From a virus: a stretch of DNA of 64,000 bases. The translations under genes and the position numbers were made by a program. Below the pieces are notes generated by a model. It ran no database searches. It saw nothing but the letters and a program-made list of their open reading frames with translations, and was not told where the DNA came from. Position 1 is the first letter of the stretch; the number at the start of each line of letters is the position of its first letter. Positions 1-64,000 of the stretch are shown here, piece after piece. The stretch covers positions 115,365 through 179,364 of IMG/VR virus record IMGVR_UViG_3300023202_000205. One strand, 5' to 3'.

Positions 1-193
1 AGAATCTCAGTGACCTCTGGCTCCCTACTGTGTGTCGGTGCCCACTCCTCGAGCTTACGCTGCACCGCCCGACCACGCTCCTTTCCATGCATAGTAATGA
101 CGGCTGCCAACTGCACCAGTTGATGTGCCTCCGCGATTATCTCGTCTTCATCTCTCATAAAACCCCCGCTCAGTAAGACTTACGTTGGCGACC

Positions 194-517
194 CTAAATG
201 ATCGGATCGCTGAACTTGTTGAGCTGGTCCTTGTGCTCACGCACATACGTGAGGCACCGATTGAGGCGTGACACCCCGCGGTCATATCCGGCCGCGATTG
301 CCTCGGCAAATCCCTCGCGGTGGTCGCCGCTCAAGATGAGAAAGTACTCCATCTGCCCGAGCACGAGCGCGGTGGTCACGTCGCCGTAGATATACGTGTC
401 GTGACTATTATAGGAGATATACCAGTGCTTGCTCCCGGTATCGACCTCGTCGGTCCGGTTGGGAACAGTGCACGGCATCCCTTCGATAACAGCCATATAA
501 GCTGAGCTACGTTTCAT
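194..517 (-). CDS. hypothetical phage protein
   Basis: 107-aa ORF on the dominant coding strand; palindromic operator just upstream. Confidence 0.6.
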   Translation of the reverse strand: MKRSSAYMAVIEGMPCTVPNRTDEVDTGSKHWYISYNSHDTYIYGDVTTALVLGQMEYFLILSGDHREGFAEAIAAGYDRGVSRLNRCLTYVREHKDQLNKFSDPII

Positions 518-555
518 GCTACCTTATCTTTCTTTTATCCGTCTATTAGTGAATA

Positions 556-571
556 GTGTTCACGCGAACAC
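556..571. promoter_or_regulatory. palindromic operator GTGTTC-ACGC-GAACAC (TGTTC-N4-GAACA, LexA-box-like)
   Basis: arms extend to atagtgttc...gaacactat; intergenic, upstream of ORF 194..517; motif recurs 5 times. Confidence 0.7.
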
Positions 572-573
572 TA

Positions 574-954
574 TTACTCGTGGTGACTCTCGATCACTCG
601 ACGAGACGCTTCGACCCAGTTATCTATGGCCTCTCGCATCTCCTGGCGGACCTCACTCAGCACCTCAGCGTGTTGGTCGTCATCCCCCTCAGAAACCACG
701 TCCGCAATCCGACGTGTTAGTAATACGTCGAACAACCCTACGTGGTCCCGCAAGAACCGAGCACACCCGAGGGCGGCCTGGTCCAGCTGCTCGGCACTCT
801 GCTGGGTTGCACCGTGGTACGCCTCCGCGTCGAGCTCAGCAGCTCGATGAGGATCTCCTTCTGATGGCATTTGTAGCTCCAAGTAAGGTAAGTGGTTAGG
901 TGTTTCCGTCATCAAATAAATCAAGGACCAGGCTCTGGATCTTTTCACGGACAT
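574..954 (-). CDS. hypothetical protein
   Basis: ORF with GGAGG 6 nt before ATG at 954 (track start 1011). Confidence 0.55.
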   Translation of the reverse strand: MSVKRSRAWSLIYLMTETPNHLPYLELQMPSEGDPHRAAELDAEAYHGATQQSAEQLDQAALGCARFLRDHVGLFDVLLTRRIADVVSEGDDDQHAEVLSEVRQEMREAIDNWVEASRRVIESHHE

Positions 955-1201
955 CCCGCGCCTCCGGAAGTGGTTCCGGTTCCCCCAACTGGTTGTGTGG
1001 TGCTGTCGCAAACTCCCATAGAATTAACAACCTCTCACGGAGGTCCTCTGAGTACTGCTCCTGATTCTCCAAACAATCCTGTAACCGCTCTATCTCCTGA
1101 GCAGCTTGCACCATCTGCTGACAGCAGATGTCTCGTTCCCAGGGCTCTCCGTCAGTCGCTCCGAGACCTACTGACGCCCGTAGTTTCTGTACTAGACTCA
1201 C
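896..1201 (-). CDS. hypothetical protein
   Basis: 101-aa ORF, overlaps upstream ORF by 4 nt. Confidence 0.6.
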   Translation of the reverse strand: MSLVQKLRASVGLGATDGEPWERDICCQQMVQAAQEIERLQDCLENQEQYSEDLRERLLILWEFATAPHNQLGEPEPLPEARDVREKIQSLVLDLFDDGNT

Positions 1202-1473
1202 CGCTCAGCCTCCTTTTGCCATTTCCGGGCGTACTGCAGCGCCCTCCGCAGGGCACTCTCGATGCCCTCAGAGGTCCCGTCGTGCTCCACCTGCACATCC
1301 GCGAGGGCCCGGGATATGCTGACACGGTCTGACTTTCTCCAGAAAATAACGGACACTTCTGATGCATCTATTTCGATCTCGGCCTCTCCTGACCGACTGC
1401 CTAACTGGATAGCTTCTGAAACCAGGTCTGAGAGAGTCCTTTGTTCATCCCCCAGCACATTGTGGTCGCACAT
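1198..1473 (-). CDS. hypothetical protein
   Basis: 91-aa ORF coupled to 896..1201. Confidence 0.55.
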   Translation of the reverse strand: MCDHNVLGDEQRTLSDLVSEAIQLGSRSGEAEIEIDASEVSVIFWRKSDRVSISRALADVQVEHDGTSEGIESALRRALQYARKWQKEAER

Positions 1474-1677
1474 TAAACGCCCCTTTCTTCACTCAACTGC
1501 TCGGTGACCTGCTCTGCGAATGCGAATATATGCTCGACGACACCATCGCCGAAGTCTACGTGCGCTCGTTTCGACCGTAACGCCCAAGGACATCCTCCAG
1601 TCATGGCAGGTTCCGCCGCCACACTCCTTGAATCGCTTTCGCGACCGCGCGATTTAAATCTATCGTAACAGGCATTC

Positions 1678-1920
1678 TTATCTCCCCCGGCGTTTATGCT
1701 TCTTCATTTTCTTGCGGCGGGCTCTGGCCGCCCGACGCTTCTGCTTCCCCAGCAAGCTATGATTATGACCCCAGGGCTTTGACGGTAGAGGTGCCACATA
1801 ACCCGGCTGTGCCTTCAGCACGAACGGCCTATCCCCCTGTTCACGCCGCCTCCTCATCTCCAGGCCAAGAACACGCTCGAGGATAAGGACACGCTCGCGC
1901 TTAGTTAGATGTCCCGCCAT
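1678..1920 (-). CDS. small basic hypothetical protein
   Basis: 80 aa, Arg/Lys-rich C-terminus, overlaps end of upstream ORF. Confidence 0.5.
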   Translation of the reverse strand: MAGHLTKRERVLILERVLGLEMRRRREQGDRPFVLKAQPGYVAPLPSKPWGHNHSLLGKQKRRAARARRKKMKKHKRRGR

Positions 1921-2383
1921 CAGCTTTGCTCCGTCTCCGGCTCATGTCCGGTAGATAGTGGGCGATCTGCTCAGCCCAGGTTCGCCCCGTCAGGTTCCCC
2001 GTCGCCTGCATGTAGCCACAGGCAAAGAAAATCTGGTCCGGTTCGACGCCGGTCAGTTCGTCGACGAGCTCTCGTGTCCCGTCTTTGAAGAAATGTCCGA
2101 AGTCGCACTCGACCACCCATTCCACAGGATCGATGCCTAAGATCTCAAGGGCATCGAGCAGCGGATAGACATTCTCCCACCATTCGTAGGCCACTCCCGC
2201 ACCCCCTGACAGGTCGCACTCACCGAGCTTGATGTGACGGATTGCTAGCAGCATGTGAGCAATCTCGTCATACGACCGGTCGGACAACCCCTCCTTGATA
2301 GATTGGGCGACGAACCGCTCGTCTGGATCGAGTTTTATACGCAAAAGCGTATCGACAAATTCATGCGTGCTCTCTATATGCAT
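1901..2383 (-). CDS. hypothetical protein
   Basis: GGAG RBS before ATG at 2383 (track start 2431). Confidence 0.6.
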   Translation of the reverse strand: MHIESTHEFVDTLLRIKLDPDERFVAQSIKEGLSDRSYDEIAHMLLAIRHIKLGECDLSGGAGVAYEWWENVYPLLDALEILGIDPVEWVVECDFGHFFKDGTRELVDELTGVEPDQIFFACGYMQATGNLTGRTWAEQIAHYLPDMSRRRSKADGGTSN

Positions 2384-2568
2384 TGTCAGATCTCCTGTAT
2401 AGTCTATCTGTTCTGTCACCAAAGCGCCCACTAGGCTATCAAGGCTTAGACAGAGCTACTCGTCAACAGCTCCCACCCCTATCTGCCCGAGACGATAGGG
2501 ACCTTCTTAAGACGGGCTCACCTAGTGAGCGCTTTGGTGACAGAAATATGGTGTTTGTAGAAATCAAG

Positions 2569-2598
2569 AGAAAGGGCCGGCAAGTACCGGCCCTTTCT
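2569..2598. terminator. intrinsic terminator hairpin
   Basis: agaaagggccgg-caagta-ccggccctttct, 12-bp perfect stem 15 nt after the stop of 2614..3060. Confidence 0.75.
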
Positions 2599-2613
2599 GC
2601 TTTTCTTTATCTA

Positions 2614-3060
2614 TCAGTCGATTACCCGCCTTTTGGTACGGAGGTCGACCTGATAGGTGATCAAGTAGATCCCTTCCTGGAACACGTGATCGTCATGCTC
2701 GGGATGTGCCAGCGTCCACTCACCTGTCGCCTCGATCACCGGCCCCAGGCATTCCTGGCGCATAGCGGGATCATCACGAAAAAGATCGACTGGACACGCC
2801 TCCGCCGCCCGGGCAGCATCGTCGGGCCAGAAAATGCGAACGGGACCTTGCGCGTGATGCCGGGACCCGACGGTCTGGCCGAGAGCCACCTGCCTGGACT
2901 GCTCAGTATTTTCGACGTTCCACGCCGCCGGGCGTTTGGAGATGGGGTGACAGTAAACATCCCCCTGATGGCCCGCAGCATCCTTGTCATGCTTACGAAC
3001 CTCCTGCTGGACCTTCGCGGCCTTGTCGTTCAGTTCCTTGATGTGTTCTTGGACGTTCAT
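2614..3060 (-). CDS. conserved small protein usually paired with DUF6745 proteins
   Basis: HQGDVY near N-terminus, HPEH..(GIY)..YQ near C-terminus; directly downstream of DUF6745 gene. Confidence 0.6.
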   Translation of the reverse strand: MNVQEHIKELNDKAAKVQQEVRKHDKDAAGHQGDVYCHPISKRPAAWNVENTEQSRQVALGQTVGSRHHAQGPVRIFWPDDAARAAEACPVDLFRDDPAMRQECLGPVIEATGEWTLAHPEHDDHVFQEGIYLITYQVDLRTKRRVID

Positions 3061-3076
3061 GTCTCTCCTCTAATTC

Positions 3077-5725
3077 CTAGCTCTGGTGAGCTATGGTGGT
3101 CTCGTCGAAACCACAGATGGATTCGTGAGCTTCGCGACACGTTGTCGCGTTAGCGTCGACAGGCATGGCGTACACCCGGCCAGTCGAGTTATCTGAGCCA
3201 TACAGATATTGGTCTGCGTGCATGTCCTGAACCAGGATACGGGGAAGACCGTGGTACATGTCCGAGTCAACTAATTTAGTATCGGTATCCCCTAGATATC
3301 GCTCAATCCCGTATCGTTCGATCAATACACGACGCACCTCTGCGTTTACTTCTCCCCCAATCTCTTCGAGGGTTATCAAGTGAGGTTCCATGATCACGTG
3401 TTCTTTCACCCGCACACCATGCCAGTGATATAACGACCACCCGTCCCGCCACCTATGCGAAGGACCTTCCTCACAATGTGCGCGGTTTTGCCTGTCTGTA
3501 AAGACTACCTCGGGGTTTTCACTTACTACACAGAACTTTTCATGAAAACACTGAAAACCACCCTCAGCCGCATCCTCGTAATGTCTCCACTTCTCATACT
3601 CCGGGAGATCCAACCAACCCATCTCCCGGAAAGCTGTGATGAAAGTAATCCAACCGCCCCACGTGCGGCCTCCCTGGTAAACACGGCCCCACTTAGTGGC
3701 ACAGCCAACAGCATTCTTTATAGAAATGCCAGTCCTACAACAGAACAAAGCAACGCCGCATAACACCTGCGAAAGAGTATCCTTTGACCACTTAACCTCT
3801 TTCGCCTTACTCATTTCAGCATACACAGCTTCGCGGGTGGCGTCGCCCACAGCTTCGTGGGTGGCGTCGGACACAGCTCTGAGGGTGGCTTCGTCCACAG
3901 CTCTGTGGGTGGCGTCGGACACAGCTCTGAGGGTGGCGTCGGACACAGCTCTGAGGGTGGCAGCATACACAGCTTCGCGGGTGGCGTCGTCCACAGCTTC
4001 GCGGGTGGCGTCGTGCACAGCTCTGTGGGTGGCGTTGTGCACAGCTCTGAGGGTAGCGTCGGACACAGCTCTGTGGGTGGCTTCGATCACAACATCGCCG
4101 GTGACGGCATACACAGCTTCGCGGGTGGCTTCGTCCACAGCTCTGTGGGTGGCGGCATACACAGCTTCGCGGGTGGCTTCGTGCACAGCTCCGAGGGTGG
4201 CGTCACCCACAGCTTCGCGGGTGACGTCGTCCACAGCTCTGTAGGTGGCTAAGTCCACAGCTTCGCGGGTGGCAGCGAACACAGCTTCGCGGGTGGCGTC
4301 GTCCACAGCTTCGTAGGTGGCGGTGTCCACAGCTTCGTGGGTGGCGTCGTCCACAGCTTCGTGGGTGGCGTCGTCCACAGCTCTGAGGGTGGCGTCGTGC
4401 ACAGCTTTGCGGGTGGCGTCGCTCACAGCTCTGAGGGTGGCGTCGTGCACAGCTTCGAGGGTGGCGTCGTCCACAGCTCTGTAGGTGGCTAAGTCCACAG
4501 CTCTGAGGGTGGCGTTGTGCACAGCTTCATGGGTGGCGTTGTGCACAGCTTCGCCGGTGGCGTCGTTCACAGCTCTGAGGGTGGCGATGTCCACAGCTTC
4601 GAGGGTGGCGTCGTGCACAGCTCTGTAGGTGGCGTTGTGCACAGCTATGCGGGTGGCGTCGTCCACAGCTTCTTGGGTGGCGTCGCCCACAGCTTCGTGG
4701 GTGGCTTCGTGCACAGCTTCGCGGGTGGCGTCGTGCACAGCTCTGTGGGTGGCGTTGTGCACAGCTCTGAGGGTAGCGTCGGACACAGCTCTGTGGGTGG
4801 CGTCGTCCACAGCTCTGCGGGTAGCGTCGGACACAGCTCTGTGGGTGGCGAAGTGCACAGCTCTGAGGGTGGCGTCGTCCACAGCTCTGCGGATGGCGAT
4901 GTGCACAGCTTCGCGGGTGGCGTCGCCCACAGCGTCGGACACAGCTTCGCGGGTGGCGTCGTCCACAGCTCTGTGGGTGGCAGCGAACACAGCTCTGAGG
5001 GTGGCAGCGAACACAGCTTCGCGGGTGGCGGTGTCCACAGCTCCGAGGGTGGCGTCGTCCACAGCTTCGTAGGTGGCGTCGCCCACAGCTTCGTGGGTGG
5101 CGGCATACACAGCTTCGCGGGTGGCTTCGTCCACAGCTCTGTGGGTGGCGGCATACACAGCTTCGCGGGTGGCGTCGGACACAGCTCTGAGGGTGGCGTC
5201 GGACACAGCTCTGAGGGTGGCAGCGAACACAGCTTCGCGGGTGGTGGCGTCCACAGCTTCGTGGATGGCTTCGTGCACAGCTTCGTGGGTGGCGTCGTCC
5301 ACAGCTCTGTAGGTGGCTAAGTCCACAGCTCTGAGGGTGGCGTTGTGCACAGCTTCATGGGTGGCGTTGTGCACAGCTTCGCCGGTGGCGTCGTTCACAG
5401 CTCTGAGGGTGGCGTCGTGCACAGCTTCGAGGGTGGTGTCGTGCACAGCATCGCGGGTGGAAGGCCTCGGCATAGACTTAGAGGACTCCTGCCCCTGACG
5501 ATACCACCACAAGGCAGCCGTACCATAAACCAATGCCATCTGCAGGGGGCTATCAACAATCACTACTTTCGGTTCCGATAGTCCTGCAGATTCGTATAAC
5601 CCTCGAATACCGCTGATAACGCGGTCCCGATCACAACGCTCGGTAGAGCGCGTATGTTCGATCCACTTTTCTGTATGTTTCTTCAGGTTCTCGTAGTCCT
5701 GTTCCGTTAAGTCAAGGTGCAGCAT
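3077..5725 (-). CDS. DUF6745-domain protein with very long 8-aa repeat tract
   Basis: C-terminal HCEEGPSHRWRDGWSLYHWHGVRV...NAEVRRVLIERYG; AAGGAG RBS before ATG 5725 (track start 5803). Confidence 0.75.
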   Translation of the reverse strand: MLHLDLTEQDYENLKKHTEKWIEHTRSTERCDRDRVISGIRGLYESAGLSEPKVVIVDSPLQMALVYGTAALWWYRQGQESSKSMPRPSTRDAVHDTTLEAVHDATLRAVNDATGEAVHNATHEAVHNATLRAVDLATYRAVDDATHEAVHEAIHEAVDATTREAVFAATLRAVSDATLRAVSDATREAVYAATHRAVDEATREAVYAATHEAVGDATYEAVDDATLGAVDTATREAVFAATLRAVFAATHRAVDDATREAVSDAVGDATREAVHIAIRRAVDDATLRAVHFATHRAVSDATRRAVDDATHRAVSDATLRAVHNATHRAVHDATREAVHEATHEAVGDATQEAVDDATRIAVHNATYRAVHDATLEAVDIATLRAVNDATGEAVHNATHEAVHNATLRAVDLATYRAVDDATLEAVHDATLRAVSDATRKAVHDATLRAVDDATHEAVDDATHEAVDTATYEAVDDATREAVFAATREAVDLATYRAVDDVTREAVGDATLGAVHEATREAVYAATHRAVDEATREAVYAVTGDVVIEATHRAVSDATLRAVHNATHRAVHDATREAVDDATREAVYAATLRAVSDATLRAVSDATHRAVDEATLRAVSDATHEAVGDATREAVYAEMSKAKEVKWSKDTLSQVLCGVALFCCRTGISIKNAVGCATKWGRVYQGGRTWGGWITFITAFREMGWLDLPEYEKWRHYEDAAEGGFQCFHEKFCVVSENPEVVFTDRQNRAHCEEGPSHRWRDGWSLYHWHGVRVKEHVIMEPHLITLEEIGGEVNAEVRRVLIERYGIERYLGDTDTKLVDSDMYHGLPRILVQDMHADQYLYGSDNSTGRVYAMPVDANATTCREAHESICGFDETTIAHQS
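3818..5460. repeat. coding minisatellite, 24-bp unit, about 68 copies
   Basis: recurring cacagct....gggtggc every 24 nt; encodes AT(H/L/R/Y)(E/R)AVxx. Confidence 0.97.
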
Positions 5726-6017
5726 TGTGCACTCCTTTCCTGTAGAGCAGGGAACGGCTCTTACCGTCCCTTGCAGTTTTCTAGAATAGCTGATAGTTTT
5801 CAAACAACCAGCATAGAAGGGTCACTAGAGAGTATCGTCATAAGTCGTGTGTCTGTAGGGGTTTACGTACCCCGCGATACCAGACCTTATCAGCCCTCCC
5901 AAAACAACCCCACTTTACCCATCTTTCTGACACATGTCGCCACAGACGACAAAACCCCATTATCCAAATAACACCCCTTTGATCACTTTTTGAGCGATAA
6001 CAAAACGACTCTTTGAG

Positions 6018-6422
6018 TCAGGCTCTCTTACTCACTAGATCGATCAGGTGATCCACGCGAGCATCCTTTCCCCGCAAGCCCTGTAGGTACTCGCTGATCC
6101 TCTGAGCGTTCTTCAACTGGTGATTATGGGGTTCCGGCCTCCCCTCCTGGCCACAATTGAGAAACTCAGCACGAAAGAATGCCCACGACCGTTCCGTCAG
6201 CAGCCAGTGAAGCAATCCCGTGAAAGCCTGCTCTGTAGGCGACAGCGTCTCCTCAGTGGGGGCGGGCTCTGGTGCTTGGTAGTCCTGTGAGGCCTCCCTC
6301 CTAGCCTGTGAGGCCTCCCTACTAGCTTGCTCCTCGACCCAGGACAGCTTGTTGGACAGCTCCCTTAGTGCCTCTCTGACCTCTCTGACTGAGTGAAGGT
6401 TCTTTTCCGGATCCTGAGACAT
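6018..6422 (-). CDS. hypothetical protein
   Basis: AAGGAGG RBS before ATG 6422. Confidence 0.65.
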   Translation of the reverse strand: MSQDPEKNLHSVREVREALRELSNKLSWVEEQASREASQARREASQDYQAPEPAPTEETLSPTEQAFTGLLHWLLTERSWAFFRAEFLNCGQEGRPEPHNHQLKNAQRISEYLQGLRGKDARVDHLIDLVSKRA

Positions 6423-6433
6423 GAAGAGCCTCC

Positions 6434-6862
6434 TTAGTTGGGCAGCTTGGCGTAAGGGAACTGCTGCTTGATCTCCTCCACGGTGGAGACCGTTACCGGG
6501 CGTTGCCAGGGGATCTGGAACACTTTGGCGACACGATGCAGTCCTGCTCCCCACGTCTCAGGGTCCATGCAGTCGTGCAAGCAGGTGAGTTGGTACAGCA
6601 TCTTCAGGGTTCTGGGGTCGTGCATATTCACTCCCGACTCCCTCAGGGCGCTCTGCAGGGCAGGACTGGCGAGATTACACGAATGCTGCACGTGACCCTC
6701 GAGGTACTGTTCGTCGAGGGCGAAGCCGATAGCATGCTTGTATCCCTCCTCGGAGACGAGAACTGAAGACGGCCCATAACTGGGTGAGTAGTAGATCGCT
6801 TTGGCATTCTGCCGCAGCAGGCCCTCAGCAATGCGGTAGAAGAGTTGTTTGAGTGTAAGCAT
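6434..6862 (-). CDS. phage hypothetical protein, paralogue of 6926..7327
   Basis: AAGGAGG RBS; Q(L/I)F..(I/V)A..LL.. N-terminus and L..LQ/T..HD....W C-terminus shared with neighbour. Confidence 0.65.
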   Translation of the reverse strand: MLTLKQLFYRIAEGLLRQNAKAIYYSPSYGPSSVLVSEEGYKHAIGFALDEQYLEGHVQHSCNLASPALQSALRESGVNMHDPRTLKMLYQLTCLHDCMDPETWGAGLHRVAKVFQIPWQRPVTVSTVEEIKQQFPYAKLPN

Positions 6863-6925
6863 GATAATGCCTCCTTTGTGACTAATGGGTGAATAGACAA
6901 TGACCTGGAACAACAACGTCGTTGC

Positions 6926-7327
6926 TCAGGCTGAGACTGATTCTGGTGACCAGTCGATCTGGTAGGAGCGGGCGAGCAGCAGGAGCCGATCGGGCCACTC
7001 CCTGGGAGAAAAACGGTCGTGGATGATCTGCAGGGAGATCACCAACTCACGGGTCCGGCGATCTTCGAAATCAACGCCAGAAGCCACCAGAGCAGCCTTC
7101 AGAGGCTCTGACTCTGGGTTGGTGGGGTTGACTCGGGTAAGTGGGACCTCCTCGAAAGAGCTGTGGTAATGCTGGTCGTCGATCAGAAGACCGACGCTGA
7201 CCGGCTTGCCACGCCTCGTACGGTACCGTCGGACCTGGCGGTGCGCGGTTCCCACTGGCACCACGCGACCCTCCTTGAGGAGATGATCGGCGACTTTCGT
7301 GAATATCTGAGTAGCAGATTTTGCCAT
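6926..7327 (-). CDS. phage hypothetical protein, paralogue of 6434..6862
   Basis: TQIFTKVADHLLKEG...YRT..G..VSVGLLIDD...LQIIHD. Confidence 0.65.
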   Translation of the reverse strand: MAKSATQIFTKVADHLLKEGRVVPVGTAHRQVRRYRTRRGKPVSVGLLIDDQHYHSSFEEVPLTRVNPTNPESEPLKAALVASGVDFEDRRTRELVISLQIIHDRFSPREWPDRLLLLARSYQIDWSPESVSA

Positions 7328-7362
7328 GTCTCGAATTCCTTGAAGACAGAGTGATAGACGAA

Positions 7363-7386
7363 CACCCCACGCAAAAACGTGGGGTG
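7363..7386. terminator. hairpin / probable terminator
   Basis: caccccacg-caaaaa-cgtggggtg, 9-bp stem, intergenic. Confidence 0.55.
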
Positions 7387-7443
7387 CTGTTCCGAGGTGT
7401 TTGTGAAAACTCGGGTTAGGACTTTTTTGAGCTGTGAACTAGC

Positions 7444-7659
7444 TCAGCGCGATGGGCTTATCGTCCAGTAATAGACGACGGTGTGGGAGAAATGATAATC
7501 AGAGCCACACACCTCACACATGGGAAGGCAGTTCCAGCCATCCGCGAGAGTGTCTGAGGGGGTCATCTTTATGACGGGCTCCTCATTTGTACAAAGACAG
7601 CTGCTCTCAAAAACAAGTAGCACGTCCGTGTCATCGACACGGGCTGGAAGACGTTCCAT
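7444..7659 (-). CDS. small Cys-rich hypothetical protein
   Basis: CLC...CEVC; RBS-like GGAAAGGA before ATG 7659. Confidence 0.45.
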   Translation of the reverse strand: MERLPARVDDTDVLLVFESSCLCTNEEPVIKMTPSDTLADGWNCLPMCEVCGSDYHFSHTVVYYWTISPSR

Positions 7660-7843
7660 GGTCAGATCCTTTCCAGGCTCGTAAGTGGTCTCGGATGTAC
7701 TCCCTAACAGCCCATTCACCACACTCCAAGGTGTCCGATGGAACCGTCAATGAGAGTACCCCATAACGTTTCCGCCATTTCTTGTTGATGCGCTTCTTCG
7801 GGTGGGATCGGACCTGAACGTCCACGCGATGGTCAGTTTCCAT
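7631..7843 (-). CDS. phage hypothetical protein (R.H.KKRINKKWRKRYG type)
   Basis: motif RSHPKKRINKKWRKRYG. Confidence 0.55.
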   Translation of the reverse strand: METDHRVDVQVRSHPKKRINKKWRKRYGVLSLTVPSDTLECGEWAVREYIRDHLRAWKGSDHGTSSSPCR

Positions 7844-7862
7844 AGTACCTCCTCGCAGTTGG

Positions 7863-8075
7863 TTAGTAACTTCGCGGAAAAAGGAGAAAAACCAAAAGAA
7901 TAGCAGTGACGATCGTCATGAATATGTCAAATCCAGTGACGCCCGCGTAGCCCGCAGATTGGCTCTGTATGATCACAATCAAAAACCAAACCGCTAAAAG
8001 CAGCCCAGCTAGGATTATGTCAAATCCAGTGACGCCCGCGTAGCCCGCAGATTGGCTCTGTATGATCACAATCAA
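7863..8075 (-). CDS. small membrane protein with internal 31-aa duplication
   Basis: hydrophobic segments; start uncertain. Confidence 0.45.
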   Translation of the reverse strand: MIVIIQSQSAGYAGVTGFDIILAGLLLAVWFLIVIIQSQSAGYAGVTGFDIFMTIVTAILLVFLLFPRSY

Positions 8076-8108
8076 AAACCAAACCGCTAAAAGCAGCCCA
8101 GCTAGGAT
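7923..8108. repeat. exact 93-bp tandem duplication (2 copies)
   Basis: 7923..8015 equals 8016..8108. Confidence 0.92.
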
Positions 8109-8779
8109 GGGGTGCCGAGATTTGATGGCTCACCCTCCTGTTCAGCCTGGCCTTCCTCGTTTTTACGAACGAGTGCCTTGTGGATCGTCGACGTCTCCTC
8201 CCGCCACTGCTGGATCTTGCCCAGGACATAACTCAATTGAGTAGTACCGCTCCGAGAGTAATGCTCCGCACCCGCCTCATTCCAAGGCATGGGCCAGAGA
8301 CAAGCCCCACCACCACGGGCCCGGAACTGCTGGACGTGACGCATACTATCGTCGATCAGAAACGTCAGAGGGCCCGCCGCAGCTGCCTTCCTCGGCGTGA
8401 TCATGAAATCTCGGAAAAACCGATTACAGAAAAAATCCTGCAACCACTGGACCTTTCCACCCGCAGCCGAAGGGTCCACGCTGGGAGACGTGCAAATCAC
8501 TACCCGACAAGAGGTTGTGTCATGTAAGGTGTTGAACAGCATTCTCGCCCACGGGAGAGGCTCCAGGTTGCTCCAAAAAGCGGCTCCCTGGGCATGAAGC
8601 GTATCCCACATATCGCTTTGCGTTTCCCAACCGAAATGCTTTTCGACACCCCAGTCAGGTGGTGGGTTGTGAAAGTGGTCCGAATCCCGGTTCTGGGATG
8701 CGTAGCCCGCGACGGCTTTGACGAAATTGGTCAAAACACCATCCATGTCCAAAAGGATCACTCGCTCACCCTTGTTCAT
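8102..8779 (-). CDS. 5'(3')-deoxyribonucleotidase, HAD superfamily (NT5C-like)
   Basis: LLDMDGVL motif I, ICTSP motif II, GKVQWL, LIDD motif IV. Confidence 0.85.
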   Translation of the reverse strand: MNKGERVILLDMDGVLTNFVKAVAGYASQNRDSDHFHNPPPDWGVEKHFGWETQSDMWDTLHAQGAAFWSNLEPLPWARMLFNTLHDTTSCRVVICTSPSVDPSAAGGKVQWLQDFFCNRFFRDFMITPRKAAAAGPLTFLIDDSMRHVQQFRARGGGACLWPMPWNEAGAEHYSRSGTTQLSYVLGKIQQWREETSTIHKALVRKNEEGQAEQEGEPSNLGTPS

Positions 8780-9585
8780 TCGTCACCCTTCCCAAAAGTG
8801 GCTTTGCTCAGATACTCGGCCAGAAACGGGTTTTCCATCCGAGACACCTGGCCCCTCGCGTGAACTCGCAGATCCCGCTCCCGCATCGGCGTAATACGAC
8901 CCCTGAGGACCTCGCAGCGCAAAAACAGCAAATACGTATCCAGAGCGTCGCACATGGCGTAATTGAAGATCTGCTGTTGTTTTCCATCCTGCCACATCTG
9001 AAAAACCTGAGACCCGTCAATACCCATGCTCTTACCTGCTCCTCCGGCAAAGTAAGCAAACATGTCCAACCCACCCGGAATTCGTTGACCGCCAAAATTC
9101 GAGATGAATTCCTGACAGTCGAAATGGGCGTCGGTATTGAACCGATATCGGGGATGCTTGTAATTAGGCCCCTCCTGGGAAAACCAGTGCCGGGCTTCCT
9201 CAATACCGTAACGAAACGCATAGGTCTCCAAAACCGGCATATCGAAACCCCGACCGTTGTAGGTCACCAACGTTGGGCCACCATATTTCTCCCAGCCCCG
9301 CCAGAATTTGCGGGCAACCCCCTCAGGGCCACCCTCCAAATCGTGAACCGCCAAAACCTGCCTTAAACTCAGGTCAGGCCCAGCCTTGCAGAGGCCAATC
9401 GCAACAGGGCTGTGCCACGGAATCGGCAGAAACGTCGATTCCCCCAATTCCCGCTGCTCCTCCTGCCACGTAGTATAGAGATCCTCACCCCGCATAGTGC
9501 TACCGGGGTATTTGAAATCCCGCAGCAACTGGATATCCGGAATGGTCTCAATGTCGAAAACGAAAATGTCAACGCCGTCCTTCAT
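8776..9585 (-). CDS. stand-alone 3'-5' exonuclease (PolB exonuclease-like, DEDDy)
   Basis: FDIET ExoI, TYNGRGFD ExoII, YAMCD ExoIII; GGAG RBS before ATG 9585. Confidence 0.85.
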   Translation of the reverse strand: MKDGVDIFVFDIETIPDIQLLRDFKYPGSTMRGEDLYTTWQEEQRELGESTFLPIPWHSPVAIGLCKAGPDLSLRQVLAVHDLEGGPEGVARKFWRGWEKYGGPTLVTYNGRGFDMPVLETYAFRYGIEEARHWFSQEGPNYKHPRYRFNTDAHFDCQEFISNFGGQRIPGGLDMFAYFAGGAGKSMGIDGSQVFQMWQDGKQQQIFNYAMCDALDTYLLFLRCEVLRGRITPMRERDLRVHARGQVSRMENPFLAEYLSKATFGKGDE

Positions 9586-9603
9586 AGGGACTCCTCTCAA
9601 ATT

Positions 9604-9619
9604 GTGTTCGCGCGAACAC
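9604..9619. promoter_or_regulatory. palindromic operator GTGTTCGCGCGAACAC
   Basis: perfect 16-bp palindrome about 10 nt upstream of the exonuclease RBS. Confidence 0.75.
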
Positions 9620-9749
9620 AGATCAGACTGTGCCCAAACCACCTCTGAAAAACTGATTCAGTCGAACCACAAGCAGATTGGCCTGGTTGATGAGTTTCAT
9701 CGGAAGACTCCTACCGGTTTCCGGTTCAGATATCGAATGTGCCTCGGGT

Positions 9750-10124
9750 TCAGTTCAACTCAGCCTGCTCCTTCCGAGCCTCACTGGTCAACTGCCTCAG
9801 GCGATTTTCGAACCGCCTCTTGGCTTCCTGGTCGATCATCTCAACCAACTCCGTCTCCTGCATCTCCTCCTGACTGCAAACGAAAGCAGGCCCCACCAGC
9901 AAGCTGCCTACATGGCCAGAGAGAATAGCGGCGTAAGAGTTCAGGTCGAGATTCAGCAGTAGCCCCTCGTCGTCTACGTAGATGTCCCACCCACAGGCGG
10001 TGCCTTCAAGAATCGGAACTGCGCAGAAAAGCCCTGAAGGGAAAATCTGGTGTGTGTTGTTGAGTAGACGGTGGTGTTCCACGTGGAACATCACCTCTCC
10101 ATTCGGCTCTATGATGAGTGCCAT
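9750..10124 (-). CDS. DUF3846-like protein
   Basis: DIYVDDEGLL.NL..N..A......LVGPAFV. Confidence 0.55.
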   Translation of the reverse strand: MALIIEPNGEVMFHVEHHRLLNNTHQIFPSGLFCAVPILEGTACGWDIYVDDEGLLLNLDLNSYAAILSGHVGSLLVGPAFVCSQEEMQETELVEMIDQEAKRRFENRLRQLTSEARKEQAELN

Positions 10125-10164
10125 GATGCTCTCTTTCTCAGCGAATAGGAGGCGCAGTCACGCT

Positions 10165-10302
10165 TTACGCGTCCTGCTCTCCTTCTTTTTCCTCTTGCTC
10201 TACAATCAGACGGTCCAACGCCTCGTTGAAACTCATCCCCTCGGTCCGCAACTGGTCGAGCCGCTTGGCCAACTCCCTATCGGCCCCTACCCTGCGCCAC
10301 AT
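10165..10302 (-). CDS. small ribbon-helix-helix/antitoxin-like DNA-binding protein
   Basis: 45 aa, RVGADRELAKRLDQLRTEGMSFNEALDRLI; GGAG RBS before ATG 10302. Confidence 0.5.
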   Translation of the reverse strand: MWRRVGADRELAKRLDQLRTEGMSFNEALDRLIVEQEEKEGEQDA

Positions 10303-10372
10303 ACCAATCCGCTCCGACCCGCTCCTGGCCCTCGGAGGTGGATCACCAAGGTCGTAACATATCTGGTAACCT

Positions 10373-10408
10373 GTCACAGATACCAAGCCGCTGAACGGGC
10401 ATAGCGAG
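10373..10408 (-). CRISPR. solitary CRISPR repeat (34/36 match to array repeat)
   Basis: gtcacagataccaagccgctgaacgggcatagcgag; no neighbouring repeat. Confidence 0.9.
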
Positions 10409-10516
10409 CCGGCGAGATGGGTAGCGACGGAATCAGCCGTATCAGAGCTCCTCACACCAACTAGGTTGTCCGTAGTCCCGCAGTTTTGGAGCCCCGAGCC
10501 CAAAAACGTAGTCCAG

Positions 10517-10990
10517 CTAACCCCAGTAGCGCTCGAAGCTAGCAAGCTTCCCGAACTTTGGCACTCCTGGCCCTCTCTGCTCTCCGTCTCCTCCTCCATT
10601 GTCTGCTCCTTCTGTGCGCGATTGGATCCACCGAGCATCTATATCCCAGTAGCGGTAAAACGCTGTGCCTCTCGTATGGCCTCGTAGGGGTTTCTCGAAT
10701 TCAGTCTGCCACAGGCAGAGCGACGAGACAATCCATCGAATGGCCTGCCGGACCTGCTTGTTGTCCACCCCTACGTAGTCTATAAGAGAAGGTATGGTAT
10801 GCGGTCCCTGCTGAAGGGCATGGTAGACCACTGGAAAGATCGCCTTGGTGACCAGATACACCCTATGGGTCGCTGGTCGCAGCCCATGTTCACGGATTCT
10901 CGTGAAAAGAGGATCCACGTAGGTCTCAATACGGTCGAGCACCTCCTGTAGCGCATCCTCTGCAAGTTGCTGGTCTGGGTCTGAGTCCAT
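10517..10990 (-). CDS. hypothetical protein, possible winged HTH
   Basis: GGAGG RBS before ATG 10990; TIPSLIDYVGVDNKQVRQAIRW...FYRYW. Confidence 0.5.
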   Translation of the reverse strand: MDSDPDQQLAEDALQEVLDRIETYVDPLFTRIREHGLRPATHRVYLVTKAIFPVVYHALQQGPHTIPSLIDYVGVDNKQVRQAIRWIVSSLCLWQTEFEKPLRGHTRGTAFYRYWDIDARWIQSRTEGADNGGGDGEQRGPGVPKFGKLASFERYWG

Positions 10991-11027
10991 GACTTGCGCC
11001 TCCCGAGCCCAATACTCGTTACTGCCA

Positions 11028-11666
11028 CTACCAATCAAGCTGTTCAAGCTGTTTAACGTAGCAATACTCCATACAGCTAGGCTCCCTATACTCCAGCGGA
11101 GCAGCTTGCTTCACCCGCGTTACAACGTTTATGAGCGACTTTCTCAGGGCAACACCTACGTGTTGCGATGCTATTGATTTTACAATACCCAACGGAAATA
11201 GGTCCATGCTGTGGTTGTCATAGCGGGGACGACAATTATCAACGAAGGGAACGAGGTTCTCAGGCATAGTCCGAAAAAGATCGATCCCGACATCAACGGC
11301 GAGCTGAGTACCAATCCAGCCCCACCCGGGCTCTAACTCCGAATCACTGGGCTGCTCCTCGTAGCCGTACTCCTTGACGATCTCGACCACTTTCTCGGCA
11401 ACCGCCTGAGCTGTGTGGGCTGACGCTTCAGAAGAAGGGATCCGCCGCCGATCGGTGACCAACCAACCGTTTATGGGGACGTCAGACAGCTGGATCTTAT
11501 ATCCTCGGAGAAAGCTGCCACAGCAATCGTCCGAGAAAAGCAGGTTACCCAACCTGCCGGGCTGGTCGGAAAAGAAGTCCTCCACAAAGACTGTGAAATC
11601 GAGATAGGGTAGGCTGATCGATAGATTTCGGACGATGATTCTGTCTTCTTGCGTGTTGGTCTCCAT
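11028..11666 (-). CDS. hypothetical protein
   Basis: 212-aa ORF in operon. Confidence 0.65.
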   Translation of the reverse strand: METNTQEDRIIVRNLSISLPYLDFTVFVEDFFSDQPGRLGNLLFSDDCCGSFLRGYKIQLSDVPINGWLVTDRRRIPSSEASAHTAQAVAEKVVEIVKEYGYEEQPSDSELEPGWGWIGTQLAVDVGIDLFRTMPENLVPFVDNCRPRYDNHSMDLFPLGIVKSIASQHVGVALRKSLINVVTRVKQAAPLEYREPSCMEYCYVKQLEQLDW

Positions 11667-11680
11667 CCGGATCTCCTCTG

Positions 11681-12424
11681 CTAGCTTTTGAGTGATTCGA
11701 GTATTTCCTGTGGTTCTGGGATCGACGAATACTCCTTGGGATACATTTTCGTGTCATAGGCCATAAGTAGCTGTCTGATCTCGTTCGACAAGGCTGCTGG
11801 AGTGTACCCGTGGGTGCCCCCTATGCCTACCTTGCCGAGGTGCCCGCGAGAACCTCTGAAACAGTGCACCGCCAAATACCCCGTCAGTCCTCCTGGGAAA
11901 ATAGACGCCTTTTTAAACAAGACGTGAATCGGGTCACGCATACAAACGTTCACAGAAGCAGCAATGCTACAATACGGATCAGCCAGTAATGCCCACCTGA
12001 GGTTGTTAAAGGGAATGTAGACCACCTCATTTAACCAAGGAACCCAAATGGGAAAGTCTTTCACTTTATCAAAATATACCTTACGTACACTGACTCCCCC
12101 AAGAAACGACAAGTTATTCCGGTCCGGGTGTAGGTACTTTCGGGAATAATCTCTTATAGCCTTCGCTGTAACACCCCTAAAAGGTATGGGTTGTGAGTTT
12201 CCCACGACCAAATCGAATAAGCGATCCCTTGAGGGAGTACCAACTAGCTCTCTGATATAGTCAACAAGGACGTCATTCAGGCCACACACGAGATCGTAAT
12301 AGGTGCTCTGGCTGGTAGATTCCGGAACCACCTCCCCTCGGGACCACGCTCTCCAAGCGTTAATGAACTCCATACCAGTACAGTAGTTGCGCGGTAGTGG
12401 CTGTTTACTGTCACTGCTCAGCAT
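11681..12424 (-). CDS. hypothetical protein, paralogue family member 3
   Basis: YCTGMEFINAWRAWSRGEVVP motif; AAGGAG RBS before ATG 12424. Confidence 0.7.
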   Translation of the reverse strand: MLSSDSKQPLPRNYCTGMEFINAWRAWSRGEVVPESTSQSTYYDLVCGLNDVLVDYIRELVGTPSRDRLFDLVVGNSQPIPFRGVTAKAIRDYSRKYLHPDRNNLSFLGGVSVRKVYFDKVKDFPIWVPWLNEVVYIPFNNLRWALLADPYCSIAASVNVCMRDPIHVLFKKASIFPGGLTGYLAVHCFRGSRGHLGKVGIGGTHGYTPAALSNEIRQLLMAYDTKMYPKEYSSIPEPQEILESLKS

Positions 12425-13130
12425 GGGGAATGAACTCCTTGGTAGAGGGAGTGGGGACTGGAGCGAAGTGCCTTCCCACACGGCTCCCCATTTCGTTCGG
12501 CCATGTCCTCCCAAAAACCGTGTCAAGCAACTCGATGGCAACACAGCGAGCTACTGGGTTGATCAGACTGTCCTCGAAACCAGGTGTTCTGACAAACGTG
12601 CGCCAGCGCTTGAGATGCTGGAACAAATGGATCGACTCGCCCAAGCTCAGGAACCACCCTCGAGATCTCAGGGATCCCGGAAACGGGTTACTTACAACAA
12701 GTACTGCATGCTTGACCACCTGTATACGGGTCCCGTCGAATACGAGCACCCCACAGGTGTTCCTAGTTTCTACACTAAATGAGCCTGCTAAACGCTTGAT
12801 CTGCTCTGGGACTTCCCCCTCAAGAAGGACCTCTATTTCCCCCATCAAGATGCTCACAGATAGTTTATCACGCACACTTCTTGTAAGACCGAACGGAGGC
12901 CTCCCTTCCCAACAAGATCCGAAAGAGTCTACCATGTCACGCCACTCGTAGTTCTTCGCTAGGAATTGACGAAAAAGACGGCAGCTCAGGTCATCGAGCC
13001 ACCTCATATCCCCCTCTCCAGGAATCCTCTCCGAGCTCGTAGGCGTAGGAACTGCCTTCCCCAAGGAATAGCAGCGCCACGCTCTTATGAATTCTGTAGG
13101 TGATGTGTAATCACTCTGTCGTGGTATCAT
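12411..13130 (-). CDS. hypothetical protein, paralogue family member 2
   Basis: YTSPTEFIRAWRCYSLGKAVP motif. Confidence 0.7.
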   Translation of the reverse strand: MIPRQSDYTSPTEFIRAWRCYSLGKAVPTPTSSERIPGEGDMRWLDDLSCRLFRQFLAKNYEWRDMVDSFGSCWEGRPPFGLTRSVRDKLSVSILMGEIEVLLEGEVPEQIKRLAGSFSVETRNTCGVLVFDGTRIQVVKHAVLVVSNPFPGSLRSRGWFLSLGESIHLFQHLKRWRTFVRTPGFEDSLINPVARCVAIELLDTVFGRTWPNEMGSRVGRHFAPVPTPSTKEFIPHAEQ

Positions 13131-13141
13131 GAGACCTCCTG

Positions 13142-14011
13142 CTACGTTTTGTAAAGCGCGCCCAGCTCAGATCCAAGCTCCCCTGGCCAGTAAGTCTCCC
13201 CGTAAATGCGATCCAAGATCTGTACAGCTAACCCACGAGCCACCCAGGTATCCGGGGTCACCCAGCCAGGGGTCTGGGTATCAATTTCTGAATCCGAATC
13301 CATAGCAAGCGTCAGTCTCTGAAGATAGAGAGGTAAGTTTACCCGTGCTAGTTCTATAAAGTAGCAGTCCGCGCAGTCACTACATCTCTCATGTGCTATC
13401 TCGAAGAAAGCAGCTCCATCAGGGAGGGGCGGCACCTCTACTACAGTTCTTATGGAAACCAACGGCATCGTTGGGCGACCCGCTACCCGTGACGTTAAAT
13501 TGAATAGCTGACATTTATCGTCGAATACCCTCACATGCCGGTCATCAAAAGAGACCTCTCTTATCGGAATACGGAAAGGGTAAGGGTCAAGCACGGGACA
13601 TTCACAGACGTCGTCTATCAGGGCGCGAATCTCCTCGTTGATATCCGGAGCGGTTGCTGAATTGTTAAGCAGGTCTTTGACTCTGCTGGTAAACCTGGCC
13701 TCAACAAACATCCGTTTATCGAGTGGTATTTCAACGATCTCCTCTATTCCCTCTCTGTGTATGAACCCCCCACCTGCGTACTCAACAGATTCTATGAATT
13801 CCTTTTCAAGGTTTGGTAGGAACTCATTTTCATAAAAGTGTCGAAAACGAGTAGGTGATTCGAAACGTAGGGGGGCGTGCATCTCCCTGTCATATTCCAT
13901 CACTGGCGGGAAAGTTGGCTGAGGGACTTCCTGACCAAGAGAGTATTTCCTCCAAGCACTGATGAACTCCATGGGAGTCTTGTAATGGGTTAGTTGTGGT
14001 TTTTCGGTCAT
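13142..14011 (-). CDS. hypothetical protein, paralogue family member 1
   Basis: YKTPMEFISAWRKYSLGQEVP motif. Confidence 0.7.
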   Translation of the reverse strand: MTEKPQLTHYKTPMEFISAWRKYSLGQEVPQPTFPPVMEYDREMHAPLRFESPTRFRHFYENEFLPNLEKEFIESVEYAGGGFIHREGIEEIVEIPLDKRMFVEARFTSRVKDLLNNSATAPDINEEIRALIDDVCECPVLDPYPFRIPIREVSFDDRHVRVFDDKCQLFNLTSRVAGRPTMPLVSIRTVVEVPPLPDGAAFFEIAHERCSDCADCYFIELARVNLPLYLQRLTLAMDSDSEIDTQTPGWVTPDTWVARGLAVQILDRIYGETYWPGELGSELGALYKT

Positions 14012-14048
14012 TGATCAGCTTCCTTACTAAGTCAGTAAGATAGTCTTC

Positions 14049-14109
14049 GTCGCAGATACCAAGCCTCTAATCGGGCATAGCGAGAGGGCTCTTATAACTC
14101 GGCCAAGGG
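14049..14109 (-). CRISPR. solitary CRISPR repeat (33/36, 14049..14084) with leader-proximal segment
   Basis: gtcgcagataccaagcctctaatcgggcatagcgag followed by agggctcttataactcggccaaggg (21/25 match to array-2 leader). Confidence 0.92.
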
Positions 14110-14112
14110 TTC

Positions 14113-14340
14113 CATCAGTCGCTCTATTAGAGCAGTAGAATAGCTCTACCAGGGGCTTCATCGGCTACTCTATTAAAGTAGTAATACGCCTTTACCAGGG
14201 GTCTCGTCAACTATCTTATTAAGGTAGTAAGACAAGCTCCAGGTGGTATGCCAGCCCCCTCTATTAGAGCAGTAAGACGGCTTTCCAGGAGTTACATCTG
14301 TTACTCTGCTAAAGTAATAGGATTACATCACCAGTATTAC
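14113..14340. repeat. five degenerate direct repeats, 45-46-bp period (iteron-like)
   Basis: core ctctattagagcagta at 14122, 14168, 14214, 14259, 14304, each followed by ccag. Confidence 0.8.
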
Positions 14341-14373
14341 GTAAACACGAGAAAGGAACCCACTAATATAGTT

Positions 14374-14518
14374 CGGGAATGTATAATTCTGCTTTTTAGC
14401 GAGAGTACTACGTAAGGAGCTTTTTTCGTATTATCAGTTTAATAGCTATTATACTATTAAAACCAACAAAAGCTCCTTACGAAGTACTCTAGCTAAAAAG
14501 CAGAATTATACATTCCCG
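14374..14518. repeat. large AT-rich inverted repeat, 51-bp arms
   Basis: 14374..14424 vs reverse complement of 14468..14518: 2 mismatches; inner tttaatag/ctattaaa stem. Confidence 0.92.
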
Positions 14519-14579
14519 TAAATGAGTTGGAGATTCACGATAAAACTGGTCCTGAGACCATGAGAATCGCCTGATACCT

Positions 14580-14697
14580 GGAAATCCCCTGGTGACTTCA
14601 CTACCTGTTTACCCGTGAATGGGATTTCCTGCCTCACTGAGAGACTTTCTTGGTGACAGAGGGTACTGGGAGGGGGTCATCAATAAAAGTCTCTCAG
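14580..14697. other. two nested hairpins, possible structured RNA
   Basis: ggaaatccc/gggatttcc with inner ttcac/gtgaa; ctgagagacttt/aaagtctctcag with inner ttggtgac/gtcatcaa. Confidence 0.4.
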
Positions 14698-14729
14698 ATT
14701 GGAAAAATCGAGTAGGATAGTAGGTCCTG

Positions 14730-14948
14730 CTACCCCGACCCGTCTGAACCGAATACCTTGCGGTAGATCCGGTCCAGGCGGTTCAGCTGGCTCTCCACGA
14801 ACCGGTGGTCCCGTCGCTTGTCCATCTCATCGATGAAGCTGATCTCACGATCCTGGAGTTGGAACTCCTCTGAAGAGAGATCGAGCAATGCATCGAGTTG
14901 GTCACGTTGTCGATCGTCAAGCGGTACACGTTTGGGAAGCACTGCCAC
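14730..14948 (-). CDS. small hypothetical protein
   Basis: 72 aa, GGAG RBS, operator upstream. Confidence 0.55.
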   Translation of the reverse strand: MAVLPKRVPLDDRQRDQLDALLDLSSEEFQLQDREISFIDEMDKRRDHRFVESQLNRLDRIYRKVFGSDGSG

Positions 14949-14972
14949 GCTGGGTCTCCTGGTGCAAACTTT

Positions 14973-14988
14973 GTGTTCGCGTGAACAC
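14973..14988. promoter_or_regulatory. palindromic operator GTGTTC-GCGT-GAACAC
   Basis: 25 nt upstream of start 14948. Confidence 0.7.
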
Positions 14989-15139
14989 TATTGAGGCGAT
15001 TGTTGTTCCTTGGCTTCTTCGGCAGCTTCGTACCAACCCTCTTTCCAATTCTTGGCACGATGTTGATCATCTGTGTGAGGGCACGAAGTAATCGACTGCC
15101 CTGCCTTGAAAGCTCGATAACCATTATTCAAGTCCTCGT

Positions 15140-15973
15140 TTATGCCGTATTTTTCCATGACTCACTTCCTCCTATCTTATTAGAATCACACGTGAAGGGG
15201 CTTTTCCACGAGTCCTCTATAAAAGCGTGTTTGAGTGCTCTCATGTCTTCCTCGTTGGAGAGATGGTGTTGGATGCTTTTACAGCTCTGTAGAAGACTGT
15301 TCGAGGCATCTTCGAACACCTCGCGGCTGAAGGTACCGTAAAGCGTACAGTATGGTGGGCACTTCTCGACGAGCAAGAGACCCGCTTGTTCACAATCCCC
15401 CAGCAACGCGGCCAAAACAGCCGACTGATTCCACTTTGCCCGCCAAACAGCGTGGCTGATCGGGTCACTGTTGTACAGCTTGTCGACCGCTTTGAGAATC
15501 ACAGAAGTCTTTCCTGGCACTACAATTGGGACATTTTCTCTCAGTTCGATCCGATCGATGCCGTCGCTCTCCGGCCAGATTTCCGAGGCATTCTTGGCTA
15601 GCGGTGCCGAATCGGTTTTGGACTCGGTGTGAAGCTGCTGGATCGTCTTGTTCTCTTTGATCGACTCGACCATGGCCGCCGCTTTATGGTAGTCGCTCAT
15701 GAGCACTGGAATCTTGTGTAGCTTGTCCGCCTCTTTCTTGCCCTCGGTCCAATCTTTCGTTCGGCGACTGGAGGTATCGATGAAGTGGAATGCTGCGTTG
15801 AGCACCGTATGCTCGGCTTGAAAGCACAACATGAGTAGGTCGTTGAACAGTTGACTGGAGCTGGGTGCTGGCGCGTCCATCTCACCGGTCATCATCAGGC
15901 AAAAATGATAAGGGTGGTTATACCAATCCCTTAGGTGACGGCTGCCTAGAGAGATCACTGGTTGGTCATTCAT
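15140..15973 (-). CDS. hypothetical protein
   Basis: 277-aa ORF. Confidence 0.7.
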   Translation of the reverse strand: MNDQPVISLGSRHLRDWYNHPYHFCLMMTGEMDAPAPSSSQLFNDLLMLCFQAEHTVLNAAFHFIDTSSRRTKDWTEGKKEADKLHKIPVLMSDYHKAAAMVESIKENKTIQQLHTESKTDSAPLAKNASEIWPESDGIDRIELRENVPIVVPGKTSVILKAVDKLYNSDPISHAVWRAKWNQSAVLAALLGDCEQAGLLLVEKCPPYCTLYGTFSREVFEDASNSLLQSCKSIQHHLSNEEDMRALKHAFIEDSWKSPFTCDSNKIGGSESWKNTA

Positions 15974-16271
15974 CTGGTATCTCGATTTCTGTCTGTGGGT
16001 CTCCGTCGAGGTCGGTAAGTGCTTTAATCAGATCCATGATGGGCACTGAGTAAAGCTCTCCTCCTCGCTCAACAGATTCCATGTATTTGACGCGTTCATC
16101 CCGGATCTGGTTGGCCATCTCCGGGTAGTCTTTCACGAGTTCATCCTCTGCTTCCGCCATATGGCCGATAGCGATCCAGGCGTGTTCTGGGTATCCTCTG
16201 GGTACCTCAGACATCAACACCAACGCCTGAGCTAAATGCTTGCGACCACATGACGTACAGCTGGGCCTCAT
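15966..16271 (-). CDS. hypothetical protein
   Basis: MRPSCTSCGRKHLAQA...; overlaps next gene by 8 nt. Confidence 0.6.
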   Translation of the reverse strand: MRPSCTSCGRKHLAQALVLMSEVPRGYPEHAWIAIGHMAEAEDELVKDYPEMANQIRDERVKYMESVERGGELYSVPIMDLIKALTDLDGDPQTEIEIPDE

Positions 16272-16300
16272 GAATAGATCCTTTCGGTCTCGGAGGTGCA

Positions 16301-16825
16301 TTACTTGCTGTTATTGGTTTTCGATACAGCGGTAGAGACAGCCCTATTGGTCCCAGCCGATGCCTGCCTATCTGACTGCCCACCCGTTGTGTTGGGGACC
16401 GACGGTAACGCCTTGTCCTGGTCCTTCTTCTTCTGCTCTTGCTCCTTCGTCTTCACAGCCGCCGACTGCTCCTCAAAAGCCTGCTTGGCCACCTCGAGAA
16501 CTACCTGCACATCCCGTGATGCCGTCTGATCACTCGCGGTACACTGAGCCATCTGGAGGCTATTAAGCAAGCCCTCCAAAAGCTCGTAAGGCGCGTCAGT
16601 CAGGTAGACGCAAGGGTTGGCACGTTTTTCGTTCTGGGACGTCGCCTTCTGGGCACGAGCCAGCTCAGCCTTGGTATAGCCGACCAGGTCGATGAGGGGC
16701 TGGGGGTTCTCGGAAGGAGTGTAGGCGTCGACGTGCACCGTTAGGGTCAGGACAAAGTGCTTTGCGTCAATACTCATGACGCGTGTGCACTCTTCCATTT
16801 GGATACTCGTGATGTGATCTTCCAT
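16301..16825 (-). CDS. hypothetical protein
   Basis: 174 aa, GAGG RBS. Confidence 0.65.
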   Translation of the reverse strand: MEDHITSIQMEECTRVMSIDAKHFVLTLTVHVDAYTPSENPQPLIDLVGYTKAELARAQKATSQNEKRANPCVYLTDAPYELLEGLLNSLQMAQCTASDQTASRDVQVVLEVAKQAFEEQSAAVKTKEQEQKKKDQDKALPSVPNTTGGQSDRQASAGTNRAVSTAVSKTNNSK

Positions 16826-16837
16826 GGTTTCCTCATG

Positions 16838-16862
16838 AAAAAAACCACCTGATATCAGGTGG
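16838..16862 (-). terminator. intrinsic terminator
   Basis: perfect palindrome ccacctgatatcaggtgg with A7 tract (U7 on minus strand) after stop of 16893..18104. Confidence 0.7.
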
Positions 16863-16892
16863 CTTGTAGTGGTTCATTTGGTCAGGAATTGA

Positions 16893-18104
16893 TTACTCGT
16901 CTGATTCCTCAGGTAACTTGTCCAACTCCTTTTGGAGCCAGATCAGAACGGCCTCCGCTGCGTCGAGTGTATTCGACGAAGGATCGACGTCAGCCAGCAG
17001 CTCGCGAACGGTGGGCATCGAGATAGCCACCTCGTTGATTCGTTGCATCAACGTCTCGTGGTCTGGCTCATCGCCTTCTTTGGGAATCAGGGAACTGATC
17101 CCACCCATCAAGGTGGTAATCAGCTTACGCTGCCCTGTGGGGAACGAATCAGTCGAAATGACCGTCGCCTCTACATCCCTTCGCACTTCGTCATCGTCGA
17201 GTTTCATGCGCAAAAACTCTGAGCAGCTCACGAGGAGCTGGACGATATCGACGTTTTCGAAGTTCTCACCTGCTTCAGGGTTCTCCTCGAGAAACTCGTC
17301 CATCTTCTGATCAAACCGGGGTAGGCGGATACGGGCCAATTTGATGCCTTCCCGCATCTTATCCTCGAGCTCCTCCCTGGTCTCCTTGTCCTTGCCATTG
17401 TTCGTGAGCTTACCGTGCTCAGACAGATCTGCTTCGAACATGGTCACGACTTCTTCGATCTTCTCCCGCTCTTTGTCCGATAAGGCGATGGAGCTACTCA
17501 CCTGCTCTTCCAGTTCGGCACGCTCCACGTGGAACGGAGGGGCGTAGGGAAGGATGACAGCCATACCGAACTCCCGTAACCACAGGGTCTTGGACCCCTC
17601 CGTCCCGATATAGTGCTCCCCATCATCGAAACCAATGGCTTGGTAGGACTGTCGACCAACCTTGGCAAAGGCACATTTGATGTCCCCGTCGATGTGGAAC
17701 CCCACATTCTCCCAGAGGAACAGATCGTTGGCTCGAGTTACCAGCGCGCAATTAGTGGCGTAAGACGCCAGTGTCTGCCCAACCACGAACCGGAGCAGAT
17801 TCAGCTGTGTATCATCACTCAGGTTGTTGAAGGCCTTCTCCAGCTCGTTCAGAGCAGCCTTCTCCTTCGTGCTCTGCTTGAGATGAGCCAGAGCTGCCTC
17901 GAAGACATTGCAGGCCACGTTAGCAACGTTGTCGTCGACCAGCTCAGCTGGGTTCTTGGTGGCCCGATCCATATTGACCAGCCAGTTCAGTAGCTGGGTC
18001 CGGGAGGCAGCTGCCTCGTCTCGGTACTCGTCGGGCATTTCCTCAAACGCCTGTTCGGCACTAGCTTTGAGCCGCTCTTCGTATTTCTCGTGTTGTGCTG
18101 TCAT
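16893..18104 (-). CDS. acidic hypothetical protein
   Basis: 403-aa ORF. Confidence 0.75.
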   Translation of the reverse strand: MTAQHEKYEERLKASAEQAFEEMPDEYRDEAAASRTQLLNWLVNMDRATKNPAELVDDNVANVACNVFEAALAHLKQSTKEKAALNELEKAFNNLSDDTQLNLLRFVVGQTLASYATNCALVTRANDLFLWENVGFHIDGDIKCAFAKVGRQSYQAIGFDDGEHYIGTEGSKTLWLREFGMAVILPYAPPFHVERAELEEQVSSSIALSDKEREKIEEVVTMFEADLSEHGKLTNNGKDKETREELEDKMREGIKLARIRLPRFDQKMDEFLEENPEAGENFENVDIVQLLVSCSEFLRMKLDDDEVRRDVEATVISTDSFPTGQRKLITTLMGGISSLIPKEGDEPDHETLMQRINEVAISMPTVRELLADVDPSSNTLDAAEAVLIWLQKELDKLPEESDE

Positions 18105-18162
18105 GTGGTCCCTCTGCTGATGCTGAACATTAGCTCAGATAGTGTGTTACGCAAGATGCCCC

Positions 18163-18537
18163 TCACTCAATCACGTGTGGGTGCGGGGCCTGTGGGTTGA
18201 GCCTCCCAGGTTTGATCAGGTCAGAGTGCTGGATACGCAGGGAGAAAAACTCTCGGTCAGCATTGGCGATTACCGCTGGCGACCCCTGGAAGTGCAGTAC
18301 CCGTGGGTTCGTCTGATTGCTGAATGTGATGTCGACGTGGTTGGCCGACATATCCAGGCAGTACCACCGAAACGAGTGGCCCCCAAAAGTACTGACCAAT
18401 AAGTCATGTAACGGGTAGCTCTCCTCTTTGCTCTTGGTGAATGCCTCGGCAACACGGTGGGCGATGTGAACCGTTAGGGATGCCCGTACGATAAGTGCCT
18501 CAAAGCGCCCAGCTGCGGTAACGATGACGTTGGACAT
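18163..18537 (-). CDS. hypothetical protein
   Basis: 124 aa, abuts ruvA stop. Confidence 0.55.
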   Translation of the reverse strand: MSNVIVTAAGRFEALIVRASLTVHIAHRVAEAFTKSKEESYPLHDLLVSTFGGHSFRWYCLDMSANHVDITFSNQTNPRVLHFQGSPAVIANADREFFSLRIQHSDLIKPGRLNPQAPHPHVIE

Positions 18538-19157
18538 CAGGGCCTTTCCTGTGCCGTTTCGGCAGCCCTCTGGAAGAGCAACGAGACCAATTCACCCGGC
18601 TCCTTGTCCGGGTTCTCCTGGATCACCTCATCCAACATTTCCGACGAGACCTGGTAGTCCGGCTTGATCTGTTTGACGATCTGACGGACCCGGTTCTCAA
18701 CACCTGCTGGACTCAGGGTACCGAGACCCTCGATGACTGCGATCTCCTCAATACGGTCCTTGAGTTCGTTGCAGATGTGCCAGGCGGTATCCTTCGAGAC
18801 CCCTTTGACCCCATGTGCCAAGTCATGGTCCTTCTTGTACCGAATCAGTAACAGGGCGTCGTCGCCGTGATACTGGAGAAGCGCCGCTGACTTGGCAGGC
18901 CCAATACGGATACCCTTCAGCCCGGCGATAACCATAGCGAGACGTTTTTGAAGGGAGCTTTGAAAGACGTAAGTCGTACCCACGCCCTCTCGGCTGTAGG
19001 CTGTCCACAGGAAGAGATTTTTATACTCGTAATGCAAATCGAGCGATTCGTTATCGACTAAGTCGTAGCCAGTTCCACAACCCTCAGAAGTCCAGAGCGT
19101 TACCATGTTTCCATATCGGGTGATTGGTGTTCCTTTACCAAGAAAGGATAGGTTCAT
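18537..19157 (-). CDS. ruvA: Holliday junction branch migration protein RuvA-like
   Basis: N-terminal G.GY segment, HhH motifs (IRIGPAKSAALL, VKGVSKDTAWHICNELKDRI); next to ruvB. Confidence 0.75.
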   Translation of the reverse strand: MNLSFLGKGTPITRYGNMVTLWTSEGCGTGYDLVDNESLDLHYEYKNLFLWTAYSREGVGTTYVFQSSLQKRLAMVIAGLKGIRIGPAKSAALLQYHGDDALLLIRYKKDHDLAHGVKGVSKDTAWHICNELKDRIEEIAVIEGLGTLSPAGVENRVRQIVKQIKPDYQVSSEMLDEVIQENPDKEPGELVSLLFQRAAETAQERP

Positions 19158-19198
19158 ACACGTCTCCTTATTTGACGTAAGAATTGAAGATGGCTAAG

Positions 19199-19861
19199 TC
19201 AGGTGAGAACCCTTTTTTTGGAAATAGGATCAGATAATGGTATAAATTCATGAACCCGCCAAGGGTATTTTGTCCCAAACTCTGACTGGAACCACTGCTT
19301 CCAGCGGTCCACTGGATACCCAATATTTTGATTGAGAACACCATGATGGGTTTCCATGACGAAAGACATAGACGAACCTAATATGTCGATACACCGCGCG
19401 TCGTCGATAAGAACCCGCTCCCCACCTTCACAGTCGAGCTTCACTATAGTGCCTGATCCGACACTGGTCCCTGCGTCCGCAAGCAACTCAGGCAATGGAA
19501 GGCTCTCTATAGTCCCTTCCTCATCGTCAACCATGGCAACTGCACCAGACGTACGAATATTTTTGTTAGGGACTGCCCTCACTTGTTTTCCGGTACCGAG
19601 CGCTTTGTTAATGCAGGTAGTCTGAAACCCCCGTGTATTTTGGACTAGGCCGTTAAAGGTAGTCGGGTTCGGTTCGAAACAGAAGATCTCAGCATGAGGA
19701 AATAGACAGCGGGCGTAGATACTGAAAAGCCCATAGTTGGCACCGATATCGATAATGCGATCGACTGGGCGGTCGAAGAATTTTCGCAGTCGATAAAGAT
19801 CGGCCGTGATTATTTCTTGAAATATCAAAGGAAAGTATTTTTCGAAGTTATCGCAGATCAT
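19199..19861 (-). CDS. FkbM-family SAM-dependent methyltransferase
   Basis: IIDIGANYG, FCFEPNP, VKLDCEGGE. Confidence 0.88.
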   Translation of the reverse strand: MICDNFEKYFPLIFQEIITADLYRLRKFFDRPVDRIIDIGANYGLFSIYARCLFPHAEIFCFEPNPTTFNGLVQNTRGFQTTCINKALGTGKQVRAVPNKNIRTSGAVAMVDDEEGTIESLPLPELLADAGTSVGSGTIVKLDCEGGERVLIDDARCIDILGSSMSFVMETHHGVLNQNIGYPVDRWKQWFQSEFGTKYPWRVHEFIPLSDPISKKRVLT

Positions 19862-20829
19862 TTATCGTACAGCTGCTTGAGCTGCCCCCAACGTTCTTTG
19901 CCTGCTTCGGTCAGTTCTCTTCCCGCTGACCCACGATGGACATACCCACTCCGGAGTAGCCAAGGTTCGTAGACTTCCTCCACAGTGACCGGCTGCTCAT
20001 TGAGTGCATGAGCTAGCGCCTTTACACCCACTGGGCGGTCTACCATGCCGAGATAGGACATATACTGGTACTCCTCAGGACTGAGCTCTGCTTTGAATCC
20101 CAGCCTACTGAGGGTCTTACTGGCATGACCCACGGTAATGGCGATTTGCTGCGTATCCGAAGGCTCCTGGGCGACGAAAGTATCGATCGTATTGCTCAGC
20201 AGGTTGACTGCATTCCGCGCCACCCCTTTCGCAGCGTCTGCGAGTATATGGCAGCCTTTCTCGTCGATTGTCACGCCTTTCATAGAAACGTGCCAATAGA
20301 TGATCTGCTCCATCTCCTCCGTCGTGTAGGGTTCCAGTGTGAAGACGTGCTGAAACCGGCTGCGAAGGGGCCCATCCAGTAAGCCACGCCTCGTCGTGGC
20401 GGCAATTATCGTAAACGCGGGCAGCGCTACATCGATGACCGACTCATTTCCTGGATCACCAATTCGAACAGATAGCTTCCGGTCCTCCATAGCTGTTAGC
20501 AGATGCTCTCTAGCAGCCGCAGGTAGTGCATGGACCTCATCCAGGAACAGAACGTCTCCTTCGGGCACTATACTGAGTACGCTGGTCAATGCGGTGGGCT
20601 TATCCACTGCTGCGCAATTAACGAAATGTACTCCCGCCTCCATCTCGGTGGGTATGACTGACATGGCGAGAGTGGTTTTGCCAAGCCCGGCAGGGCCAGC
20701 CAATAACAGATGCGCCAGGGGCTTGCCCTGGCGCTTGGCGGATGTGACCGCGATACTCAGATTTTTGGTAACCCTGGACTGGCCGTGAAAGGCACTTAGT
20801 CGACTAGGGCGGTGGACGCTCATCGGCAT
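19858..20829 (-). CDS. ruvB: Holliday junction branch migration ATPase RuvB
   Basis: HLLLAGPAGLGKTTLA, LFLDEVHAL, FTIIAATTRRGLLDGPLRSRF, EEVYEPWLL..G. Confidence 0.95.
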   Translation of the reverse strand: MPMSVHRPSRLSAFHGQSRVTKNLSIAVTSAKRQGKPLAHLLLAGPAGLGKTTLAMSVIPTEMEAGVHFVNCAAVDKPTALTSVLSIVPEGDVLFLDEVHALPAAAREHLLTAMEDRKLSVRIGDPGNESVIDVALPAFTIIAATTRRGLLDGPLRSRFQHVFTLEPYTTEEMEQIIYWHVSMKGVTIDEKGCHILADAAKGVARNAVNLLSNTIDTFVAQEPSDTQQIAITVGHASKTLSRLGFKAELSPEEYQYMSYLGMVDRPVGVKALAHALNEQPVTVEEVYEPWLLRSGYVHRGSAGRELTEAGKERWGQLKQLYDK

Positions 20830-21358
20830 ACTCCAAGAGTGTCAGGATGGTGACGCTGCGGTCACCAGGATACTGGGTGTAGTCACATTCAAAGTTGTTT
20901 GGTCGATCATCCTCAATGACCCCCTGCTCGATCAAGCAGTCGATAAGGGGTTTGGTTCCACCGACCATGTTGGCGAAGTCCATCTCCCTATTGGGGTGTT
21001 TGTAGATGCGTTCGACACTCCACCTCGACCAAGGCAGGTAGAGTCCTCTGTAAGCGCGGAAACGAAGTCCTACTCTCTCAAGCCAGTCCTTTTTGTCAGA
21101 CCGGTAACGGGACCAATGACTGTAAGTTGAACTGTTCTGACTCCTAACGAGGCGATCGAAACAGACAGTTAGAGGCAGCCCTGGCTTCTCTTTGGGCTTA
21201 GCAAAGCTAGTCGCCTTCTTTTTACGTCCCTTGCTTTTGGCGGAGCAGCAACGCTGGATAGCCCTGGTCAGCGCCTTCAAAGATGACTGACCATGCTGCG
21301 CTCCACATGTAGGGCACGCGGCACTCAGCGTGTGAGTGTTTTCAACAGATGTTCCCAT
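20804..21358 (-). CDS. rusA: RusA-like Holliday junction resolvase
   Basis: DFAN....KPLIDCL...GVIEDD acidic signature. Confidence 0.7.
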   Translation of the reverse strand: MGTSVENTHTLSAACPTCGAQHGQSSLKALTRAIQRCCSAKSKGRKKKATSFAKPKEKPGLPLTVCFDRLVRSQNSSTYSHWSRYRSDKKDWLERVGLRFRAYRGLYLPWSRWSVERIYKHPNREMDFANMVGGTKPLIDCLIEQGVIEDDRPNNFECDYTQYPGDRSVTILTLLEYADERPPP

Positions 21359-21774
21359 AGCGCCGTCAGACTGTAGATGGTGGATACGAAAGCAGGAGGG
21401 TGCTCGACAGTAACTTCTCGGAGAGTCGCTAGATCCAGTACACGGATCCGATCGTCTGGGTCCGGGAGGAACAGGTGGTCACCATTGACGATCGCCACAG
21501 CACCCTCCTTCAAGTCTTCGTCAGGTAGTTTGCGGAGATGGGACATCACCCGCATCACAATTGGCCACCGGAGACCACCTAGTGACATAAGTATCGCTGC
21601 TGTAGCAATTACCATGTCTCTTACTCTGGGCTCTTCCGGGTCCTCCGCAACGTTTTCCAGCGCTGCCCGAAAATCCGCCTCACTCTCAACGAGACGGATA
21701 GCCATGAGCCATTGCAACACTATATCAGCAGATTCTTGTTGCGGCATCTCAGGCATGGTTTTACGGTCAGACAC
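21325..21774 (-). CDS. hypothetical protein
   Basis: 149 aa, operonic. Confidence 0.6.
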   Translation of the reverse strand: MSDRKTMPEMPQQESADIVLQWLMAIRLVESEADFRAALENVAEDPEEPRVRDMVIATAAILMSLGGLRWPIVMRVMSHLRKLPDEDLKEGAVAIVNGDHLFLPDPDDRIRVLDLATLREVTVEHPPAFVSTIYSLTALWEHLLKTLTR

Positions 21775-21782
21775 GGTCTACC

Positions 21783-22076
21783 TCAAACCGGCCGAGTCAG
21801 GCGGAATTCTTGCTCGTAGGCCGTTACGCCGCTATCTCGGTCGCTCGGCTCGTTGAACACGGGGCGAGGACCTCCTCGGATCTCCATCCCATATCCTGGC
21901 GCATTCTTCTTCACCCAGTTGTTCATGAGGTCATTTTTGACCTGAACGGACCTGAGATAGTGAAGGATAGCGTTGGCCGGCTGGTCTTCGGCCACCTCGA
22001 TCCGGACCGTGAGAGTCACGGTATGGCCCTCAGCGTCGCTGGACTCGACTGTGAAGGGGAACTGTGCAGTGGTCAT
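21783..22076 (-). CDS. hypothetical protein
   Basis: 97 aa, GGAG RBS. Confidence 0.6.
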   Translation of the reverse strand: MTTAQFPFTVESSDAEGHTVTLTVRIEVAEDQPANAILHYLRSVQVKNDLMNNWVKKNAPGYGMEIRGGPRPVFNEPSDRDSGVTAYEQEFRLTRPV

Positions 22077-22127
22077 GCTGTCTCCATAGCTGTTGAACAG
22101 CTAGATTGCAAGAGCCAGCACTAAAAG

Positions 22128-22766
22128 TCAATCCTCTTCTATGTCCAGGAACACGAAACCTGGCGGCAGCCGCCACTCCTGTGGCGATAGAGACTCCAAG
22201 ACCGAAAATTCACGGGTCACAACGTTCCCGCGCGGGTCGGTTACAATCAGCCGTTTTCGAAGCATATCAGACGTGATGTGCTTTTTCACCTCTTCCAGGT
22301 CGGATTGGACCTGCCTCTGTCGATCCTCTATGTGTGCAACTATATCCATACCAAACACATAGAGAAACTCAGGGAAAGTAAACAGCCCCCTGGGTGTCCG
22401 AACAAACCGTATATTGGCTGAGGTAAGCACGACATTGTAAGCCCACGAGCTGTTGATTTCGGCCTCATAGATAGGATCGAAATCCTCCATATGCCATTTG
22501 TTGTCCTGGTTGACTATGGCTGCCCACTTTCCCGCCGCCATACAGAACGCTTGATAGGTGTCGCCTCCGATACTCTCAGACGAACGACGAAGGTGCAGTT
22601 TATCTTGGTCGGAAAAATGCTTCGCAAGCTCGCCGATAAAGGTCTCTTCCCCAGGTTGGGAACCCAATAGCGCGTCGATGAACTCCTTCGACAAGTTGGA
22701 AGGTAGTTCGTAGGGGGGTGCTCCGGCAATGGTGATCGCCCCCTCTGCAAGGTCTAGTTGACCCAT
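22128..22766 (-). CDS. hypothetical protein
   Basis: 212 aa, abuts upstream stop. Confidence 0.65.
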   Translation of the reverse strand: MGQLDLAEGAITIAGAPPYELPSNLSKEFIDALLGSQPGEETFIGELAKHFSDQDKLHLRRSSESIGGDTYQAFCMAAGKWAAIVNQDNKWHMEDFDPIYEAEINSSWAYNVVLTSANIRFVRTPRGLFTFPEFLYVFGMDIVAHIEDRQRQVQSDLEEVKKHITSDMLRKRLIVTDPRGNVVTREFSVLESLSPQEWRLPPGFVFLDIEED

Positions 22767-23219
22767 TTACTCTTTTTCCTCCTCTTTTGTTTGTTTTTTA
22801 GGGGACTTAGCACCATATTGTGCTGGCGGGTCCCGCTTCTTATGCGTCTGGCCGTATCGTAGCTCGAACCGAGCTTCCTCCAAATTGGCGATACGGCAGT
22901 GGGAGAGCCTTCCAAGGATGCCTAACGTATCTTCCATCAAAAACGAGAGGCGCGCTATTTCCTCTGCTACTTCTTCGTGGCTCGCATCCTTGCTAAGTTC
23001 CCTCAAGCAGTGGCGCAGCTGAAAGCTGGCCGATCTAAGTACGATATGCCGAATACGTTTCATGGTCGAGAGTATTCGTATCGCCCTCAGAATGCGGGTC
23101 TGTACCCGCTCCAGCTCTCTACGGAGTTCAGAAGGTGGTCGGGCAACATACTCAATCCGGTTCTTCCCATCGTTGTAGATGATATCCACTTTTTTAGGAG
23201 CTCGTCGTTTCGCCATCAA
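22767..23219 (-). CDS. basic hypothetical protein
   Basis: 150 aa, coupled to neighbours. Confidence 0.6.
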   Translation of the reverse strand: MMAKRRAPKKVDIIYNDGKNRIEYVARPPSELRRELERVQTRILRAIRILSTMKRIRHIVLRSASFQLRHCLRELSKDASHEEVAEEIARLSFLMEDTLGILGRLSHCRIANLEEARFELRYGQTHKKRDPPAQYGAKSPKKQTKEEEKE

Positions 23220-23635
23220 AGCCCCCGTGGAATGCTGAGTCGGTCTGCGTGTATACGGCCACCCATCGCAACCTCAACGAGAGAAACCACTTCGAACGGA
23301 GCCAACTGTCCGCGCACGACAGCTAGTACTTCCTCAGAACGGATAAGATTGGCTAGCGCCTGAAGGCCTTCTTCATCGTCGGAATAGTCAAACAAGTGTG
23401 GCTGTGCCCGGTCAGTGACTGCGAAGGCGAACAGCCTGCTATCCGCTGGAGAGGCCAGTTGAAACTTGGGGGCACATCCAAAACTGTGCCCCTTTCTTGT
23501 ACCCTGAAAAGGCAGGTTCATACGTGGTCGAAGACGCTCCACTATACCTCCCGTATCCGCAACCCAAGGTGGAGTGGGTCCAGCCGTAAGCCCGATTCTC
23601 GAGTAACAACGGCCACGCGGCGACTGGTCAAGCAC
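23216..23635 (-). CDS. hypothetical protein (true start possibly 23521)
   Basis: stop overlaps next start by 4 nt. Confidence 0.45.
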   Translation of the reverse strand: MLDQSPRGRCYSRIGLTAGPTPPWVADTGGIVERLRPRMNLPFQGTRKGHSFGCAPKFQLASPADSRLFAFAVTDRAQPHLFDYSDDEEGLQALANLIRSEEVLAVVRGQLAPFEVVSLVEVAMGGRIHADRLSIPRGL

Positions 23636-24165
23636 TCTGGGAGTAGTAGCGTAACCGATACCCCTGTACGCTCTTTGAGGAACGGGTCGGCTATCCGCGT
23701 GTCATGTATGTGAAGCGCCCATTCCAGTTTTCTCAGTGGGTCGTTAAACTGAAAGGTCTGTATGAACTCAGCAAAGCCTACCGCTGTCTCAGGGGGAATA
23801 CCCTGGACTGTGTAAAACCACGGATTTGTCGTGATGTCTGCCCCATCAAATAACGAAATCGGCTTTTCCGATCGATAGGTAGTGACGGGAATCTCTTCAT
23901 CGAGATGCTTGGCGTAAAGCTCGAAAAGAGAACGATCCATGCCAAGCATGCAGTAAGCGAGTGCTGGAAAGAACCAAGCCTGCTCCTTGGAAAGCTGCTT
24001 GGGTGGTGGTTCCAGGTTCTCAACGTGGGCTGGTCGTAGGTCCTCGGCCGTCTCGTGTCCTCGAGGAACTCCGGACTCCCGGCTCAGGATTTCCTGAGCC
24101 TGGCGAGCCTCATCAGGGTTCTCGATGGCCGGAGGGTTCTCTGTCCAGGACAGGTCTTCCGACAT
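23542..24165 (-). CDS. hypothetical protein
   Basis: GGAG RBS before ATG 24165 (track start 24300). Confidence 0.6.
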   Translation of the reverse strand: MSEDLSWTENPPAIENPDEARQAQEILSRESGVPRGHETAEDLRPAHVENLEPPPKQLSKEQAWFFPALAYCMLGMDRSLFELYAKHLDEEIPVTTYRSEKPISLFDGADITTNPWFYTVQGIPPETAVGFAEFIQTFQFNDPLRKLEWALHIHDTRIADPFLKERTGVSVTLLLPECLTSRRVAVVTRESGLRLDPLHLGLRIREV

Positions 24166-24946
24166 ATACCCGCTCCCTATTGTAGCTGGCATTGCACTCC
24201 CAAATGGTGCAACGACATTCGGAACAGTATATGTCTTTGTCAAAAGGACAAGAGTATTGTCCAATAGTGTTCTCGCGAACACTATCAAGATCCACCTCAA
24301 AACGCATACGACGCCGGAGAATAGCCAAGTTCGACCGCTTCATCTTGGGGTCGACCCGCCAATCTTCGAAGTCCAGCTCCAGAGGGTTCCTATCCGAAGT
24401 AGTCAGATAGCCCCAGAAACGAAGCCCCACAAACCTCTCTACATCGTAGTCATACGGCAGCTTCCGGGAGTACCCAATCTGATAGGCCAACCAGGCCATC
24501 CAGGGTTCTGGGAACTTCTTCTTGAGCAGGTGGCCCGCAGGGTGCCCAGTCAGGCAGTAGAACGTGACCTGGACCCCCGCTTGGCCGTTCCTCCAAGGAC
24601 AGTGCTCAACGCTGTAAGCTTCCAAGGCGACCCACTCGTCACGAGTAGGTGTGTCGAACAGGTGGAGCACGCCAATATCTAGCTCGTCCTTCCGCGCTAT
24701 CAACTGGCGTGCTAACAGGTTACACCATTTATTGGTAAGTACCTTGTTCTCGTACTGCATCAGCGTCTGGAAGATACGATCCGGATTAGGGCTGTTCTTC
24801 AGGGCGAAGTGCAGATTATGCGCCAACCTCTTACAGAGGGTGGCGGTCAGCGGCTCATCGATGAACTTGTGGAACATATCCACTGCATCGGCGTGAGCCG
24901 CGTCCAAGTTCTCCAACTTGTTCCTAGGAAGCTTGGGAAGCACCAT
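24113..24946 (-). CDS. hypothetical protein, C-terminal Cys cluster
   Basis: 277 aa; CPFDKDIYCSECRCTIWEC. Confidence 0.7.
   Translation of the reverse strand: MVLPKLPRNKLENLDAAHADAVDMFHKFIDEPLTATLCKRLAHNLHFALKNSPNPDRIFQTLMQYENKVLTNKWCNLLARQLIARKDELDIGVLHLFDTPTRDEWVALEAYSVEHCPWRNGQAGVQVTFYCLTGHPAGHLLKKKFPEPWMAWLAYQIGYSRKLPYDYDVERFVGLRFWGYLTTSDRNPLELDFEDWRVDPKMKRSNLAILRRRMRFEVDLDSVRENTIGQYSCPFDKDIYCSECRCTIWECNASYNRERVYVGRPVLDREPSGHREP
24267..24282. promoter_or_regulatory. palindromic operator GTGTTC-TCGC-GAACAC (intragenic)
   Basis: 9-bp arms atagtgttc/gaacactat, about 100 nt upstream of start 24165. Confidence 0.5.
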
Positions 24947-24947
24947 G

Positions 24948-25874
24948 TCAGGGTGTTTCGTCAGGGACTTCGGTAGCGTTGAGCTCCTCCTCGATACCCC
25001 TGAGCAGTTCGTTCATCGGCTCCATCAGGGCTTGGGCATTCGCCTTCAGGCTACGGAGGTGATCGTAATAGCGGCCTTGAGCGGCGTCGCTGTCGAACCC
25101 GAGCTGGGCCGATTCTCGTAAAACGATGAACGCGTTGGGGATACCGGAACTGGCCTTGGTAACAGCCTTCTCCACATCCCTGATTGCCTTCAACGGGTTG
25201 GTCACGGTCCGCTCGGTGATCGTCGGACGACCCGTAGCAGTTGCACGATCGGGTCGTTCAGCAGCTCCTTCGTCTACCGGGGCCTCTTCGGCAGTCTCGC
25301 CTTCCTCGACAGAGCCTTCGGTGAGATCTTCGATCTCCACCTCCTCGACTCCCTCTGCTTCTTCGCCTCCTTCACGGGTGGTACGGGACTCTTCGGCAGC
25401 GGCCGTAGCTGCGCTGGCGATCCTGCGCTGATTGATGGTCTTCACCAACTCGTCCAGCTCCCTACTGGAGATCACATGACCATCTTGGATCATTTGGCTC
25501 TCAGCTTCCTGACGAACCTCCTCCGAGAACTGTAGTAGCTTCTTGGCATGGGTTACGGAGAACCCGCGCTTGGAGAGCTCCTCCAGCTTGGCTATGTCAG
25601 GGTAAGTCTCGAAGAGCGCCTTGGCCCAGTAGAGCCAGCGACGTACATCCATGATCTCCGTCAGGACACCTTCTTCTTGAAGGTCTTCAGCCAGCTTATC
25701 AGCGCTGGCATCCCCGTACTTGTTACGTTCGAGACCCTGCATGAACTCCGCAAAGAGACTGCCGATGGTATGATACCGTTTCAGGTTCGCTCCCTCGACT
25801 GCCCGACATCCGTCGGCAATCTTGGATACCAAAGCCTGGTAACGTCGTTCCGGCATGCTAAGTGTTCCGGCCAT
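24948..25874 (-). CDS. DUF1016/YhcG N-terminal-like DNA-binding protein with acidic tail
   Basis: YHTIGSLF.......RNKYG...ADKLAEDL...; SVTHAKKLL. Confidence 0.5.
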   Translation of the reverse strand: MAGTLSMPERRYQALVSKIADGCRAVEGANLKRYHTIGSLFAEFMQGLERNKYGDASADKLAEDLQEEGVLTEIMDVRRWLYWAKALFETYPDIAKLEELSKRGFSVTHAKKLLQFSEEVRQEAESQMIQDGHVISSRELDELVKTINQRRIASAATAAAEESRTTREGGEEAEGVEEVEIEDLTEGSVEEGETAEEAPVDEGAAERPDRATATGRPTITERTVTNPLKAIRDVEKAVTKASSGIPNAFIVLRESAQLGFDSDAAQGRYYDHLRSLKANAQALMEPMNELLRGIEEELNATEVPDETP

Positions 25875-26396
25875 TTACTGTTGCTCCTGAAAGAGGTTGC
25901 CGTACCGCTCTGAGAAGAACCCAGACATCGGTACAATAGAGAATGCCACGTGCCGAGCGGCTACGTGAAGATGTGTGATAGACGCTGTAATGTCAGCATG
26001 CATCGGGTAACCCAGAGCAGCCAACCTACCTATCTCATAACATTTAAAGACCAGGCAGAATGTTTTCTCACTGTCGCTTATTCGGTCTTTCTCTTCATCA
26101 AGCTTTTCAATGAAAAGTTGGGTAACAGGGCTCTTATTTGGTTTGGTGTAAATTTCACGAAAGTTGAACGAAAAACACCTACCTGTTACAATGTGGATCG
26201 GAATCAAATCCTGTTCGTTAAACCAATCGAAACCGAACGCAGGGCCGTATTCATAGGAAAGACTTCTTACCTTCTTAGGCGGGTACCCCAGTTGCTGGAG
26301 TATGAGCTTTAACGTCGACTGTTCGAAAGCCTCCTCTCGCTCCTCACTGGTGCGTTCAAAGGCTTTCAAAAAGTCGTCAGGCTCAGACTCAGACAT
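25875..26396 (-). CDS. hypothetical protein
   Basis: 173 aa, coupled to recA-like gene. Confidence 0.65.
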   Translation of the reverse strand: MSESEPDDFLKAFERTSEEREEAFEQSTLKLILQQLGYPPKKVRSLSYEYGPAFGFDWFNEQDLIPIHIVTGRCFSFNFREIYTKPNKSPVTQLFIEKLDEEKDRISDSEKTFCLVFKCYEIGRLAALGYPMHADITASITHLHVAARHVAFSIVPMSGFFSERYGNLFQEQQ

Positions 26397-27631
26397 TACT
26401 TCTTACCTTTTTTCTTCTCCGACAGTTTGCCGGCTTCGAAGTCGATGTCTGCCGTTTGAATGGACGGAAACTCCGTAATATTGAGGAAGTTCGACAACCG
26501 ATCACGTGTTTCGATATCGTCCTCAATGCTCCTCCCGAAAGCGTAATAGCTGGCCCCATCCAGGTCTAGCTGCTTACACTTGATGCTGTTCTTCTTCTGT
26601 TCGGTGAAGTCCAGGATCTCGGCCAGCCGCTCTTTGTCTTCTTTGAAAAACTTGGGCTTGAACTTGTCGTTGTACTTCATGTTCACCAACAAGTTGCCCA
26701 AAGCACCATACCAATCAAACCACATGGCTTGCCTGGTACTCCCATCTTCCTGGGGGACATGCTGCCAGCAGAGTGGTACCATGAGACTACGGTCCCCTGG
26801 TCCAACACAGGATCGGGCAGTCCGTATCCACATCTCATACCCTTCAACAGCCGTCCCTTCAAACGGGGCTGAGTCATCCTTGGCTTTACGGAAGGCACCT
26901 CCTTTATTGATACGAAGGTGGGTTGAGCAAGAAAACTGAGCTGCGGTAGCCCCCTTCTCCTTGTACTGCGTTCCGTAACCAGTCTGCTCCATCGACTTCT
27001 TCATATGCTGGACCCAAGCCACCGAGCACGTGGTCCCGAGAAGGTTGAGTGTCTCCAAGAAGTTGGTTACCTGCAAACTCGCTACGGGAAACCCGCGCTC
27101 AGCAGCGGAACCCTCCTTACGAAGAGTCCTGTCTGCCTCGTCCGTAGACCTGGCCATTAGGGAGTCGATGGTTACGAAGATTGGCTCTCGCTTGTTCTTT
27201 TCCTTGTTCCCCATATTGCGAGAGTGCTCGACAGCCCTAGTAACCATTGTCTGCCACTCGCCTATGGAGCCACATACCTTATAAGCTCTTTTTTTCTGTT
27301 CGGCTATACCATTCCACCAAGTCATGGCGTCCAGCATAGTTGGGGAAGTTTTGTTCTCTGTATCCAGCAACAGATGGACACCATTGTCTCTAATGAACCA
27401 ATTGCCTAACTCAACGGCGAGTGTTGATTTAAATGACTTCTCCTCTCCACTCAGTCCGTAATATCGCTGACTGGGGAGTATAGAGGACCCGCCTATCAGC
27501 CACTGGAAAGCCAAGTAAGGTATTTCCACACCCCAGGTATGCTGGGCGTGGTCCCCCTGCAGGTAAGCCTTAGAGGAAGTAGAATGCTTGTTGAGGTCCG
27601 CGATAAGGCCGCTGACTATATCGTCGCTCAT
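26396..27631 (-). CDS. uvsX: RecA/UvsX-like recombinase
   Basis: Walker A SGEEKSFKST, LLLDTE, FVTIDSL Walker B. Confidence 0.8.
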   Translation of the reverse strand: MSDDIVSGLIADLNKHSTSSKAYLQGDHAQHTWGVEIPYLAFQWLIGGSSILPSQRYYGLSGEEKSFKSTLAVELGNWFIRDNGVHLLLDTENKTSPTMLDAMTWWNGIAEQKKRAYKVCGSIGEWQTMVTRAVEHSRNMGNKEKNKREPIFVTIDSLMARSTDEADRTLRKEGSAAERGFPVASLQVTNFLETLNLLGTTCSVAWVQHMKKSMEQTGYGTQYKEKGATAAQFSCSTHLRINKGGAFRKAKDDSAPFEGTAVEGYEMWIRTARSCVGPGDRSLMVPLCWQHVPQEDGSTRQAMWFDWYGALGNLLVNMKYNDKFKPKFFKEDKERLAEILDFTEQKKNSIKCKQLDLDGASYYAFGRSIEDDIETRDRLSNFLNITEFPSIQTADIDFEAGKLSEKKKGKK

Positions 27632-27691
27632 GAATACTCCTCATAAGTAACTGCGTGGGCACAGACGGTTGTACCCACGCAGGTAGCTGGT

Positions 27692-28819
27692 TCAGATGTC
27701 CCCGTCGAGCAAGTCCTCGTAGAACTTCGCTTTGTCTTCGGCGGAAGTCGGTTCGCCAGCGTTCCCCGACTCACCAGCGTCCGAGGGTGTACTGGACACC
27801 TTGGAAGAACGCCCCTCATCGCCTGAACTACTGTCGAGAGGGTTGGTCAAATCCTCATCCAACTCGATCTGCAAGGAAGTGTCGGCCGTGCCTTCTGATC
27901 CCTGAGTTGACGGGCCCTGGCCCGGCAGATCGTCTCCCGCAGGAGGCGTGTAACCGGTCTGAGCAGGGGTAGCCGCACCCTGGCCAAACACCCTTTCATA
28001 GTCATCGGGGAACGCGAACTCGACGATGCTACGGCCAAAACAGGCAACAGCAGCGCGAAGCTGTTCGTCGAAAGTCCTGATCTTCAAAGCCTTATCCCAA
28101 GGAACCCAGAGCTCCTTGCATTTCTGGGCTGGAAGCGGAATTTTATCCCCCAGCTCGGCGTTGAAGATCTTGATCTTGCGGTTCATCTTCTGCTCTTCTG
28201 GAGTCAGGATGATCGCCCTGCCCTCCTCCGGGCTGAAGATATCCAGGTCGCGCTTATTGGCTTCTAGCAGAACCTCGCTAACCGACTCAGCAGCTGTAGT
28301 GGTCAGAAACACCACTTGCTTGGTTTTGACCTTATCCAGCTTTTCATCATTAAACTGGATGACCAAGGCTTGGAGAAGCGCCATGTCCGGAGTCGGCCGC
28401 AACTGAGCTTCCATACCTCCATCAAGGATGGCGTCCACCCGCTCCTTGATGTGGGAGGGCAGTTGGTTCTTCTTCTGCCGACCACGAAGCCGGATGAAAA
28501 GGCCAGGAAACACCATATTCACATGGTCGTCTTCCCTACGATCGGAGGAACGGGCGATACCGCTGAATCGACTATCGATGCCTGCATTGATCGTAACCGG
28601 TTCTATCCGGAAATTACTGAAGTCAGGCCCAGATGGCGTCATCGAGTTCAGCATAGGGCGTATCGAGCCGTCCTCCGCGATCTCTGGGATAGGCCGAATG
28701 ATCGTCACACCTTTGTTGGTGCTCGGACGCGCTGCGTTTGCGTACTCTTCATGAACACACGCATTGAAGAAGTTTTTATCTCCTTCTTGCTTGTCGTTCA
28801 TGCGATTGATTACTGCCAC
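27692..28819 (-). CDS. putative single-stranded DNA-binding protein
   Basis: TIIRPIP segment, acidic C-terminal tail (EDLLDGDI), position between PolA and RecA. Confidence 0.55.
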   Translation of the reverse strand: MAVINRMNDKQEGDKNFFNACVHEEYANAARPSTNKGVTIIRPIPEIAEDGSIRPMLNSMTPSGPDFSNFRIEPVTINAGIDSRFSGIARSSDRREDDHVNMVFPGLFIRLRGRQKKNQLPSHIKERVDAILDGGMEAQLRPTPDMALLQALVIQFNDEKLDKVKTKQVVFLTTTAAESVSEVLLEANKRDLDIFSPEEGRAIILTPEEQKMNRKIKIFNAELGDKIPLPAQKCKELWVPWDKALKIRTFDEQLRAAVACFGRSIVEFAFPDDYERVFGQGAATPAQTGYTPPAGDDLPGQGPSTQGSEGTADTSLQIELDEDLTNPLDSSSGDEGRSSKVSSTPSDAGESGNAGEPTSAEDKAKFYEDLLDGDI

Positions 28820-28971
28820 TCTATCTCCTTAGATTTGTGGTCTGGTTGATTGTATGCTTGCGGTAAACAAGCAGGAAGTGCTGGACAAACGATACTACAT
28901 CTCTTTCGGGCGTGTCCATAGGTTCTATGGGACCTACCGTAGGTAGCTGCCCCCACAGCTACATATAGTAG

Positions 28972-31900
28972 CTACGTAGCAGAAGTAACGTAGAGGCTCC
29001 TGTACTCCTCCATGTCTTTCTCCTTTTCTGGGTCGTAACCCTTGTCACTCCAACGATGTGGGAAAATCTCCACATCGACCCCTAGGTAGTGCTCGGTGCC
29101 CGGTAGCTTATTTTCGTACCCCATACAACTATAGATCAACGATAGCGCTTTGGGTACGTCCTCATACTTGATCTCGAATAAGAAGGCGTCGTGAACGGGT
29201 AGGAGTATTTCCATACCCGGAGCAGCCCCCTCTCTCCGCATATCTCGGAGCTTCCGATGCAACATGACTCCCGCTTGAGCAAGTAGGTCGGCAACCGCTC
29301 CTTGAATCGGGCTATTCTTGGCTTCGCGTCTAACAGCCGCCTGATCCCACTCGCTCATCTGGTTAGCGCCTTGGAAGTAACGCCGCCTATTAAACGCGTT
29401 CTCTATGTATTCCTGCTTAACGGCTTTGTCGCTATTTTTGACAAGCCATTCCCAGGCCTCAGGAAAAGACTTGGCCAACCCATTGATAATCGCCTGGGTA
29501 TCTTCCGGGCTAACAGGGTCAGAGACCACCTTATTGATCTCCCGGGCTAAGGCTGCCGCACCCCTTCCGTACATAACGCCAAAGTTCACCGACTTGGCTG
29601 CAATGCGGAGAGCACTGTACTTCTTTTTGATATTTGATGACCATGCGTCGTAAGTTGCTTTGTCGCCAGAATCTATAGCGGCAATGGCCGCTGGTAGATC
29701 CTCCAATTCAGGGAGTTTAAAAGCGGTAGCACAGACTTCGCTATGTAGATCTCTTCCCTTCTGAACGACTTCGATAAGGGCTGGATCACCACTTACATAG
29801 GCCCAGATGCAAAGCTCCGCAGTCGCAAAGTCAGCCTCGATTAGACAGTATCCTGGGCGGGATACGAAGCACGACGCGAATTTGGGGACGTTGATACGGT
29901 CTTCCGGCTCAATGCGGTCAGGCCCCTGGTACGGCTCTTTACCGGGTAACCAATTACCGTTTTCGTCTGTCTCCCCATCATAGGTACGTTTCTCGTAGTC
30001 CTCTATAGAGCACTCAAAAGTATGCTCAACCAGAGCCTCGAACGCAGCTGCTTCTTGCTTCTTAGGCTTGGTTTGCAAGTTCGCCTTGGAAGAAGAATAC
30101 CTACCAGTGGTAGTCAACTGACTTAGGCGTGTCCTGACCCTGCCGTCGGACCAGATATTGTTGTGGAACCCTTTACCGTCTTCCGGTACGCCAAACTCAT
30201 TGGCTATCTGAGGTGCCAAATAAGTTGAAAGAAACTTGCCGATGACCGACAAGTGCTTCAACAAGCGAAGGATTCTGATATCTGAGTTATCGGAGTGAAG
30301 GAGGTCCAGCGCTTCTGCACTAACTGCCGGGGTGTGGTATTCTTCTTCGCCTTCTTCCAGGATTTGTTTCCAGTCCTTAGGGTACTTGTCCGTGTTGAAC
30401 AATGGTTGCAAACCAAGCGTATGGGCACCTTCAGGAGGCGTTTTAGCATTCTTGTACTTATGCCCATAATAGAGCAGCATCTTGATCTGCTCATCGCTTG
30501 CTGGATTGAGTGACGGCCAGTTAGCTTCCTCCCTTACCCTCACTAAAAGGTCGGAGTATACCGGCTCATAGATGTCCCTCAGTTTGGACCGCTGTTCCTC
30601 ATCTATCAGAATGCCCTGTCGTTCCACCTGGTAGAGATGCCAACTCGTTGGGGCCACGTGACGGAAGTAGAGACGTTTAAGCGTTTCGGTCTGATTGAGC
30701 TCCTTTAACAGCTCCAGCGCTACCTGCCAAGTCACGTCGGCATCGATCTGTGCATATGGAATCAATATTTCGTAAGGGATATCCCTATAACCGAACTGAA
30801 GATGCTTATTTCTTTTTCCAGTACTTTCTAGATACTCTTCCAGCTCCCTCCAAAAAGCCCCATACGAGGGGCAGTACTTACGCACCAAATGATCCAAACC
30901 CTGGCTCTCGTCACCATAGAGCAGGTGGTGAATCAGCATGGTATCAATACCGTCTTCGATGCGCTCGGTAATAGGGTACCCGTTTCGATCAAACTGCTCA
31001 CAATCGACTCGTAGGTGCTGGGCGCAGATACGCCAGTTACGGTCTAGGAGTAGCTGCTGAACGGAATACCAAATCCGATGCCAGTCCTCCGGACTATGCA
31101 TGACCTTACCGGCTTTGTAGAACTTCCCTTTATACTCGAAGTCATATTCGTGGAACTGCCTCCAAACGACCGCCTTCTCTTCCTTGGCAACATAGGCAGC
31201 ATATCGCTTCTCGCCGCGCCTGGCGGAAGAGTCTTTCTCAGAAAAGAGTTTCCAAGGGTCTTTGTATTTTGCCTCGGCCCACTCTTCGAAGGACATCACG
31301 TCAGGGTGGGGTTTAACTACCTCGACCTGCTCGGTCAGTTGTATAAAGGCCGACGTTCTTGGTCCCCAGGATAGCTGAATAGACAGTGTCTCGTTGTGCT
31401 CTTCTCGGGCGTACCTATTACCAAACTCTGTATCGAACGCAACCCAAGGCGGGTTTTCCTTTCGTATCTCCTGGCACAGGGCCTCTACTTCCTCGGCTGT
31501 TGCGCAGATACGATAGTCCATGCCGGAGTTTCTGCGGTGAAACAAGTCATCTTTGACTTCTCTCGCCCGAACGAGCTCTTTCCGAAATACGCTTATCTCG
31601 GCGTGCCCTCCTAGAAATGCGAAGGGGCTGTACGTTGGTATAACCTTTGTAGAGTGACCTCCGATTTCGTAATCCAGGACGTCACCCTGGTAAGTATCAA
31701 GTTTGGCTTTCCTACCGTAAAGGGCTTTTACTGCGTCAGCACCAAAGGCTATTATCACGTCTGGTTTACAATGTTCGATATCCGCCTGGAGGTAGGGCAG
31801 CCCCTCTTTTTTATGTCGCTGTTCATACTTATTTAGTGTACGGGGCAGTGTAAAACGACAAACGTGTGTTGCCACACACTCCCCTAGAAGGAGCCCCGCC

Positions 31901-32256
31901 CTTTTAAGCTCGTCTCTCAGGAACCTGCCTACCCTTGTCTTAGGATGTAGTACTGTGTGTTCTTCGACGTCCTTTGCATTAGGGCTGGGTAGAATAAGCA
32001 TCACCCTAGTAGGTCGCCATCCCCGGGCTTCGCTTTTCTGGAGTTCCCGCTCCTCGGGCAGACTTGCTTTTGAGAAGGCTGTACCTACCCACCCACAGGG
32101 GAGGTGGTCAAGGTTACCCAACCGGTGTACCGGCAGGACGAGACTCTGATTGCAGACGAGCTCTATAAACTCGTCAGTATCGTAAGCCTCGTAATGTTGC
32201 TTACGGTATTCCTCGTGCTCCGGGGAGAGCACTGACCGGGTAACTGGTGTTGGCAT
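28972..32256 (-). CDS. polA: family A DNA polymerase with N-terminal uracil-DNA-glycosylase-like domain and 3'-5' exonuclease
   Basis: KPDVIIAFG..A / IPTYSP (UDG fold), FDTE exonuclease, TTTGRYSS..NLQ, EADF motif A, R..AKSVNFGVMYG motif B, VHDA motif C. Confidence 0.95.
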   Translation of the reverse strand: MPTPVTRSVLSPEHEEYRKQHYEAYDTDEFIELVCNQSLVLPVHRLGNLDHLPCGWVGTAFSKASLPEERELQKSEARGWRPTRVMLILPSPNAKDVEEHTVLHPKTRVGRFLRDELKRAGLLLGECVATHVCRFTLPRTLNKYEQRHKKEGLPYLQADIEHCKPDVIIAFGADAVKALYGRKAKLDTYQGDVLDYEIGGHSTKVIPTYSPFAFLGGHAEISVFRKELVRAREVKDDLFHRRNSGMDYRICATAEEVEALCQEIRKENPPWVAFDTEFGNRYAREEHNETLSIQLSWGPRTSAFIQLTEQVEVVKPHPDVMSFEEWAEAKYKDPWKLFSEKDSSARRGEKRYAAYVAKEEKAVVWRQFHEYDFEYKGKFYKAGKVMHSPEDWHRIWYSVQQLLLDRNWRICAQHLRVDCEQFDRNGYPITERIEDGIDTMLIHHLLYGDESQGLDHLVRKYCPSYGAFWRELEEYLESTGKRNKHLQFGYRDIPYEILIPYAQIDADVTWQVALELLKELNQTETLKRLYFRHVAPTSWHLYQVERQGILIDEEQRSKLRDIYEPVYSDLLVRVREEANWPSLNPASDEQIKMLLYYGHKYKNAKTPPEGAHTLGLQPLFNTDKYPKDWKQILEEGEEEYHTPAVSAEALDLLHSDNSDIRILRLLKHLSVIGKFLSTYLAPQIANEFGVPEDGKGFHNNIWSDGRVRTRLSQLTTTGRYSSSKANLQTKPKKQEAAAFEALVEHTFECSIEDYEKRTYDGETDENGNWLPGKEPYQGPDRIEPEDRINVPKFASCFVSRPGYCLIEADFATAELCIWAYVSGDPALIEVVQKGRDLHSEVCATAFKLPELEDLPAAIAAIDSGDKATYDAWSSNIKKKYSALRIAAKSVNFGVMYGRGAAALAREINKVVSDPVSPEDTQAIINGLAKSFPEAWEWLVKNSDKAVKQEYIENAFNRRRYFQGANQMSEWDQAAVRREAKNSPIQGAVADLLAQAGVMLHRKLRDMRREGAAPGMEILLPVHDAFLFEIKYEDVPKALSLIYSCMGYENKLPGTEHYLGVDVEIFPHRWSDKGYDPEKEKDMEEYRSLYVTSAT

Positions 32257-32273
32257 AGGTGCTCTCCTCTCCC

Positions 32274-33362
32274 TTAGTCCATCACTTTATTGATAAGCTT
32301 ATTCATCTCACGCATGCCTAGATCTGCCGCATCCGGCACTGAAACATCTTCGCCATCATTGTGCTTCCTCGCAAGTTCTAGGACCTCCTGAGGCCAACGT
32401 ATAGTGCGTACGTCCTCAAGATGCTTACCGAGAAGGTTCTGTAGCTCCTCTACGTAGACTCTCCCACCGCCTCCCTTTCGGTTATCAGGTACGAACGTAT
32501 CCGCGTCAGTAGCAATGATGGCCACTTTAAACCTCTCGCTGAGTTGCTCTGCTCTGAGGGTGTTAAGCTGTTTCCCGAACATGGCAATACCGGTAGGGCC
32601 GCTGAAGATAGCATTTAAGATGCCTTCTGAAAGCACCGGTATGTCTAGCGGGGATACGCCATGGAGGTTGTAGAACACCTTCACAAACCCAGGAGGTAAG
32701 TACCACCTGGGCTGGGTGTTAGGAGAGATGGCTCTCCCCTGCCAGGCTACCTGCTTACCACTGATATCCCAGATAGGGAATATAATGCGGTACTGAGCAG
32801 GTAGGAAGATCTCGTCTTTGGTGGCTGTCCAGCATGCTCCGTAGACTCGGGTTACATACTCTACGACTTTGTAGCTCGTAAACCCACGGTAGTTGGATAA
32901 CAGGAACTTGATGGCGTCGTGATCCTTAGGTAACTCTGTGAGCGGCACACACCCTTGAGGCATGGGTATAGCGCCTCTCTGTGTTCGCGCGGACACTTTT
33001 CTCTCGAGCTCAGGAATATCATCTGGGAGGTCGATCTCGTAAGCCTTTACCTTCTCCAGCAGTTCCATCCAAAATTCATCGGGCATGCTTTGCTCGCAAG
33101 ACTCGTTATAGCAGTGGATAAGCCCCAGCACCCTGCTTCGGTTGAAGTTGCTTACCCGGTCTAACCACCGGTAACTGATGGATAAACGCTGCTTTTCGTC
33201 ACCACAGAACGGGCAGTCCACATTGTAGGATTCCCCTCGCTCTATTACTTGATTGTGCCCACCAGGTACACGTTCTTCAATTCGCTTAACTCCCTCGTTA
33301 TAGACCTTGAGATAGCCGAATCGCTCCACGAGCGCGGCGTATAGGGGTTCGTTGAGTACCAT
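32274..33362 (-). CDS. DNA primase (Zn finger + TOPRIM)
   Basis: CPFC.D...HCYN..C zinc-binding domain, WQGRAI, LSEGILNAI, ATDAD. Confidence 0.85.
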   Translation of the reverse strand: MVLNEPLYAALVERFGYLKVYNEGVKRIEERVPGGHNQVIERGESYNVDCPFCGDEKQRLSISYRWLDRVSNFNRSRVLGLIHCYNESCEQSMPDEFWMELLEKVKAYEIDLPDDIPELERKVSARTQRGAIPMPQGCVPLTELPKDHDAIKFLLSNYRGFTSYKVVEYVTRVYGACWTATKDEIFLPAQYRIIFPIWDISGKQVAWQGRAISPNTQPRWYLPPGFVKVFYNLHGVSPLDIPVLSEGILNAIFSGPTGIAMFGKQLNTLRAEQLSERFKVAIIATDADTFVPDNRKGGGGRVYVEELQNLLGKHLEDVRTIRWPQEVLELARKHNDGEDVSVPDAADLGMREMNKLINKVMD

Positions 33363-33365
33363 AAG

Positions 33366-34829
33366 CTACGTCTCGTGTAGTTTCTTGCCGTGCTCAGAAG
33401 GGACTTTATTACTGTCCCGCTTATCGCTATGCTTAGCAAAAAAGCGTTTACCCTTCATTTCAAAGCGGTCGCTCACATCGTAGAACGCCGCCAACTCACC
33501 TCGCAAGCACATAACAGAGTGGTTGCCTAGGATGCCATCATCGCGGCTTTTCACCCAGGTCAGTAGAGAATTGCCAGTAACGGGGTCCTGCTTGTTTACA
33601 GCAATAGCGTACTTCATAGGGGCTGTGAACATGCGGCAATCAGCTGCACAGTACATATCTGGTCGGTTGAAGGGGCCTCGTTTCACCACGTCAGCTGCCA
33701 TTTGCTGCGAGACAGCTATGATGCAGTTCGATCGATAAGCCTCTTGGGCAAGCGTATAACTGAGTGATTGGATCTCCATTTCCTTGGTCCGCTTGGTGGT
33801 CTGCATCACCGCGTCCGCCAGAATACCAGCCCAGTCGACATATACGTACGTAGGCTTCTTACCACGCGAGCGTAGCTGGCCTATTTCCGCCAATATAGGC
33901 GCAGCACCTTCATGCATGGTATTATCTTTGACCATGTCAAGCCAGTGCAGGTACTCGTCGACGTACGATAGCTTTCTGGCTGTTTTTTGATTATCGATAC
34001 CGGCATTTTTCACTACGCTGTCTATACTATTCTTCTCAAAGAGCGTGTAGTCAAGCCCAAGGGCACACCCTAGAATCTTGTTCCTCATAGATCGAGTCAT
34101 ACCCTCTTCTGCAAGGACCAACAACGCGTGGTTGCCTCCAAGTGCTTGTGCTACAGCTAATTGAATACCAAAAGTTGTCTTACCACCATTCTGGGGAGCA
34201 ATGATTCCAACAGCGGATCCATTTACAGGCCCACTGCCGTTCCCGGTACAAGAGTCGATCCAAGGGATGAGAGTCGCTACCCGCTCTCCGGCCTCTTCGA
34301 GGTTTGTATCGAGGATGCCGGAATGGGAGCGGCCTCCTTTGACAGAAGACTGCTTGGCCTCCAAGTCGAGAATCTGCTTGCCGAGCCCGTCTATATCTCC
34401 CGTCTCAGCTGCCCCTCGTAGGGTCTCTTTTGCAGCTGGTCTAAACACGCAAATCTCTGCAATAGCTACAATAAGGTCTCTTGCCAACGCCTCGCTTTTT
34501 TCCGTTACCAGTTTTCGTACACATATGAACTCGCCAAGTTTTTTAAGGTATTCTTCTTTCTTGCCCGGACTGGGTACATGGCTATCAACGAAGTAATCCA
34601 CCTCTGCTTTGATAACTGCTTCATCTGGGGCCATCCCGTGTTTCTCGTAGTATTCTACGATCGCTCTAAAAATAACAGCTTGTGCCGGGCTCCCCTTGAT
34701 CTCCGAGTGGACGAGGTGCCGTCCATCCAACTGAGCGCTGATAGCACTTTCTAGTAGAGTTGGCGACCTAACCATTTGCGCTAACAAGATATCCAGGTGG
34801 CCTTCTTGGTACTTGAACGTGCTACTCAT
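33366..34829 (-). CDS. dnaB: DnaB-like replicative helicase
   Basis: APQNGGKTT Walker A, VYVDW, AVSQQ, K.R motif; adjacent to primase. Confidence 0.8.
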   Translation of the reverse strand: MSSTFKYQEGHLDILLAQMVRSPTLLESAISAQLDGRHLVHSEIKGSPAQAVIFRAIVEYYEKHGMAPDEAVIKAEVDYFVDSHVPSPGKKEEYLKKLGEFICVRKLVTEKSEALARDLIVAIAEICVFRPAAKETLRGAAETGDIDGLGKQILDLEAKQSSVKGGRSHSGILDTNLEEAGERVATLIPWIDSCTGNGSGPVNGSAVGIIAPQNGGKTTFGIQLAVAQALGGNHALLVLAEEGMTRSMRNKILGCALGLDYTLFEKNSIDSVVKNAGIDNQKTARKLSYVDEYLHWLDMVKDNTMHEGAAPILAEIGQLRSRGKKPTYVYVDWAGILADAVMQTTKRTKEMEIQSLSYTLAQEAYRSNCIIAVSQQMAADVVKRGPFNRPDMYCAADCRMFTAPMKYAIAVNKQDPVTGNSLLTWVKSRDDGILGNHSVMCLRGELAAFYDVSDRFEMKGKRFFAKHSDKRDSNKVPSEHGKKLHET

Positions 34830-35395
34830 TGAAGGAACTCCAGTTCTCCGGCGAAGGCCTCGTTAGCGACAGGTGTGGCCTTCAGCTCCATAATGGCGCC
34901 GTCTCTGTAACGCTTGACTATTTCAGGGAAGCCAAGCTTATTCGCCATCACAGCTCTGAAGAGTGGTGTAAGGTGTACCGTTTGATCCTCGAGGGTCTCA
35001 CGGTATCCGTAGATCTTCGCCCAACGTTGAAAGCAAATCAACTGGCTTTTATAGCGTCGTGCGGAATGAGTATCCGATACCTGGTAGGTCCTAATGGACC
35101 CGCTGATTTTCTCACTAGCAATAAGGGCGGGCCAGAACTTACCTAGTACGGCCATACCATCCAGTTGTGCTTTGACAAACTCACCGGGCGATTGCTCTCT
35201 TAGACGACAAAGCCGGGCGGCCTTGTAAAACTTGACGTAGTCTTTCTTGGCTATTCGTGCGGTACCGGATACGTAAGTCTTTCTCAGTTCAACAAACAGG
35301 TTCATGAGCTCTTCGGCAAGCTCTACCAACTCTGGGTCTGGTATATGGTGGCGTCCCTGGCTATCGATAATCTCGATGTGGTCGATACGTCCCAT
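34826..35395 (-). CDS. hypothetical replication-associated protein
   Basis: 189 aa, coupled between SF2 helicase and DnaB. Confidence 0.65.
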   Translation of the reverse strand: MGRIDHIEIIDSQGRHHIPDPELVELAEELMNLFVELRKTYVSGTARIAKKDYVKFYKAARLCRLREQSPGEFVKAQLDGMAVLGKFWPALIASEKISGSIRTYQVSDTHSARRYKSQLICFQRWAKIYGYRETLEDQTVHLTPLFRAVMANKLGFPEIVKRYRDGAIMELKATPVANEAFAGELEFLQ

Positions 35396-36930
35396 TACCG
35401 TACCTCAACTTGAAATCCATTCTTCCTATAGACTCTTAGACGCTGCACAGACCTATACTGTAGGTTCTTGCTGAACTTGTCCATGAAATCAATGAGGAGC
35501 CCCTGCAGCTTGGAAGTCTTGTCACCTAAGCGAGATAGACGACCAGGTACCTGCCCAGAGTCCAGTGGGCTCCCAGTACCGTCAGCTCGGACAAGTACTG
35601 CTAGGTCCCGGAAGTCGACCCCTTTCGACCAGATCTTGGTAGCGATGGCACGCTTGAGCTCATGGGTCTCGAACGCTTTACGATACGCTTCTCGCATCTT
35701 CTTAGTACAGGGCTCCTGTTCCGGTGTCATAGCCCCTCTTTTCCGCATAGCAGTTATACGGGCTGGGGAAGGCTCCCCTGTAACAATCGGGAACTCAGGA
35801 AGTAGTTGCCCTAGGGCATACGCATGCTCCGTCTTATCTACCATGACCAGTAGTTGTTGGTCGTCGCCGATCTCTTCCTCCACCTTACGTACCGTGTACG
35901 CTATGAGGCGGTTACGATAATCGTTTAGCCAAAGACCTAGCCGGTCAGCATCGGCCGTATTCCTCATGCCAGCCACATCGGGACCGGCCGAAGACGTAAT
36001 CATCCTTACCTGCAGCTGAACAATGTTGCCGCCGGCCACGCCTTCTTGGTAGGTTACGTCAGCTATTTGCTGTCCGAAGACCGCTTCACCAAACCCCTCA
36101 GCTTTATCACTCCTGCCCTCCGGGGTAGCAGTAAACCCGAAAATACGTGCACGACGGAACTTGTTGAACTTCTTGACGTAGTTCTCTGTCATTAGCGTGT
36201 GGCATTCATCCGCCAGTATGAGGTTCACGTCCTTGGGAGCCTTATGAAGCGACTGAGAAGTACACACAGTAACTCGACGAGTATAGCTTTTGCCCGCACC
36301 AATCCGGCCTAGCTGGCTGCCCAGATCGTACTTGAGATCATCGTAGATGTTAGAAGCAATATCGTTGGAGTTGACTGTAATCAGGATTTCTGCGCGGGGA
36401 TAGACCTTAGCTAACAGCTTGACTAGGAAGGTCTTACCCCACCCAGTAGGGCACACGACAATCCCACCCCGGTGTGCTAGCAGTTTGGAAAACACTTCCT
36501 TCTGCCGCGACCTCCAACTGACTCCTTCGATCTGAGATAAGTCAGGCTTCCCCAGACCGTCGTCTACAAAGTCCTCCACTGTTACTTGATACCCGTACTT
36601 ATTCAAGTCAGCTAAGATACGTGGGCCATATCCTGCTAACGCACAGAAAGCAGCAGTGTCCCCTTCCTCCGTATACCAGAATAGGGGTATTTTACTGATA
36701 TTACGTGTACGCACTGGGTATGTAGAACCAGTAGCTACGTCTTCCACCCACTCAGTATCCACTGAATGCCGCGATACAGTACAAACCTCTTCGTAAAACT
36801 CGCCCAGTTCGCTGGGGAAGAGGGCAAGAGCGCGCCCCAGGTATCTTAGCTTAGCTATCATTTCGAGTAAGACTCCATCGCTAACAAGTTGAAGACAGTA
36901 TGGCGATCTGTCGGCAACTCTCGCAGCCAC
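35395..36930 (-). CDS. superfamily 2 (UvsW-like) helicase
   Basis: CPTGWGKT, ILADECH, GFTATP, KGVDF, Q..GR..R. Confidence 0.9.
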   Translation of the reverse strand: MAARVADRSPYCLQLVSDGVLLEMIAKLRYLGRALALFPSELGEFYEEVCTVSRHSVDTEWVEDVATGSTYPVRTRNISKIPLFWYTEEGDTAAFCALAGYGPRILADLNKYGYQVTVEDFVDDGLGKPDLSQIEGVSWRSRQKEVFSKLLAHRGGIVVCPTGWGKTFLVKLLAKVYPRAEILITVNSNDIASNIYDDLKYDLGSQLGRIGAGKSYTRRVTVCTSQSLHKAPKDVNLILADECHTLMTENYVKKFNKFRRARIFGFTATPEGRSDKAEGFGEAVFGQQIADVTYQEGVAGGNIVQLQVRMITSSAGPDVAGMRNTADADRLGLWLNDYRNRLIAYTVRKVEEEIGDDQQLLVMVDKTEHAYALGQLLPEFPIVTGEPSPARITAMRKRGAMTPEQEPCTKKMREAYRKAFETHELKRAIATKIWSKGVDFRDLAVLVRADGTGSPLDSGQVPGRLSRLGDKTSKLQGLLIDFMDKFSKNLQYRSVQRLRVYRKNGFQVEVR

Positions 36931-37520
36931 TTACTGAACTGCTGGACTAGGAGCCCGGCAGCTATATTGGCTATGTGGATAGACATACGTGTCGTACAAG
37001 TTGCTTGGAAAGCCTCTTCACGATCGAACAACGTGGACTCGTAGTAATCCCTAGAATCAGGGTCGCTGACAGAGAGGACGTGAACCGTATCTCCTGCTAC
37101 CCGACTATCCAGGAATAGATTGTAGGTGCTTGTCCGGAAGAGCTGACCGCGAGTGTTGATGTTGTCGACACAGCAGAAGACGATAGGGTGCTCGTAACTC
37201 TCCGTAGGGAACCTCCTGTGCAGGCCCTTAGCTGTCGTAGCTCCATCGGAGGCAGGAAATAACTGCTGTCGTTCGATGTCCCCGAGAAGAGCTTCTACCT
37301 TAGGCACACCTATATCATCGCGCCGCCAACCTTGAGGCCCTATATTCGATTCCTCTACCGTATCATGGTCGTAAAAGGCCAGATTACGAGCCCCTGCGGA
37401 ACAAAGCTGAAGCACAACCTGCCTCCCTACGGCGCCTACCCCGGCTACTGCTATCGGCAGGTTCCACAGTATATCAGGCGGGAGCAACCCCGCCTGTCTC
37501 TGGTATTGTACAGTGCTCAT
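36858..37520 (-). CDS. E1-like/ThiF adenylating enzyme (module A)
   Basis: RQ.., AGVGAVG, DHDTVEESN..PQ, CVDN...R, DSR, single Cys in ATCTTR. Confidence 0.88.
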   Translation of the reverse strand: MSTVQYQRQAGLLPPDILWNLPIAVAGVGAVGRQVVLQLCSAGARNLAFYDHDTVEESNIGPQGWRRDDIGVPKVEALLGDIERQQLFPASDGATTAKGLHRRFPTESYEHPIVFCCVDNINTRGQLFRTSTYNLFLDSRVAGDTVHVLSVSDPDSRDYYESTLFDREEAFQATCTTRMSIHIANIAAGLLVQQFSKWLRELPTDRHTVFNLLAMESYSK

Positions 37521-37525
37521 TTATT

Positions 37526-39418
37526 TTACTCACCTTTCAGGTATTCGCTGGCCGTGTAAGGCTCGTCAGTTGGATTTACGTCGATGCCGAACATCTCCAG
37601 CCGGTCGACTGCAGATAGGTCATACCCCGATGATCGTACGTAATTGACTACGTAGTCGAACACGGATGCTTTGTCCTTTTCGGCTGACTTCTTTCTGAGA
37701 TCAGCGATGCCCTTTTCTATATCTTCCACCGTGTCCCCGTTCTGCAGGCATTGGTGGACTACTTGAGCGACATCGATCCATGCATCACTGATATCGGTAA
37801 AGTCGTTGATGTCATCACCCACAATTGTTTTTGGGCCTAGGATCTCATCCTCCTCGTCGTCACCAATATAGAACCCTACCGGGTTACGATCATCCTCCTC
37901 CTTCTCATCTTTACCCATGGGTGCTAGTTCGGACATAGCCGTTTCTAACTCTGTTAGGCCGGCCGCCACCGATTCCAGAACGCTTATCTCATCGATACTA
38001 AGGTAGATCACCATATTGTCATAACAGACCCAATGGTGGAGAGTTTGTATAGGGGTATCGAAACAGTCAAAAATTGTACCAGCAACGGCCGGATCTCGAC
38101 TAGATACGTAAGGAAACAATTTGTCTTCTACCTCTGAAAGAATTTCCCTATACTCGGTATCGTGTACCACAGGCTTGTCCAAGCTGAATAGCTCGTCGCT
38201 GGTGAGCACCATCGTCTTTTTATTTTTACCAACACCGGTCTCGTATTTGAAAGATACAACCTGATCTTTCCCTACAGCAGCGACGACCATATCGCACTTT
38301 TCCAACTGATCTGCCAGTTCTTGAGAAACATCTCTAAGGGTCAGAGATTCCTGAGAAGTGTTCGCTAATTCCACGAACATGTCCTCGTCCATCATCCAGA
38401 AGACGGAGTCTCTTCGAAGCGAGAATTCGGTGTCATCCGGCGGCCTCGGAAGAGTAGGCGTGCTGTAAGGGCCACGGCTATGATCATAGGGATCAAAGCC
38501 ATTAAGATAAGACAGATAGGAATCATCATCGTCCCACATACCATACGGATCCACAATGGTGGTCTGGGGGCTGGTTTTGGAAACACCTCGACCGCCTCCA
38601 CTGGGGATCCCTTGGTGGTAGACACCATAACTGTTGGGAAAATACGTGTACGTCTCTTCGACATTGTTGGCTACCTCCTCCAGCCATTCCTTGCGCACCT
38701 TCTCATCTACGGCTGGCTCGTCAAAGCTGATGACCGTCTCCGCTTCGATCGATATCACGCGCTCCGAACCACCTGGGTCCCTAAACCGATAGTCACAGTG
38801 GTACCTGCCATCAGAGCTGAGGATGAACATGACACCCCAAGAAGCGCTACCGAAATTATCCTTACCATAGAATGTATCCAGATCTTTCTGACTGGGAGAG
38901 GGATCGAAGCCAGGGTGGGTATGGATCCAAATACGCATGAACTGGTCGACCTTGAGGCGGTACTCACCTTCAGGGTCGGCCATGTCGGCTACTAGCTCCG
39001 ACAAGGAGCCAGGGAGGATCTTCGTGTGAACACTGCTTACCTCCTGCGGGGGCACTAGAATGTCCACAACCAACATATAGTCGTCAGGATCGGTAACTGC
39101 GAGACCGCCGATCTCCGTGTTAACGCAATCCCGCATGAAGTGAAGCTTAGCCCACGCAAAAGGCGTAAAACGCAGCTTCAAACGAATACTGTCGCTGACA
39201 CAGATGGGGGATGGGGTCACGGGCTGGATGGCCCTTTTCTGAGTAACTCCTTTCTGCGCGTCAGTGGTTGTCTGGGGAACACTCGGTAACCGTGACTTCG
39301 TCACTGTCTTCGTGCCCTTCTTCGCAGTGCTCTTCTTCGTAGGCCCGGAGGTCTTGTGCTGCTCTTTCGTCTCCTGCTTGAGCGCGGCGCCGCCATTGTC
39401 GCACGATTTCCTGGTCAT
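37526..39418 (-). CDS. JAB/MPN metallopeptidase (deubiquitinase-like) with long acidic extension (module A)
   Basis: EIGG glutamate, WIHTHPGFDPSPSQKD; GGAGG RBS. Confidence 0.85.
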   Translation of the reverse strand: MTRKSCDNGGAALKQETKEQHKTSGPTKKSTAKKGTKTVTKSRLPSVPQTTTDAQKGVTQKRAIQPVTPSPICVSDSIRLKLRFTPFAWAKLHFMRDCVNTEIGGLAVTDPDDYMLVVDILVPPQEVSSVHTKILPGSLSELVADMADPEGEYRLKVDQFMRIWIHTHPGFDPSPSQKDLDTFYGKDNFGSASWGVMFILSSDGRYHCDYRFRDPGGSERVISIEAETVISFDEPAVDEKVRKEWLEEVANNVEETYTYFPNSYGVYHQGIPSGGGRGVSKTSPQTTIVDPYGMWDDDDSYLSYLNGFDPYDHSRGPYSTPTLPRPPDDTEFSLRRDSVFWMMDEDMFVELANTSQESLTLRDVSQELADQLEKCDMVVAAVGKDQVVSFKYETGVGKNKKTMVLTSDELFSLDKPVVHDTEYREILSEVEDKLFPYVSSRDPAVAGTIFDCFDTPIQTLHHWVCYDNMVIYLSIDEISVLESVAAGLTELETAMSELAPMGKDEKEEDDRNPVGFYIGDDEEDEILGPKTIVGDDINDFTDISDAWIDVAQVVHQCLQNGDTVEDIEKGIADLRKKSAEKDKASVFDYVVNYVRSSGYDLSAVDRLEMFGIDVNPTDEPYTASEYLKGE

Positions 39419-41261
39419 GAATTTCCTCCTCTACGCCAGTGGCGAGGGTGATTTCTAAATCGCCGGCGAGTGAATTCCACCAGCGCAATTTGTCTCGTAA
39501 CAGCGCGAGCGAATAAGCTTGCGTCTGACGCTCCAGGTTTCTGGTAACGGTTTTCACTACTTCAAACGCAGTTTCTGTTGTAAAGCCCCCGTCAAAGAAC
39601 GATAGAAGGCGTATGAAGTCGCTATCGAATGCGGGCATATAGTGGGCCTTTAGCTCGTGTAGCCAGAACTCCATGTACGCGATGTCGGACCGAAAAACAG
39701 ACCCAAAACCAAGTCCCTCTGGGTCGCACTCAGGGCAGATAAAAGTGTTCGTGTATCGGCAAAGGGAGCGATTATCTATCCTGACTTCAGCACCACAGGT
39801 GCACTCTTCCTTGTAAAGTATATCGGGCGTTATTCGTAACGGAGATCTCGTCATGTTACGAGGATCACATACGTCTGGACGGCGCCGTATGTGTCTTTGA
39901 AGACGCTCATCCTCCCCTATACCAACAGTAGTTGTACCGTCTTCTTCGTCCCTGCAACATGCTTGACACCCGTAGTCACGGTACCCAAGCACAACCTTGT
40001 TCTCGTCGATCGCTTCGCCTCTGTACTGCCTCGTGCAGACAGGGCATTGGTAGACACCCTCCTCTGCAGCTGCTATCTCAGCGCGGAAACGTGGTGTACA
40101 CTCCGCACAGGCTACTGCTGTTAGAGAAGACCCATTACGCTCTGGAACAGGAATATCATACCATCGAGGGGGGTAGACTTGTCCACAACATACATTACAT
40201 ACCGGAAGCGAGGCAGGGTGGTAGTACTCTTGGTCAACCGAGTTAAAAACAGCACATCGCTGGTGAAGTACTCCAAAGGCGGTATGCACCGCGTCGCCTT
40301 CTATTTGTTCCTGACATACCTCACAGGTGTTATCGGGCCTTCCGACGCCTCCCCCATACCAGTTACAGATAGATACAAAAGGACCGTCAGGGTTGTAAGT
40401 AGCCAGCACCCTTTCTGTAAGAAATATCGCATCCGATATGAGACCATTTTTAAGAGCGTTTTTAACACCTTCGAAAGCATTTCCGAAGCATACATTACCT
40501 GAGTTCACATGTGGGTGTATAACATGAGAGTCGTCGTACGACCTGTTAGGTGGCCCCACAGAAGTTACCTTGATGCAATCAGGGTAGGAGTCTTCTTCAC
40601 GTTGGCTATCTGAGACTAGTCTTCTGAGCTTCTCCAGTAGTATATGTATGTAAAACCCATCAAAAGATACCTCTACCCCATCTTCTGAGAAGGTAACTGG
40701 GGGTGTGCGTACGACTATTCGCTTCTGTTCGATGCAAGCGAATTCATGTGCCGCCCCTTCTTCACACTCTAGCCGCTCGTCCCCCATAGCGAAGGCAATA
40801 CGTCCCCGAAGAGTGCTATTAAGCAGCAGTCGTATTTCCCTTTGACAAAAATCATCTGTAAGAAAGCAGTCACGGCGAGACATGGTTTCCGCGTAACGCA
40901 GTGCCTCCTGCTCTACATCCTCCTGAGAGGCCACGAGTCTGAGCTCTTCCAGAGCCTCTGTAGCTTCTTGTAAAGTTGTCCTCAGCGCCCCTATTTTGCG
41001 CAAAGTAGCGTCATGCTGAGCAGTAGGCCATATTTTATCGGCGCCGTCACTATCAAAGAAACTGCACAAGGTAAGAGCATGCAGTTGGGTCAGTCTTGTA
41101 CTACTACGTAGTATGACTGCCTTCTCCTTGAAATACTTAGTGACTTTTTGTCGAGACTGAGATTCTAAAATTTCCTCTAAGATTTTAGTAAATATGCCAA
41201 CCCGCTCTTCAGAGGGTGCTGGGAGACCCTCTATGTTCACTGTGTTTCCAACCTGCTCCAT
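39261..41261 (-). CDS. E2/UBC-like conjugating protein with multi-zinc-finger C-terminal half (module A)
   Basis: HPHVNSGNVCFG catalytic motif, YNPD.PF..I..W; then CEVC, CNVC, CAEC, CPVC, CQAC, CTCG, CPEC. Confidence 0.72.
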   Translation of the reverse strand: MEQVGNTVNIEGLPAPSEERVGIFTKILEEILESQSRQKVTKYFKEKAVILRSSTRLTQLHALTLCSFFDSDGADKIWPTAQHDATLRKIGALRTTLQEATEALEELRLVASQEDVEQEALRYAETMSRRDCFLTDDFCQREIRLLLNSTLRGRIAFAMGDERLECEEGAAHEFACIEQKRIVVRTPPVTFSEDGVEVSFDGFYIHILLEKLRRLVSDSQREEDSYPDCIKVTSVGPPNRSYDDSHVIHPHVNSGNVCFGNAFEGVKNALKNGLISDAIFLTERVLATYNPDGPFVSICNWYGGGVGRPDNTCEVCQEQIEGDAVHTAFGVLHQRCAVFNSVDQEYYHPASLPVCNVCCGQVYPPRWYDIPVPERNGSSLTAVACAECTPRFRAEIAAAEEGVYQCPVCTRQYRGEAIDENKVVLGYRDYGCQACCRDEEDGTTTVGIGEDERLQRHIRRRPDVCDPRNMTRSPLRITPDILYKEECTCGAEVRIDNRSLCRYTNTFICPECDPEGLGFGSVFRSDIAYMEFWLHELKAHYMPAFDSDFIRLLSFFDGGFTTETAFEVVKTVTRNLERQTQAYSLALLRDKLRWWNSLAGDLEITLATGVEEEIHDQEIVRQWRRRAQAGDERAAQDLRAYEEEHCEEGHEDSDEVTVTECSPDNH

Positions 41262-41299
41262 AAGTCCCCCACTAAGGGCTTGCGCCCCTGTGTTAGCGC

Positions 41300-41333
41300 A
41301 AAAAGAACCCCCGCCAGGCTATCCTGGCGAGGG
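41300..41333 (-). terminator. intrinsic terminator between Ubl-A and E2-A
   Basis: cgccagg-ctat-cctggcg stem with ccc/ggg extension and A5 tract (U5 on minus strand). Confidence 0.65.
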
Positions 41334-41369
41334 CTCCATCGTTACGGTATGTTACTCGAATCTATGCGG

Positions 41370-41639
41370 TCAGTTACCCTCCGGATTGGACGGGGTGACG
41401 GTGACCTTGTCATTGTCCTCCAGTTCGTCGTCCAGGTGGGCCGTGTGGCCGTTGCGGCGCACTTCCCGGCCGTGATCGCCGTCGACGACGTCTCCGACAC
41501 GGGACCCACGGGGGACTTGCCGGTAGCCGGCGTCACCGGTATCGGAGCGCACAACCAGCACGCGAACGGGACCGCCGCCCTGGTTGTCGATCTCCACGTC
41601 CTGTCCGGGGGTGACGCGGATGTTGGTCTGGTCGCTCAT
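41370..41639 (-). CDS. ubiquitin-like (ThiS/MoaD beta-grasp) protein, Ubl-A
   Basis: VP.GS.V.DV....EVRRNG...LDDELEDNDKVTV; ends PEGN. Confidence 0.72.
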   Translation of the reverse strand: MSDQTNIRVTPGQDVEIDNQGGGPVRVLVVRSDTGDAGYRQVPRGSRVGDVVDGDHGREVRRNGHTAHLDDELEDNDKVTVTPSNPEGN

Positions 41640-41642
41640 AGT

Positions 41643-44003
41643 CTATTCTCTCTGAATGGGATCTAGGGTAATTACGTGATCGAAAAATCCCACAAGGGAT
41701 TCTTCATGGTCGACCATAATGACTTGTCTACCAGTAGCTCCGGCTGCCTCCTTCAGCTTCAAAATCAGATTTTGAAGATGCACCACATTGTCCTTATCCA
41801 AGTGGTTGGAGGGCTCATCGAGTACGAGTAGGCCTACTTGTCGGGCAAACGTATCCGCCATGGCCGAGCGGAACGATGTCGAAGCTATTACCTTTTGTCC
41901 ACCAGAAAGTCGGGCAGCGGCGAAAGGTGGACTATCTTCCTTACTAGCAACAAAAGCGAGCTCTTCATCCAAGTGCATGGAGAAGTTCGCCTCCCATATC
42001 GACAAGTAGTGTGCTATTCGGCGGTTAAGAACGGCTGCGTATTCCCTCATCAATAACGAGGGGAGCCCGCTAACGTGGAGGACCTCGCGTGCCCTCTTGC
42101 AGATCTTGACCCATTCTGCGTCCACAGACTCGACTGCTAGCGTATCCGCCATACGCTTTTTCGTCGCAACATATTGTTCCTGTTGTACTTCGAACGAGGT
42201 GATCTCCCTATCGAGCTGCTGTCGCGATTGTGTTCGCGCAAACAAAGTCTCGACTTGTTTCTTCGCCTCCTTGATTTCTGCTTCGTTAGGCATCTCGGCT
42301 ACTGCCCCGAGTTCCTCACGCGCGTTCCTAGCTGACTGAAGCTGTTTCTCCAGCTTCTCTACAATGGCCACTTTGCCTTTGACAGTAGTGTCCTGCTCGG
42401 CCATCGCTATACTAGTACGCTCATAACTGGAGACGAGTTTCTGGAGACGTTCCACTTCCTCTTCGTTGAGTGGATTAGGAACTGATGTCTGGAGCTGCCC
42501 TTCCAGCATCTCTTTCCGGTTTTGAAGGCTCTCCAGGGAGCTGGTGTGGGACGTCAAGGCATCCCGCTGAGAACGAACCTCGTTTAGCCGATTCTGGACC
42601 TTTTCCTTGCTTCGCTGAACGGCCTCTATGGCATTTGAACGACTCTCATCAATTAAATGAGTGAATCGGTCGATTTCTGCCGTCAACCGCTGGCCCTCTT
42701 CTTTCCAGCGCTGATTGAGTGAGGCCTTCTGCTTCTCAAGCTGGTCTAGCTTCTCTTGCGATTCTTTCTGGAACCGCTCAGCCACCTCTTGTCCGCAGGT
42801 AGGACACTGGCCACTTTCAAAGATTGCCAGCTGCTCGGAAGTCTCCGAGATCTGACGCTCCAGGTCTCTGGCCTCTTGTTGGGCCTCCCTTTTAAAGGTC
42901 TGGAGCTGCTCGGAGAGCGTGTCCCGCTTTTCATGCAACTCCTTATCCTCTGGCAGAGAAGGCAGTTCCGACTTTCCTGTTAACTGGAGCTCTCGAGTAC
43001 GCAGCGTATCTGAGAGCTTCGAGATGGTTTCTTCCAGCTCGATAGAGTCACCTTCTGGACGCTCTCCCAGCTGGTCTAGTGACGCTTTAACCGTCGCCAG
43101 CTGGCTTCTCAGCTCCTCTGTGGCTTGAACGGCCCTCTTGTCGGCCTCGTGCTGGGCAAGGAGTGATCGTGCGTCCTCAGCAGCGGATTTGACGTCTCCA
43201 GCCATCTTACGCAGGGAATCCCTGCGCTCAGTCAGCTTGTCTAGCTCCTCCACTGCTTCGGTAAGCTCGGTGGCAACCTCCTCGATTCGTTCGTCAGCTT
43301 GTCTGATGGCAACGTTGTTCTGAGACTGCTTGTGCAGGCGGTTCAGCAGATCTTCGTAGGGCTGTAGTTCGGAAATCTCAGCCTCTACCTCGGTCAGTTG
43401 CTTGTTCAACTTAGCAAGGCGGTCCTCATTCTCCTCAATCGACTCCTGGATCATTTTGATCTGCTGATCTAAACCAGGAGTGACGCTGTAACGAGAGGCC
43501 TCGTTTCTGAGATGCTTTTCTGCCTCAGAAGCCTGCTGCAGTCCCACAGTCTCCTGAATCTCGCGGAGACGCTGGGTGTTGGTACTGAACAAGATTGAGT
43601 CGATCTTACCCTGCGGTACGAAAACATTGTTGAGCAAGGCGTCCACCGTGGTGGAGCAGAGCGACTCGATGAACTCAGTGATTTCGGTCTTGCGAGTTAA
43701 CGTCTCCCCCGGCGTGACCAGTTTCTGGCTATTCCGCTTTCCAAGCGTTCTCGTAATCGAGTAGGACGAGTCACCGTGCTCGAAATCAACGGTGACCGTC
43801 GCAGTGTCTGCTCCCCACATCACGTTATCCACTTTGGAACCTTCGGCAGCTATTTGGCCAGTAATACCGAAGCGGATCATATCGAGGACCGTAGATTTGC
43901 CTGAGCCATTCTTACCCAGGATGCCGCAGATGCCGGCACAGAACTCCCCTTCAAAACGCTCATGGCAGCCGAAGTTTTCAGCGAAAACGCGCGTGATCAG
44001 CAT
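41643..44003 (-). CDS. sbcC: SbcC/Rad50-like SMC ATPase
   Basis: GKNGSGKST, long coiled coil, CPTC zinc hook, LSGGQ, LDEP, VDH. Confidence 0.93.
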   Translation of the reverse strand: MLITRVFAENFGCHERFEGEFCAGICGILGKNGSGKSTVLDMIRFGITGQIAAEGSKVDNVMWGADTATVTVDFEHGDSSYSITRTLGKRNSQKLVTPGETLTRKTEITEFIESLCSTTVDALLNNVFVPQGKIDSILFSTNTQRLREIQETVGLQQASEAEKHLRNEASRYSVTPGLDQQIKMIQESIEENEDRLAKLNKQLTEVEAEISELQPYEDLLNRLHKQSQNNVAIRQADERIEEVATELTEAVEELDKLTERRDSLRKMAGDVKSAAEDARSLLAQHEADKRAVQATEELRSQLATVKASLDQLGERPEGDSIELEETISKLSDTLRTRELQLTGKSELPSLPEDKELHEKRDTLSEQLQTFKREAQQEARDLERQISETSEQLAIFESGQCPTCGQEVAERFQKESQEKLDQLEKQKASLNQRWKEEGQRLTAEIDRFTHLIDESRSNAIEAVQRSKEKVQNRLNEVRSQRDALTSHTSSLESLQNRKEMLEGQLQTSVPNPLNEEEVERLQKLVSSYERTSIAMAEQDTTVKGKVAIVEKLEKQLQSARNAREELGAVAEMPNEAEIKEAKKQVETLFARTQSRQQLDREITSFEVQQEQYVATKKRMADTLAVESVDAEWVKICKRAREVLHVSGLPSLLMREYAAVLNRRIAHYLSIWEANFSMHLDEELAFVASKEDSPPFAAARLSGGQKVIASTSFRSAMADTFARQVGLLVLDEPSNHLDKDNVVHLQNLILKLKEAAGATGRQVIMVDHEESLVGFFDHVITLDPIQRE

Positions 44004-44006
44004 GGG

Positions 44007-44267
44007 TTACCCGTTCCGGACGAAGAGGCTCCGGATCTTACGGGCCAGCCGGACGACGACGTTGCCCTTGATCTTACGGACGAGCAGGAGGGTCTGCCCA
44101 TCCTGAACGACCTCGCCGAGCTGCACTTCCCGCCCATCGATGCGGGCTTCCTGCCCAGTCGGGTCGAGGCCGGCGGTCCCAAGCACGTCGTTGACGGTGG
44201 AATTTTCGGGAACCATATATTCCTCGATTCTCCCAGGTATACGGCCAGCGCGAACGGTGATTGACAT
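44007..44267 (-). CDS. ubiquitin-like (beta-grasp) protein, Ubl-B, with C-terminal extension
   Basis: VPENSTVNDVL...G....EARIDG....VQDGQTLLLVRKIKGN plus 17-aa tail. Confidence 0.78.
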   Translation of the reverse strand: MSITVRAGRIPGRIEEYMVPENSTVNDVLGTAGLDPTGQEARIDGREVQLGEVVQDGQTLLLVRKIKGNVVVRLARKIRSLFVRNG

Positions 44268-44315
44268 AGTACTATTACTCCTGCCCTAATGGGCTATGGG
44301 TGGTGAACAAGTGAT

Positions 44316-45014
44316 TCAGACCAGGGAAGCTTCCCTGGTCATGGTTGTGGGTGGGTTGGCGTAGAAAATGTTCTCGGTCTCTGGCAGGTCCCCTCCGGCC
44401 CGAGACCACTCGAACCAGCGGATAAAGGACCAGACTGCGAAAGCAGTCACCAAGGCGGCCGTAGGGCCAACTGTGGTACGAGCTCCACACAGAGAGTCGC
44501 TGGCTTCCTCGTCCTCGCAAAGCGTACTCTCCCAGAGGCGTATCTGAGCCGGCATGGTTGGCTGTACTGCGTAGACCCTCCCCTCGTCTCGACCCATACG
44601 GGTCTCGATCATTAAGGAGATCCCTGGCTTGTACTTGATGGCGCCTTCCCAGATCTCCTTGCGGGAGGCCATGGTATCGGTCAACAAGAAAACAACGTCA
44701 CCAAGTAAGGTACGTCCATCAACTGCTTCGTCGTGAGTGGTAATTTCCAGGCCAGTATCGGTTTGGATGCGTTCCGACAAGGCATGTACTTTCTGTTTAC
44801 CAATGTCCTCGATACCAAAAATCTGATTGGCTACGTTGTGGTCCTCCACCTTATCGAAATCCCATGCGTGGAGATTCTGAACGCCCAGTTTGGCCAGTTC
44901 CATAGCGATGCGAGACCCAGTAGCCCCTACCCCGATAAGGTCAACACGTCGGTTCGCGAAATGGTCGGGGGAGAACACTAACAGGTGACGAAGAGGTTCA
45001 ACAAGATTGCCCAT
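44316..45014 (-). CDS. E1-like/ThiF adenylating enzyme (module B)
   Basis: LIGVGATG, DFDKVEDHNVANQ, TDTMASR, ETRMG, single Cys in SLCG. Confidence 0.88.
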   Translation of the reverse strand: MGNLVEPLRHLLVFSPDHFANRRVDLIGVGATGSRIAMELAKLGVQNLHAWDFDKVEDHNVANQIFGIEDIGKQKVHALSERIQTDTGLEITTHDEAVDGRTLLGDVVFLLTDTMASRKEIWEGAIKYKPGISLMIETRMGRDEGRVYAVQPTMPAQIRLWESTLCEDEEASDSLCGARTTVGPTAALVTAFAVWSFIRWFEWSRAGGDLPETENIFYANPPTTMTREASLV

Positions 45015-45019
45015 GTTGC

Positions 45020-45769
45020 CTATTTACTCCTTTTCTTATTGCCACCTCGGTTTTTCTTGGTGGTTGCGGGGACGATTGGCCCCCCTGAGCGTCGGCGATC
45101 CGTCTGTCGAGTAAAACGGGTGCCACCATACGAGTAGCCCCGATAAGAGCCTCCAGGAAGACCAGACTTGTAGGAAAGCTTCTTGACCTTGGAGGATACG
45201 ACATCCTCGACCGTCTTATCCAGGTCGTCCGCGGACTCCCACAAGATCTCAACAGGACAGCCACTGACAGTGATCCAGTTGTTACCACAACGATAGTATA
45301 CGGTGATATGGGCATCGCCTTTCTTATTTACGATACCACGAATCCATATCGAGTGATCATCGCCGTACTGTTGACAGAAGTCCTTCATCTGCTGGTCATC
45401 CTGTCCAGATGGCGAAACGCCCATACTGGCGTGGGAGTGGAACCAGGAGTTGAGACGGTTAACGCGGAACCGCTCATCTTTGGGGTCGGTGACCCCGTTC
45501 TTAGCGTCTTCCTCCATGACCTCTATCGCTGCCTGAGCCAGGCCCTCTGGGGTCAGCTCAGTGGTTGTAGCATGGCAGTCCTGGGCGGGTACGATGCATT
45601 CGGACAAAACGAAGTCGCCGGTCTCCATCTGATTGACGACCATGAGCCAGCCAACCTCCATTGCCACCTTTTCAACAAGTTTGTGCATATACCGAGCGGC
45701 GGACTCGGTAATGTAGATTGTGGGGGTACCGTGGAATAACGGTTTCACGTCAGGTTTTACTGAGAACAC
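45020..45769 (-). CDS. JAB/MPN metallopeptidase (module B)
   Basis: EVGW glutamate, WFHSHASMGVSPSGQD. Confidence 0.87.
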   Translation of the reverse strand: MFSVKPDVKPLFHGTPTIYITESAARYMHKLVEKVAMEVGWLMVVNQMETGDFVLSECIVPAQDCHATTTELTPEGLAQAAIEVMEEDAKNGVTDPKDERFRVNRLNSWFHSHASMGVSPSGQDDQQMKDFCQQYGDDHSIWIRGIVNKKGDAHITVYYRCGNNWITVSGCPVEILWESADDLDKTVEDVVSSKVKKLSYKSGLPGGSYRGYSYGGTRFTRQTDRRRSGGPIVPATTKKNRGGNKKRSK

Positions 45770-45802
45770 GCGTGTGTCCCTTTCTATGATTATTTCTGAA
45801 GA

Positions 45803-47254
45803 CTAACTAGAGACGTCAGCAGACTCCGCTATGCGCCCGTTAGACGATTCGGTCACCTCTTGTATTGCGCTTTTACGTTCCCTCTCTTTTTCTTCCTCGA
45901 TTTGTGCCCTGGTCATACTAACAGGCCACTTGCGAATATGTCTACCAGCAGCATCTGCTACGTTCACCGTTTCGACAAACGCGATACAGATCTGCACGAG
46001 AGCAGACCACTCATAGTTTGCTACCAACTGAGGGATGACCGCATCCATGTTGCCGAGGCAGGGCCTTCCATCAGAGAACAGATGGGGGCCATTCATGCCG
46101 GCCTCATAGCCTTGGACTTTACGTGTCAGATTGTAGAATCGGACACCTGTGACTCGCTCATCGATGACGAGCTTGAACGCACCGATCTCATGTTGATCCC
46201 CCGTCTCAGGATGTATAACATGCAGCAGGTCGGTTTCCACGGTCATGCAGTTACCTCTCCAGTCCACTGACCGCACCTTTGGTACTTTCAAAAGATTGTC
46301 GAACTCCTTAGACAGTTTCTGTCCTAGCTCCTTCTTATAGCTGTTAAAGTTATCCAACTCGTGGGAATACTCCTGATGGAGCCTCAACGATTTTACCAGA
46401 TCTTTTTGATACCCGGCAATTTGTTCCTTTAAAGAAGAAGCCTCCTGCATAAGACGACTCTCTTCTTTATGTGCTCGCGCTGAGCACGCTTTTACGTAGC
46501 GTGCTTTGATCTCTTCCGTATCTCGTTTATAGCCCTCTTGATGTATTCGCGCCGCTTCCCTGAAGATTCTCCTCAGAATCTCCTGGGAACCTTCATTACA
46601 AGTATGGTCAGCTTTGTGATAGATGTAGAGAATGGACTCAGTGAGCGCCCCAACCTCGTCACCCTCGTCAGTGACGATAGCGGTACCATTCAGGAAAGGT
46701 CCTACGGAAGAGCTGTCACGAAATGATACCGAGTTACCCCACATCTCAGGGGGTACTTCGGTGATTCCTCTAACATTCGACCCCCAGATAATCACTTCAA
46801 AATACTTATCGCCATCACTCGTCGTGCGAGAACAGGCCCTCCCATCTGCTGTCTTGAGAAAGACGTGTTTTTCGAAGGTAGATACCAGAATCTCTTCGGA
46901 TAATTTTGTGAGGACGTCGATGAAAGTTGGATTTACGGTACTATCCACCTGAACTACCTTAATGGTAGAAGGGTCGACCTCTATAGAGGCCGGAGTGCCG
47001 TCTGGGTTGGCTAACGCTACGAACTGAGCGCCTTCCTTATCGGTCTCTACAATGTTGCCTACATCATAGCCAAAATCGGCGAGCTTTTTTACTCCAGCGT
47101 TCGTAATGCCCCAACAGGGGATGGCTTCTTCGATTGGATCGTCTTCGCTGCCTAGTGCATCCTCGGCAGTGATTCGTATACGTAATTCACGAAGCCGCTC
47201 ACGAGATACGGCCTCCTTCATTACGTAAAACACATTTCCACCAGCATTTGCCAT
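45803..47254 (-). CDS. coiled-coil + E2/UBC-like conjugating protein (module B)
   Basis: GPHLFSDGRPCLGN, then F...VN..D..G..I.KW; central coiled coil. Confidence 0.72.
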   Translation of the reverse strand: MANAGGNVFYVMKEAVSRERLRELRIRITAEDALGSEDDPIEEAIPCWGITNAGVKKLADFGYDVGNIVETDKEGAQFVALANPDGTPASIEVDPSTIKVVQVDSTVNPTFIDVLTKLSEEILVSTFEKHVFLKTADGRACSRTTSDGDKYFEVIIWGSNVRGITEVPPEMWGNSVSFRDSSSVGPFLNGTAIVTDEGDEVGALTESILYIYHKADHTCNEGSQEILRRIFREAARIHQEGYKRDTEEIKARYVKACSARAHKEESRLMQEASSLKEQIAGYQKDLVKSLRLHQEYSHELDNFNSYKKELGQKLSKEFDNLLKVPKVRSVDWRGNCMTVETDLLHVIHPETGDQHEIGAFKLVIDERVTGVRFYNLTRKVQGYEAGMNGPHLFSDGRPCLGNMDAVIPQLVANYEWSALVQICIAFVETVNVADAAGRHIRKWPVSMTRAQIEEEKERERKSAIQEVTESSNGRIAESADVSS

Positions 47255-47265
47255 GCGGCCTCTCC

Positions 47266-48360
47266 TTATTCCTGCTGTTTGATGAATTGTTCGCGTTTCA
47301 GACGTATTACATCCAGCGGGCCAGCCGCCGGCTCTAACAGATCAAGCACGAACTGGTAGGTAAACGGCTCTGTATCATGGTCGACCAAACGAGTGAGTAG
47401 TGCCTCAACGGATATGATGTCATCGACTTCTTCTCGTCCGCCGAAGTCATCTAGCTCAATGTCTTCGGGGGCATCAACGGGCTCGCTGATCACAATGGCG
47501 CTGTCTGTCTGATGAGCTATGCGTCCGACTTCGGCGGCACATTCGGGGGTAAATACGACCCATGCTACAGGTGGCAAAGGCTGTCGCTCCCCTAGAGTAT
47601 CGGTCAGCCACTCCTCTAAAGCGGGCACCTGATCGTCGGCGGTAAAACGGAACTTCTTGATTGGACGGTAAGGTAGGGGCAGGCGCTCAATGGAGAGGTC
47701 GGTATTGACCAACATACACGATTTTGGGCCAGCCTGGCCGATATCCCGAGCACTTCCCGGACCAGTATAGTAAGCCCACTGGCCTGGTCGTACCTGTTGC
47801 TCCCATTCAATGTGAATATCCCCCATGACGACTAACGGGATATCTTTGGGAACCCACTCCAGATCACAGTTCCATTGCCCCTCGAAGCGGAGCGCTTGCT
47901 TACACGCCTGGTGTAGGAACAGGCACTGTGGTTGTTCCTCGCGGGCACCTAGTTCCACCAATTGTTGTTCGATTTCATCCTTCAACGTGTAATCGAACCC
48001 AACGCAGGTAACCTTTCCTATCTCCCGCTGTGTGCCGTCTCCGATATGCTGAACGTGATCGTGACAGGCGACATACCAGGGTGTTGACCGCTTGTCGTGG
48101 TTGCCCTGTATGGCGTACACGTCGACGCCCGTTTCTCTGCATCGATCCATCTGACGGCGAAAGAACTGGAGAACCTCAGGGCTGGGCTTGATGGTATCAA
48201 ATAAGTCCCCGAGCAGCACCAGCGGGAGGTAGAGCTCTAGGGATAAGTCAACCACCCCTTCCAAGCTGAGGAACGTATCTCCTGTAATACCGGTCATCCG
48301 GCGCCAGATAAACGGGTCCAGGTGTAGATCGCCGAGAGCTAGGAATGCCGGCTCAGACAT
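47266..48360 (-). CDS. sbcD: SbcD/Mre11-like metallophosphoesterase nuclease
   Basis: GDLH, GDLFD, GNHD, FLHQ, GDIH, YYTG. Confidence 0.9.
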   Translation of the reverse strand: MSEPAFLALGDLHLDPFIWRRMTGITGDTFLSLEGVVDLSLELYLPLVLLGDLFDTIKPSPEVLQFFRRQMDRCRETGVDVYAIQGNHDKRSTPWYVACHDHVQHIGDGTQREIGKVTCVGFDYTLKDEIEQQLVELGAREEQPQCLFLHQACKQALRFEGQWNCDLEWVPKDIPLVVMGDIHIEWEQQVRPGQWAYYTGPGSARDIGQAGPKSCMLVNTDLSIERLPLPYRPIKKFRFTADDQVPALEEWLTDTLGERQPLPPVAWVVFTPECAAEVGRIAHQTDSAIVISEPVDAPEDIELDDFGGREEVDDIISVEALLTRLVDHDTEPFTYQFVLDLLEPAAGPLDVIRLKREQFIKQQE

Positions 48361-48823
48361 AATAGTGCGTCGCTAGGCTGTTGCGGAGTTGAGTCGCCTG
48401 ACTGGACAGTAGCTCCAATCGATAGAGCGCTTCTTCCAACCTCTCTCTGGGAGGGCCTGCTCCACTGAACAGAAAGTCGGTTCGGAGAAGTGCACATAAA
48501 CCCAACGTGGGTTGATAGTTGTGGCATAAGGCGTCGCACTGACGTGCGATGCTCTCCGGGGCTGTGGGCGCCATTTCACGAGCTGTAGCCCTTGAAAGGA
48601 GGCTTTGCCCTGGAGCGATTTGATCCTCACTGCGTTGGATCTCAACACCATCCATGAGGTCGATTGGCTGGTGGTCGGTTTCTGAGTCTGGCACACCTTC
48701 TCCGGCTACGAATGCCTTACGGGTTTCAGGGTCAATCGCCACTGAGCGCGACTCAGGTATCTTCCGTTTCCCCTTCTGGGGCTTCTTCTTGTGAGCTTTC
48801 TTGCTCTTCTTTTTGGCGGACAT
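48353..48823 (-). CDS. hypothetical protein with Lys-rich N-terminus
   Basis: 156 aa, overlaps sbcD start. Confidence 0.55.
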   Translation of the reverse strand: MSAKKKSKKAHKKKPQKGKRKIPESRSVAIDPETRKAFVAGEGVPDSETDHQPIDLMDGVEIQRSEDQIAPGQSLLSRATAREMAPTAPESIARQCDALCHNYQPTLGLCALLRTDFLFSGAGPPRERLEEALYRLELLSSQATQLRNSLATHYYV

Positions 48824-49586
48824 TGAGTCCCTCCTGTTGTTCTAGTTGGGCGAGTATGGTTGAGTCCAGACGGCAACGGTTGATCCGTGTCCACCCCCGA
48901 CTCAGCCCCCTTGGTTGAAAATTGGTCAGATACTTCTCGAAGATGTTATGCCTACGGTACACCCAAGGATGTACCAAACTGCTTAGCCACTCCGACGGGG
49001 CTGCACGTGGGTCGATTTCTCGACGATCAATGACGCCTACTACCTGTCCCTCATTTTCAACGTGAACTTGACCGGACCGTACGTCTTTGTCCCGCACGGG
49101 GGAGTCCGATTGGAAAACCCCTACTAGTTGGTAACTGAGTTCCCCACCGAACGGGTCACCTCTACGTATATCGCCCGTGATTTTTACATCACAGGCGTCG
49201 TAGCTGAGGGTGTACCCTACAAGCTGGTATCGCGTAGCCCGTGCTTTGAAACGCTTGATGAGGTTCGGGTGTAAATCAGTGGTCCACTTTTGGTGACAGG
49301 TCGAGCGGATGTAGGTGGTACGGTCTTTGAGAGCATGCAGCGCTTTGAGTAGTTCTATGTTACGTCTGTGCCAGCAACTCGGGCAGAGCGGATGGTTGCA
49401 GTACTTCTGGGTCTTTTTATGACAGGCCATGAACGACATGCCGTGGCAGTCACGTATACTACTATACTTGCCCTGACAGTAAGCTAATAGACCAAATATG
49501 CGTACCCATTCAAATAAAGCATCTCCAAGGGAATCTCTGTAAAAGCAATCTCTATACCAAGCATATAGGCCATACGGGTCCTTCAC
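48753..49586 (-). CDS. hypothetical protein with Cys cluster resembling RCR-Rep/IS91 zinc motif
   Basis: C...CH...CNHPLCPSCWHRR; GGAGG RBS before GTG. Confidence 0.55.
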   Translation of the reverse strand: MKDPYGLYAWYRDCFYRDSLGDALFEWVRIFGLLAYCQGKYSSIRDCHGMSFMACHKKTQKYCNHPLCPSCWHRRNIELLKALHALKDRTTYIRSTCHQKWTTDLHPNLIKRFKARATRYQLVGYTLSYDACDVKITGDIRRGDPFGGELSYQLVGVFQSDSPVRDKDVRSGQVHVENEGQVVGVIDRREIDPRAAPSEWLSSLVHPWVYRRHNIFEKYLTNFQPRGLSRGWTRINRCRLDSTILAQLEQQEGLNVRQKEEQESSQEEAPEGETEDT

Positions 49587-49689
49587 GGAGCCTCCTATGT
49601 GTGTCTATTTTTGCATAATTTATACATCCTGTCACAGATATGTTATTCAGTCGGTAGCCGATACCCGGCCTCTATCAGTCAGTCAGTCA

Positions 49690-50273
49690 GCCACAAATAC
49701 CAAGCCTCTGAGCGGGCATAGCGAGAGTGCGCAGCTTCCCGCTTCTCCCCGATCACATCCGGGTCACAGATACCAAGCCTCTGAGCGGGCATAGCGAGAG
49801 GAGGTCTGGCCGGCTTTACCGCGAGATCGTGGTGACGTCACAGATACCAAGCCTCTGAGCGGGCATAGCGGGAGACGCCCTGCATGTTGCTCGTCACAGA
49901 TACCAAGCCTCTGAGCGGGCATAGCGAGTATCAGCGGTTCATAGGCTGATTCCCGTGATGGCGAGTCACAGATACCAAGCCTCTGAGCGGGCATAGCGAG
50001 CGGCGGTAACCTACGCTGGCGTCACAGATACCAAGCCTCTGAGCGGGCATAGCGAGAACAGGATACTGTAGACGACCTCTTTCGTCACCGCTCGGGTCAC
50101 AGATACCAAGCCTCTGAGCGGGCATAGCGAGAAACTGCGGCCGGTGCTGGCAAATGCCCATCCTGTGTCACAGATACCAAGCCTCTGAGCGGGCATAGCG
50201 AGTCCCACCACGCCCGGCAGACCGAGTGCACGCATGCGTCACAGATACCAAGCCTCTGAGCGGGCATAGCGAG
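49690..50273 (-). CRISPR. CRISPR array 1: 9 repeats, 8 spacers
   Basis: 36-bp repeat CTCGCTATGCCCGCTCAGAGGCTTGGTATCTGTGAC (minus) at 49690 (degenerate), 49763, 49837, 49893, 49965, 50021, 50096, 50167, 50238; spacers 37,38,20,36,20,39,35,35. Confidence 0.98.
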
Positions 50274-50445
50274 AGGGCCTTTATAATTCGGTTCATGGAA
50301 CCGTGTTATATCGCTATCCGCGAGAGCCCTCATCTCAGCTGATCCTAGCACCCTTTAGATCACTGCAATATCTCCACCTAAACCATTATCATCAAAGAAC
50401 ATCGAGTGCCTCCCGTAATTTCAGAACCAAGAAGGCGCTCGAAAC
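50274..50445 (-). promoter_or_regulatory. CRISPR leader 1 (172 bp)
   Basis: noncoding, abuts repeat, about 94 percent identical to 57465..57636. Confidence 0.9.
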
Positions 50446-50448
50446 TAC

Positions 50449-51090
50449 TCAGGAGGCCTTCCTACGCTTGGCGCTCTTCTTCTTCTTAACCGGCGGGATT
50501 GCTTTGGCAATCTCGCGCTGTAGCTGGCGTGCAACCTGGGGAGGTATCTCCCCTTTTGCGACGGCCTCTTTGATGACATCCACCACTATCGGCCACGGCA
50601 TCCAATAACCTCTGTACCGGATACCACGTTCTTTATCCGGTACGATAGCCGAGTAGACAGATCTCTTGGTGGCAGGTTTCTTTACCCGCTCCTCTGTGGA
50701 GTCGAGGTAGGTTCTCAGCTCCTCGAGACTGACGTCTGATAGACTCTTATCCTCGATAACGCGTGTTTCGAGGACCCTTTTTCGACGATCATTGTTCCTC
50801 GAGTTGATAAACACCCGCTGCTTCTCAGGGGGTAGGAGCAGCAAATGGGTGTCGAGGTCATGCTCCGCAATCTCGAGCAATGAGTCGAAGAAGTTCGAGT
50901 CACCCATCCCTTCCTGAATTAACCGTATTTTGAGCTTACGCCCAAACCGGTCATGGTACTTCTTGTATTTGTTAGCCAGCGAACGAAAGGCTAGTTTCCC
51001 GCTTTCGTAGCTAGCTAGCAACTCCCTGATAGCAGAGAGGAAGGAGGGGGAATCCCCTCCCCCGGCAACGGCCGTTTTCGTTTTGGGCAT
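50449..51090 (-). CDS. uncharacterised basic protein between cas12m and array 1 (candidate accessory)
   Basis: 213 aa, starts 10 nt after cas12m stop, AAGGAG RBS, ends 3 nt before leader. Confidence 0.75.
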   Translation of the reverse strand: MPKTKTAVAGGGDSPSFLSAIRELLASYESGKLAFRSLANKYKKYHDRFGRKLKIRLIQEGMGDSNFFDSLLEIAEHDLDTHLLLLPPEKQRVFINSRNNDRRKRVLETRVIEDKSLSDVSLEELRTYLDSTEERVKKPATKRSVYSAIVPDKERGIRYRGYWMPWPIVVDVIKEAVAKGEIPPQVARQLQREIAKAIPPVKKKKSAKRRKAS

Positions 51091-51100
51091 CTCATTCTCC

Positions 51101-52981
51101 TTAGGTGGTAACCTTTTCTGACTTCTTAGACTTCTTGGACTTCTTCGATTTCTTGGACTTCTTGGACTTCTTAGCCTTTTTAGCTTTCTTAGGCTCCTTC
51201 TTCTCTTCCGTACCGTTACTTTTCTTACTTTTTCGAACTTCCCCCTTGCTACGGGCAGCAGAGATGTCCACGCTATCCGTCAGCTGAGTACGGAGCATAA
51301 GTCTCAGCATTTTGCCAGTATTACGACGTTTGATAAACTCGTCAAAATCTTTCTGAGAGAGAAATCGTCGTAACAGGTTCAGCACACGGCTGTAATCCCC
51401 GCTCACCCCACAATCGCAGGGCCTCTCCTTAGTACAGTTGCCGCAGGTTTTTGCGATACCGCAAGGATTGACTTCTACGCAGGTCATAGCCTTTTTAAGT
51501 GTTTCCTCGAGATACGACACCGCCGCCAACCTCCTGTATTGGTCAGATGCCTCATCTCCGGGAGACTTACGCTCCTTGGTTCTGGAATCAGCATACCTGG
51601 CGAAGTCTGTCCAGTGGATATCGGGTATCACCACTGTGTCGTAAGTCCTCGACAACTTGGCCGCGAACTTGCGGTAGAGATCCAAGCGGTGCTCTTGAAT
51701 GTGTAACCGCTGGTTAGACGCATATTCCAGTAAGTGTTTGTCCTGAACCCTCCACTTCTCAGCTGTCACATACGCATGCTTGTCCCCTTTCCATCTGTTG
51801 TCCTTCCACTTCCAGATGACGGCTGCCAGCTGAGCTTCCGACCTCCAGTGGAAAATGGACTTCGTTGCTTCTTGGATCCACTCGGGGCCCTTGCGGAAGA
51901 ACTTGTCGAGTCGTTTACAGGTTTTATTGAACTCTTTGCGCCTGATGGATTGGAGATCTTCTTCATTATCTTTGAAGTTGATGTACTTATTCTCAAGTAG
52001 GAGATGCCCGAAATCACCATCTTCTCCAGCATAGGTTGCGACCCGTATACCGTCGTCCTGAACGGCCCACCCAGGCATTACAGCAACAACTCCGTGTCCT
52101 TTCTCCCGCTTTTCCAAAGCAGACCAGTCGTCGGTAGATAGGACCAGCTGAAGACTCCACTTCAGATTAGTACCCACCTTCTTTCCAACCAGTCGAGCAT
52201 ATTTGACCTGAGCACCGCGCGGGACGTCACGGTGAAGCTTGGTACGGAAGTTCAACCAAACGGGCTCTTTACCCACACTCCCGATCCGTATCCGGCTCAT
52301 ACGCCAACGGTCCCCACTGGTGGGGCACCTTTCGTCGTTTACTTGCAGGAGTCGGCTGATCCGCTTACCGCTACCATCGAAAGCGTCGTAGAAGTTACCC
52401 CCGTTCTGTACCTGTACGGTGATGCTGTCCTCACCGCGATAACGAACGAACTCGGGGGGAGCTCCCGATTTGTCATCTACGCGAGATTGTGAAATCGCGT
52501 TCTTGAGATGCCAGAACAGGCTGCTTTCGTTATAAAGAGCCTTACACTTTTGCCTGAACTCATCCTCGAGCTTACTCTGACACTTCTCCCATTTCTTGGT
52601 AGGGTAGCACTTCTTCTTTTTGAATTCACTGAGTTTCCTATACTTACCATTTCTGAGCTGTTTGGCTTTCTTGATCTGCTCCTTAAGGAGCTTGTCGATC
52701 TCACGCGTCCTCAGTTTGGCACGCTGCTTTCTGGAAAGATCGATGAGGCTATCAACCTCTTTTTCGGCTTCCTCAACGTCTTTTAAGAGGGGGATGATAG
52801 CTGGAAATAGTTGGCGAAGCTTGTCATGGATAGCCGTCCTCCGCTCTCTTTCGATAGCTACAAGACTATTCCTGTAATGGTTCATTTCTCGGAAGATAGC
52901 TATCGCTTCCTCCTCATCTTCTTTAAACAACTTAGCCCCGAATTTATAAACCTTCGAAGGCTTGCTATCTCGCCCAAACAT
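51101..52981 (-). CDS. cas12m: type V-M (V-U1) CRISPR effector Cas12m-like, RuvC-inactivated, Lys-rich C-terminal tail
   Basis: MFG....VYKFG start, RNSLVAIE, LFW, F.RYRG..SITVQ, RIRIGS....PVW...LHR.VP, W.S..QLA...WK, R.DLYR.FAA; RuvC-I VAVMPGW (D to M), RuvC-II VVIPD, RuvC-III GDY...NL; flanked by arrays. Confidence 0.88.
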   Translation of the reverse strand: MFGRDSKPSKVYKFGAKLFKEDEEEAIAIFREMNHYRNSLVAIERERRTAIHDKLRQLFPAIIPLLKDVEEAEKEVDSLIDLSRKQRAKLRTREIDKLLKEQIKKAKQLRNGKYRKLSEFKKKKCYPTKKWEKCQSKLEDEFRQKCKALYNESSLFWHLKNAISQSRVDDKSGAPPEFVRYRGEDSITVQVQNGGNFYDAFDGSGKRISRLLQVNDERCPTSGDRWRMSRIRIGSVGKEPVWLNFRTKLHRDVPRGAQVKYARLVGKKVGTNLKWSLQLVLSTDDWSALEKREKGHGVVAVMPGWAVQDDGIRVATYAGEDGDFGHLLLENKYINFKDNEEDLQSIRRKEFNKTCKRLDKFFRKGPEWIQEATKSIFHWRSEAQLAAVIWKWKDNRWKGDKHAYVTAEKWRVQDKHLLEYASNQRLHIQEHRLDLYRKFAAKLSRTYDTVVIPDIHWTDFARYADSRTKERKSPGDEASDQYRRLAAVSYLEETLKKAMTCVEVNPCGIAKTCGNCTKERPCDCGVSGDYSRVLNLLRRFLSQKDFDEFIKRRNTGKMLRLMLRTQLTDSVDISAARSKGEVRKSKKSNGTEEKKEPKKAKKAKKSKKSKKSKKSKKSKKSEKVTT

Positions 52982-53070
52982 GTTAACTCCTTGGTTGTTA
53001 TTGCTGATTGTGGTTTCATTATCTGGTTGGTCGGTACGACCCCGAACTGGATGCCGTCGTCAACAGATAC

Positions 53071-53106
53071 GTCGCAGATACCAAGCCTCTGAGCGGGCAT
53101 AGCAAG
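53071..53106 (-). CRISPR. solitary CRISPR repeat (34/36) upstream of cas12m
   Basis: gtcgcagataccaagcctctgagcgggcatagcaag, 89 nt before cas12m ATG; partial copy gtcaacagatac at 53059..53070. Confidence 0.92.
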
Positions 53107-53120
53107 GCCACCTGGCCATC

Positions 53121-53153
53121 AAAATAGGGGACGCTGTACCTAACGTCCCCTAT
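53121..53153 (-). terminator. intrinsic terminator
   Basis: ataggggacg-(10 nt)-cgtcccctat stem with U tract on minus strand, after stop of 53173 ORF. Confidence 0.7.
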
Positions 53154-53172
53154 CCCTATCTACTCATCAAAG

Positions 53173-53412
53173 CTAACGGCGGCGCAAATCAAACTGCTCA
53201 AGTACTTCAAGCACGACAAGCGCCACCACCTGCAGCAAACCGGCCCATACCCAGACACGAGTGACATCGGTCACGAAAGTGCGGAATAACGGCCATGAGA
53301 TCATGAGAGTCTCGAAGAGAGCCAAGACGAGTACGATCACGATAACGTAGTACAAGACAGCACCACTACGGGTACTGGCGCTGCTTGCCTTCTTTTCCTT
53401 CGAGGGAGGCAT
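53173..53412 (-). CDS. small two-TM membrane protein
   Basis: two hydrophobic segments; GAGGA RBS. Confidence 0.55.
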   Translation of the reverse strand: MPPSKEKKASSASTRSGAVLYYVIVIVLVLALFETLMISWPLFRTFVTDVTRVWVWAGLLQVVALVVLEVLEQFDLRRR

Positions 53413-53499
53413 GAGGCCTTTCCTCACAGCTCATGAAACCGACGGCACCAGCTGAGCATGGTTTGCATCCGACGGGTGTGGCCGTGACGCCACCAGACT

Positions 53500-53515
53500 G
53501 TGTTCGCGTGAACAC
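53500..53515. promoter_or_regulatory. palindromic operator GTGTTC-GCGT-GAACAC
   Basis: intergenic, upstream of 53173..53412 and the cas12m region. Confidence 0.72.
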
Positions 53516-53549
53516 AATCCTTTATCATGAGCTACGTATGCACTAGCGG

Positions 53550-54773
53550 TCAGGTATCCTCACCTGATTTGACGAGGATACGGTTGACCCACTTGAGCTG
53601 GGTATCCTTGCGGCCCTTCCCAACCCGATAGCGGTGCCAATGAGGCCTCCGCCAATGCACGCGGGGAGAGGCGTGGCTGCCCTCCCCGTCTTCTCGTTCG
53701 AGACGTGTATAACTACGCCCCAACATATTGGGTGTCCAAATCTCGATAGACTGCTCGCGCTTCTTCTTTTTTCCGGGTATCTTCTTTCCCTTACGTGTCT
53801 TACATAGACTAGCCTCCTCGAAATCCTCAGGGCATGCCATGAAAAACAGCCCGATATTGAAAACCAGGCTGGTTACCCGACAGATCATCTGATCCTCCGA
53901 CTCACTGAGTTCCCCTGCCTGGACGTGCTCAACCTCCATGAACTCAGCGATCGATTGATCCTGTTTTGGCCCCTCTGACCGGTAATAGCAGGGACCCTCG
54001 GTAACGACGTGTATGCAGAAGATGTTGTCCCTGCGAATATCCAGGAGCCTGTGGGCGTCCTCCTCGGGAAGCTGGGGAGCTTGCACGATGTGTTCCTGGT
54101 CTTCAAACTCCTTGGGAGTCGTTGTCTGAACGAAGACATAGGTCACATCAAACCCCTCAGCCGTCTTTAAAAGGCCTTTCGGAATGGCAACTGTCCAGAA
54201 CGGATAGGGCCAGCGTACTTCCCCGTAGACCACCTCTTGCGGGGGCTCCGTCGATAACAGCGCTATCAGGAGTTCGCTGGTCAGGGATACCATGGGTTGG
54301 TAGTCGTGAAGCCATTGAAGGAAGAACTCATGGATTCGACGGGTCGCCTCTCCCTCTTCCTCTTCCAACCCCAGCATGTAAAGGAGGTTAGTGTAGGATT
54401 CCACCTGACAGCGGTTCAGGAGGTCCTCGTAGGGGTGGTACGCCTTGGGCATTTGGTAAAGGACTCTCTCGCTCTTCTGCCGGTAGTCCCTGATCGTCTT
54501 CTCAACATTTTGAGTACCATTACGCACCTGCTCCTTAGTGACCTTCCCTATGGACAACTCATATTCGAGCTGCTCACGAACCCGCTTTCTCAGAGTGACC
54601 AGCGCTTTCTCCGCGGTAATTTCCAGGGCTTTCCATGGCTGCTTGGAAAGCTCCTCCTGGAGTAACTGCTCGTACTCGTACTTAAGCGCCTTTTTCTCGA
54701 GTGGACTCATGTGCTGCAGGGCCTCAAGGAGCTGTTCGTCCATTTCCCCGGGTAGGTGATGCTGTTGATTCAT
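53550..54773 (-). CDS. hypothetical protein with C-terminal SPR.HWRR.HW...G.G...KWV motif
   Basis: 407 aa. Confidence 0.7.
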   Translation of the reverse strand: MNQQHHLPGEMDEQLLEALQHMSPLEKKALKYEYEQLLQEELSKQPWKALEITAEKALVTLRKRVREQLEYELSIGKVTKEQVRNGTQNVEKTIRDYRQKSERVLYQMPKAYHPYEDLLNRCQVESYTNLLYMLGLEEEEGEATRRIHEFFLQWLHDYQPMVSLTSELLIALLSTEPPQEVVYGEVRWPYPFWTVAIPKGLLKTAEGFDVTYVFVQTTTPKEFEDQEHIVQAPQLPEEDAHRLLDIRRDNIFCIHVVTEGPCYYRSEGPKQDQSIAEFMEVEHVQAGELSESEDQMICRVTSLVFNIGLFFMACPEDFEEASLCKTRKGKKIPGKKKKREQSIEIWTPNMLGRSYTRLEREDGEGSHASPRVHWRRPHWHRYRVGKGRKDTQLKWVNRILVKSGEDT

Positions 54774-54808
54774 GTTGCGTAACTCCTTGTGGTACGTAGT
54801 CTTCTGGC

Positions 54809-56611
54809 ATGGCGGTCGCGGCTCCTACGAAGCTGGAAGAGACACTCAAGGAAGTGCGAAACCGGGCCGTCAAAAATGGTGCTTCGCTTGCTCCAGCACT
54901 TCCCCTCATACTCCAACTGAGGGGGCAGCCCTACTCACTGAACTGGTCTCACTTCATGTTTGAGCCCATGTTCAAGTTTATAGGTATGCCTCGTCGAATG
55001 ATGTTGCTTTGTGGCCGCCAGGTCTCCAAAAGCACCTCGATGGCAGCTAGTCAGATACTCCGGGCAGCTATCCAGCCCAACTACAACATCCTTACCGTAA
55101 TGCCGCTTTACGAGCAGGTTCGCAAATTCAGCCAAAACTATGTGCGCCCTTTCATAACGACGAGTGGGGTAAGGAATCGTCTGGTCAGTGAACTGGGAAC
55201 GGACTCGGTCCTTCAACGGCAGATAGGGCCACTACAACACAACAGTTCCTTGTTCTACAGCTACAGTTCTGGCGACCCCAACCGTGTCCGTGGTATCCCT
55301 GCAGACGAAACCGACTTTGACGAGATCCAGGATTTGGACCACGCTGACCTCCCGATCATTGAATCGTGTATGGGTGCTTCGCGGTTCAAGATTGTTCGAC
55401 TAACGGGAACCCCTAAGACGTTTGACAACACGGCCAACCTGCTCTGGGAAGATAGCTCCCAGGCACATTGGCACATCCCCTGTTGTTGTGGCAAAGAGAA
55501 TAAAGCTGCCGTTGATGGTGATCTAATTCAGATGATCGGAGATGGTGGTAAACGACCGGATGGCTCTGTGCGTACACTGATCTGCGCTAACTGTGGCCGA
55601 GACCTCAATAGCCGCATTGGGTATTATGTCCACGACTACCCAGATCGCCGGTCGATCTTTCCCGGCTATCACGCCCCTCAGCCTATCCTCCCCATGCACT
55701 ATGAGTCGCCGCCGGACTGGCATGTCATCTTGGAAACGATGCATGAGAAGGCGACTTACATCTTCTACAACGAGGTCCTCGGAGAGTCCTATGATGCGGG
55801 CTCAAAGGTCATCACCTACGAGGAGCTGCATAAGGCAGCGCAGGTAACACCTTGTGAGCCGAAGGACATGCTGCCTTCTCGGTACATTGCTACTATGGTC
55901 GGGATCGACTGGGGTGGTCGTGGTAAGGAAAAGACGTCCGATACCGACGACTTTATCTCGAACACCGCCTTTGCCGTAGCAGGAATGCGGTCCGACGGTG
56001 TCATAGAGATACCCTGGCTTCACAAAGTACCCTATGTGGTAGATATGAGCCACGAGTCACATATGGCCGTCAACGTAGCTGCTAGCAGTAGGTCGGACTA
56101 CATCGCGATGGATTATGGCGGTCAGGGAAATGTGCAGGAACAGCAAGTGCGTGCCTGGGGATGGCCAGCGGAACGGGTGGTTCCGTTTACTTACGCGGTG
56201 ATGGCGCCAACACGCCCCGTAGTCTACTACAACCCTCCGAAACACCGTGGTGTCCGATCCAGTTATACACTGGATAAGCCCAGGAGTATCTTGCTCCTAG
56301 CAGAGCTCCTTAAGAGAGGGTTAGTGTTACTCCCCAACTCAGATAAATACCTGAAAGACCACCTGCGTGACTTCCTCAACATCTATGAAGAGAGTATCGA
56401 GAACCCCTCCGGCTCACCTCGTCGACTCATCAAACGGATGAGTCGACGCACTGACGACGTCGTCCACGCAATCAATTTTGCCGTAATGGGCCTCTTCCAT
56501 TACACAAATAGCTGGCCTAAGATCGCCGATTCATTTGTCGAGCAGGCCATCTCGCAGATACCTTCTTCTGTCACAGATACCAAGCCTTTGAGCGGGCATA
56601 GCGCGGGATGA
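54809..56611 (+). CDS. terL: terminase large subunit, GpA-like
   Basis: GRQVSKST Walker A, RVRGI.AD...FDEIQD, GTPKT, CCCG/CANC zinc module, FYNEVLGESY, GIDWG nuclease motif. Confidence 0.85.
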   Translation: MAVAAPTKLEETLKEVRNRAVKNGASLAPALPLILQLRGQPYSLNWSHFMFEPMFKFIGMPRRMMLLCGRQVSKSTSMAASQILRAAIQPNYNILTVMPLYEQVRKFSQNYVRPFITTSGVRNRLVSELGTDSVLQRQIGPLQHNSSLFYSYSSGDPNRVRGIPADETDFDEIQDLDHADLPIIESCMGASRFKIVRLTGTPKTFDNTANLLWEDSSQAHWHIPCCCGKENKAAVDGDLIQMIGDGGKRPDGSVRTLICANCGRDLNSRIGYYVHDYPDRRSIFPGYHAPQPILPMHYESPPDWHVILETMHEKATYIFYNEVLGESYDAGSKVITYEELHKAAQVTPCEPKDMLPSRYIATMVGIDWGGRGKEKTSDTDDFISNTAFAVAGMRSDGVIEIPWLHKVPYVVDMSHESHMAVNVAASSRSDYIAMDYGGQGNVQEQQVRAWGWPAERVVPFTYAVMAPTRPVVYYNPPKHRGVRSSYTLDKPRSILLLAELLKRGLVLLPNSDKYLKDHLRDFLNIYEESIENPSGSPRRLIKRMSRRTDDVVHAINFAVMGLFHYTNSWPKIADSFVEQAISQIPSSVTDTKPLSGHSAG

Positions 56612-57464
56612 TGACGGCCCCTCAGTCACAGATACCAAGCCTCTGAGCGGGCATAGCGAGGCGGCCATGACCCCGAGGAACAGCCGTGGCCCTCCGAGTC
56701 ACAGATACCAAGCCTCTGAGCGGGCATAGCGAGCCGATTGCGATGGGGTGGACCCGGTCTCTTTCGAGTTGTCACAGATACCAAGCCTCTGAGCGGGCAT
56801 AGCGGGGGCCTTGCTACCGGGTTTCCCTTCAGACTACCCTTCGGTCACAGATACCAAGCCTCTGAGCGGGCATAGCGAGACCATAGCCACCTCGGCAAGG
56901 CCCTGGATACCGCCGCGTCACAGATACCAAGCCTCTGAGCGGGCATAGCGAGCGCTTTTGGATCGCCTGGCGTACGCCCTGCTTCTGGTCACAGATACCA
57001 AGCCTCTGAGCGGGCATAGCGAGGGCGCTCTCACACAGCGAGGAGCAGAGCCATGGCCACACTGTCACAGATACCAAGCCTCTGAGCGGGCATAGCGAGT
57101 GCCATCGAATCCCCGGTAGCGGACACCGTTCACTTGCGTCACAGATACCAAGCCTCTGAGCGGGCATAGCGAGACAACTGTTGGCGGCGAGCACGACCGG
57201 ATGCCCAGGGTCACAGATACCAAGCCTCTGAGCGGGCATAGCGGGAGCTCGGCCGCCTCGGATTGGGTCAGTAGATGATCATGTCACAGATACCAAGCCT
57301 CTGAGCGGGCATAGCGAGTTCTCGTCGTCGGTACGCTCGCCACGGAGCGCCGCCGTCACAGATACCAAGCCTCTGAGCGGGCATAGCGAGTGCGACACCT
57401 TTCGCGGCACCGTGGCCAGCGAGATCTAGTCACAGATACCAAGCCTCTGAGCGGGCATAGCGAG
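56570..57464 (-). CRISPR. CRISPR array 2: 13 repeats, 12 spacers
   Basis: repeats at 56570 (degenerate), 56625, 56698, 56771, 56844, 56917, 56988, 57064, 57138, 57210, 57283, 57355, 57429; spacers 19,37,37,37,37,35,40,38,36,37,36,38. Confidence 0.98.
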
Positions 57465-57636
57465 AGGGCCTTTATAACTCGGCTCAGGGAACCGTGTTAT
57501 ATCGCTCTCTGCGAGCGCCCTCATCTCAGCTGATCCTAGCACCTCTTAGATCACTGCAATATCTCCATCTAAACCATTATCAGCAAAGAACATCGAGCGC
57601 CTCCCGTAATTTCAGAACCAAGAAGGCGCTCGAAAC
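57465..57636 (-). promoter_or_regulatory. CRISPR leader 2 (172 bp)
   Basis: 11 mismatches to leader 1 by manual alignment. Confidence 0.9.
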
Positions 57637-57641
57637 AGATG

Positions 57642-59045
57642 CTAGAGTAGCGGTTTTATCTGGTCGTTACAGTACACCAGAGACGGATCCCAGTCTTTAA
57701 TCAGCAACCCCTCTAAGGTTCGTGCACGTGACAACGCCACATACGCCAGGCCGTGGCGTGACGCATTATCGGGAAACTTACCCAGAGAAGACATATCAAA
57801 CCAGGCCTTGCCGACAGTCATACCTTGTGCCTTATGGACTGTACAGGCGTACCCGAGCCGTACCGGGAACCCCGATACCCTGTGTTGTACGTAGCGACCC
57901 ATTGGGTCCTCCACATCCCTCTCCATCATTATTACCCGCACATCCTTGTTGGTTCTGTCGAGCAACACGCGCAGTTCGCTGATCCTATAAGGACGCCCAT
58001 TCTCAGCATGCTCGGCGATGCACGATTCTAGATCCCTCCCGTCTTCTGCCAGGGCTCCCGTAAGCGTACCTGTATCGCCGTTTACGTAAGCTCCTCCGGG
58101 TTTGGAGTTGACTGTAAGGAGCACTCGACAGCCCACCGCTAACGGCTCCCCATGCCCGAAGGGTGCTGCCTCAAGGACTTTCTGTCGAAACCGCTCCTCT
58201 CTGGGTGAGGCTTCTCGCTTCTTTTTGGGACGCCGATCTTCGAAAAATGCGTAAATCACGAAGTGACCAGTGCCGGTGTCCGACACGTGTCGCCATAACC
58301 GAGCGTTGTTGTACGCATCCGTTTTGGCGTTTGTGGCATACATTCGGATATATCGGTCATCGTCAGGCGGTACCTGGCAGGTCCGTTCTTGAAAGACCTC
58401 GTCTACCTGGTCGTCCACCGTGCCTTCTCGGACCTTGTTGAGGACCTCCATGAAGACTCCCTCACCCTGACGATGGTTCTCAGTCAGTTTGATGAATTCG
58501 TAGTCATCTAGGATTTCCGAATCCAGAATGAGGTCGTCCTTGACCGGGCTCGCCTGGGCCCAATCCCCAACCAGGAGGAGTTTCTTGCGGTACTCGCGGG
58601 CTGTTTTGATGATCCGATTCCCCATGTGTTTCCCGATCATGGATGCTTCATCTATGATGATGTCATCCGGAATGTCGGTCATGATCTTCTCGAGATAACT
58701 GTAAGACCAAATGGTCCAATCACGACGAGAGAAGCAGAACAGCATATCAACAGTAGACCCACCAACGTGCATCGCCGCTTTGCCAGTCGTTGCGGATACC
58801 TTCCAGCTGCCGCGTGCCTTCAGGGCATTGATGATCGTGCTTTTACCAGACCCGGCCTGACCTGTGAGGATAACGACCGGCTTCTCAGTACTTACGATCA
58901 ACTCGATTGCGTCCTTCTGTTCCTGGGAGAGCGTGACCCCTTCTCCAGGAACGGTACTATTCGTAGTAGCTCCTTCCTTCTGTTGGGTATGTGTAGGGGC
59001 GCCCGTTCCCTCATCTGAAGGCAGGGCGGTGTGTTCGGTGCTCAT
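57642..59045 (-). CDS. Pif1/RecD-like SF1B helicase
   Basis: TGQAGSGKST, IIDEASMI, VGDWAQASPV, LTENHRQ, GYACTVHKAQGMT, YVALSRAR. Confidence 0.92.
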   Translation of the reverse strand: MSTEHTALPSDEGTGAPTHTQQKEGATTNSTVPGEGVTLSQEQKDAIELIVSTEKPVVILTGQAGSGKSTIINALKARGSWKVSATTGKAAMHVGGSTVDMLFCFSRRDWTIWSYSYLEKIMTDIPDDIIIDEASMIGKHMGNRIIKTAREYRKKLLLVGDWAQASPVKDDLILDSEILDDYEFIKLTENHRQGEGVFMEVLNKVREGTVDDQVDEVFQERTCQVPPDDDRYIRMYATNAKTDAYNNARLWRHVSDTGTGHFVIYAFFEDRRPKKKREASPREERFRQKVLEAAPFGHGEPLAVGCRVLLTVNSKPGGAYVNGDTGTLTGALAEDGRDLESCIAEHAENGRPYRISELRVLLDRTNKDVRVIMMERDVEDPMGRYVQHRVSGFPVRLGYACTVHKAQGMTVGKAWFDMSSLGKFPDNASRHGLAYVALSRARTLEGLLIKDWDPSLVYCNDQIKPLL

Positions 59046-59418
59046 ATTTGGTGTACCCTTGGTAAAACTCTGCCATGCATTTAATCAAACGACAAACGCG
59101 GCGACCTCCAAACTCTTCCAAAGACACTTCCTGCTTCCCTGGAATTACCAGAGGTAACAAGCCAGTGGTGAAGAACCAGACGGTATTTCGTTGGTGTGGT
59201 CGACCCAAGAGAAATCGCCCAGGTACCACGAGGAGGTCGAACTCGTTGAAGACTACATCAGCCGCTGAGGGGCGTCCCAACCAGCGGTATATGTCCAGTG
59301 TAATCCACAACCCTTGCATGTTAAGCCGCGCGTACATGTCCCCTGTCATAGGTAAGAAAAAATACACGGCAATTGATTTTCCATTCTCGAAAAACACTCT
59401 ACTAAATAGCGAGCCCAT
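59011..59418 (-). CDS. hypothetical protein
   Basis: 135-aa ORF filling gap on coding strand. Confidence 0.4.
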   Translation of the reverse strand: MGSLFSRVFFENGKSIAVYFFLPMTGDMYARLNMQGLWITLDIYRWLGRPSAADVVFNEFDLLVVPGRFLLGRPHQRNTVWFFTTGLLPLVIPGKQEVSLEEFGGRRVCRLIKCMAEFYQGYTKYEHRTHRPAFR

Positions 59419-59457
59419 TAGGGGACTCAGGCCATTTAGTAGAGTGATGCCATGGGT

Positions 59458-60060
59458 TTACCCACGGCGTCGTCGTGAACGCTTGCGCTCCACGACCGGT
59501 TGCCCCGGAACGGGGCTCCGTCTTTCCGGAATATCCGGTACGCTTCGATTCTCACGTATGAGATGTTTGTGCAGATCTTTATAAAACGTACCGAACAAAG
59601 GTCTTACGAAGCGCGAAAAATAGACACTGGGATGCTCACTAGGAGGAGCCACACCTGGATCCTTCATCGCGTCCAAGCAGCGTTCTGCAAAAAGTGCATA
59701 GCGCTGCATGGCCACAATGATCTTCTTGGCTTCCCTGATAGTCCTTTTCCATGCTTCGACCTGTGAATACACTTTCGGAACAAGTACACCACTACTCATT
59801 GGCACTACATCGCGACGACGAACAGTCGCGATAACCTTTTCTTTATTTTCCGCTGCATCGATTACCAAAATGACGCAAGCAGTTCTTCTCAACGTGCGAC
59901 CATAAGAGCTCTTACAGTCACGCTCGGCCTGACGGATAACTCGATGATAGATCAGCTCGAGTCTATGCAGTATATCCGAAGGAGTAGACTCCTTGGATAT
60001 ACCATCGAAAGTTATCCGTAGACCCTCTCGTACAGGGACAGGTTCGTCTGCACCAGGCAT
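59458..60060 (-). CDS. hypothetical protein
   Basis: 200 aa. Confidence 0.65.
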   Translation of the reverse strand: MPGADEPVPVREGLRITFDGISKESTPSDILHRLELIYHRVIRQAERDCKSSYGRTLRRTACVILVIDAAENKEKVIATVRRRDVVPMSSGVLVPKVYSQVEAWKRTIREAKKIIVAMQRYALFAERCLDAMKDPGVAPPSEHPSVYFSRFVRPLFGTFYKDLHKHLIRENRSVPDIPERRSPVPGQPVVERKRSRRRRG

Positions 60061-60095
60061 TTAAGCCTCTCGTTCTTTGTTGGTGGTGATTGCGG

Positions 60096-60674
60096 TTACG
60101 AAGCCTCTACGACCCACACGGTCAGTGTGCGCTCATCCAACCCCAGCGACTCCGCGAACTGAGGCACTCTGTGGCAAATGCTCTTGCCAAACCGACAGAC
60201 GACGTTTTTGTGACCAGGGTTGACCAAGCCACTCCAACCACCACTTCTATGTTTCCACGTATAGTCGTTGTCGATTTTTATGATTAACTGAAGGATTTGC
60301 GCAGCTTCCTCCAGTTTGACAAACTGCTCAGGCTGGATCCGCTTCATCTCATCCAGATCGTTTCTGAGCTTTTCCAGCTGCTTGGCGAAATAGCGAAAGC
60401 TGTGAGCTACATGGCTCGCAGCAATGTTGATCAATATCCGGAAAAGCTCCCGGGTATTGATCCGCTTGTTGGGTTTGACCTCAATGGATCCACGAAAATC
60501 CTGGACACCTATGAACTCCTCAAGGAGCTTCACAACTGGTACCGAGGTATGTCGTAGAAGAAGACGGAAGTCTACTCCCCTGCTGCAGCTGAACATACGC
60601 CCATGCATGTGCATAGACGCCGCAAGCTCCTTCACGAGAAACTTGCTATCAACAATGGATGTGCTCGTACTCAT
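60096..60674 (-). CDS. hypothetical protein
   Basis: 192 aa. Confidence 0.65.
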   Translation of the reverse strand: MSTSTSIVDSKFLVKELAASMHMHGRMFSCSRGVDFRLLLRHTSVPVVKLLEEFIGVQDFRGSIEVKPNKRINTRELFRILINIAASHVAHSFRYFAKQLEKLRNDLDEMKRIQPEQFVKLEEAAQILQLIIKIDNDYTWKHRSGGWSGLVNPGHKNVVCRFGKSICHRVPQFAESLGLDERTLTVWVVEAS

Positions 60675-60927
60675 ACTTATACCTCATTAGATGAAGTACC
60701 AATCCCTCGATCGGCTGATCTTCCGACAGAAGGGTAATACCTCTTGGTTGACCGTAGCCTTTACGGGGGGGGAGCCTTCGCTCCCGTTCCCGTATGCGAA
60801 GAACCAAGGACTCGATGTCCTCGATAAGTGTCGCAGCTACGGGGTTGTCGTAGGATGGCTGGTCGTCCAGCTTTTCCTCTGTACGAACCAATGTGGCCCG
60901 TAGGCTATTCAGCGATGTTTCGCTCAC
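60649..60927 (-). CDS. hypothetical protein
   Basis: 92 aa, operonic. Confidence 0.5.
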   Translation of the reverse strand: MSETSLNSLRATLVRTEEKLDDQPSYDNPVAATLIEDIESLVLRIRERERRLPPRKGYGQPRGITLLSEDQPIEGLVLHLMRYKYEYEHIHC

Positions 60928-60939
60928 GTGATTTCCTTT

Positions 60940-61560
60940 TCAGAAAGGTTCGGGTTCGAAGAGACCTTCCTCAGGGAAAGTCTCGGGATCATCAGACCAC
61001 CAGGGTGGTGGGCCGACTGAGGTCCATTTGGCTTTTACCGGTTTTCCTTGGCTATTTCGTAGTACCCCCTTCTCAGCCTTGTAGTAGCGTCGGTAAGCCG
61101 TTATAGAGGGGTGCCCCTGAGCACCAAATCGAGCCTTCGATTTACCATAAGGCTCGCGGTAGCGCTCAGGAAGAGCCTGTACCCAGCGGGTCAGGCCTTT
61201 GTCTGGGACATGATCAGCGTTCTTCTGTGCAGATACCGTGTCCCAAGCGGCTACTGCAAAGTCGAGTGATTTATGGTCCACCTGTTCCTTGCCACGGAAC
61301 TGGCGGCGTAGCACGTACTCTCGGTTCAACGAGAATACGAGTTCCAGCAACCACTCCATATTACAAACGGACTCGGCAGCCCATTTGCAACATGGGTGAC
61401 CTGGATGGCTCACTCGATAAAGCCGGTCATGCCACAGCCCAAGGAGATGACACGCAGTACTCATGATCTGCGCGCCTTCCTTGAGCTGTGACACAACGTG
61501 TACATCGCTGTGATAGCGCGCACACAAGCGTGGGTCTCCGTGGAGAACGAAGATGTTCAT
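60940..61560 (-). CDS. pyrimidine-dimer DNA glycosylase / DenV-like family protein
   Basis: MNIF.L..DP..CA..H.D.HVV....E.AQ..STA, H..HPC.KWA..S..N..WL, AYR.YY. Confidence 0.8.
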   Translation of the reverse strand: MNIFVLHGDPRLCARYHSDVHVVSQLKEGAQIMSTACHLLGLWHDRLYRVSHPGHPCCKWAAESVCNMEWLLELVFSLNREYVLRRQFRGKEQVDHKSLDFAVAAWDTVSAQKNADHVPDKGLTRWVQALPERYREPYGKSKARFGAQGHPSITAYRRYYKAEKGVLRNSQGKPVKAKWTSVGPPPWWSDDPETFPEEGLFEPEPF

Positions 61561-62348
61561 TTCAGGATGAAAGTACCGAACAGCCTGGGCCCGTACCTTT
61601 TGGGCCCTTTCATCTCGATCTTGGCATCCTTGATCACCCCACCTGGAATGGGGACGAGTATTACCGAATTGGGCATCCAGCGATCCAAGGTGAACTCCTT
61701 CCCGTTGACCGAGAAGGTCACGTTGTCCATGTAATCGCCGCCTTCCCTCACCATGCCCCAGTTTCGAGACACCAGGCCAACGAATTTACCTTCTGCTCCA
61801 TCGGGCACGGGCATATCGATAGTGCCTACATGGAGGTCCCTATGTCGTCCAATACCGCTCACGTCTCCAAACATCTCGTACAGCTTGGCGCCGAGTCCCG
61901 TCTTGCTGAGCTCATAAGCCCTATCCAGTTTGACCTGGCCCAGTACCTTTCTCAGGTCGGAAGCTGGATGCTGACCGAGATCGGTGACCTTCGACCGATT
62001 CTCCACTTCACTCGGTTGAATCACATCCGCTGCCGTAGCTGGGGTATCGTTACCTACACCTTCGCCGGAGCTGAGCGATTCCAACTTCTTGATTTGAGAG
62101 CGCACAGCCAACGCTGCCTCCAAATCCCCGCTCTTAGTACTTTCCTTCATCGCTTCCTTGAGCTCTTCGATAGCCGCCTTCTTTTCCTTCTCGACCTTGT
62201 CTTTGTACTCTTTGTACGCCACGATGCGGCTTTCTTCCAAGTCAGTCATGACTTGTCTGGCCTCATCGGGCAGGGCTTCTGGGTTGACGTTGATGCTCTC
62301 AGCGCCCAATGCACTGAAAAGCAGGGTGAGAATGATCAGCCGTAACAT
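61557..62348 (-). CDS. secreted/periplasmic protein
   Basis: signal peptide MLRLIILTLLFSALGA; helical TKSGDLEAALAVRSQI segment. Confidence 0.65.
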   Translation of the reverse strand: MLRLIILTLLFSALGAESINVNPEALPDEARQVMTDLEESRIVAYKEYKDKVEKEKKAAIEELKEAMKESTKSGDLEAALAVRSQIKKLESLSSGEGVGNDTPATAADVIQPSEVENRSKVTDLGQHPASDLRKVLGQVKLDRAYELSKTGLGAKLYEMFGDVSGIGRHRDLHVGTIDMPVPDGAEGKFVGLVSRNWGMVREGGDYMDNVTFSVNGKEFTLDRWMPNSVILVPIPGGVIKDAKIEMKGPKRYGPRLFGTFILK

Positions 62349-62375
62349 GGCTCGCGTTCCTTTCGAACTATGCTA

Positions 62376-63350
62376 TCACTTGGACAGCAGTTTGTTGATG
62401 CGGTTGAACAAGTTAGGAGGACAGTGGTCCGCCGACTTGGACAATGCAAAGGGTGCCGGCCAAGACTCGTGATGAATCTTGATAGCCGTCTTAGGCTTGG
62501 TGTTCACACGACACCCAGCCGCCTCCGCAGCCTGTATGACTTCTTTAGCGGAGGAGTTGTTGGTCAGCGGTTTGATACTTTCCTTCTTAGCCGCCTTCTT
62601 TTTCGCCTTCTTAACAGGTTTATCAGGAGCGCGATAAGCCGCCCCGTACTTCAGGTATTGCTGAAGAACTTCTTGGATACTACCATTACCCATCAGCTTT
62701 TTGGCCTTGCCCGCCTGGGAGTTTTTAGCTGCCCAGGGTATCACGTATTCCGGATCTGCGAAAACGCGAGGGGTGCCTCCCTCCGGACGGAGTCGGACAC
62801 CAAGACCTGACTTGTTGAGCCAACGATGAACGGTACTTCTGTTTACCGCTAACAGCTCTTCAAATCCATCGCTGCTTAGAAATATTTCTCCCCTAACATT
62901 GATTGCACAAGGTGTGCCGTCTTCTCTGGCCCGGACAACCGGGTTCTCCTGAGACACTTGCCCGCTAGTAGTGGGGGTATGTTTCTCAGCACTTTCGTCA
63001 GTAGCCGGCTTCTCGGGCCCTGGCTGGTCTTCTTTTTCCTCATCTTCGTCTTCCGAAGCTTCCCCAACTTCGTCTAGTATGAGGTCGCTCAAGTGGTCGA
63101 ACTGCTCCGAAAGACCAACTATATGATCCTCCAGGGATGAGAGATCAACCTTTGCCAGTTTAGCCGAGAGACTTTCGAAAAGAGGTTTGATGACGCCCTC
63201 TAGGGTTTCCGACTCTGAGGAGGCGTGGGTGCTATCCCCAAAAGAGAGGTTTGCAGTAACACCTTCCTCTGCCTCAGCCATCTTATGGATTTTTTCGACA
63301 AGTGCGCCCTTGGATAAGGGCGCGCTGATTGTGATGTGTAGTTGTGTCAT
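62376..63350 (-). CDS. multi-domain protein with central HTH and possible HicA-like C-terminal module
   Basis: EELLAVNRSTVHRWL; AKEVIQAAEAAGCRV...IKIHH. Confidence 0.5.
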   Translation of the reverse strand: MTQLHITISAPLSKGALVEKIHKMAEAEEGVTANLSFGDSTHASSESETLEGVIKPLFESLSAKLAKVDLSSLEDHIVGLSEQFDHLSDLILDEVGEASEDEDEEKEDQPGPEKPATDESAEKHTPTTSGQVSQENPVVRAREDGTPCAINVRGEIFLSSDGFEELLAVNRSTVHRWLNKSGLGVRLRPEGGTPRVFADPEYVIPWAAKNSQAGKAKKLMGNGSIQEVLQQYLKYGAAYRAPDKPVKKAKKKAAKKESIKPLTNNSSAKEVIQAAEAAGCRVNTKPKTAIKIHHESWPAPFALSKSADHCPPNLFNRINKLLSK

Positions 63351-63359
63351 GGAACCCTC

Positions 63360-63635
63360 TCAGAACAGCAGACTGCCGAGCATGAAAACGATCACGAGGG
63401 TCACGCACGCGCCAACCATCGTACCAACGTCCCTACGCTGTCTGGCTTTCTTCTGGGACCGGCTTTCTCCTCCGTGGAGGAAGAAGTCCGCTTTGTCGAA
63501 ATGAAAGGCTGGGTAGACATACTTGTTTGCGACATCGACGTCGTAAACAGGGCGTCCCTCCCAGGTAATGCGTACAGTGTTCAACTGTTTGGGGCAGTAG
63601 AATACTGCCAGTTCGAGTGCTTCGTTTATCTTCAT
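63360..63635 (-). CDS. small protein with C-terminal TM segment
   Basis: 91 aa, AAGGAG RBS. Confidence 0.55.
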   Translation of the reverse strand: MKINEALELAVFYCPKQLNTVRITWEGRPVYDVDVANKYVYPAFHFDKADFFLHGGESRSQKKARQRRDVGTMVGACVTLVIVFMLGSLLF

Positions 63636-63699
63636 TATATCCTCCTTGGGATCACGTGGTTATCGGGAGTATACGTGTTACACCCCCTATCTCATGCAC

Positions 63700-64000
63700 T
63701 TAGGGCCGTACACTGCAATTCGAGGGAGCTTCGACCCCCTCCGGCAGCGTGCCACCTCCGAGGTCGAGCAGTTGGAGCCCCTCTGGCAGCAGGGTGCCCT
63801 CAGGCAGTGTGCCACCTTCGAGGTCGAGCAGTTGGAGCCCCTCTGGCAGCACGGTGCCTGCCGGCAGCGTGCCACCTCCGAGGTAGAGCAGTTGGAGCCT
63901 CTCTGGCAGCACGGTGCCTGCCGGCAGCGTGCTGCCTCCGAGGTTGAGCCCGTGGAGTTTAGCCCATTCCTTCTCGGTGTAGGATACCCGTTTAATTATT
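63700..64000 (-). CDS. leucine-rich-repeat-like protein (5' end beyond the window)
   Basis: frame open to window edge; 20-aa unit LPEGLQLLDLGGGTLPAGTV. Confidence 0.65.
   Translation of the reverse strand, partial: IIKRVSYTEKEWAKLHGLNLGGSTLPAGTVLPERLQLLYLGGGTLPAGTVLPEGLQLLDLEGGTLPEGTLLPEGLQLLDLGGGTLPEGVEAPSNCSVRP
63743..63945. repeat. 60-bp coding tandem repeat, about 3.4 copies
   Basis: ggcag(c/t)gtg at 63743, 63803, 63863, 63923. Confidence 0.9.

Follow-up and report, generated by a model that had tools for sequence, protein, structure and literature searches.

The 626-aa protein P0001, encoded by an uncultured phage, is by its sequence and predicted fold a member of the Cas12m family (type V-M) and not a transposon TnpB, and its RuvC site, as judged from alignment, has lost catalysis, with M302, P453 and D529 at the three triad positions. 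Together with its CRISPR arrays, P0001 probably acts as a crRNA-guided DNA-binding silencer against competing or host DNA, a reading to which we assign a probability of about 75%; we infer that the system binds and silences DNA and processes its RNA, and we likewise infer its PAM and its biological target. What is rare here is the phage setting and not the dead RuvC: among 50,697 phage records, a single phage-borne relative of P0001 was found, and it is distant, whereas non-canonical RuvC triads occur in 52 of 162 Cas12m-family sequences.

The effector and its genomic setting

The cas12m gene (51101..52981, minus strand) lies in the window, by which we mean the whole stretch of 64,000 nt that was analyzed, and the window belongs to a virus record in IMG/VR that measures 179,364 bp and is rated 96% complete. 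Exactly one open reading frame occupies these positions; it starts with ATG, with AAGGAG eight bases before it, and its product shares the N-terminus MFGR.SKPS with its homologues. An earlier note on this DNA had described the effector as phage-borne, and the virus record, its completeness and the adjoining large terminase gene bear this out. The gene is present in a single copy, and the phage genome yielded no match to TniQ and, at its 96% completeness, none to Cas1, Cas2 or Cas4.

Among PDB sequences, phmmer matched P0001 to a protein named 'Cas12m' (23vw_A; E=2.3e-40, residues 21-498), to GoCas12m (8pm4; E=9e-8) and to Cas12m2 (8hio; E=3e-7), and tblastn matched it to the Cas12m locus of an M. 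silvanus plasmid at 5e-32. The AlphaFold (AF2) model of P0001 (mean pLDDT 89.7, pTM 0.82) has Cas12m2 (8hhl; TM 0.69/0.73) and GoCas12m (8pm4; TM 0.71/0.73) as its top PDB folds, while Cas12f, TnpB and other Cas12 proteins reach TM 0.2-0.59 only. The similarity to Cas12m proposed in the earlier note is thus supported by both sequence and predicted fold. The WED pair H269/R270 of Cas12m2, which touches the crRNA 3' handle (PMC10442227), aligns with H250/R251 of P0001, and these residues are invariant or nearly so. The P0001 family comprises 2745 representatives at E<=1e-3. Since Pfam, PHROGs and NCBIfam give no match for P0001, routine annotation would overlook it.

Some relatives of P0001 contain the TnpB-type zinc-ribbon domain PF07282, and relatives are labeled 'transposase' in GenBank, as would suit a protein that is no CRISPR effector but the TnpB of a transposon or a homing factor of the CAST type (Cas12k). 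This identity is extremely improbable, being disfavored by the fold (TM 0.3-0.59 to TnpB structures versus ~0.7 to Cas12m), by the CRISPR arrays with a matching handle that adjoin cas12m, by the failure to find tniQ and by the single gene copy; the grouping with TnpB that the earlier note had weighed against its own assignment is therefore not what we observe.

Residues 580-626 (51104..51244, minus strand) form a Lys/Ser-rich C-terminal tail that is predicted to be disordered (pLDDT <50) and is encoded by DNA with a 9-nt period (repeat family D2). A Lys-rich C-terminus is also seen in the consensus of the P0001 clade, and P0002 likewise has a long Lys-rich C-terminal tail.

Between cas12m and array 1 lies orf213 (P0163; 50449..51090, minus strand), for which we found no family match, no homologues, no recognizable domain and no informative Atlas matches. 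The ORF at the corresponding position of metagenome locus L010 resembles it weakly (E=7e-5), and L010, a 1.3-kb fragment, provides the sole view of a close relative's neighborhood. This shared position, as well as the fact that the sole self match of the spacers (described below) adjoins a sigma-factor gene, could suggest that P0001 and orf213 jointly act as an activator or recruiter that is guided by RNA, in the manner of dCas12f with sigma-E, and not as a roadblock. However, the similarity of orf213 is weak, the protein has no recognizable domain and a sigma gene linked to cas12m is absent, and we regard such an activator as very unlikely.

The RuvC site and its conservation

The canonical D-E-D triad is absent from P0001. 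Alignment of its segment 'VAVMPGW' with 'AAIDLGW' of 23vw and 'VAVDIGW' of relatives places Met302 (codon 52076..52078, minus strand) at the position of the RuvC-I catalytic Asp, and alignment of 'VVIPDIHW' with 'IVLEEF' and 'VIEDIDW' places Pro453 (51623..51625, minus strand) at that of the RuvC-II catalytic Glu. The RuvC-III Asp is kept as Asp529 (51395..51397, minus strand), by alignment of 'SGDYSRVLNLL' with 'DQDANACRNLL', and D529 is nearly invariant in alignments A1 and A3. The zinc finger (C513-x2-C516...C522-x-C524; 51410..51445, minus strand) retains all four Cys, and in the D-E-D relatives the loop between the Cys pairs is longer by ~11 residues.

Both substitutions, the shortened zinc finger and the inactivation of RuvC, with two of the three catalytic positions non-polar, had been claimed in the earlier note, and all are recovered here. 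The note's emphasis on the dead RuvC holds for the substitutions, but these are less diagnostic than it supposed, because D-E-D, H-D-D and N-D-D Cas12m proteins also bind DNA without cutting it (PMC11013384); a dead RuvC is unsurprising in P0001, since the tested Cas12m proteins already do not cut. The retention of Asp529 and the disordered Lys/Ser tail were missing from that note.

P0001, P0016, P0002 and P0003 form a clade of four with the triad M-P-D (T-P-D), which has a support of 0.99 and is nested inside D-E-D relatives. Identity among its members is only ~40%, and the retention of the same substitutions over such distances indicates long-term selection. A search of GTDB genomes gave no relative of the M-P-D clade, and in IMG/VR neither the protein nor the repeat pattern turned up a relative.

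CRISPR arrays, guides and proposed mode of action

The phage genome contains 33 repeats of 36 nt, all on the cas12m strand, which are arranged in arrays of 5, 9 and 13 repeats and six solitary copies. Array 1 (49690..50273, minus strand) consists of 9 repeats and 8 spacers (20-39 nt) and has a degenerate terminal repeat at its low-coordinate end, and array 2 (56570..57464, minus strand) consists of 13 repeats and 12 spacers (19-40 nt), with a terminal degenerate repeat over the 3' end of terL; the array of 5 repeats is located outside the 64,000-nt window. Such degenerate repeats stand at the leader-distal end of the arrays. A leader of ~172 nt, defined by alignment of five leader copies, is common to all three arrays and is found at 50274..50446 for array 1 and at 57465..57636 for array 2 (both minus strand).

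Relative to the consensus, 28 of the 33 repeat copies have 0-2 mismatches, and the five others, all solitary, have 3-5. The repeat scan of the window placed solitary copies on the minus strand at 10373..10408 (2 mismatches), at 14049..14084 (with ~25 nt of leader) and at 53071..53106, 89 nt upstream of the cas12m ATG and directly after a terminator-like hairpin (53121-53151). A scan for promoters and terminators gave counts not above those in shuffled sequence.

Stems at -28..-26/-17..-15 and -23..-20/-6..-3 give the repeat a predicted two-stem pseudoknot handle, and the same stem positions have been given for the PmCas12m crRNA (bioRxiv 10.64898/2026.03.26.714355). The fold is supported by covariation across four loci, where 89.8% of cells are paired and 5 of 7 pairs are altered on both sides, as compared with 14-51% paired in slid controls. 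None of 500 shuffles reached the covariation score, the percentage paired, the cells changed on both sides or the pair types, whereas the number of pairs altered on both sides was reached in 3 of 500. Co-oriented arrays and a repeat that folds like a Cas12m crRNA fit the RNA-guided role proposed in the earlier note. No reverse-complement (tracrRNA-like) copy of the repeat with <=5 mismatches was found in the phage genome, and Rfam has no family for the repeat or the leader.

This material also bears on whether the P0001 locus is what is left of a Cas12m nuclease locus that is decaying and no longer functions, as the loss of two catalytic residues, the shortened zinc-finger loop, the irregular spacer lengths (19-40 nt) and the lack of adaptation genes in the phage might suggest. 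We consider decay highly improbable: the 626-aa ORF is intact and has a high-confidence predicted fold, the substitutions are retained across the ~40%-identical clade, the zinc-finger Cys and H250/R251 are kept, most repeats (28/33) are within 0-2 bases of the consensus, and Cas12m function needs no nuclease activity (PMC11013384).

The spacers have a GC content of 63.2%, whereas that of the genome is 54.4% and random samples of the genome reached 59.3% at most; by GC, the spacers look foreign to the phage. The spacer at 57174..57209 (minus strand) has an external protospacer in the same metagenome, which showed itself in runs X1 and X3 through loose ends at positions 57178 and 57210 and is flanked by DNA not present in the phage genome. 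Its guide-sense flank is CATCTTC (5'-TTC), and the PAM reading depends on this single site, the only external protospacer found. Exact matches to the protospacer were absent from IMG/VR and from GTDB genomes, and a comparison of the arrays with the phage collection gave no match.

Another spacer (57319..57354, minus strand), the second from the leader in array 2, is identical at 36 of 36 positions to the phage's own genome at 19251-19286, where the guide-sense flank is GAGTTGGC, with GGC at -3..-1 and TTG at -6..-4. The contexts of the spacer and of genome positions 19251-19286 are both present in runs X1 and X2. Among the public runs listed as containing this DNA, none was an RNA run. The self protospacer lies 65-100 nt into a 218-aa ORF (orf218), which has no homologues and no informative Atlas matches; orf218 shares bases with the end of a sigma-70-like gene and is followed by a baseplate-like gene.

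It is possible, if unlikely, that the system chiefly regulates the phage's own genes, with Cas12m binding repeat handles in phage transcripts, the leader of its own mRNA among them, and the self crRNA blocking transcription within the operon downstream of the sigma-factor gene. In its favor, the six solitary repeats are co-oriented with genes and conserve the 3' half of the handle while the 5' end is degenerate, one of them occupies the position upstream of cas12m after the terminator-like hairpin, and the self match is perfect and near the sigma-70-like gene. The self-matching guide has the sense of the mRNA, and therefore would pair with the template strand. However, PAMs in all tested Cas12m proteins are pyrimidine-rich, and the self protospacer may go unbound because its flank is GGC. 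In addition, the solitary-repeat loci show the repeat end GAC at the PAM position, the guides that follow solitary repeats have seed matches elsewhere in the phage genome at the level of shuffled guides, and the self match could stem from targeting near-identical relatives. For all guides taken together, 16-nt seed matches to the phage genome are likewise not more common than for shuffled guides. We are still more doubtful of a gene-control network in which the dead Cas12m would combine handles in the 5' regions of six transcripts (cas12m included) with the self crRNA; if it were true, one protein would time or limit phage gene expression, and it would also serve the arrays against competitors.

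For the silencer directed against competing or host DNA, which we prefer, the following mode of action can be proposed. The three arrays would be transcribed on the minus strand from their common leaders, and the 36-nt repeat would form a Cas12m-type pseudoknot handle in the transcript, which P0001, like its relatives, would trim without the help of RuvC to the handle and a guide of ~17-20 nt (Cas12m pre-crRNA processing needs no RuvC; PMC11013384, PMC10442227). The complex would bind dsDNA beside a 5' PAM that is rich in pyrimidines (probably TTC or TTN) and would remain bound, so that transcription or replication is blocked without a cut. Its main targets would be foreign DNA in the infected cell, namely that of competing phages or of plasmids, or the chromosome of the host. 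Because the phage has no adaptation genes, new spacers would come from host machinery or recombination. The role suggested in the earlier note, repression guided by RNA in competition between MGEs or in control of the host, is compatible with the evidence. The self-matching spacer and the six solitary repeats are not accounted for by a purely anti-foreign role.

Significance and comparison with known systems

Cas12m is a natural CRISPRi protein, compact and tightly binding, that is used in base and epigenome editing. P0001, a predicted nuclease-dead single-crRNA binder of 626 aa, could serve as a scaffold for such tools. It also represents a natural experiment, in which two hydrophobic residues stand in place of metal ligands in a protein under selection, and it can therefore be argued that the chemistry of the RuvC pocket is dispensable for the function of the family. 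As one of very few phage Cas12m genes, it is an unusual, phage-borne form of a system already known, and it offers clues to usage beyond the case of MvCas12m: an external protospacer from the same sample, a self match, and solitary repeats before phage genes.

Compared with characterized type V-M proteins (MmCas12m2, 8hhl/8hio; GoCas12m, 8pm4; MsCas12m; PmCas12m; PMC10442227, PMC11013384, bioRxiv 10.64898/2026.03.26.714355), P0001 is alike in fold and size class, and its system is alike in the crRNA pseudoknot ending in ...GAC, the WED His-Arg pair and the lack of adaptation genes; by analogy, PAM-dependent binding without cleavage would be expected of P0001 too. The triads described for Cas12m clades are HEK/HQK, HDD, DED/NED, DND and NDD, whereas that of P0001 is M-P-D and thus has two positions unable to bind metal. 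P0001 further differs by its shorter zinc-finger loop and its Lys/Ser-rich tail of ~47 aa, and while those systems reside on plasmids or chromosomes, that of P0001 belongs to a phage of 179 kb whose genome has three arrays besides six solitary repeats.

The closest parallels in setting are MvCas12m of myxophage MV-1, which has the triad D305/E463/D555 and which a September 2026 preprint terms the first phage case, reporting no protospacers for its array (bioRxiv 10.64898/2026.09.14.751636), and an unannotated Cas12m gene in Virus Rctr197k (KX853510), which has a canonical D-E-D triad and a basic C-terminal tail. As with P0001, the host replicon of Cas12m is a large phage that lacks cas1, cas2 and cas4, and a CRISPR array adjoins the gene, but both of these proteins keep D-E-D where P0001 has M-P-D. 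Rctr197k has a second, unrelated CRISPR array besides that of Cas12m.

Among more distant systems, the phage-encoded, TnpB-like TldR belongs, as does P0001, to the TnpB/Cas12 lineage and, as P0001 would by analogy, binds DNA under the guidance of RNA with a dead RuvC. TldR represses by DNA occupancy, using one fixed guide beside its gene against a host promoter (bioRxiv 10.1101/2023.11.30.569447; PMC13418256), and is TnpB-sized, whereas P0001 has 626 aa, a Cas12m fold and three arrays with 24 spacers. Virus-encoded mini-arrays and solitary repeat units (PMC11656645) share with the present system phage arrays without adaptation genes and a spacer with a match in the phage itself or in a relative almost identical to it, as in competition between viruses. 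Such mini-arrays borrow the effector of the host (PMC11656645), whereas the phage described here carries its own.

Identity and carrier of the phage Cas12m

The cas12m gene is a single 626-aa ORF (window 51101-52981, minus strand), preceded by a good ribosome-binding site and present in one copy in the phage genome. Its product, P0001, shares the N-terminus MFGR.SKPS with its homologues and has no match in Pfam, PHROGs or NCBIfam. Among sequences of solved structures, it matches a 577-aa Cas12m (23vw_A, E=2.3e-40, residues 21-498), GoCas12m (8pm4, 9e-8) and Cas12m2 (8hio, 3e-7), and with tblastn the characterised Cas12m locus on an M. silvanus plasmid is hit at 5e-32, as are further plasmid copies. 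An exhaustive HMMER search yielded 2745 cluster representatives at E<=1e-3; thus the family is large in metagenomes. The folds closest to an AlphaFold model of P0001 (built from 88 sequences; mean pLDDT 89.7, pTM 0.82) are Cas12m2 (TM 0.69/0.73) and GoCas12m (TM 0.71/0.73), whereas Cas12f, TnpB and the remaining Cas12 types reach only 0.2-0.59. By its sequence and predicted fold P0001 is a Cas12m, as the earlier note had proposed. A grouping with transposon TnpB, which by that note would have refuted the proposal, is not observed since Cas12m structures fit better than those of Cas12f, TnpB and other Cas12 types; a reading of the gene as a transposon component is unlikely.

The phage-borne nature of the gene is borne out by its carrier, a single IMG/VR virus record of 179,364 bp with a completeness rating of 96%; the window makes up its final 64 kb, and the large terminase gene is 1.8 kb from cas12m. 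Known terminases share at most about 26% identity with this one, which sets the phage far apart from all cultured ones. No cas1, cas2, cas4 or tniQ was found in the phage genome. A cluster of seven tRNAs (Gln x2, Ser, Pro, Asn, Arg, Thr) occupies genome positions 97549-98404 on the minus strand (17549-18404 of the phage stretch L005).

Substitutions in the RuvC site and their evolution

Triad residues were assigned from the HMMER alignment to 23vw and three multiple alignments, which uphold both substitutions claimed earlier: Met302 stands at the RuvC-I Asp position ('VAVMPGW' vs 'AAIDLGW' in 23vw) and Pro453 at the RuvC-II Glu position ('VVIPDIHW' vs 'IVLEEF'). The RuvC-III Asp is retained as D529, giving the triad M-P-D. 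The zinc finger is shortened, as had been noticed: all four Cys (513, 516, 522, 524) are present, and the loop between the Cys pairs is about 11 residues shorter. Residues 580-626 are modeled as a disordered Lys/Ser-rich tail. The tail-coding DNA is a 9-nt periodic repeat (window 51095-51208) in which slippage could alter length; a long Lys-rich tail also occurs in the metagenomic homologue P0002, and the basic C-terminus is shorter in the Cas12m of Virus Rctr197k.

The D-E-D triad is found in 110 of 162 family members, the others carrying N-A-D, N-E-D, N-D-D, H-A-D, H-P-D, L-P-S and further variants. In the FastTree phylogeny, P0001 forms a clade (support 0.99) with the metagenomic homologues P0016 and P0002 (both M-P-D) and P0003 (T-P-D). 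The sister group is made up of L-P-S and D-R-R sequences. Both groups are nested inside D-E-D relatives, so the loss of these RuvC residues is derived. Sequences of the M-P-D/T-P-D clade that are only about 40% identical keep this loss, which argues against recent decay and leaves a reading of P0001 as a decaying nuclease unlikely.

A 1.3-kb metagenome fragment (L010) encodes a close relative whose RuvC-II position is likewise Pro and whose zinc finger is equally short; behind it come an ORF (467-1165, plus strand) with weak similarity to orf213 (E=7e-5) and then an array. In the phage, orf213 (window 50449-51090, minus strand), which has no detectable family, lies between cas12m and array 1; the order cas12m, orfX, array may therefore typify the clade, and on sequence grounds orf213 may be a clade-specific accessory gene.

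Repeats, arrays and the predicted crRNA

The 36-nt repeat occurs in 33 copies in the genome, all on the plus strand as scanned: nine in array 1 (window 49690-50273), 13 in array 2 (56570-57464), five in an array detected beyond the window by the repeat scan, and six solitary, of which three are within the window (10373, 14049, 53071). Each of the three arrays has a conserved leader of ~172 nt beyond its high-coordinate end and a degenerate terminal repeat at its low-coordinate end; this polarity places the reading direction of the arrays on the minus strand, the strand of cas12m. The local minus-strand order is solitary repeat, cas12m, orf213, leader, array 1. The degenerate repeat of array 2 overlaps the final 14 codons (56570-56611) of the large-terminase ORF, which runs convergently (54809-56611, plus strand). 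The array trailer at 49672-49689 reads TGACTGACTGACTGA on the transcribed strand, with stops in all three frames right after the last repeat; (GTCA)n-like runs also follow, on the low-coordinate flank, two leader-bearing solitary repeats (genome 105721 and 129413, the latter window 14049).

The minus-strand repeat ends in GUGAC and is able to fold into stems at -28..-26/-17..-15 and -23..-20/-6..-3, the same positions as reported for the crRNA of PmCas12m (N-D-D). In that crRNA a repeat part of about 33 nt precedes a guide of about 17 nt, and the PAM of PmCas12m is 5'-YTN (bioRxiv 10.64898/2026.03.26.714355). Across the repeats beside family members at four independent loci (the phage, L010, a further metagenome locus L009 and Virus Rctr197k), stem I reads GCC/GGC, GGG/CCC, CCC/GGG and AGA/UCU. 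Over both stems, 89.8% of cells pair and five of seven pairs change on both sides; 0/500 shuffles attain the covariation score, and slid controls are 14-51% paired. This signal for the pseudoknot fold is consistent, though in a small sample of four loci. In Cas12m2 the 3' end of the handle is read by a WED His-Arg pair, which is kept here as H250/R251.

The solitary repeats retain the handle half and show degeneration at the 5' end alone, which in relatives is trimmed off by processing, and one of them is flanked by a terminator-like hairpin on one side and the start of cas12m on the other. These features would suit regulation of the phage's own genes through Cas12m, which in its broad form we nevertheless consider rather improbable. 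The 'guides' downstream of the solitary repeats find targets in the phage genome no more often than by chance, so that any such role of these repeats would be at the RNA level. A reading of P0001 as an activator is also unlikely.

Spacers, targets and comparison with known systems

The 24 array spacers have a mean GC of 63.2% (phage, 54.4%), above all 2000 random phage-genome samples (top mean 59.3%); the majority must therefore derive from DNA that is richer in GC. Arrays 1 and 2 have no match in the phage collection. Spacer lengths span 19-40 nt. Three spacers have only 19-20 nt (window 49873-49892, 50001-50020, 56606-56624) and the others 30-40 nt, perhaps through truncation or a second mode of spacer gain; the short ones are long enough for a 17-20-nt guide.

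The locus was compared with Logan contigs from three metagenomes of one study. In runs X1 and X3, the spacer at 57174-57209 is extended on both sides into unrelated sequence; other DNA from the same samples therefore carries a protospacer for it (34/36 positions). Nothing in the phage genome corresponds to the sequence around this protospacer, and IMG/VR and GTDB species genomes give no exact match. The protospacer's 5' flank, in guide sense, is CATCTTC, and this 5'-TTC fits the T-rich PAMs of tested Cas12m.

The spacer at 57319-57354, second from the leader in array 2, is identical (36/36) to phage genome positions 19251-19286, and both its array and genomic contexts are seen in X1 and X2. 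It falls 65-100 nt inside an acidic ORF of 218 aa that is upstream of a baseplate-like gene, and the guide is mRNA-sense. This ORF is mostly disordered and has a 14-nt overlap with the end of a sigma-70-like gene (regions 3 and 4), in the region at genome 18695-20190 (4696-6190 of the phage stretch L007, minus strand). The self protospacer flank is GAGTTGGC, with GGC at -3..-1, whereas the PAMs of Cas12m proteins tested so far are rich in T or C; this genomic site may thus not offer a PAM that the protein can use. The array itself has GAC at the PAM position. Both protospacers have C at -1, the last repeat base, a hint from two cases only.

We estimate a probability of roughly three in four that P0001 works as its family is known to, but from within a phage: guided by crRNA and dependent on a PAM, it would bind DNA, mostly of foreign origin, without cutting it. 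The self-identical spacer would most simply be a weapon against near-identical relatives, the phage's own copy being spared through its flank; virus mini-arrays show the same pattern of near-relative targeting (PMC11656645). The Cas12m-like phage effector with altered RuvC is confirmed as an observation, and its interpretation is supported.

Subtype V-M is enriched on plasmids and present in some prophages (PMC11656645). In 50,697 phage records, the only relative is that of Virus Rctr197k (KX853510, 197 kb), which is 25% identical, annotated as 'similar to transposase', adjoins a 1.5-kb array and, unlike P0001, keeps D-E-D. In this deposit of a partial genome (locus L012, KX853510.1 106579-120186) the gene is not annotated as Cas12m, and some 5 kb away, beside another 'transposase-like' gene, is a second array whose repeat is unrelated. 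A September 2026 preprint terms a myxophage Cas12m the first in a phage (10.64898/2026.09.14.751636); it too is D-E-D, in contrast to M-P-D. Cas12m clades on record have HEK/HQK, HDD, DED/NED and DND triads (PMC10442227). PAM-dependent DNA binding without cutting is described for D-E-D, H-D-D and N-D-D proteins alike, and pre-crRNA processing is independent of RuvC (PMC11013384). Since Cas12m with other triads are already non-cutting, the dead RuvC is an extreme of a known trend and not a new principle; new in P0001 are the M-P-D triad, the short zinc finger and the basic tail, in a kind of system that is already known but here has an unusual carrier.

Follow-up and report, generated by a model that had tools for sequence, protein, structure and literature searches.

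What is a lone CRISPR repeat doing in the leader of a phage cas12m gene? The question arises from a 179-kb uncultured phage, an IMG/VR viral record, whose final 64 kb constitute the stretch of DNA analysed here (hereafter the window; coordinates are window positions unless marked as genome positions). On the minus strand of this window, the order is a palindrome, an open reading frame (ORF) of 84 aa, a hairpin, the repeat, a partial copy of the repeat's 3' handle, cas12m, an ORF of 213 aa and CRISPR array 1. CRISPR effectors of types I, II and V-A are known to be autoregulated by repeat-derived RNAs, and in all validated cases that we know of a guide binds promoter DNA. The original prediction took the arrangement for an autoregulatory 5' leader, in which Cas12m would either cut or bind its own mRNA or make a self-repressing guide; the anatomy and the identity of the effector gene hold up in our analysis, and the self-repressing guide does not.

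The gene downstream of the repeat (51101..52981, minus strand, ATG at 52981) encodes a 626-aa Cas12m homolog. In a profile search, the PADLOC Cas12u1 model matched along its whole length, at residues 9-539 (E = 9e-71), and the PDB entry 23vw, "Cas12m", matched with E = 2e-40, as did 8hio and 8pm4; like type V-M effectors, the protein is thus a Cas12m/V-U1 homolog of ~600 aa. Its N-terminus co-aligns with the N-termini of its homologs, indicating that the start codon is correct. The alignment further shows that the RuvC-I Asp is replaced by Met, a loss common to the two closest relatives (P0001, 43% identity, and P0002, 39%), and the RuvC-II Glu by Pro, so that the RuvC site is predicted to be non-canonical or inactive, as in type V-M. 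These substitutions do not preclude pre-crRNA processing, since Cas12m processes pre-crRNA within the repeat independently of RuvC (PMC11013384, PMC10442227). Moreover, His250-Arg251 of the phage protein aligns with His269-Arg270 of Cas12m2, which in the solved complex read C(-1) and stabilise a G:A pair at the end of the crRNA handle (PMC10442227); this handle-reading dyad is invariant in our alignment (A1). The crRNAs of published Cas12m proteins measure 50-60 nt, the scaffold derived from the repeat being at the 5' side and the guide at the 3' side (PMC11013384, PMC10442227), and published V-M systems have no tracrRNA (PMC11013384). These published effectors bind DNA without cutting it, with T- or C-rich PAMs (PMC11013384, PMC10442227), and Cas12m is a natural DNA-binding repressor (PMC11013384).

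Some features of the gene and its surroundings may be recorded here. At the 3' end of cas12m (51113-51184), a 9-nt tandem repeat encodes a Lys-rich tail (KKSKKSKK...); a similar basic tail is present in the closest homolog, P0001, and absent from more distant Cas12m proteins. A single-protein scan returned no close phage relatives, and the repeat core was not found in viral or prokaryotic collections. A 2026 preprint that claims the first phage Cas12m describes an intact D-E-D triad and leaves leader repeats unmentioned (10.64898/2026.09.14.751636).

The repeat itself is 36 nt long (53071..53106, minus strand), lies 89 nt before the cas12m ATG and corresponds to a Cas12m crRNA scaffold. It was described as solitary, and it truly is, the nearest other repeats being 2.8 and 3.5 kb away; 34 of its 36 nt are identical to the array repeat (the differences are C3T and T33C), a match for which chance is excluded. 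It occupies the position of a standalone repeat unit (SRU), outside the arrays, within the cas locus and adjoining cas12m. The same phage was present in all three DNA runs, in which the leader showed no variation.

The integrity of this copy can be judged against a family set of 69 loci encoding Cas12m relatives and two annotated records. All 24 family repeats are oriented as their cas12m and follow one common design, a 3-bp stem (columns 9-11 with 20-22) and a 6-bp pseudoknot (14-19 with 29-34), in which 95.4% of cells are paired and nine of nine pairs show compensatory change; none of 500 shuffles reached the observed score, and slid controls came to only 29-51%. The scaffold defined by this covariation agrees with the stem-plus-pseudoknot of the Cas12m2 structure, and the phage's own arrays, built of co-oriented 36-nt repeats with stem plus pseudoknot and ending in GAC, have the make-up of type V-M arrays. 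No scaffold pair of the array repeat is lost in the leader repeat, which has the stem 9-11:20-22 and five of the six pseudoknot pairs and likewise keeps G13, A35 and C36. Neither substitution costs a pair: position 3 is outside the scaffold, and position 33 is already unpaired in the array repeats, pair 15:33 being broken both in the arrays (U.U) and in the leader copy (U.C). On the HMM of the family repeats, the leader copy scores 25.9 bits, as against 23.8 for the array copies. C at position 33 is the family-consensus state and is common to the lone copy at genome 129413 and to the repeat fragment after array 2, which suggests that the C33 copies may be older than the arrays' present consensus, yet they show few other changes. 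With only two substitutions to go by, selection on the leader copy is statistically indemonstrable. Two structural ideas were rejected along the way: T33C does not restore a pseudoknot pair, position 15 being U in all copies, and a 5'-3' closing stem of the repeat, obtained by single-sequence folding, has no covariation support, so that a reading of the two leader substitutions as compensatory is withdrawn.

Abutting the repeat, with no spacer between, is the partial 3' handle GTATCTGTTGAC (53059..53070, minus strand), a 12-nt copy of the repeat's final 11 nt into which one T is inserted. The second partial handle that had been predicted is therefore present, and it is non-random (P ~ 2e-4), but it is not special to the cas12m leader: fragments of the repeat's last 9-12 nt lie within ~60 nt downstream of four of nine terminal or solitary repeats, where 0.28 would be expected, and two of these have at most one edit (0.008 expected). 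They follow the leader repeat, array 2, array 1 and the lone copy at genome 105721. The partial handle is thus probably a truncated second repeat or collapsed repeat unit and not a leader-specific device, to judge by its counterparts elsewhere. The fragment sites (window 56551-56561, 49631-49641 and 53059-53070; genome 105692-105700) stand at offsets of 0, 8, 20 and 48 nt, and the part retained is always the 3' part only; such fragments may be biased deletion remnants, or functional at array ends. A hairpin of the partial handle with the downstream CAACCAGATA was considered and discarded, being no better than chance (z = +0.59).

From the partial handle to the ATG, the rest of the 5' leader measures 77 nt (52982..53058, minus strand), close to the ~75 nt predicted, and is A/C-rich near the ribosome-binding site (RBS) AAGGAG (52992..52987). 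Terminator scanning and folding of this segment found no terminator and no significant structure (z = +0.59), and the leader has no match in Rfam.

On the other side of the repeat, the hairpin ends exactly 14 nt ahead of it, also as predicted. This terminator-like element (53121..53151, minus strand; core AGGGGACG / CGUCCCCU, extendable to 15 pairs) begins 22 nt past the stop of the 84-aa ORF and consists of a stem-loop (53151..53126) followed by AUUUU(GA) to 53121. The stem-loop has a folding energy of -21.7 kcal/mol (z = -4.2), equalled by none of 200 shuffles; a consensus terminator scan, which allows loops of up to 8 nt, passed over it, its loop being longer. The 84-aa ORF (53173..53427, minus strand), directly upstream, is hydrophobic by its translated sequence and has no match in Pfam, NCBIfam, PADLOC or PHROG. 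The 14-nt spacer between hairpin and repeat, GATGGCCAGGTGGC (53107..53120, minus strand), carries AGGTGG 7 nt before an AUG inside the repeat (53100); this AUG opens a 66-codon frame (53100..52900) that crosses the cas12m RBS and start in another frame, possibly an upstream ORF that Cas12m binding would block.

Further upstream, the palindrome TGTGTTCACGCGAACACA (53499..53516) is the candidate start of a transcription unit running into cas12m. Copies of this 18-nt palindrome (consensus AGTGTTCGCGCGAACACT) occur ~22 times in the 179 kb, mostly 15-70 nt before gene starts (window 553, 9601, 14970, 24264, 32978, 42227 and 53497, and ~15 more in the genome), making it a candidate phage promoter, operator or unit boundary. 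In a de novo count, nearly all enriched intergenic 8-mers were pieces of this palindrome or of the CRISPR repeat. Since these are the enriched elements and one palindrome precedes the 84-aa ORF, the most economical transcript would run from the palindrome through the small ORF, the hairpin and the repeat into cas12m. The strong hairpin 14 nt upstream could halt most such transcripts before the repeat.

The layout recurs in other type V-M loci. Of 56 distinct upstream windows from other V-M loci, 7 (counting L049, a possible seventh case) have a same-strand scaffold unit at 33-101 nt before cas12m, and none has a match of at least 5 bits on the opposite strand. L032 carries a two-repeat mini-array upstream of cas12m and L031 a decayed version of it at the same position; L005 has three upstream units, whose pseudoknots differ and are each internally complementary; L001 has a lone unit; and in L039 and L057 the terminal repeat of an array is directly upstream of cas12m. 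Apart from those of L031 and L032, which are 83% identical and both retain upstream units, the effectors of these loci are only 27-37% identical to one another, and the layout has therefore arisen or persisted in at least six deep Cas12m lineages. The remaining 49 of the 56 upstream windows, including those of the characterised MsCas12m and of phage Rctr197k, have no upstream repeat. Compared with the loci that do, the unit of our phage likewise places a same-strand scaffold before cas12m, but it is single, has a terminator-like hairpin ahead of it and is farther from the RBS: the RBS is at +79 from the handle here, as against +22 to +28 in L001 and L039, inside a guide-sized footprint. Direct occlusion of translation is thus unlikely in this phage, where 79 nt of unstructured, A/C-rich sequence place the RBS beyond such a footprint. 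In the viral locus L005, the three tandem scaffold-like units (4785-4944) include pseudoknot helices such as GCGCAT/ATGCG and CGGGA/TCCCG, and structure seems to be preserved there while sequence diverges. A structure-only pseudoknot scan was abandoned as unspecific (14 forward versus 12 reverse windows).

We arrive at the hypothesis, to which we give a probability of roughly 45% and which is the best explanation remaining, that Cas12m binds or trims its own mRNA leader. The intact scaffold, the conserved His-Arg dyad and the same-strand recurrence in other lineages lend it indirect support. According to this hypothesis, the 5' leader of the transcript entering cas12m would contain a single complete scaffold of a Cas12m crRNA, which Cas12m would recognise like any repeat of its arrays. 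The protein would bind there, probably cleave just 5' of the scaffold, and remain attached to the 5' end so created, holding the ~20 nt that follow as a pseudo-guide. The fate of the cas12m message would in this way be tied to the amount of Cas12m unoccupied by crRNAs, and a supply of crRNAs would relieve the effect by competition. The upstream hairpin would attenuate read-through from the 84-aa gene and, at the same time, provide a protective 3' end on the upstream fragment. What the sequences show is the anatomy, the integrity of the scaffold, the conserved handle-reading residues and the recurrence in other lineages; we infer the co-transcription of the repeat with cas12m, the binding or cutting by Cas12m and the sign of the effect. 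Negative feedback is the more likely outcome, although the sequence would fit either sign: a message that is cut and then trimmed would become less stable, while one whose 5' end is capped by protein could become more so.

Whether such regulation would stop at cas12m is a further matter, given that the leader copy is one of six lone repeats in the genome, all of which lie 14-90 nt before start codons, on the strand of the gene. Strong hairpins directly precede two of the six. At genome 36523, the repeat is abutted by a hairpin of -27 kcal/mol (z = -6.6) and ends 14 nt before an ATG; because the hairpin abuts the repeat and the ATG follows only 14 nt on, the mRNA there must contain the repeat by read-through, and this hairpin-repeat module is the same as that of the cas12m leader. 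Across the six copies, 5 of 15 substitutions fall at scaffold positions, against ~8 expected, a difference that is not significant. It is possible, though we consider it unlikely, that Cas12m binds six phage mRNAs, its own among them, and regulates or processes them, with the hairpin-repeat modules acting as Cas12m-dependent sites of operon cutting and the crRNA load setting how strongly this small regulon is expressed. Of the two products of such a cut, the upstream one would have a protected 3' end and the downstream one a 5' end capped by Cas12m, and a CRISPR effector would be acting post-transcriptionally, in cis and with no DNA target. Near another of the lone repeats (14049-14084), the sequence at 14100-14340 (minus strand) contains four or five similar short hairpins (…TACTGCTCTAATAGAG…) at ~45-50-nt spacing before the repeat, and one more such hairpin is placed between this repeat and the RBS of its gene.

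The rival that fares best against the binding of Cas12m to its own leader holds that the repeat and its 3' fragment are what remained when a small array or mini-array collapsed through deletion, tolerated between genes but without a role in cas12m expression. Several points agree with such an origin: the abutting 12-nt fragment resembles a truncated second repeat, fragments of this kind stand at four of nine repeat ends, L031 shows the L032 mini-array in decay at the corresponding place, selection on the leader copy cannot be demonstrated, and most V-M loci lack an upstream repeat altogether. We nevertheless find it unlikely, somewhat more so than the six-mRNA regulon, since against it stand the fully intact scaffold with C33, the family consensus shared with the copy at genome 129413 and the array 2 fragment, the placing of all six lone copies at 14-90 nt ahead of a start codon and in the orientation of the gene, and the strand-specific recurrence of the layout in at least six deeply diverged Cas12m lineages.

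A second rival, with a lower probability again, allows the repeat a function but no feedback: the module could be an operon insulator, or the lone repeats could buffer or decoy Cas12m, be it the phage's own or that of a co-occurring genome. Solitary repeat units of viruses are established decoys of Cas proteins (Racrs; PMC10651486), and the present one is likewise a lone viral repeat that could occupy a Cas protein; the strong hairpins directly ahead of two of the six lone repeats would suit an insulator, and a near-identical repeat is carried by a more abundant co-occurring genome, on a contig with ~10 times the phage's depth in the same samples. Racrs, however, mimic host repeats to disarm immunity, whereas the repeat in the cas12m leader is that of the phage's own arrays, so that a decoy would blunt the phage's own system too. 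Unlike Racr genes, moreover, it is flanked by no dedicated promoter or terminator, and no promoter is recognisable at it; and the recurring position right before the effector gene points to the effector gene itself. The contig in question (907 nt, runs X1 and X2) lies outside this phage genome; its repeat shows 3 differences over 36 nt (matched at window 53064-53099) and is followed by the RBS-like AAAGGAGGAGGG.

Less probable still is the self-repressing guide, in which the repeat and the sequence after it would form a crRNA-like RNA that, by partial complementarity, leads Cas12m to its own promoter DNA and represses transcription. Lone or degenerate repeats before cas12a have been validated as acting in this way (10.1101/2023.03.10.532045; 10.1101/2024.10.29.618823); the CreR/Cracr RNA of type V-A has one pseudo-repeat and a terminator, together with a pseudo-spacer that matches, over its first ~10 nt, a PAM-flanked site in the promoter of cas12a. 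Cas12m, for its part, is a natural DNA-binding repressor (PMC11013384), and a true two-repeat mini-array stands upstream of cas12m in L032. The phage leader also shares with CreR, the crlRNA of Cas12a and the viral Cracr a repeat-derived unit next to the effector gene (89 nt before the ATG), and the same outcome would be expected, an effector autoregulated and relieved by competing crRNAs. CreR, however, needs ~10 PAM-proximal matches in the promoter and its own terminator, and the leader has neither: after the repeat, only the 12-nt 3' fragment abuts, with no terminator after the pseudo-guide and no second degenerate repeat beyond a spacer. The first 24 nt after the repeat, taken in either register, have no match of at least 10 nt within 1.3 kb, the best PAM-proximal matches there being 7-8 nt, as expected by chance. 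Across the phage genome, the sole notable match is 18/19 at genome 25778; it covers guide positions 17-35, beginning at position 17 and not at the guide's first bases, and is marginal over 33 queries. The two 20-mers that the original prediction had proposed as queries for partial targets gave 2 and 9 exact matches in 596 Gb of genomes, which were scattered over taxa and extended by at most 2 nt, i.e., chance hits, and none in viral contigs. Nor did L031 or L032 contain a CreR-like target, the sole candidate (an 8-nt seed with TTTG at L031:1311) being inside an ORF and rejected. The other guide targets considered, namely the 18/19 match at genome 25778, a 12-mer at 33118 and 7-8-mers near 53440, were set aside as being at chance level or in the wrong register. 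One self-match speaks for a guide: the pseudo-guide starts with GTATCTGT, which also follows TTG inside every repeat, so that, given a TTN PAM, each of the 33 repeats would offer a leader RNP a seed of 7-8 nt; this is too short to carry weight.

Finally, transcription could begin downstream of the repeat. Scans for sigma-70 promoters found none in the leader and, over 12 kb, fewer than shuffled sequence gave, and with consensus hits below the shuffled expectation the phage appears to use non-sigma-70 promoters. A phage-specific promoter between 53070 and 52982 (e.g., GATAAT, 53023..53018), which would make the repeat silent DNA or the tail of terminated transcripts, agrees with the strong hairpin and U-tract just upstream of the repeat and with an apparently non-sigma-70 phage, in which sequence alone cannot decide, but it has little chance of being correct, as no promoter-like site and no recurrent or enriched intergenic phage motif is found between the repeat and the ATG, GATAAT has by its sequence a poor -35 partner, and the hairpin-repeat module at genome 36523 leaves no room for such a promoter.

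The closest known systems to the leader repeat are the standalone repeats upstream of cas12a and CreR; no description of a V-M equivalent was found in the literature searched. The SRUs of type V-A have been proposed to bind and regulate their cognate effector (10.1101/2023.03.03.530964 / PMC10120712), and they resemble the present unit in being single repeat-like units outside an array, before the gene of a type V effector without tracrRNA, and in having flanking sequence without a conserved targeting pattern. Our unit differs in its subtype (V-M), in residing in a phage and in belonging to a DNA-binding effector that lacks two RuvC residues; moreover, V-A SRUs are near the detection limit, whereas this one is nearly identical to the array repeat, is part of the leader, where no terminator intervenes before cas12m, and has five lone counterparts ahead of other phage genes. 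The tracr-L of Cas9 in type II-A is similar in that a repeat-related RNA ties effector expression to effector availability (10.1101/2024.10.29.618823), but tracr-L guides Cas9 to promoter DNA, while no DNA target was found for the cas12m leader and V-M systems have no tracrRNA (PMC11013384).

In this phage and at several other Cas12m loci, then, the effector's handle precedes its own gene with no detectable DNA target. If Cas12m does bind or trim its own message, CRISPR parts would have been assembled into a loop in which a protein feeds back directly on its own mRNA. Such a loop would be the simplest way to sense how much effector is free relative to the crRNA supply, and a natural counterpart of the Cas6/Csy4 processing modules of synthetic biology. 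Were this to extend to the five further lone repeats before genes, a CRISPR effector would have been recruited for viral gene control. For engineers who use Cas12m as a compact DNA binder, it would also flag a native element of expression control.

The arrays themselves offer a few additional observations. Two lie in the window and a third elsewhere in the genome. Array 1 (49690..50445, minus strand), downstream of cas12m and the 213-aa ORF, has 9 repeats (50273..49690) and a 172-nt leader (50445..50274); array 2 (56570..57636, minus strand) has 13 repeats (57464..56570) and a leader 95% identical to that of array 1. Three spacers (49893-50056 and 56606-56624) measure only 19-20 nt, close to the size of a mature Cas12m guide, as against 35-40 nt for the others. 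Run X3 contains two spacers that are missing from this genome, so that array content varies between samples. An AUG is present in every repeat; right after the terminal repeat of array 1 (49675-49689) comes TGACTGACTGACTGATAG, with stops in all three frames, and the similar TGACACTGACTGACACTGAC (genome 105701-105720) follows the lone repeat at genome 105721. These elements may stop ribosomes that start in repeats. Convergent with array 2 is an ORF for the terminase large subunit (54809..56611, plus strand; PHROG 675, E = 2.5e-49), which at 56525-56611 enters the terminal repeat of the array and its 3'-handle fragment, its last ~29 codons being beyond the profile match. At 3727-5200, ~63 copies of a 24-nt tandem period, ~80% alike, presumably form a repetitive protein-coding region.
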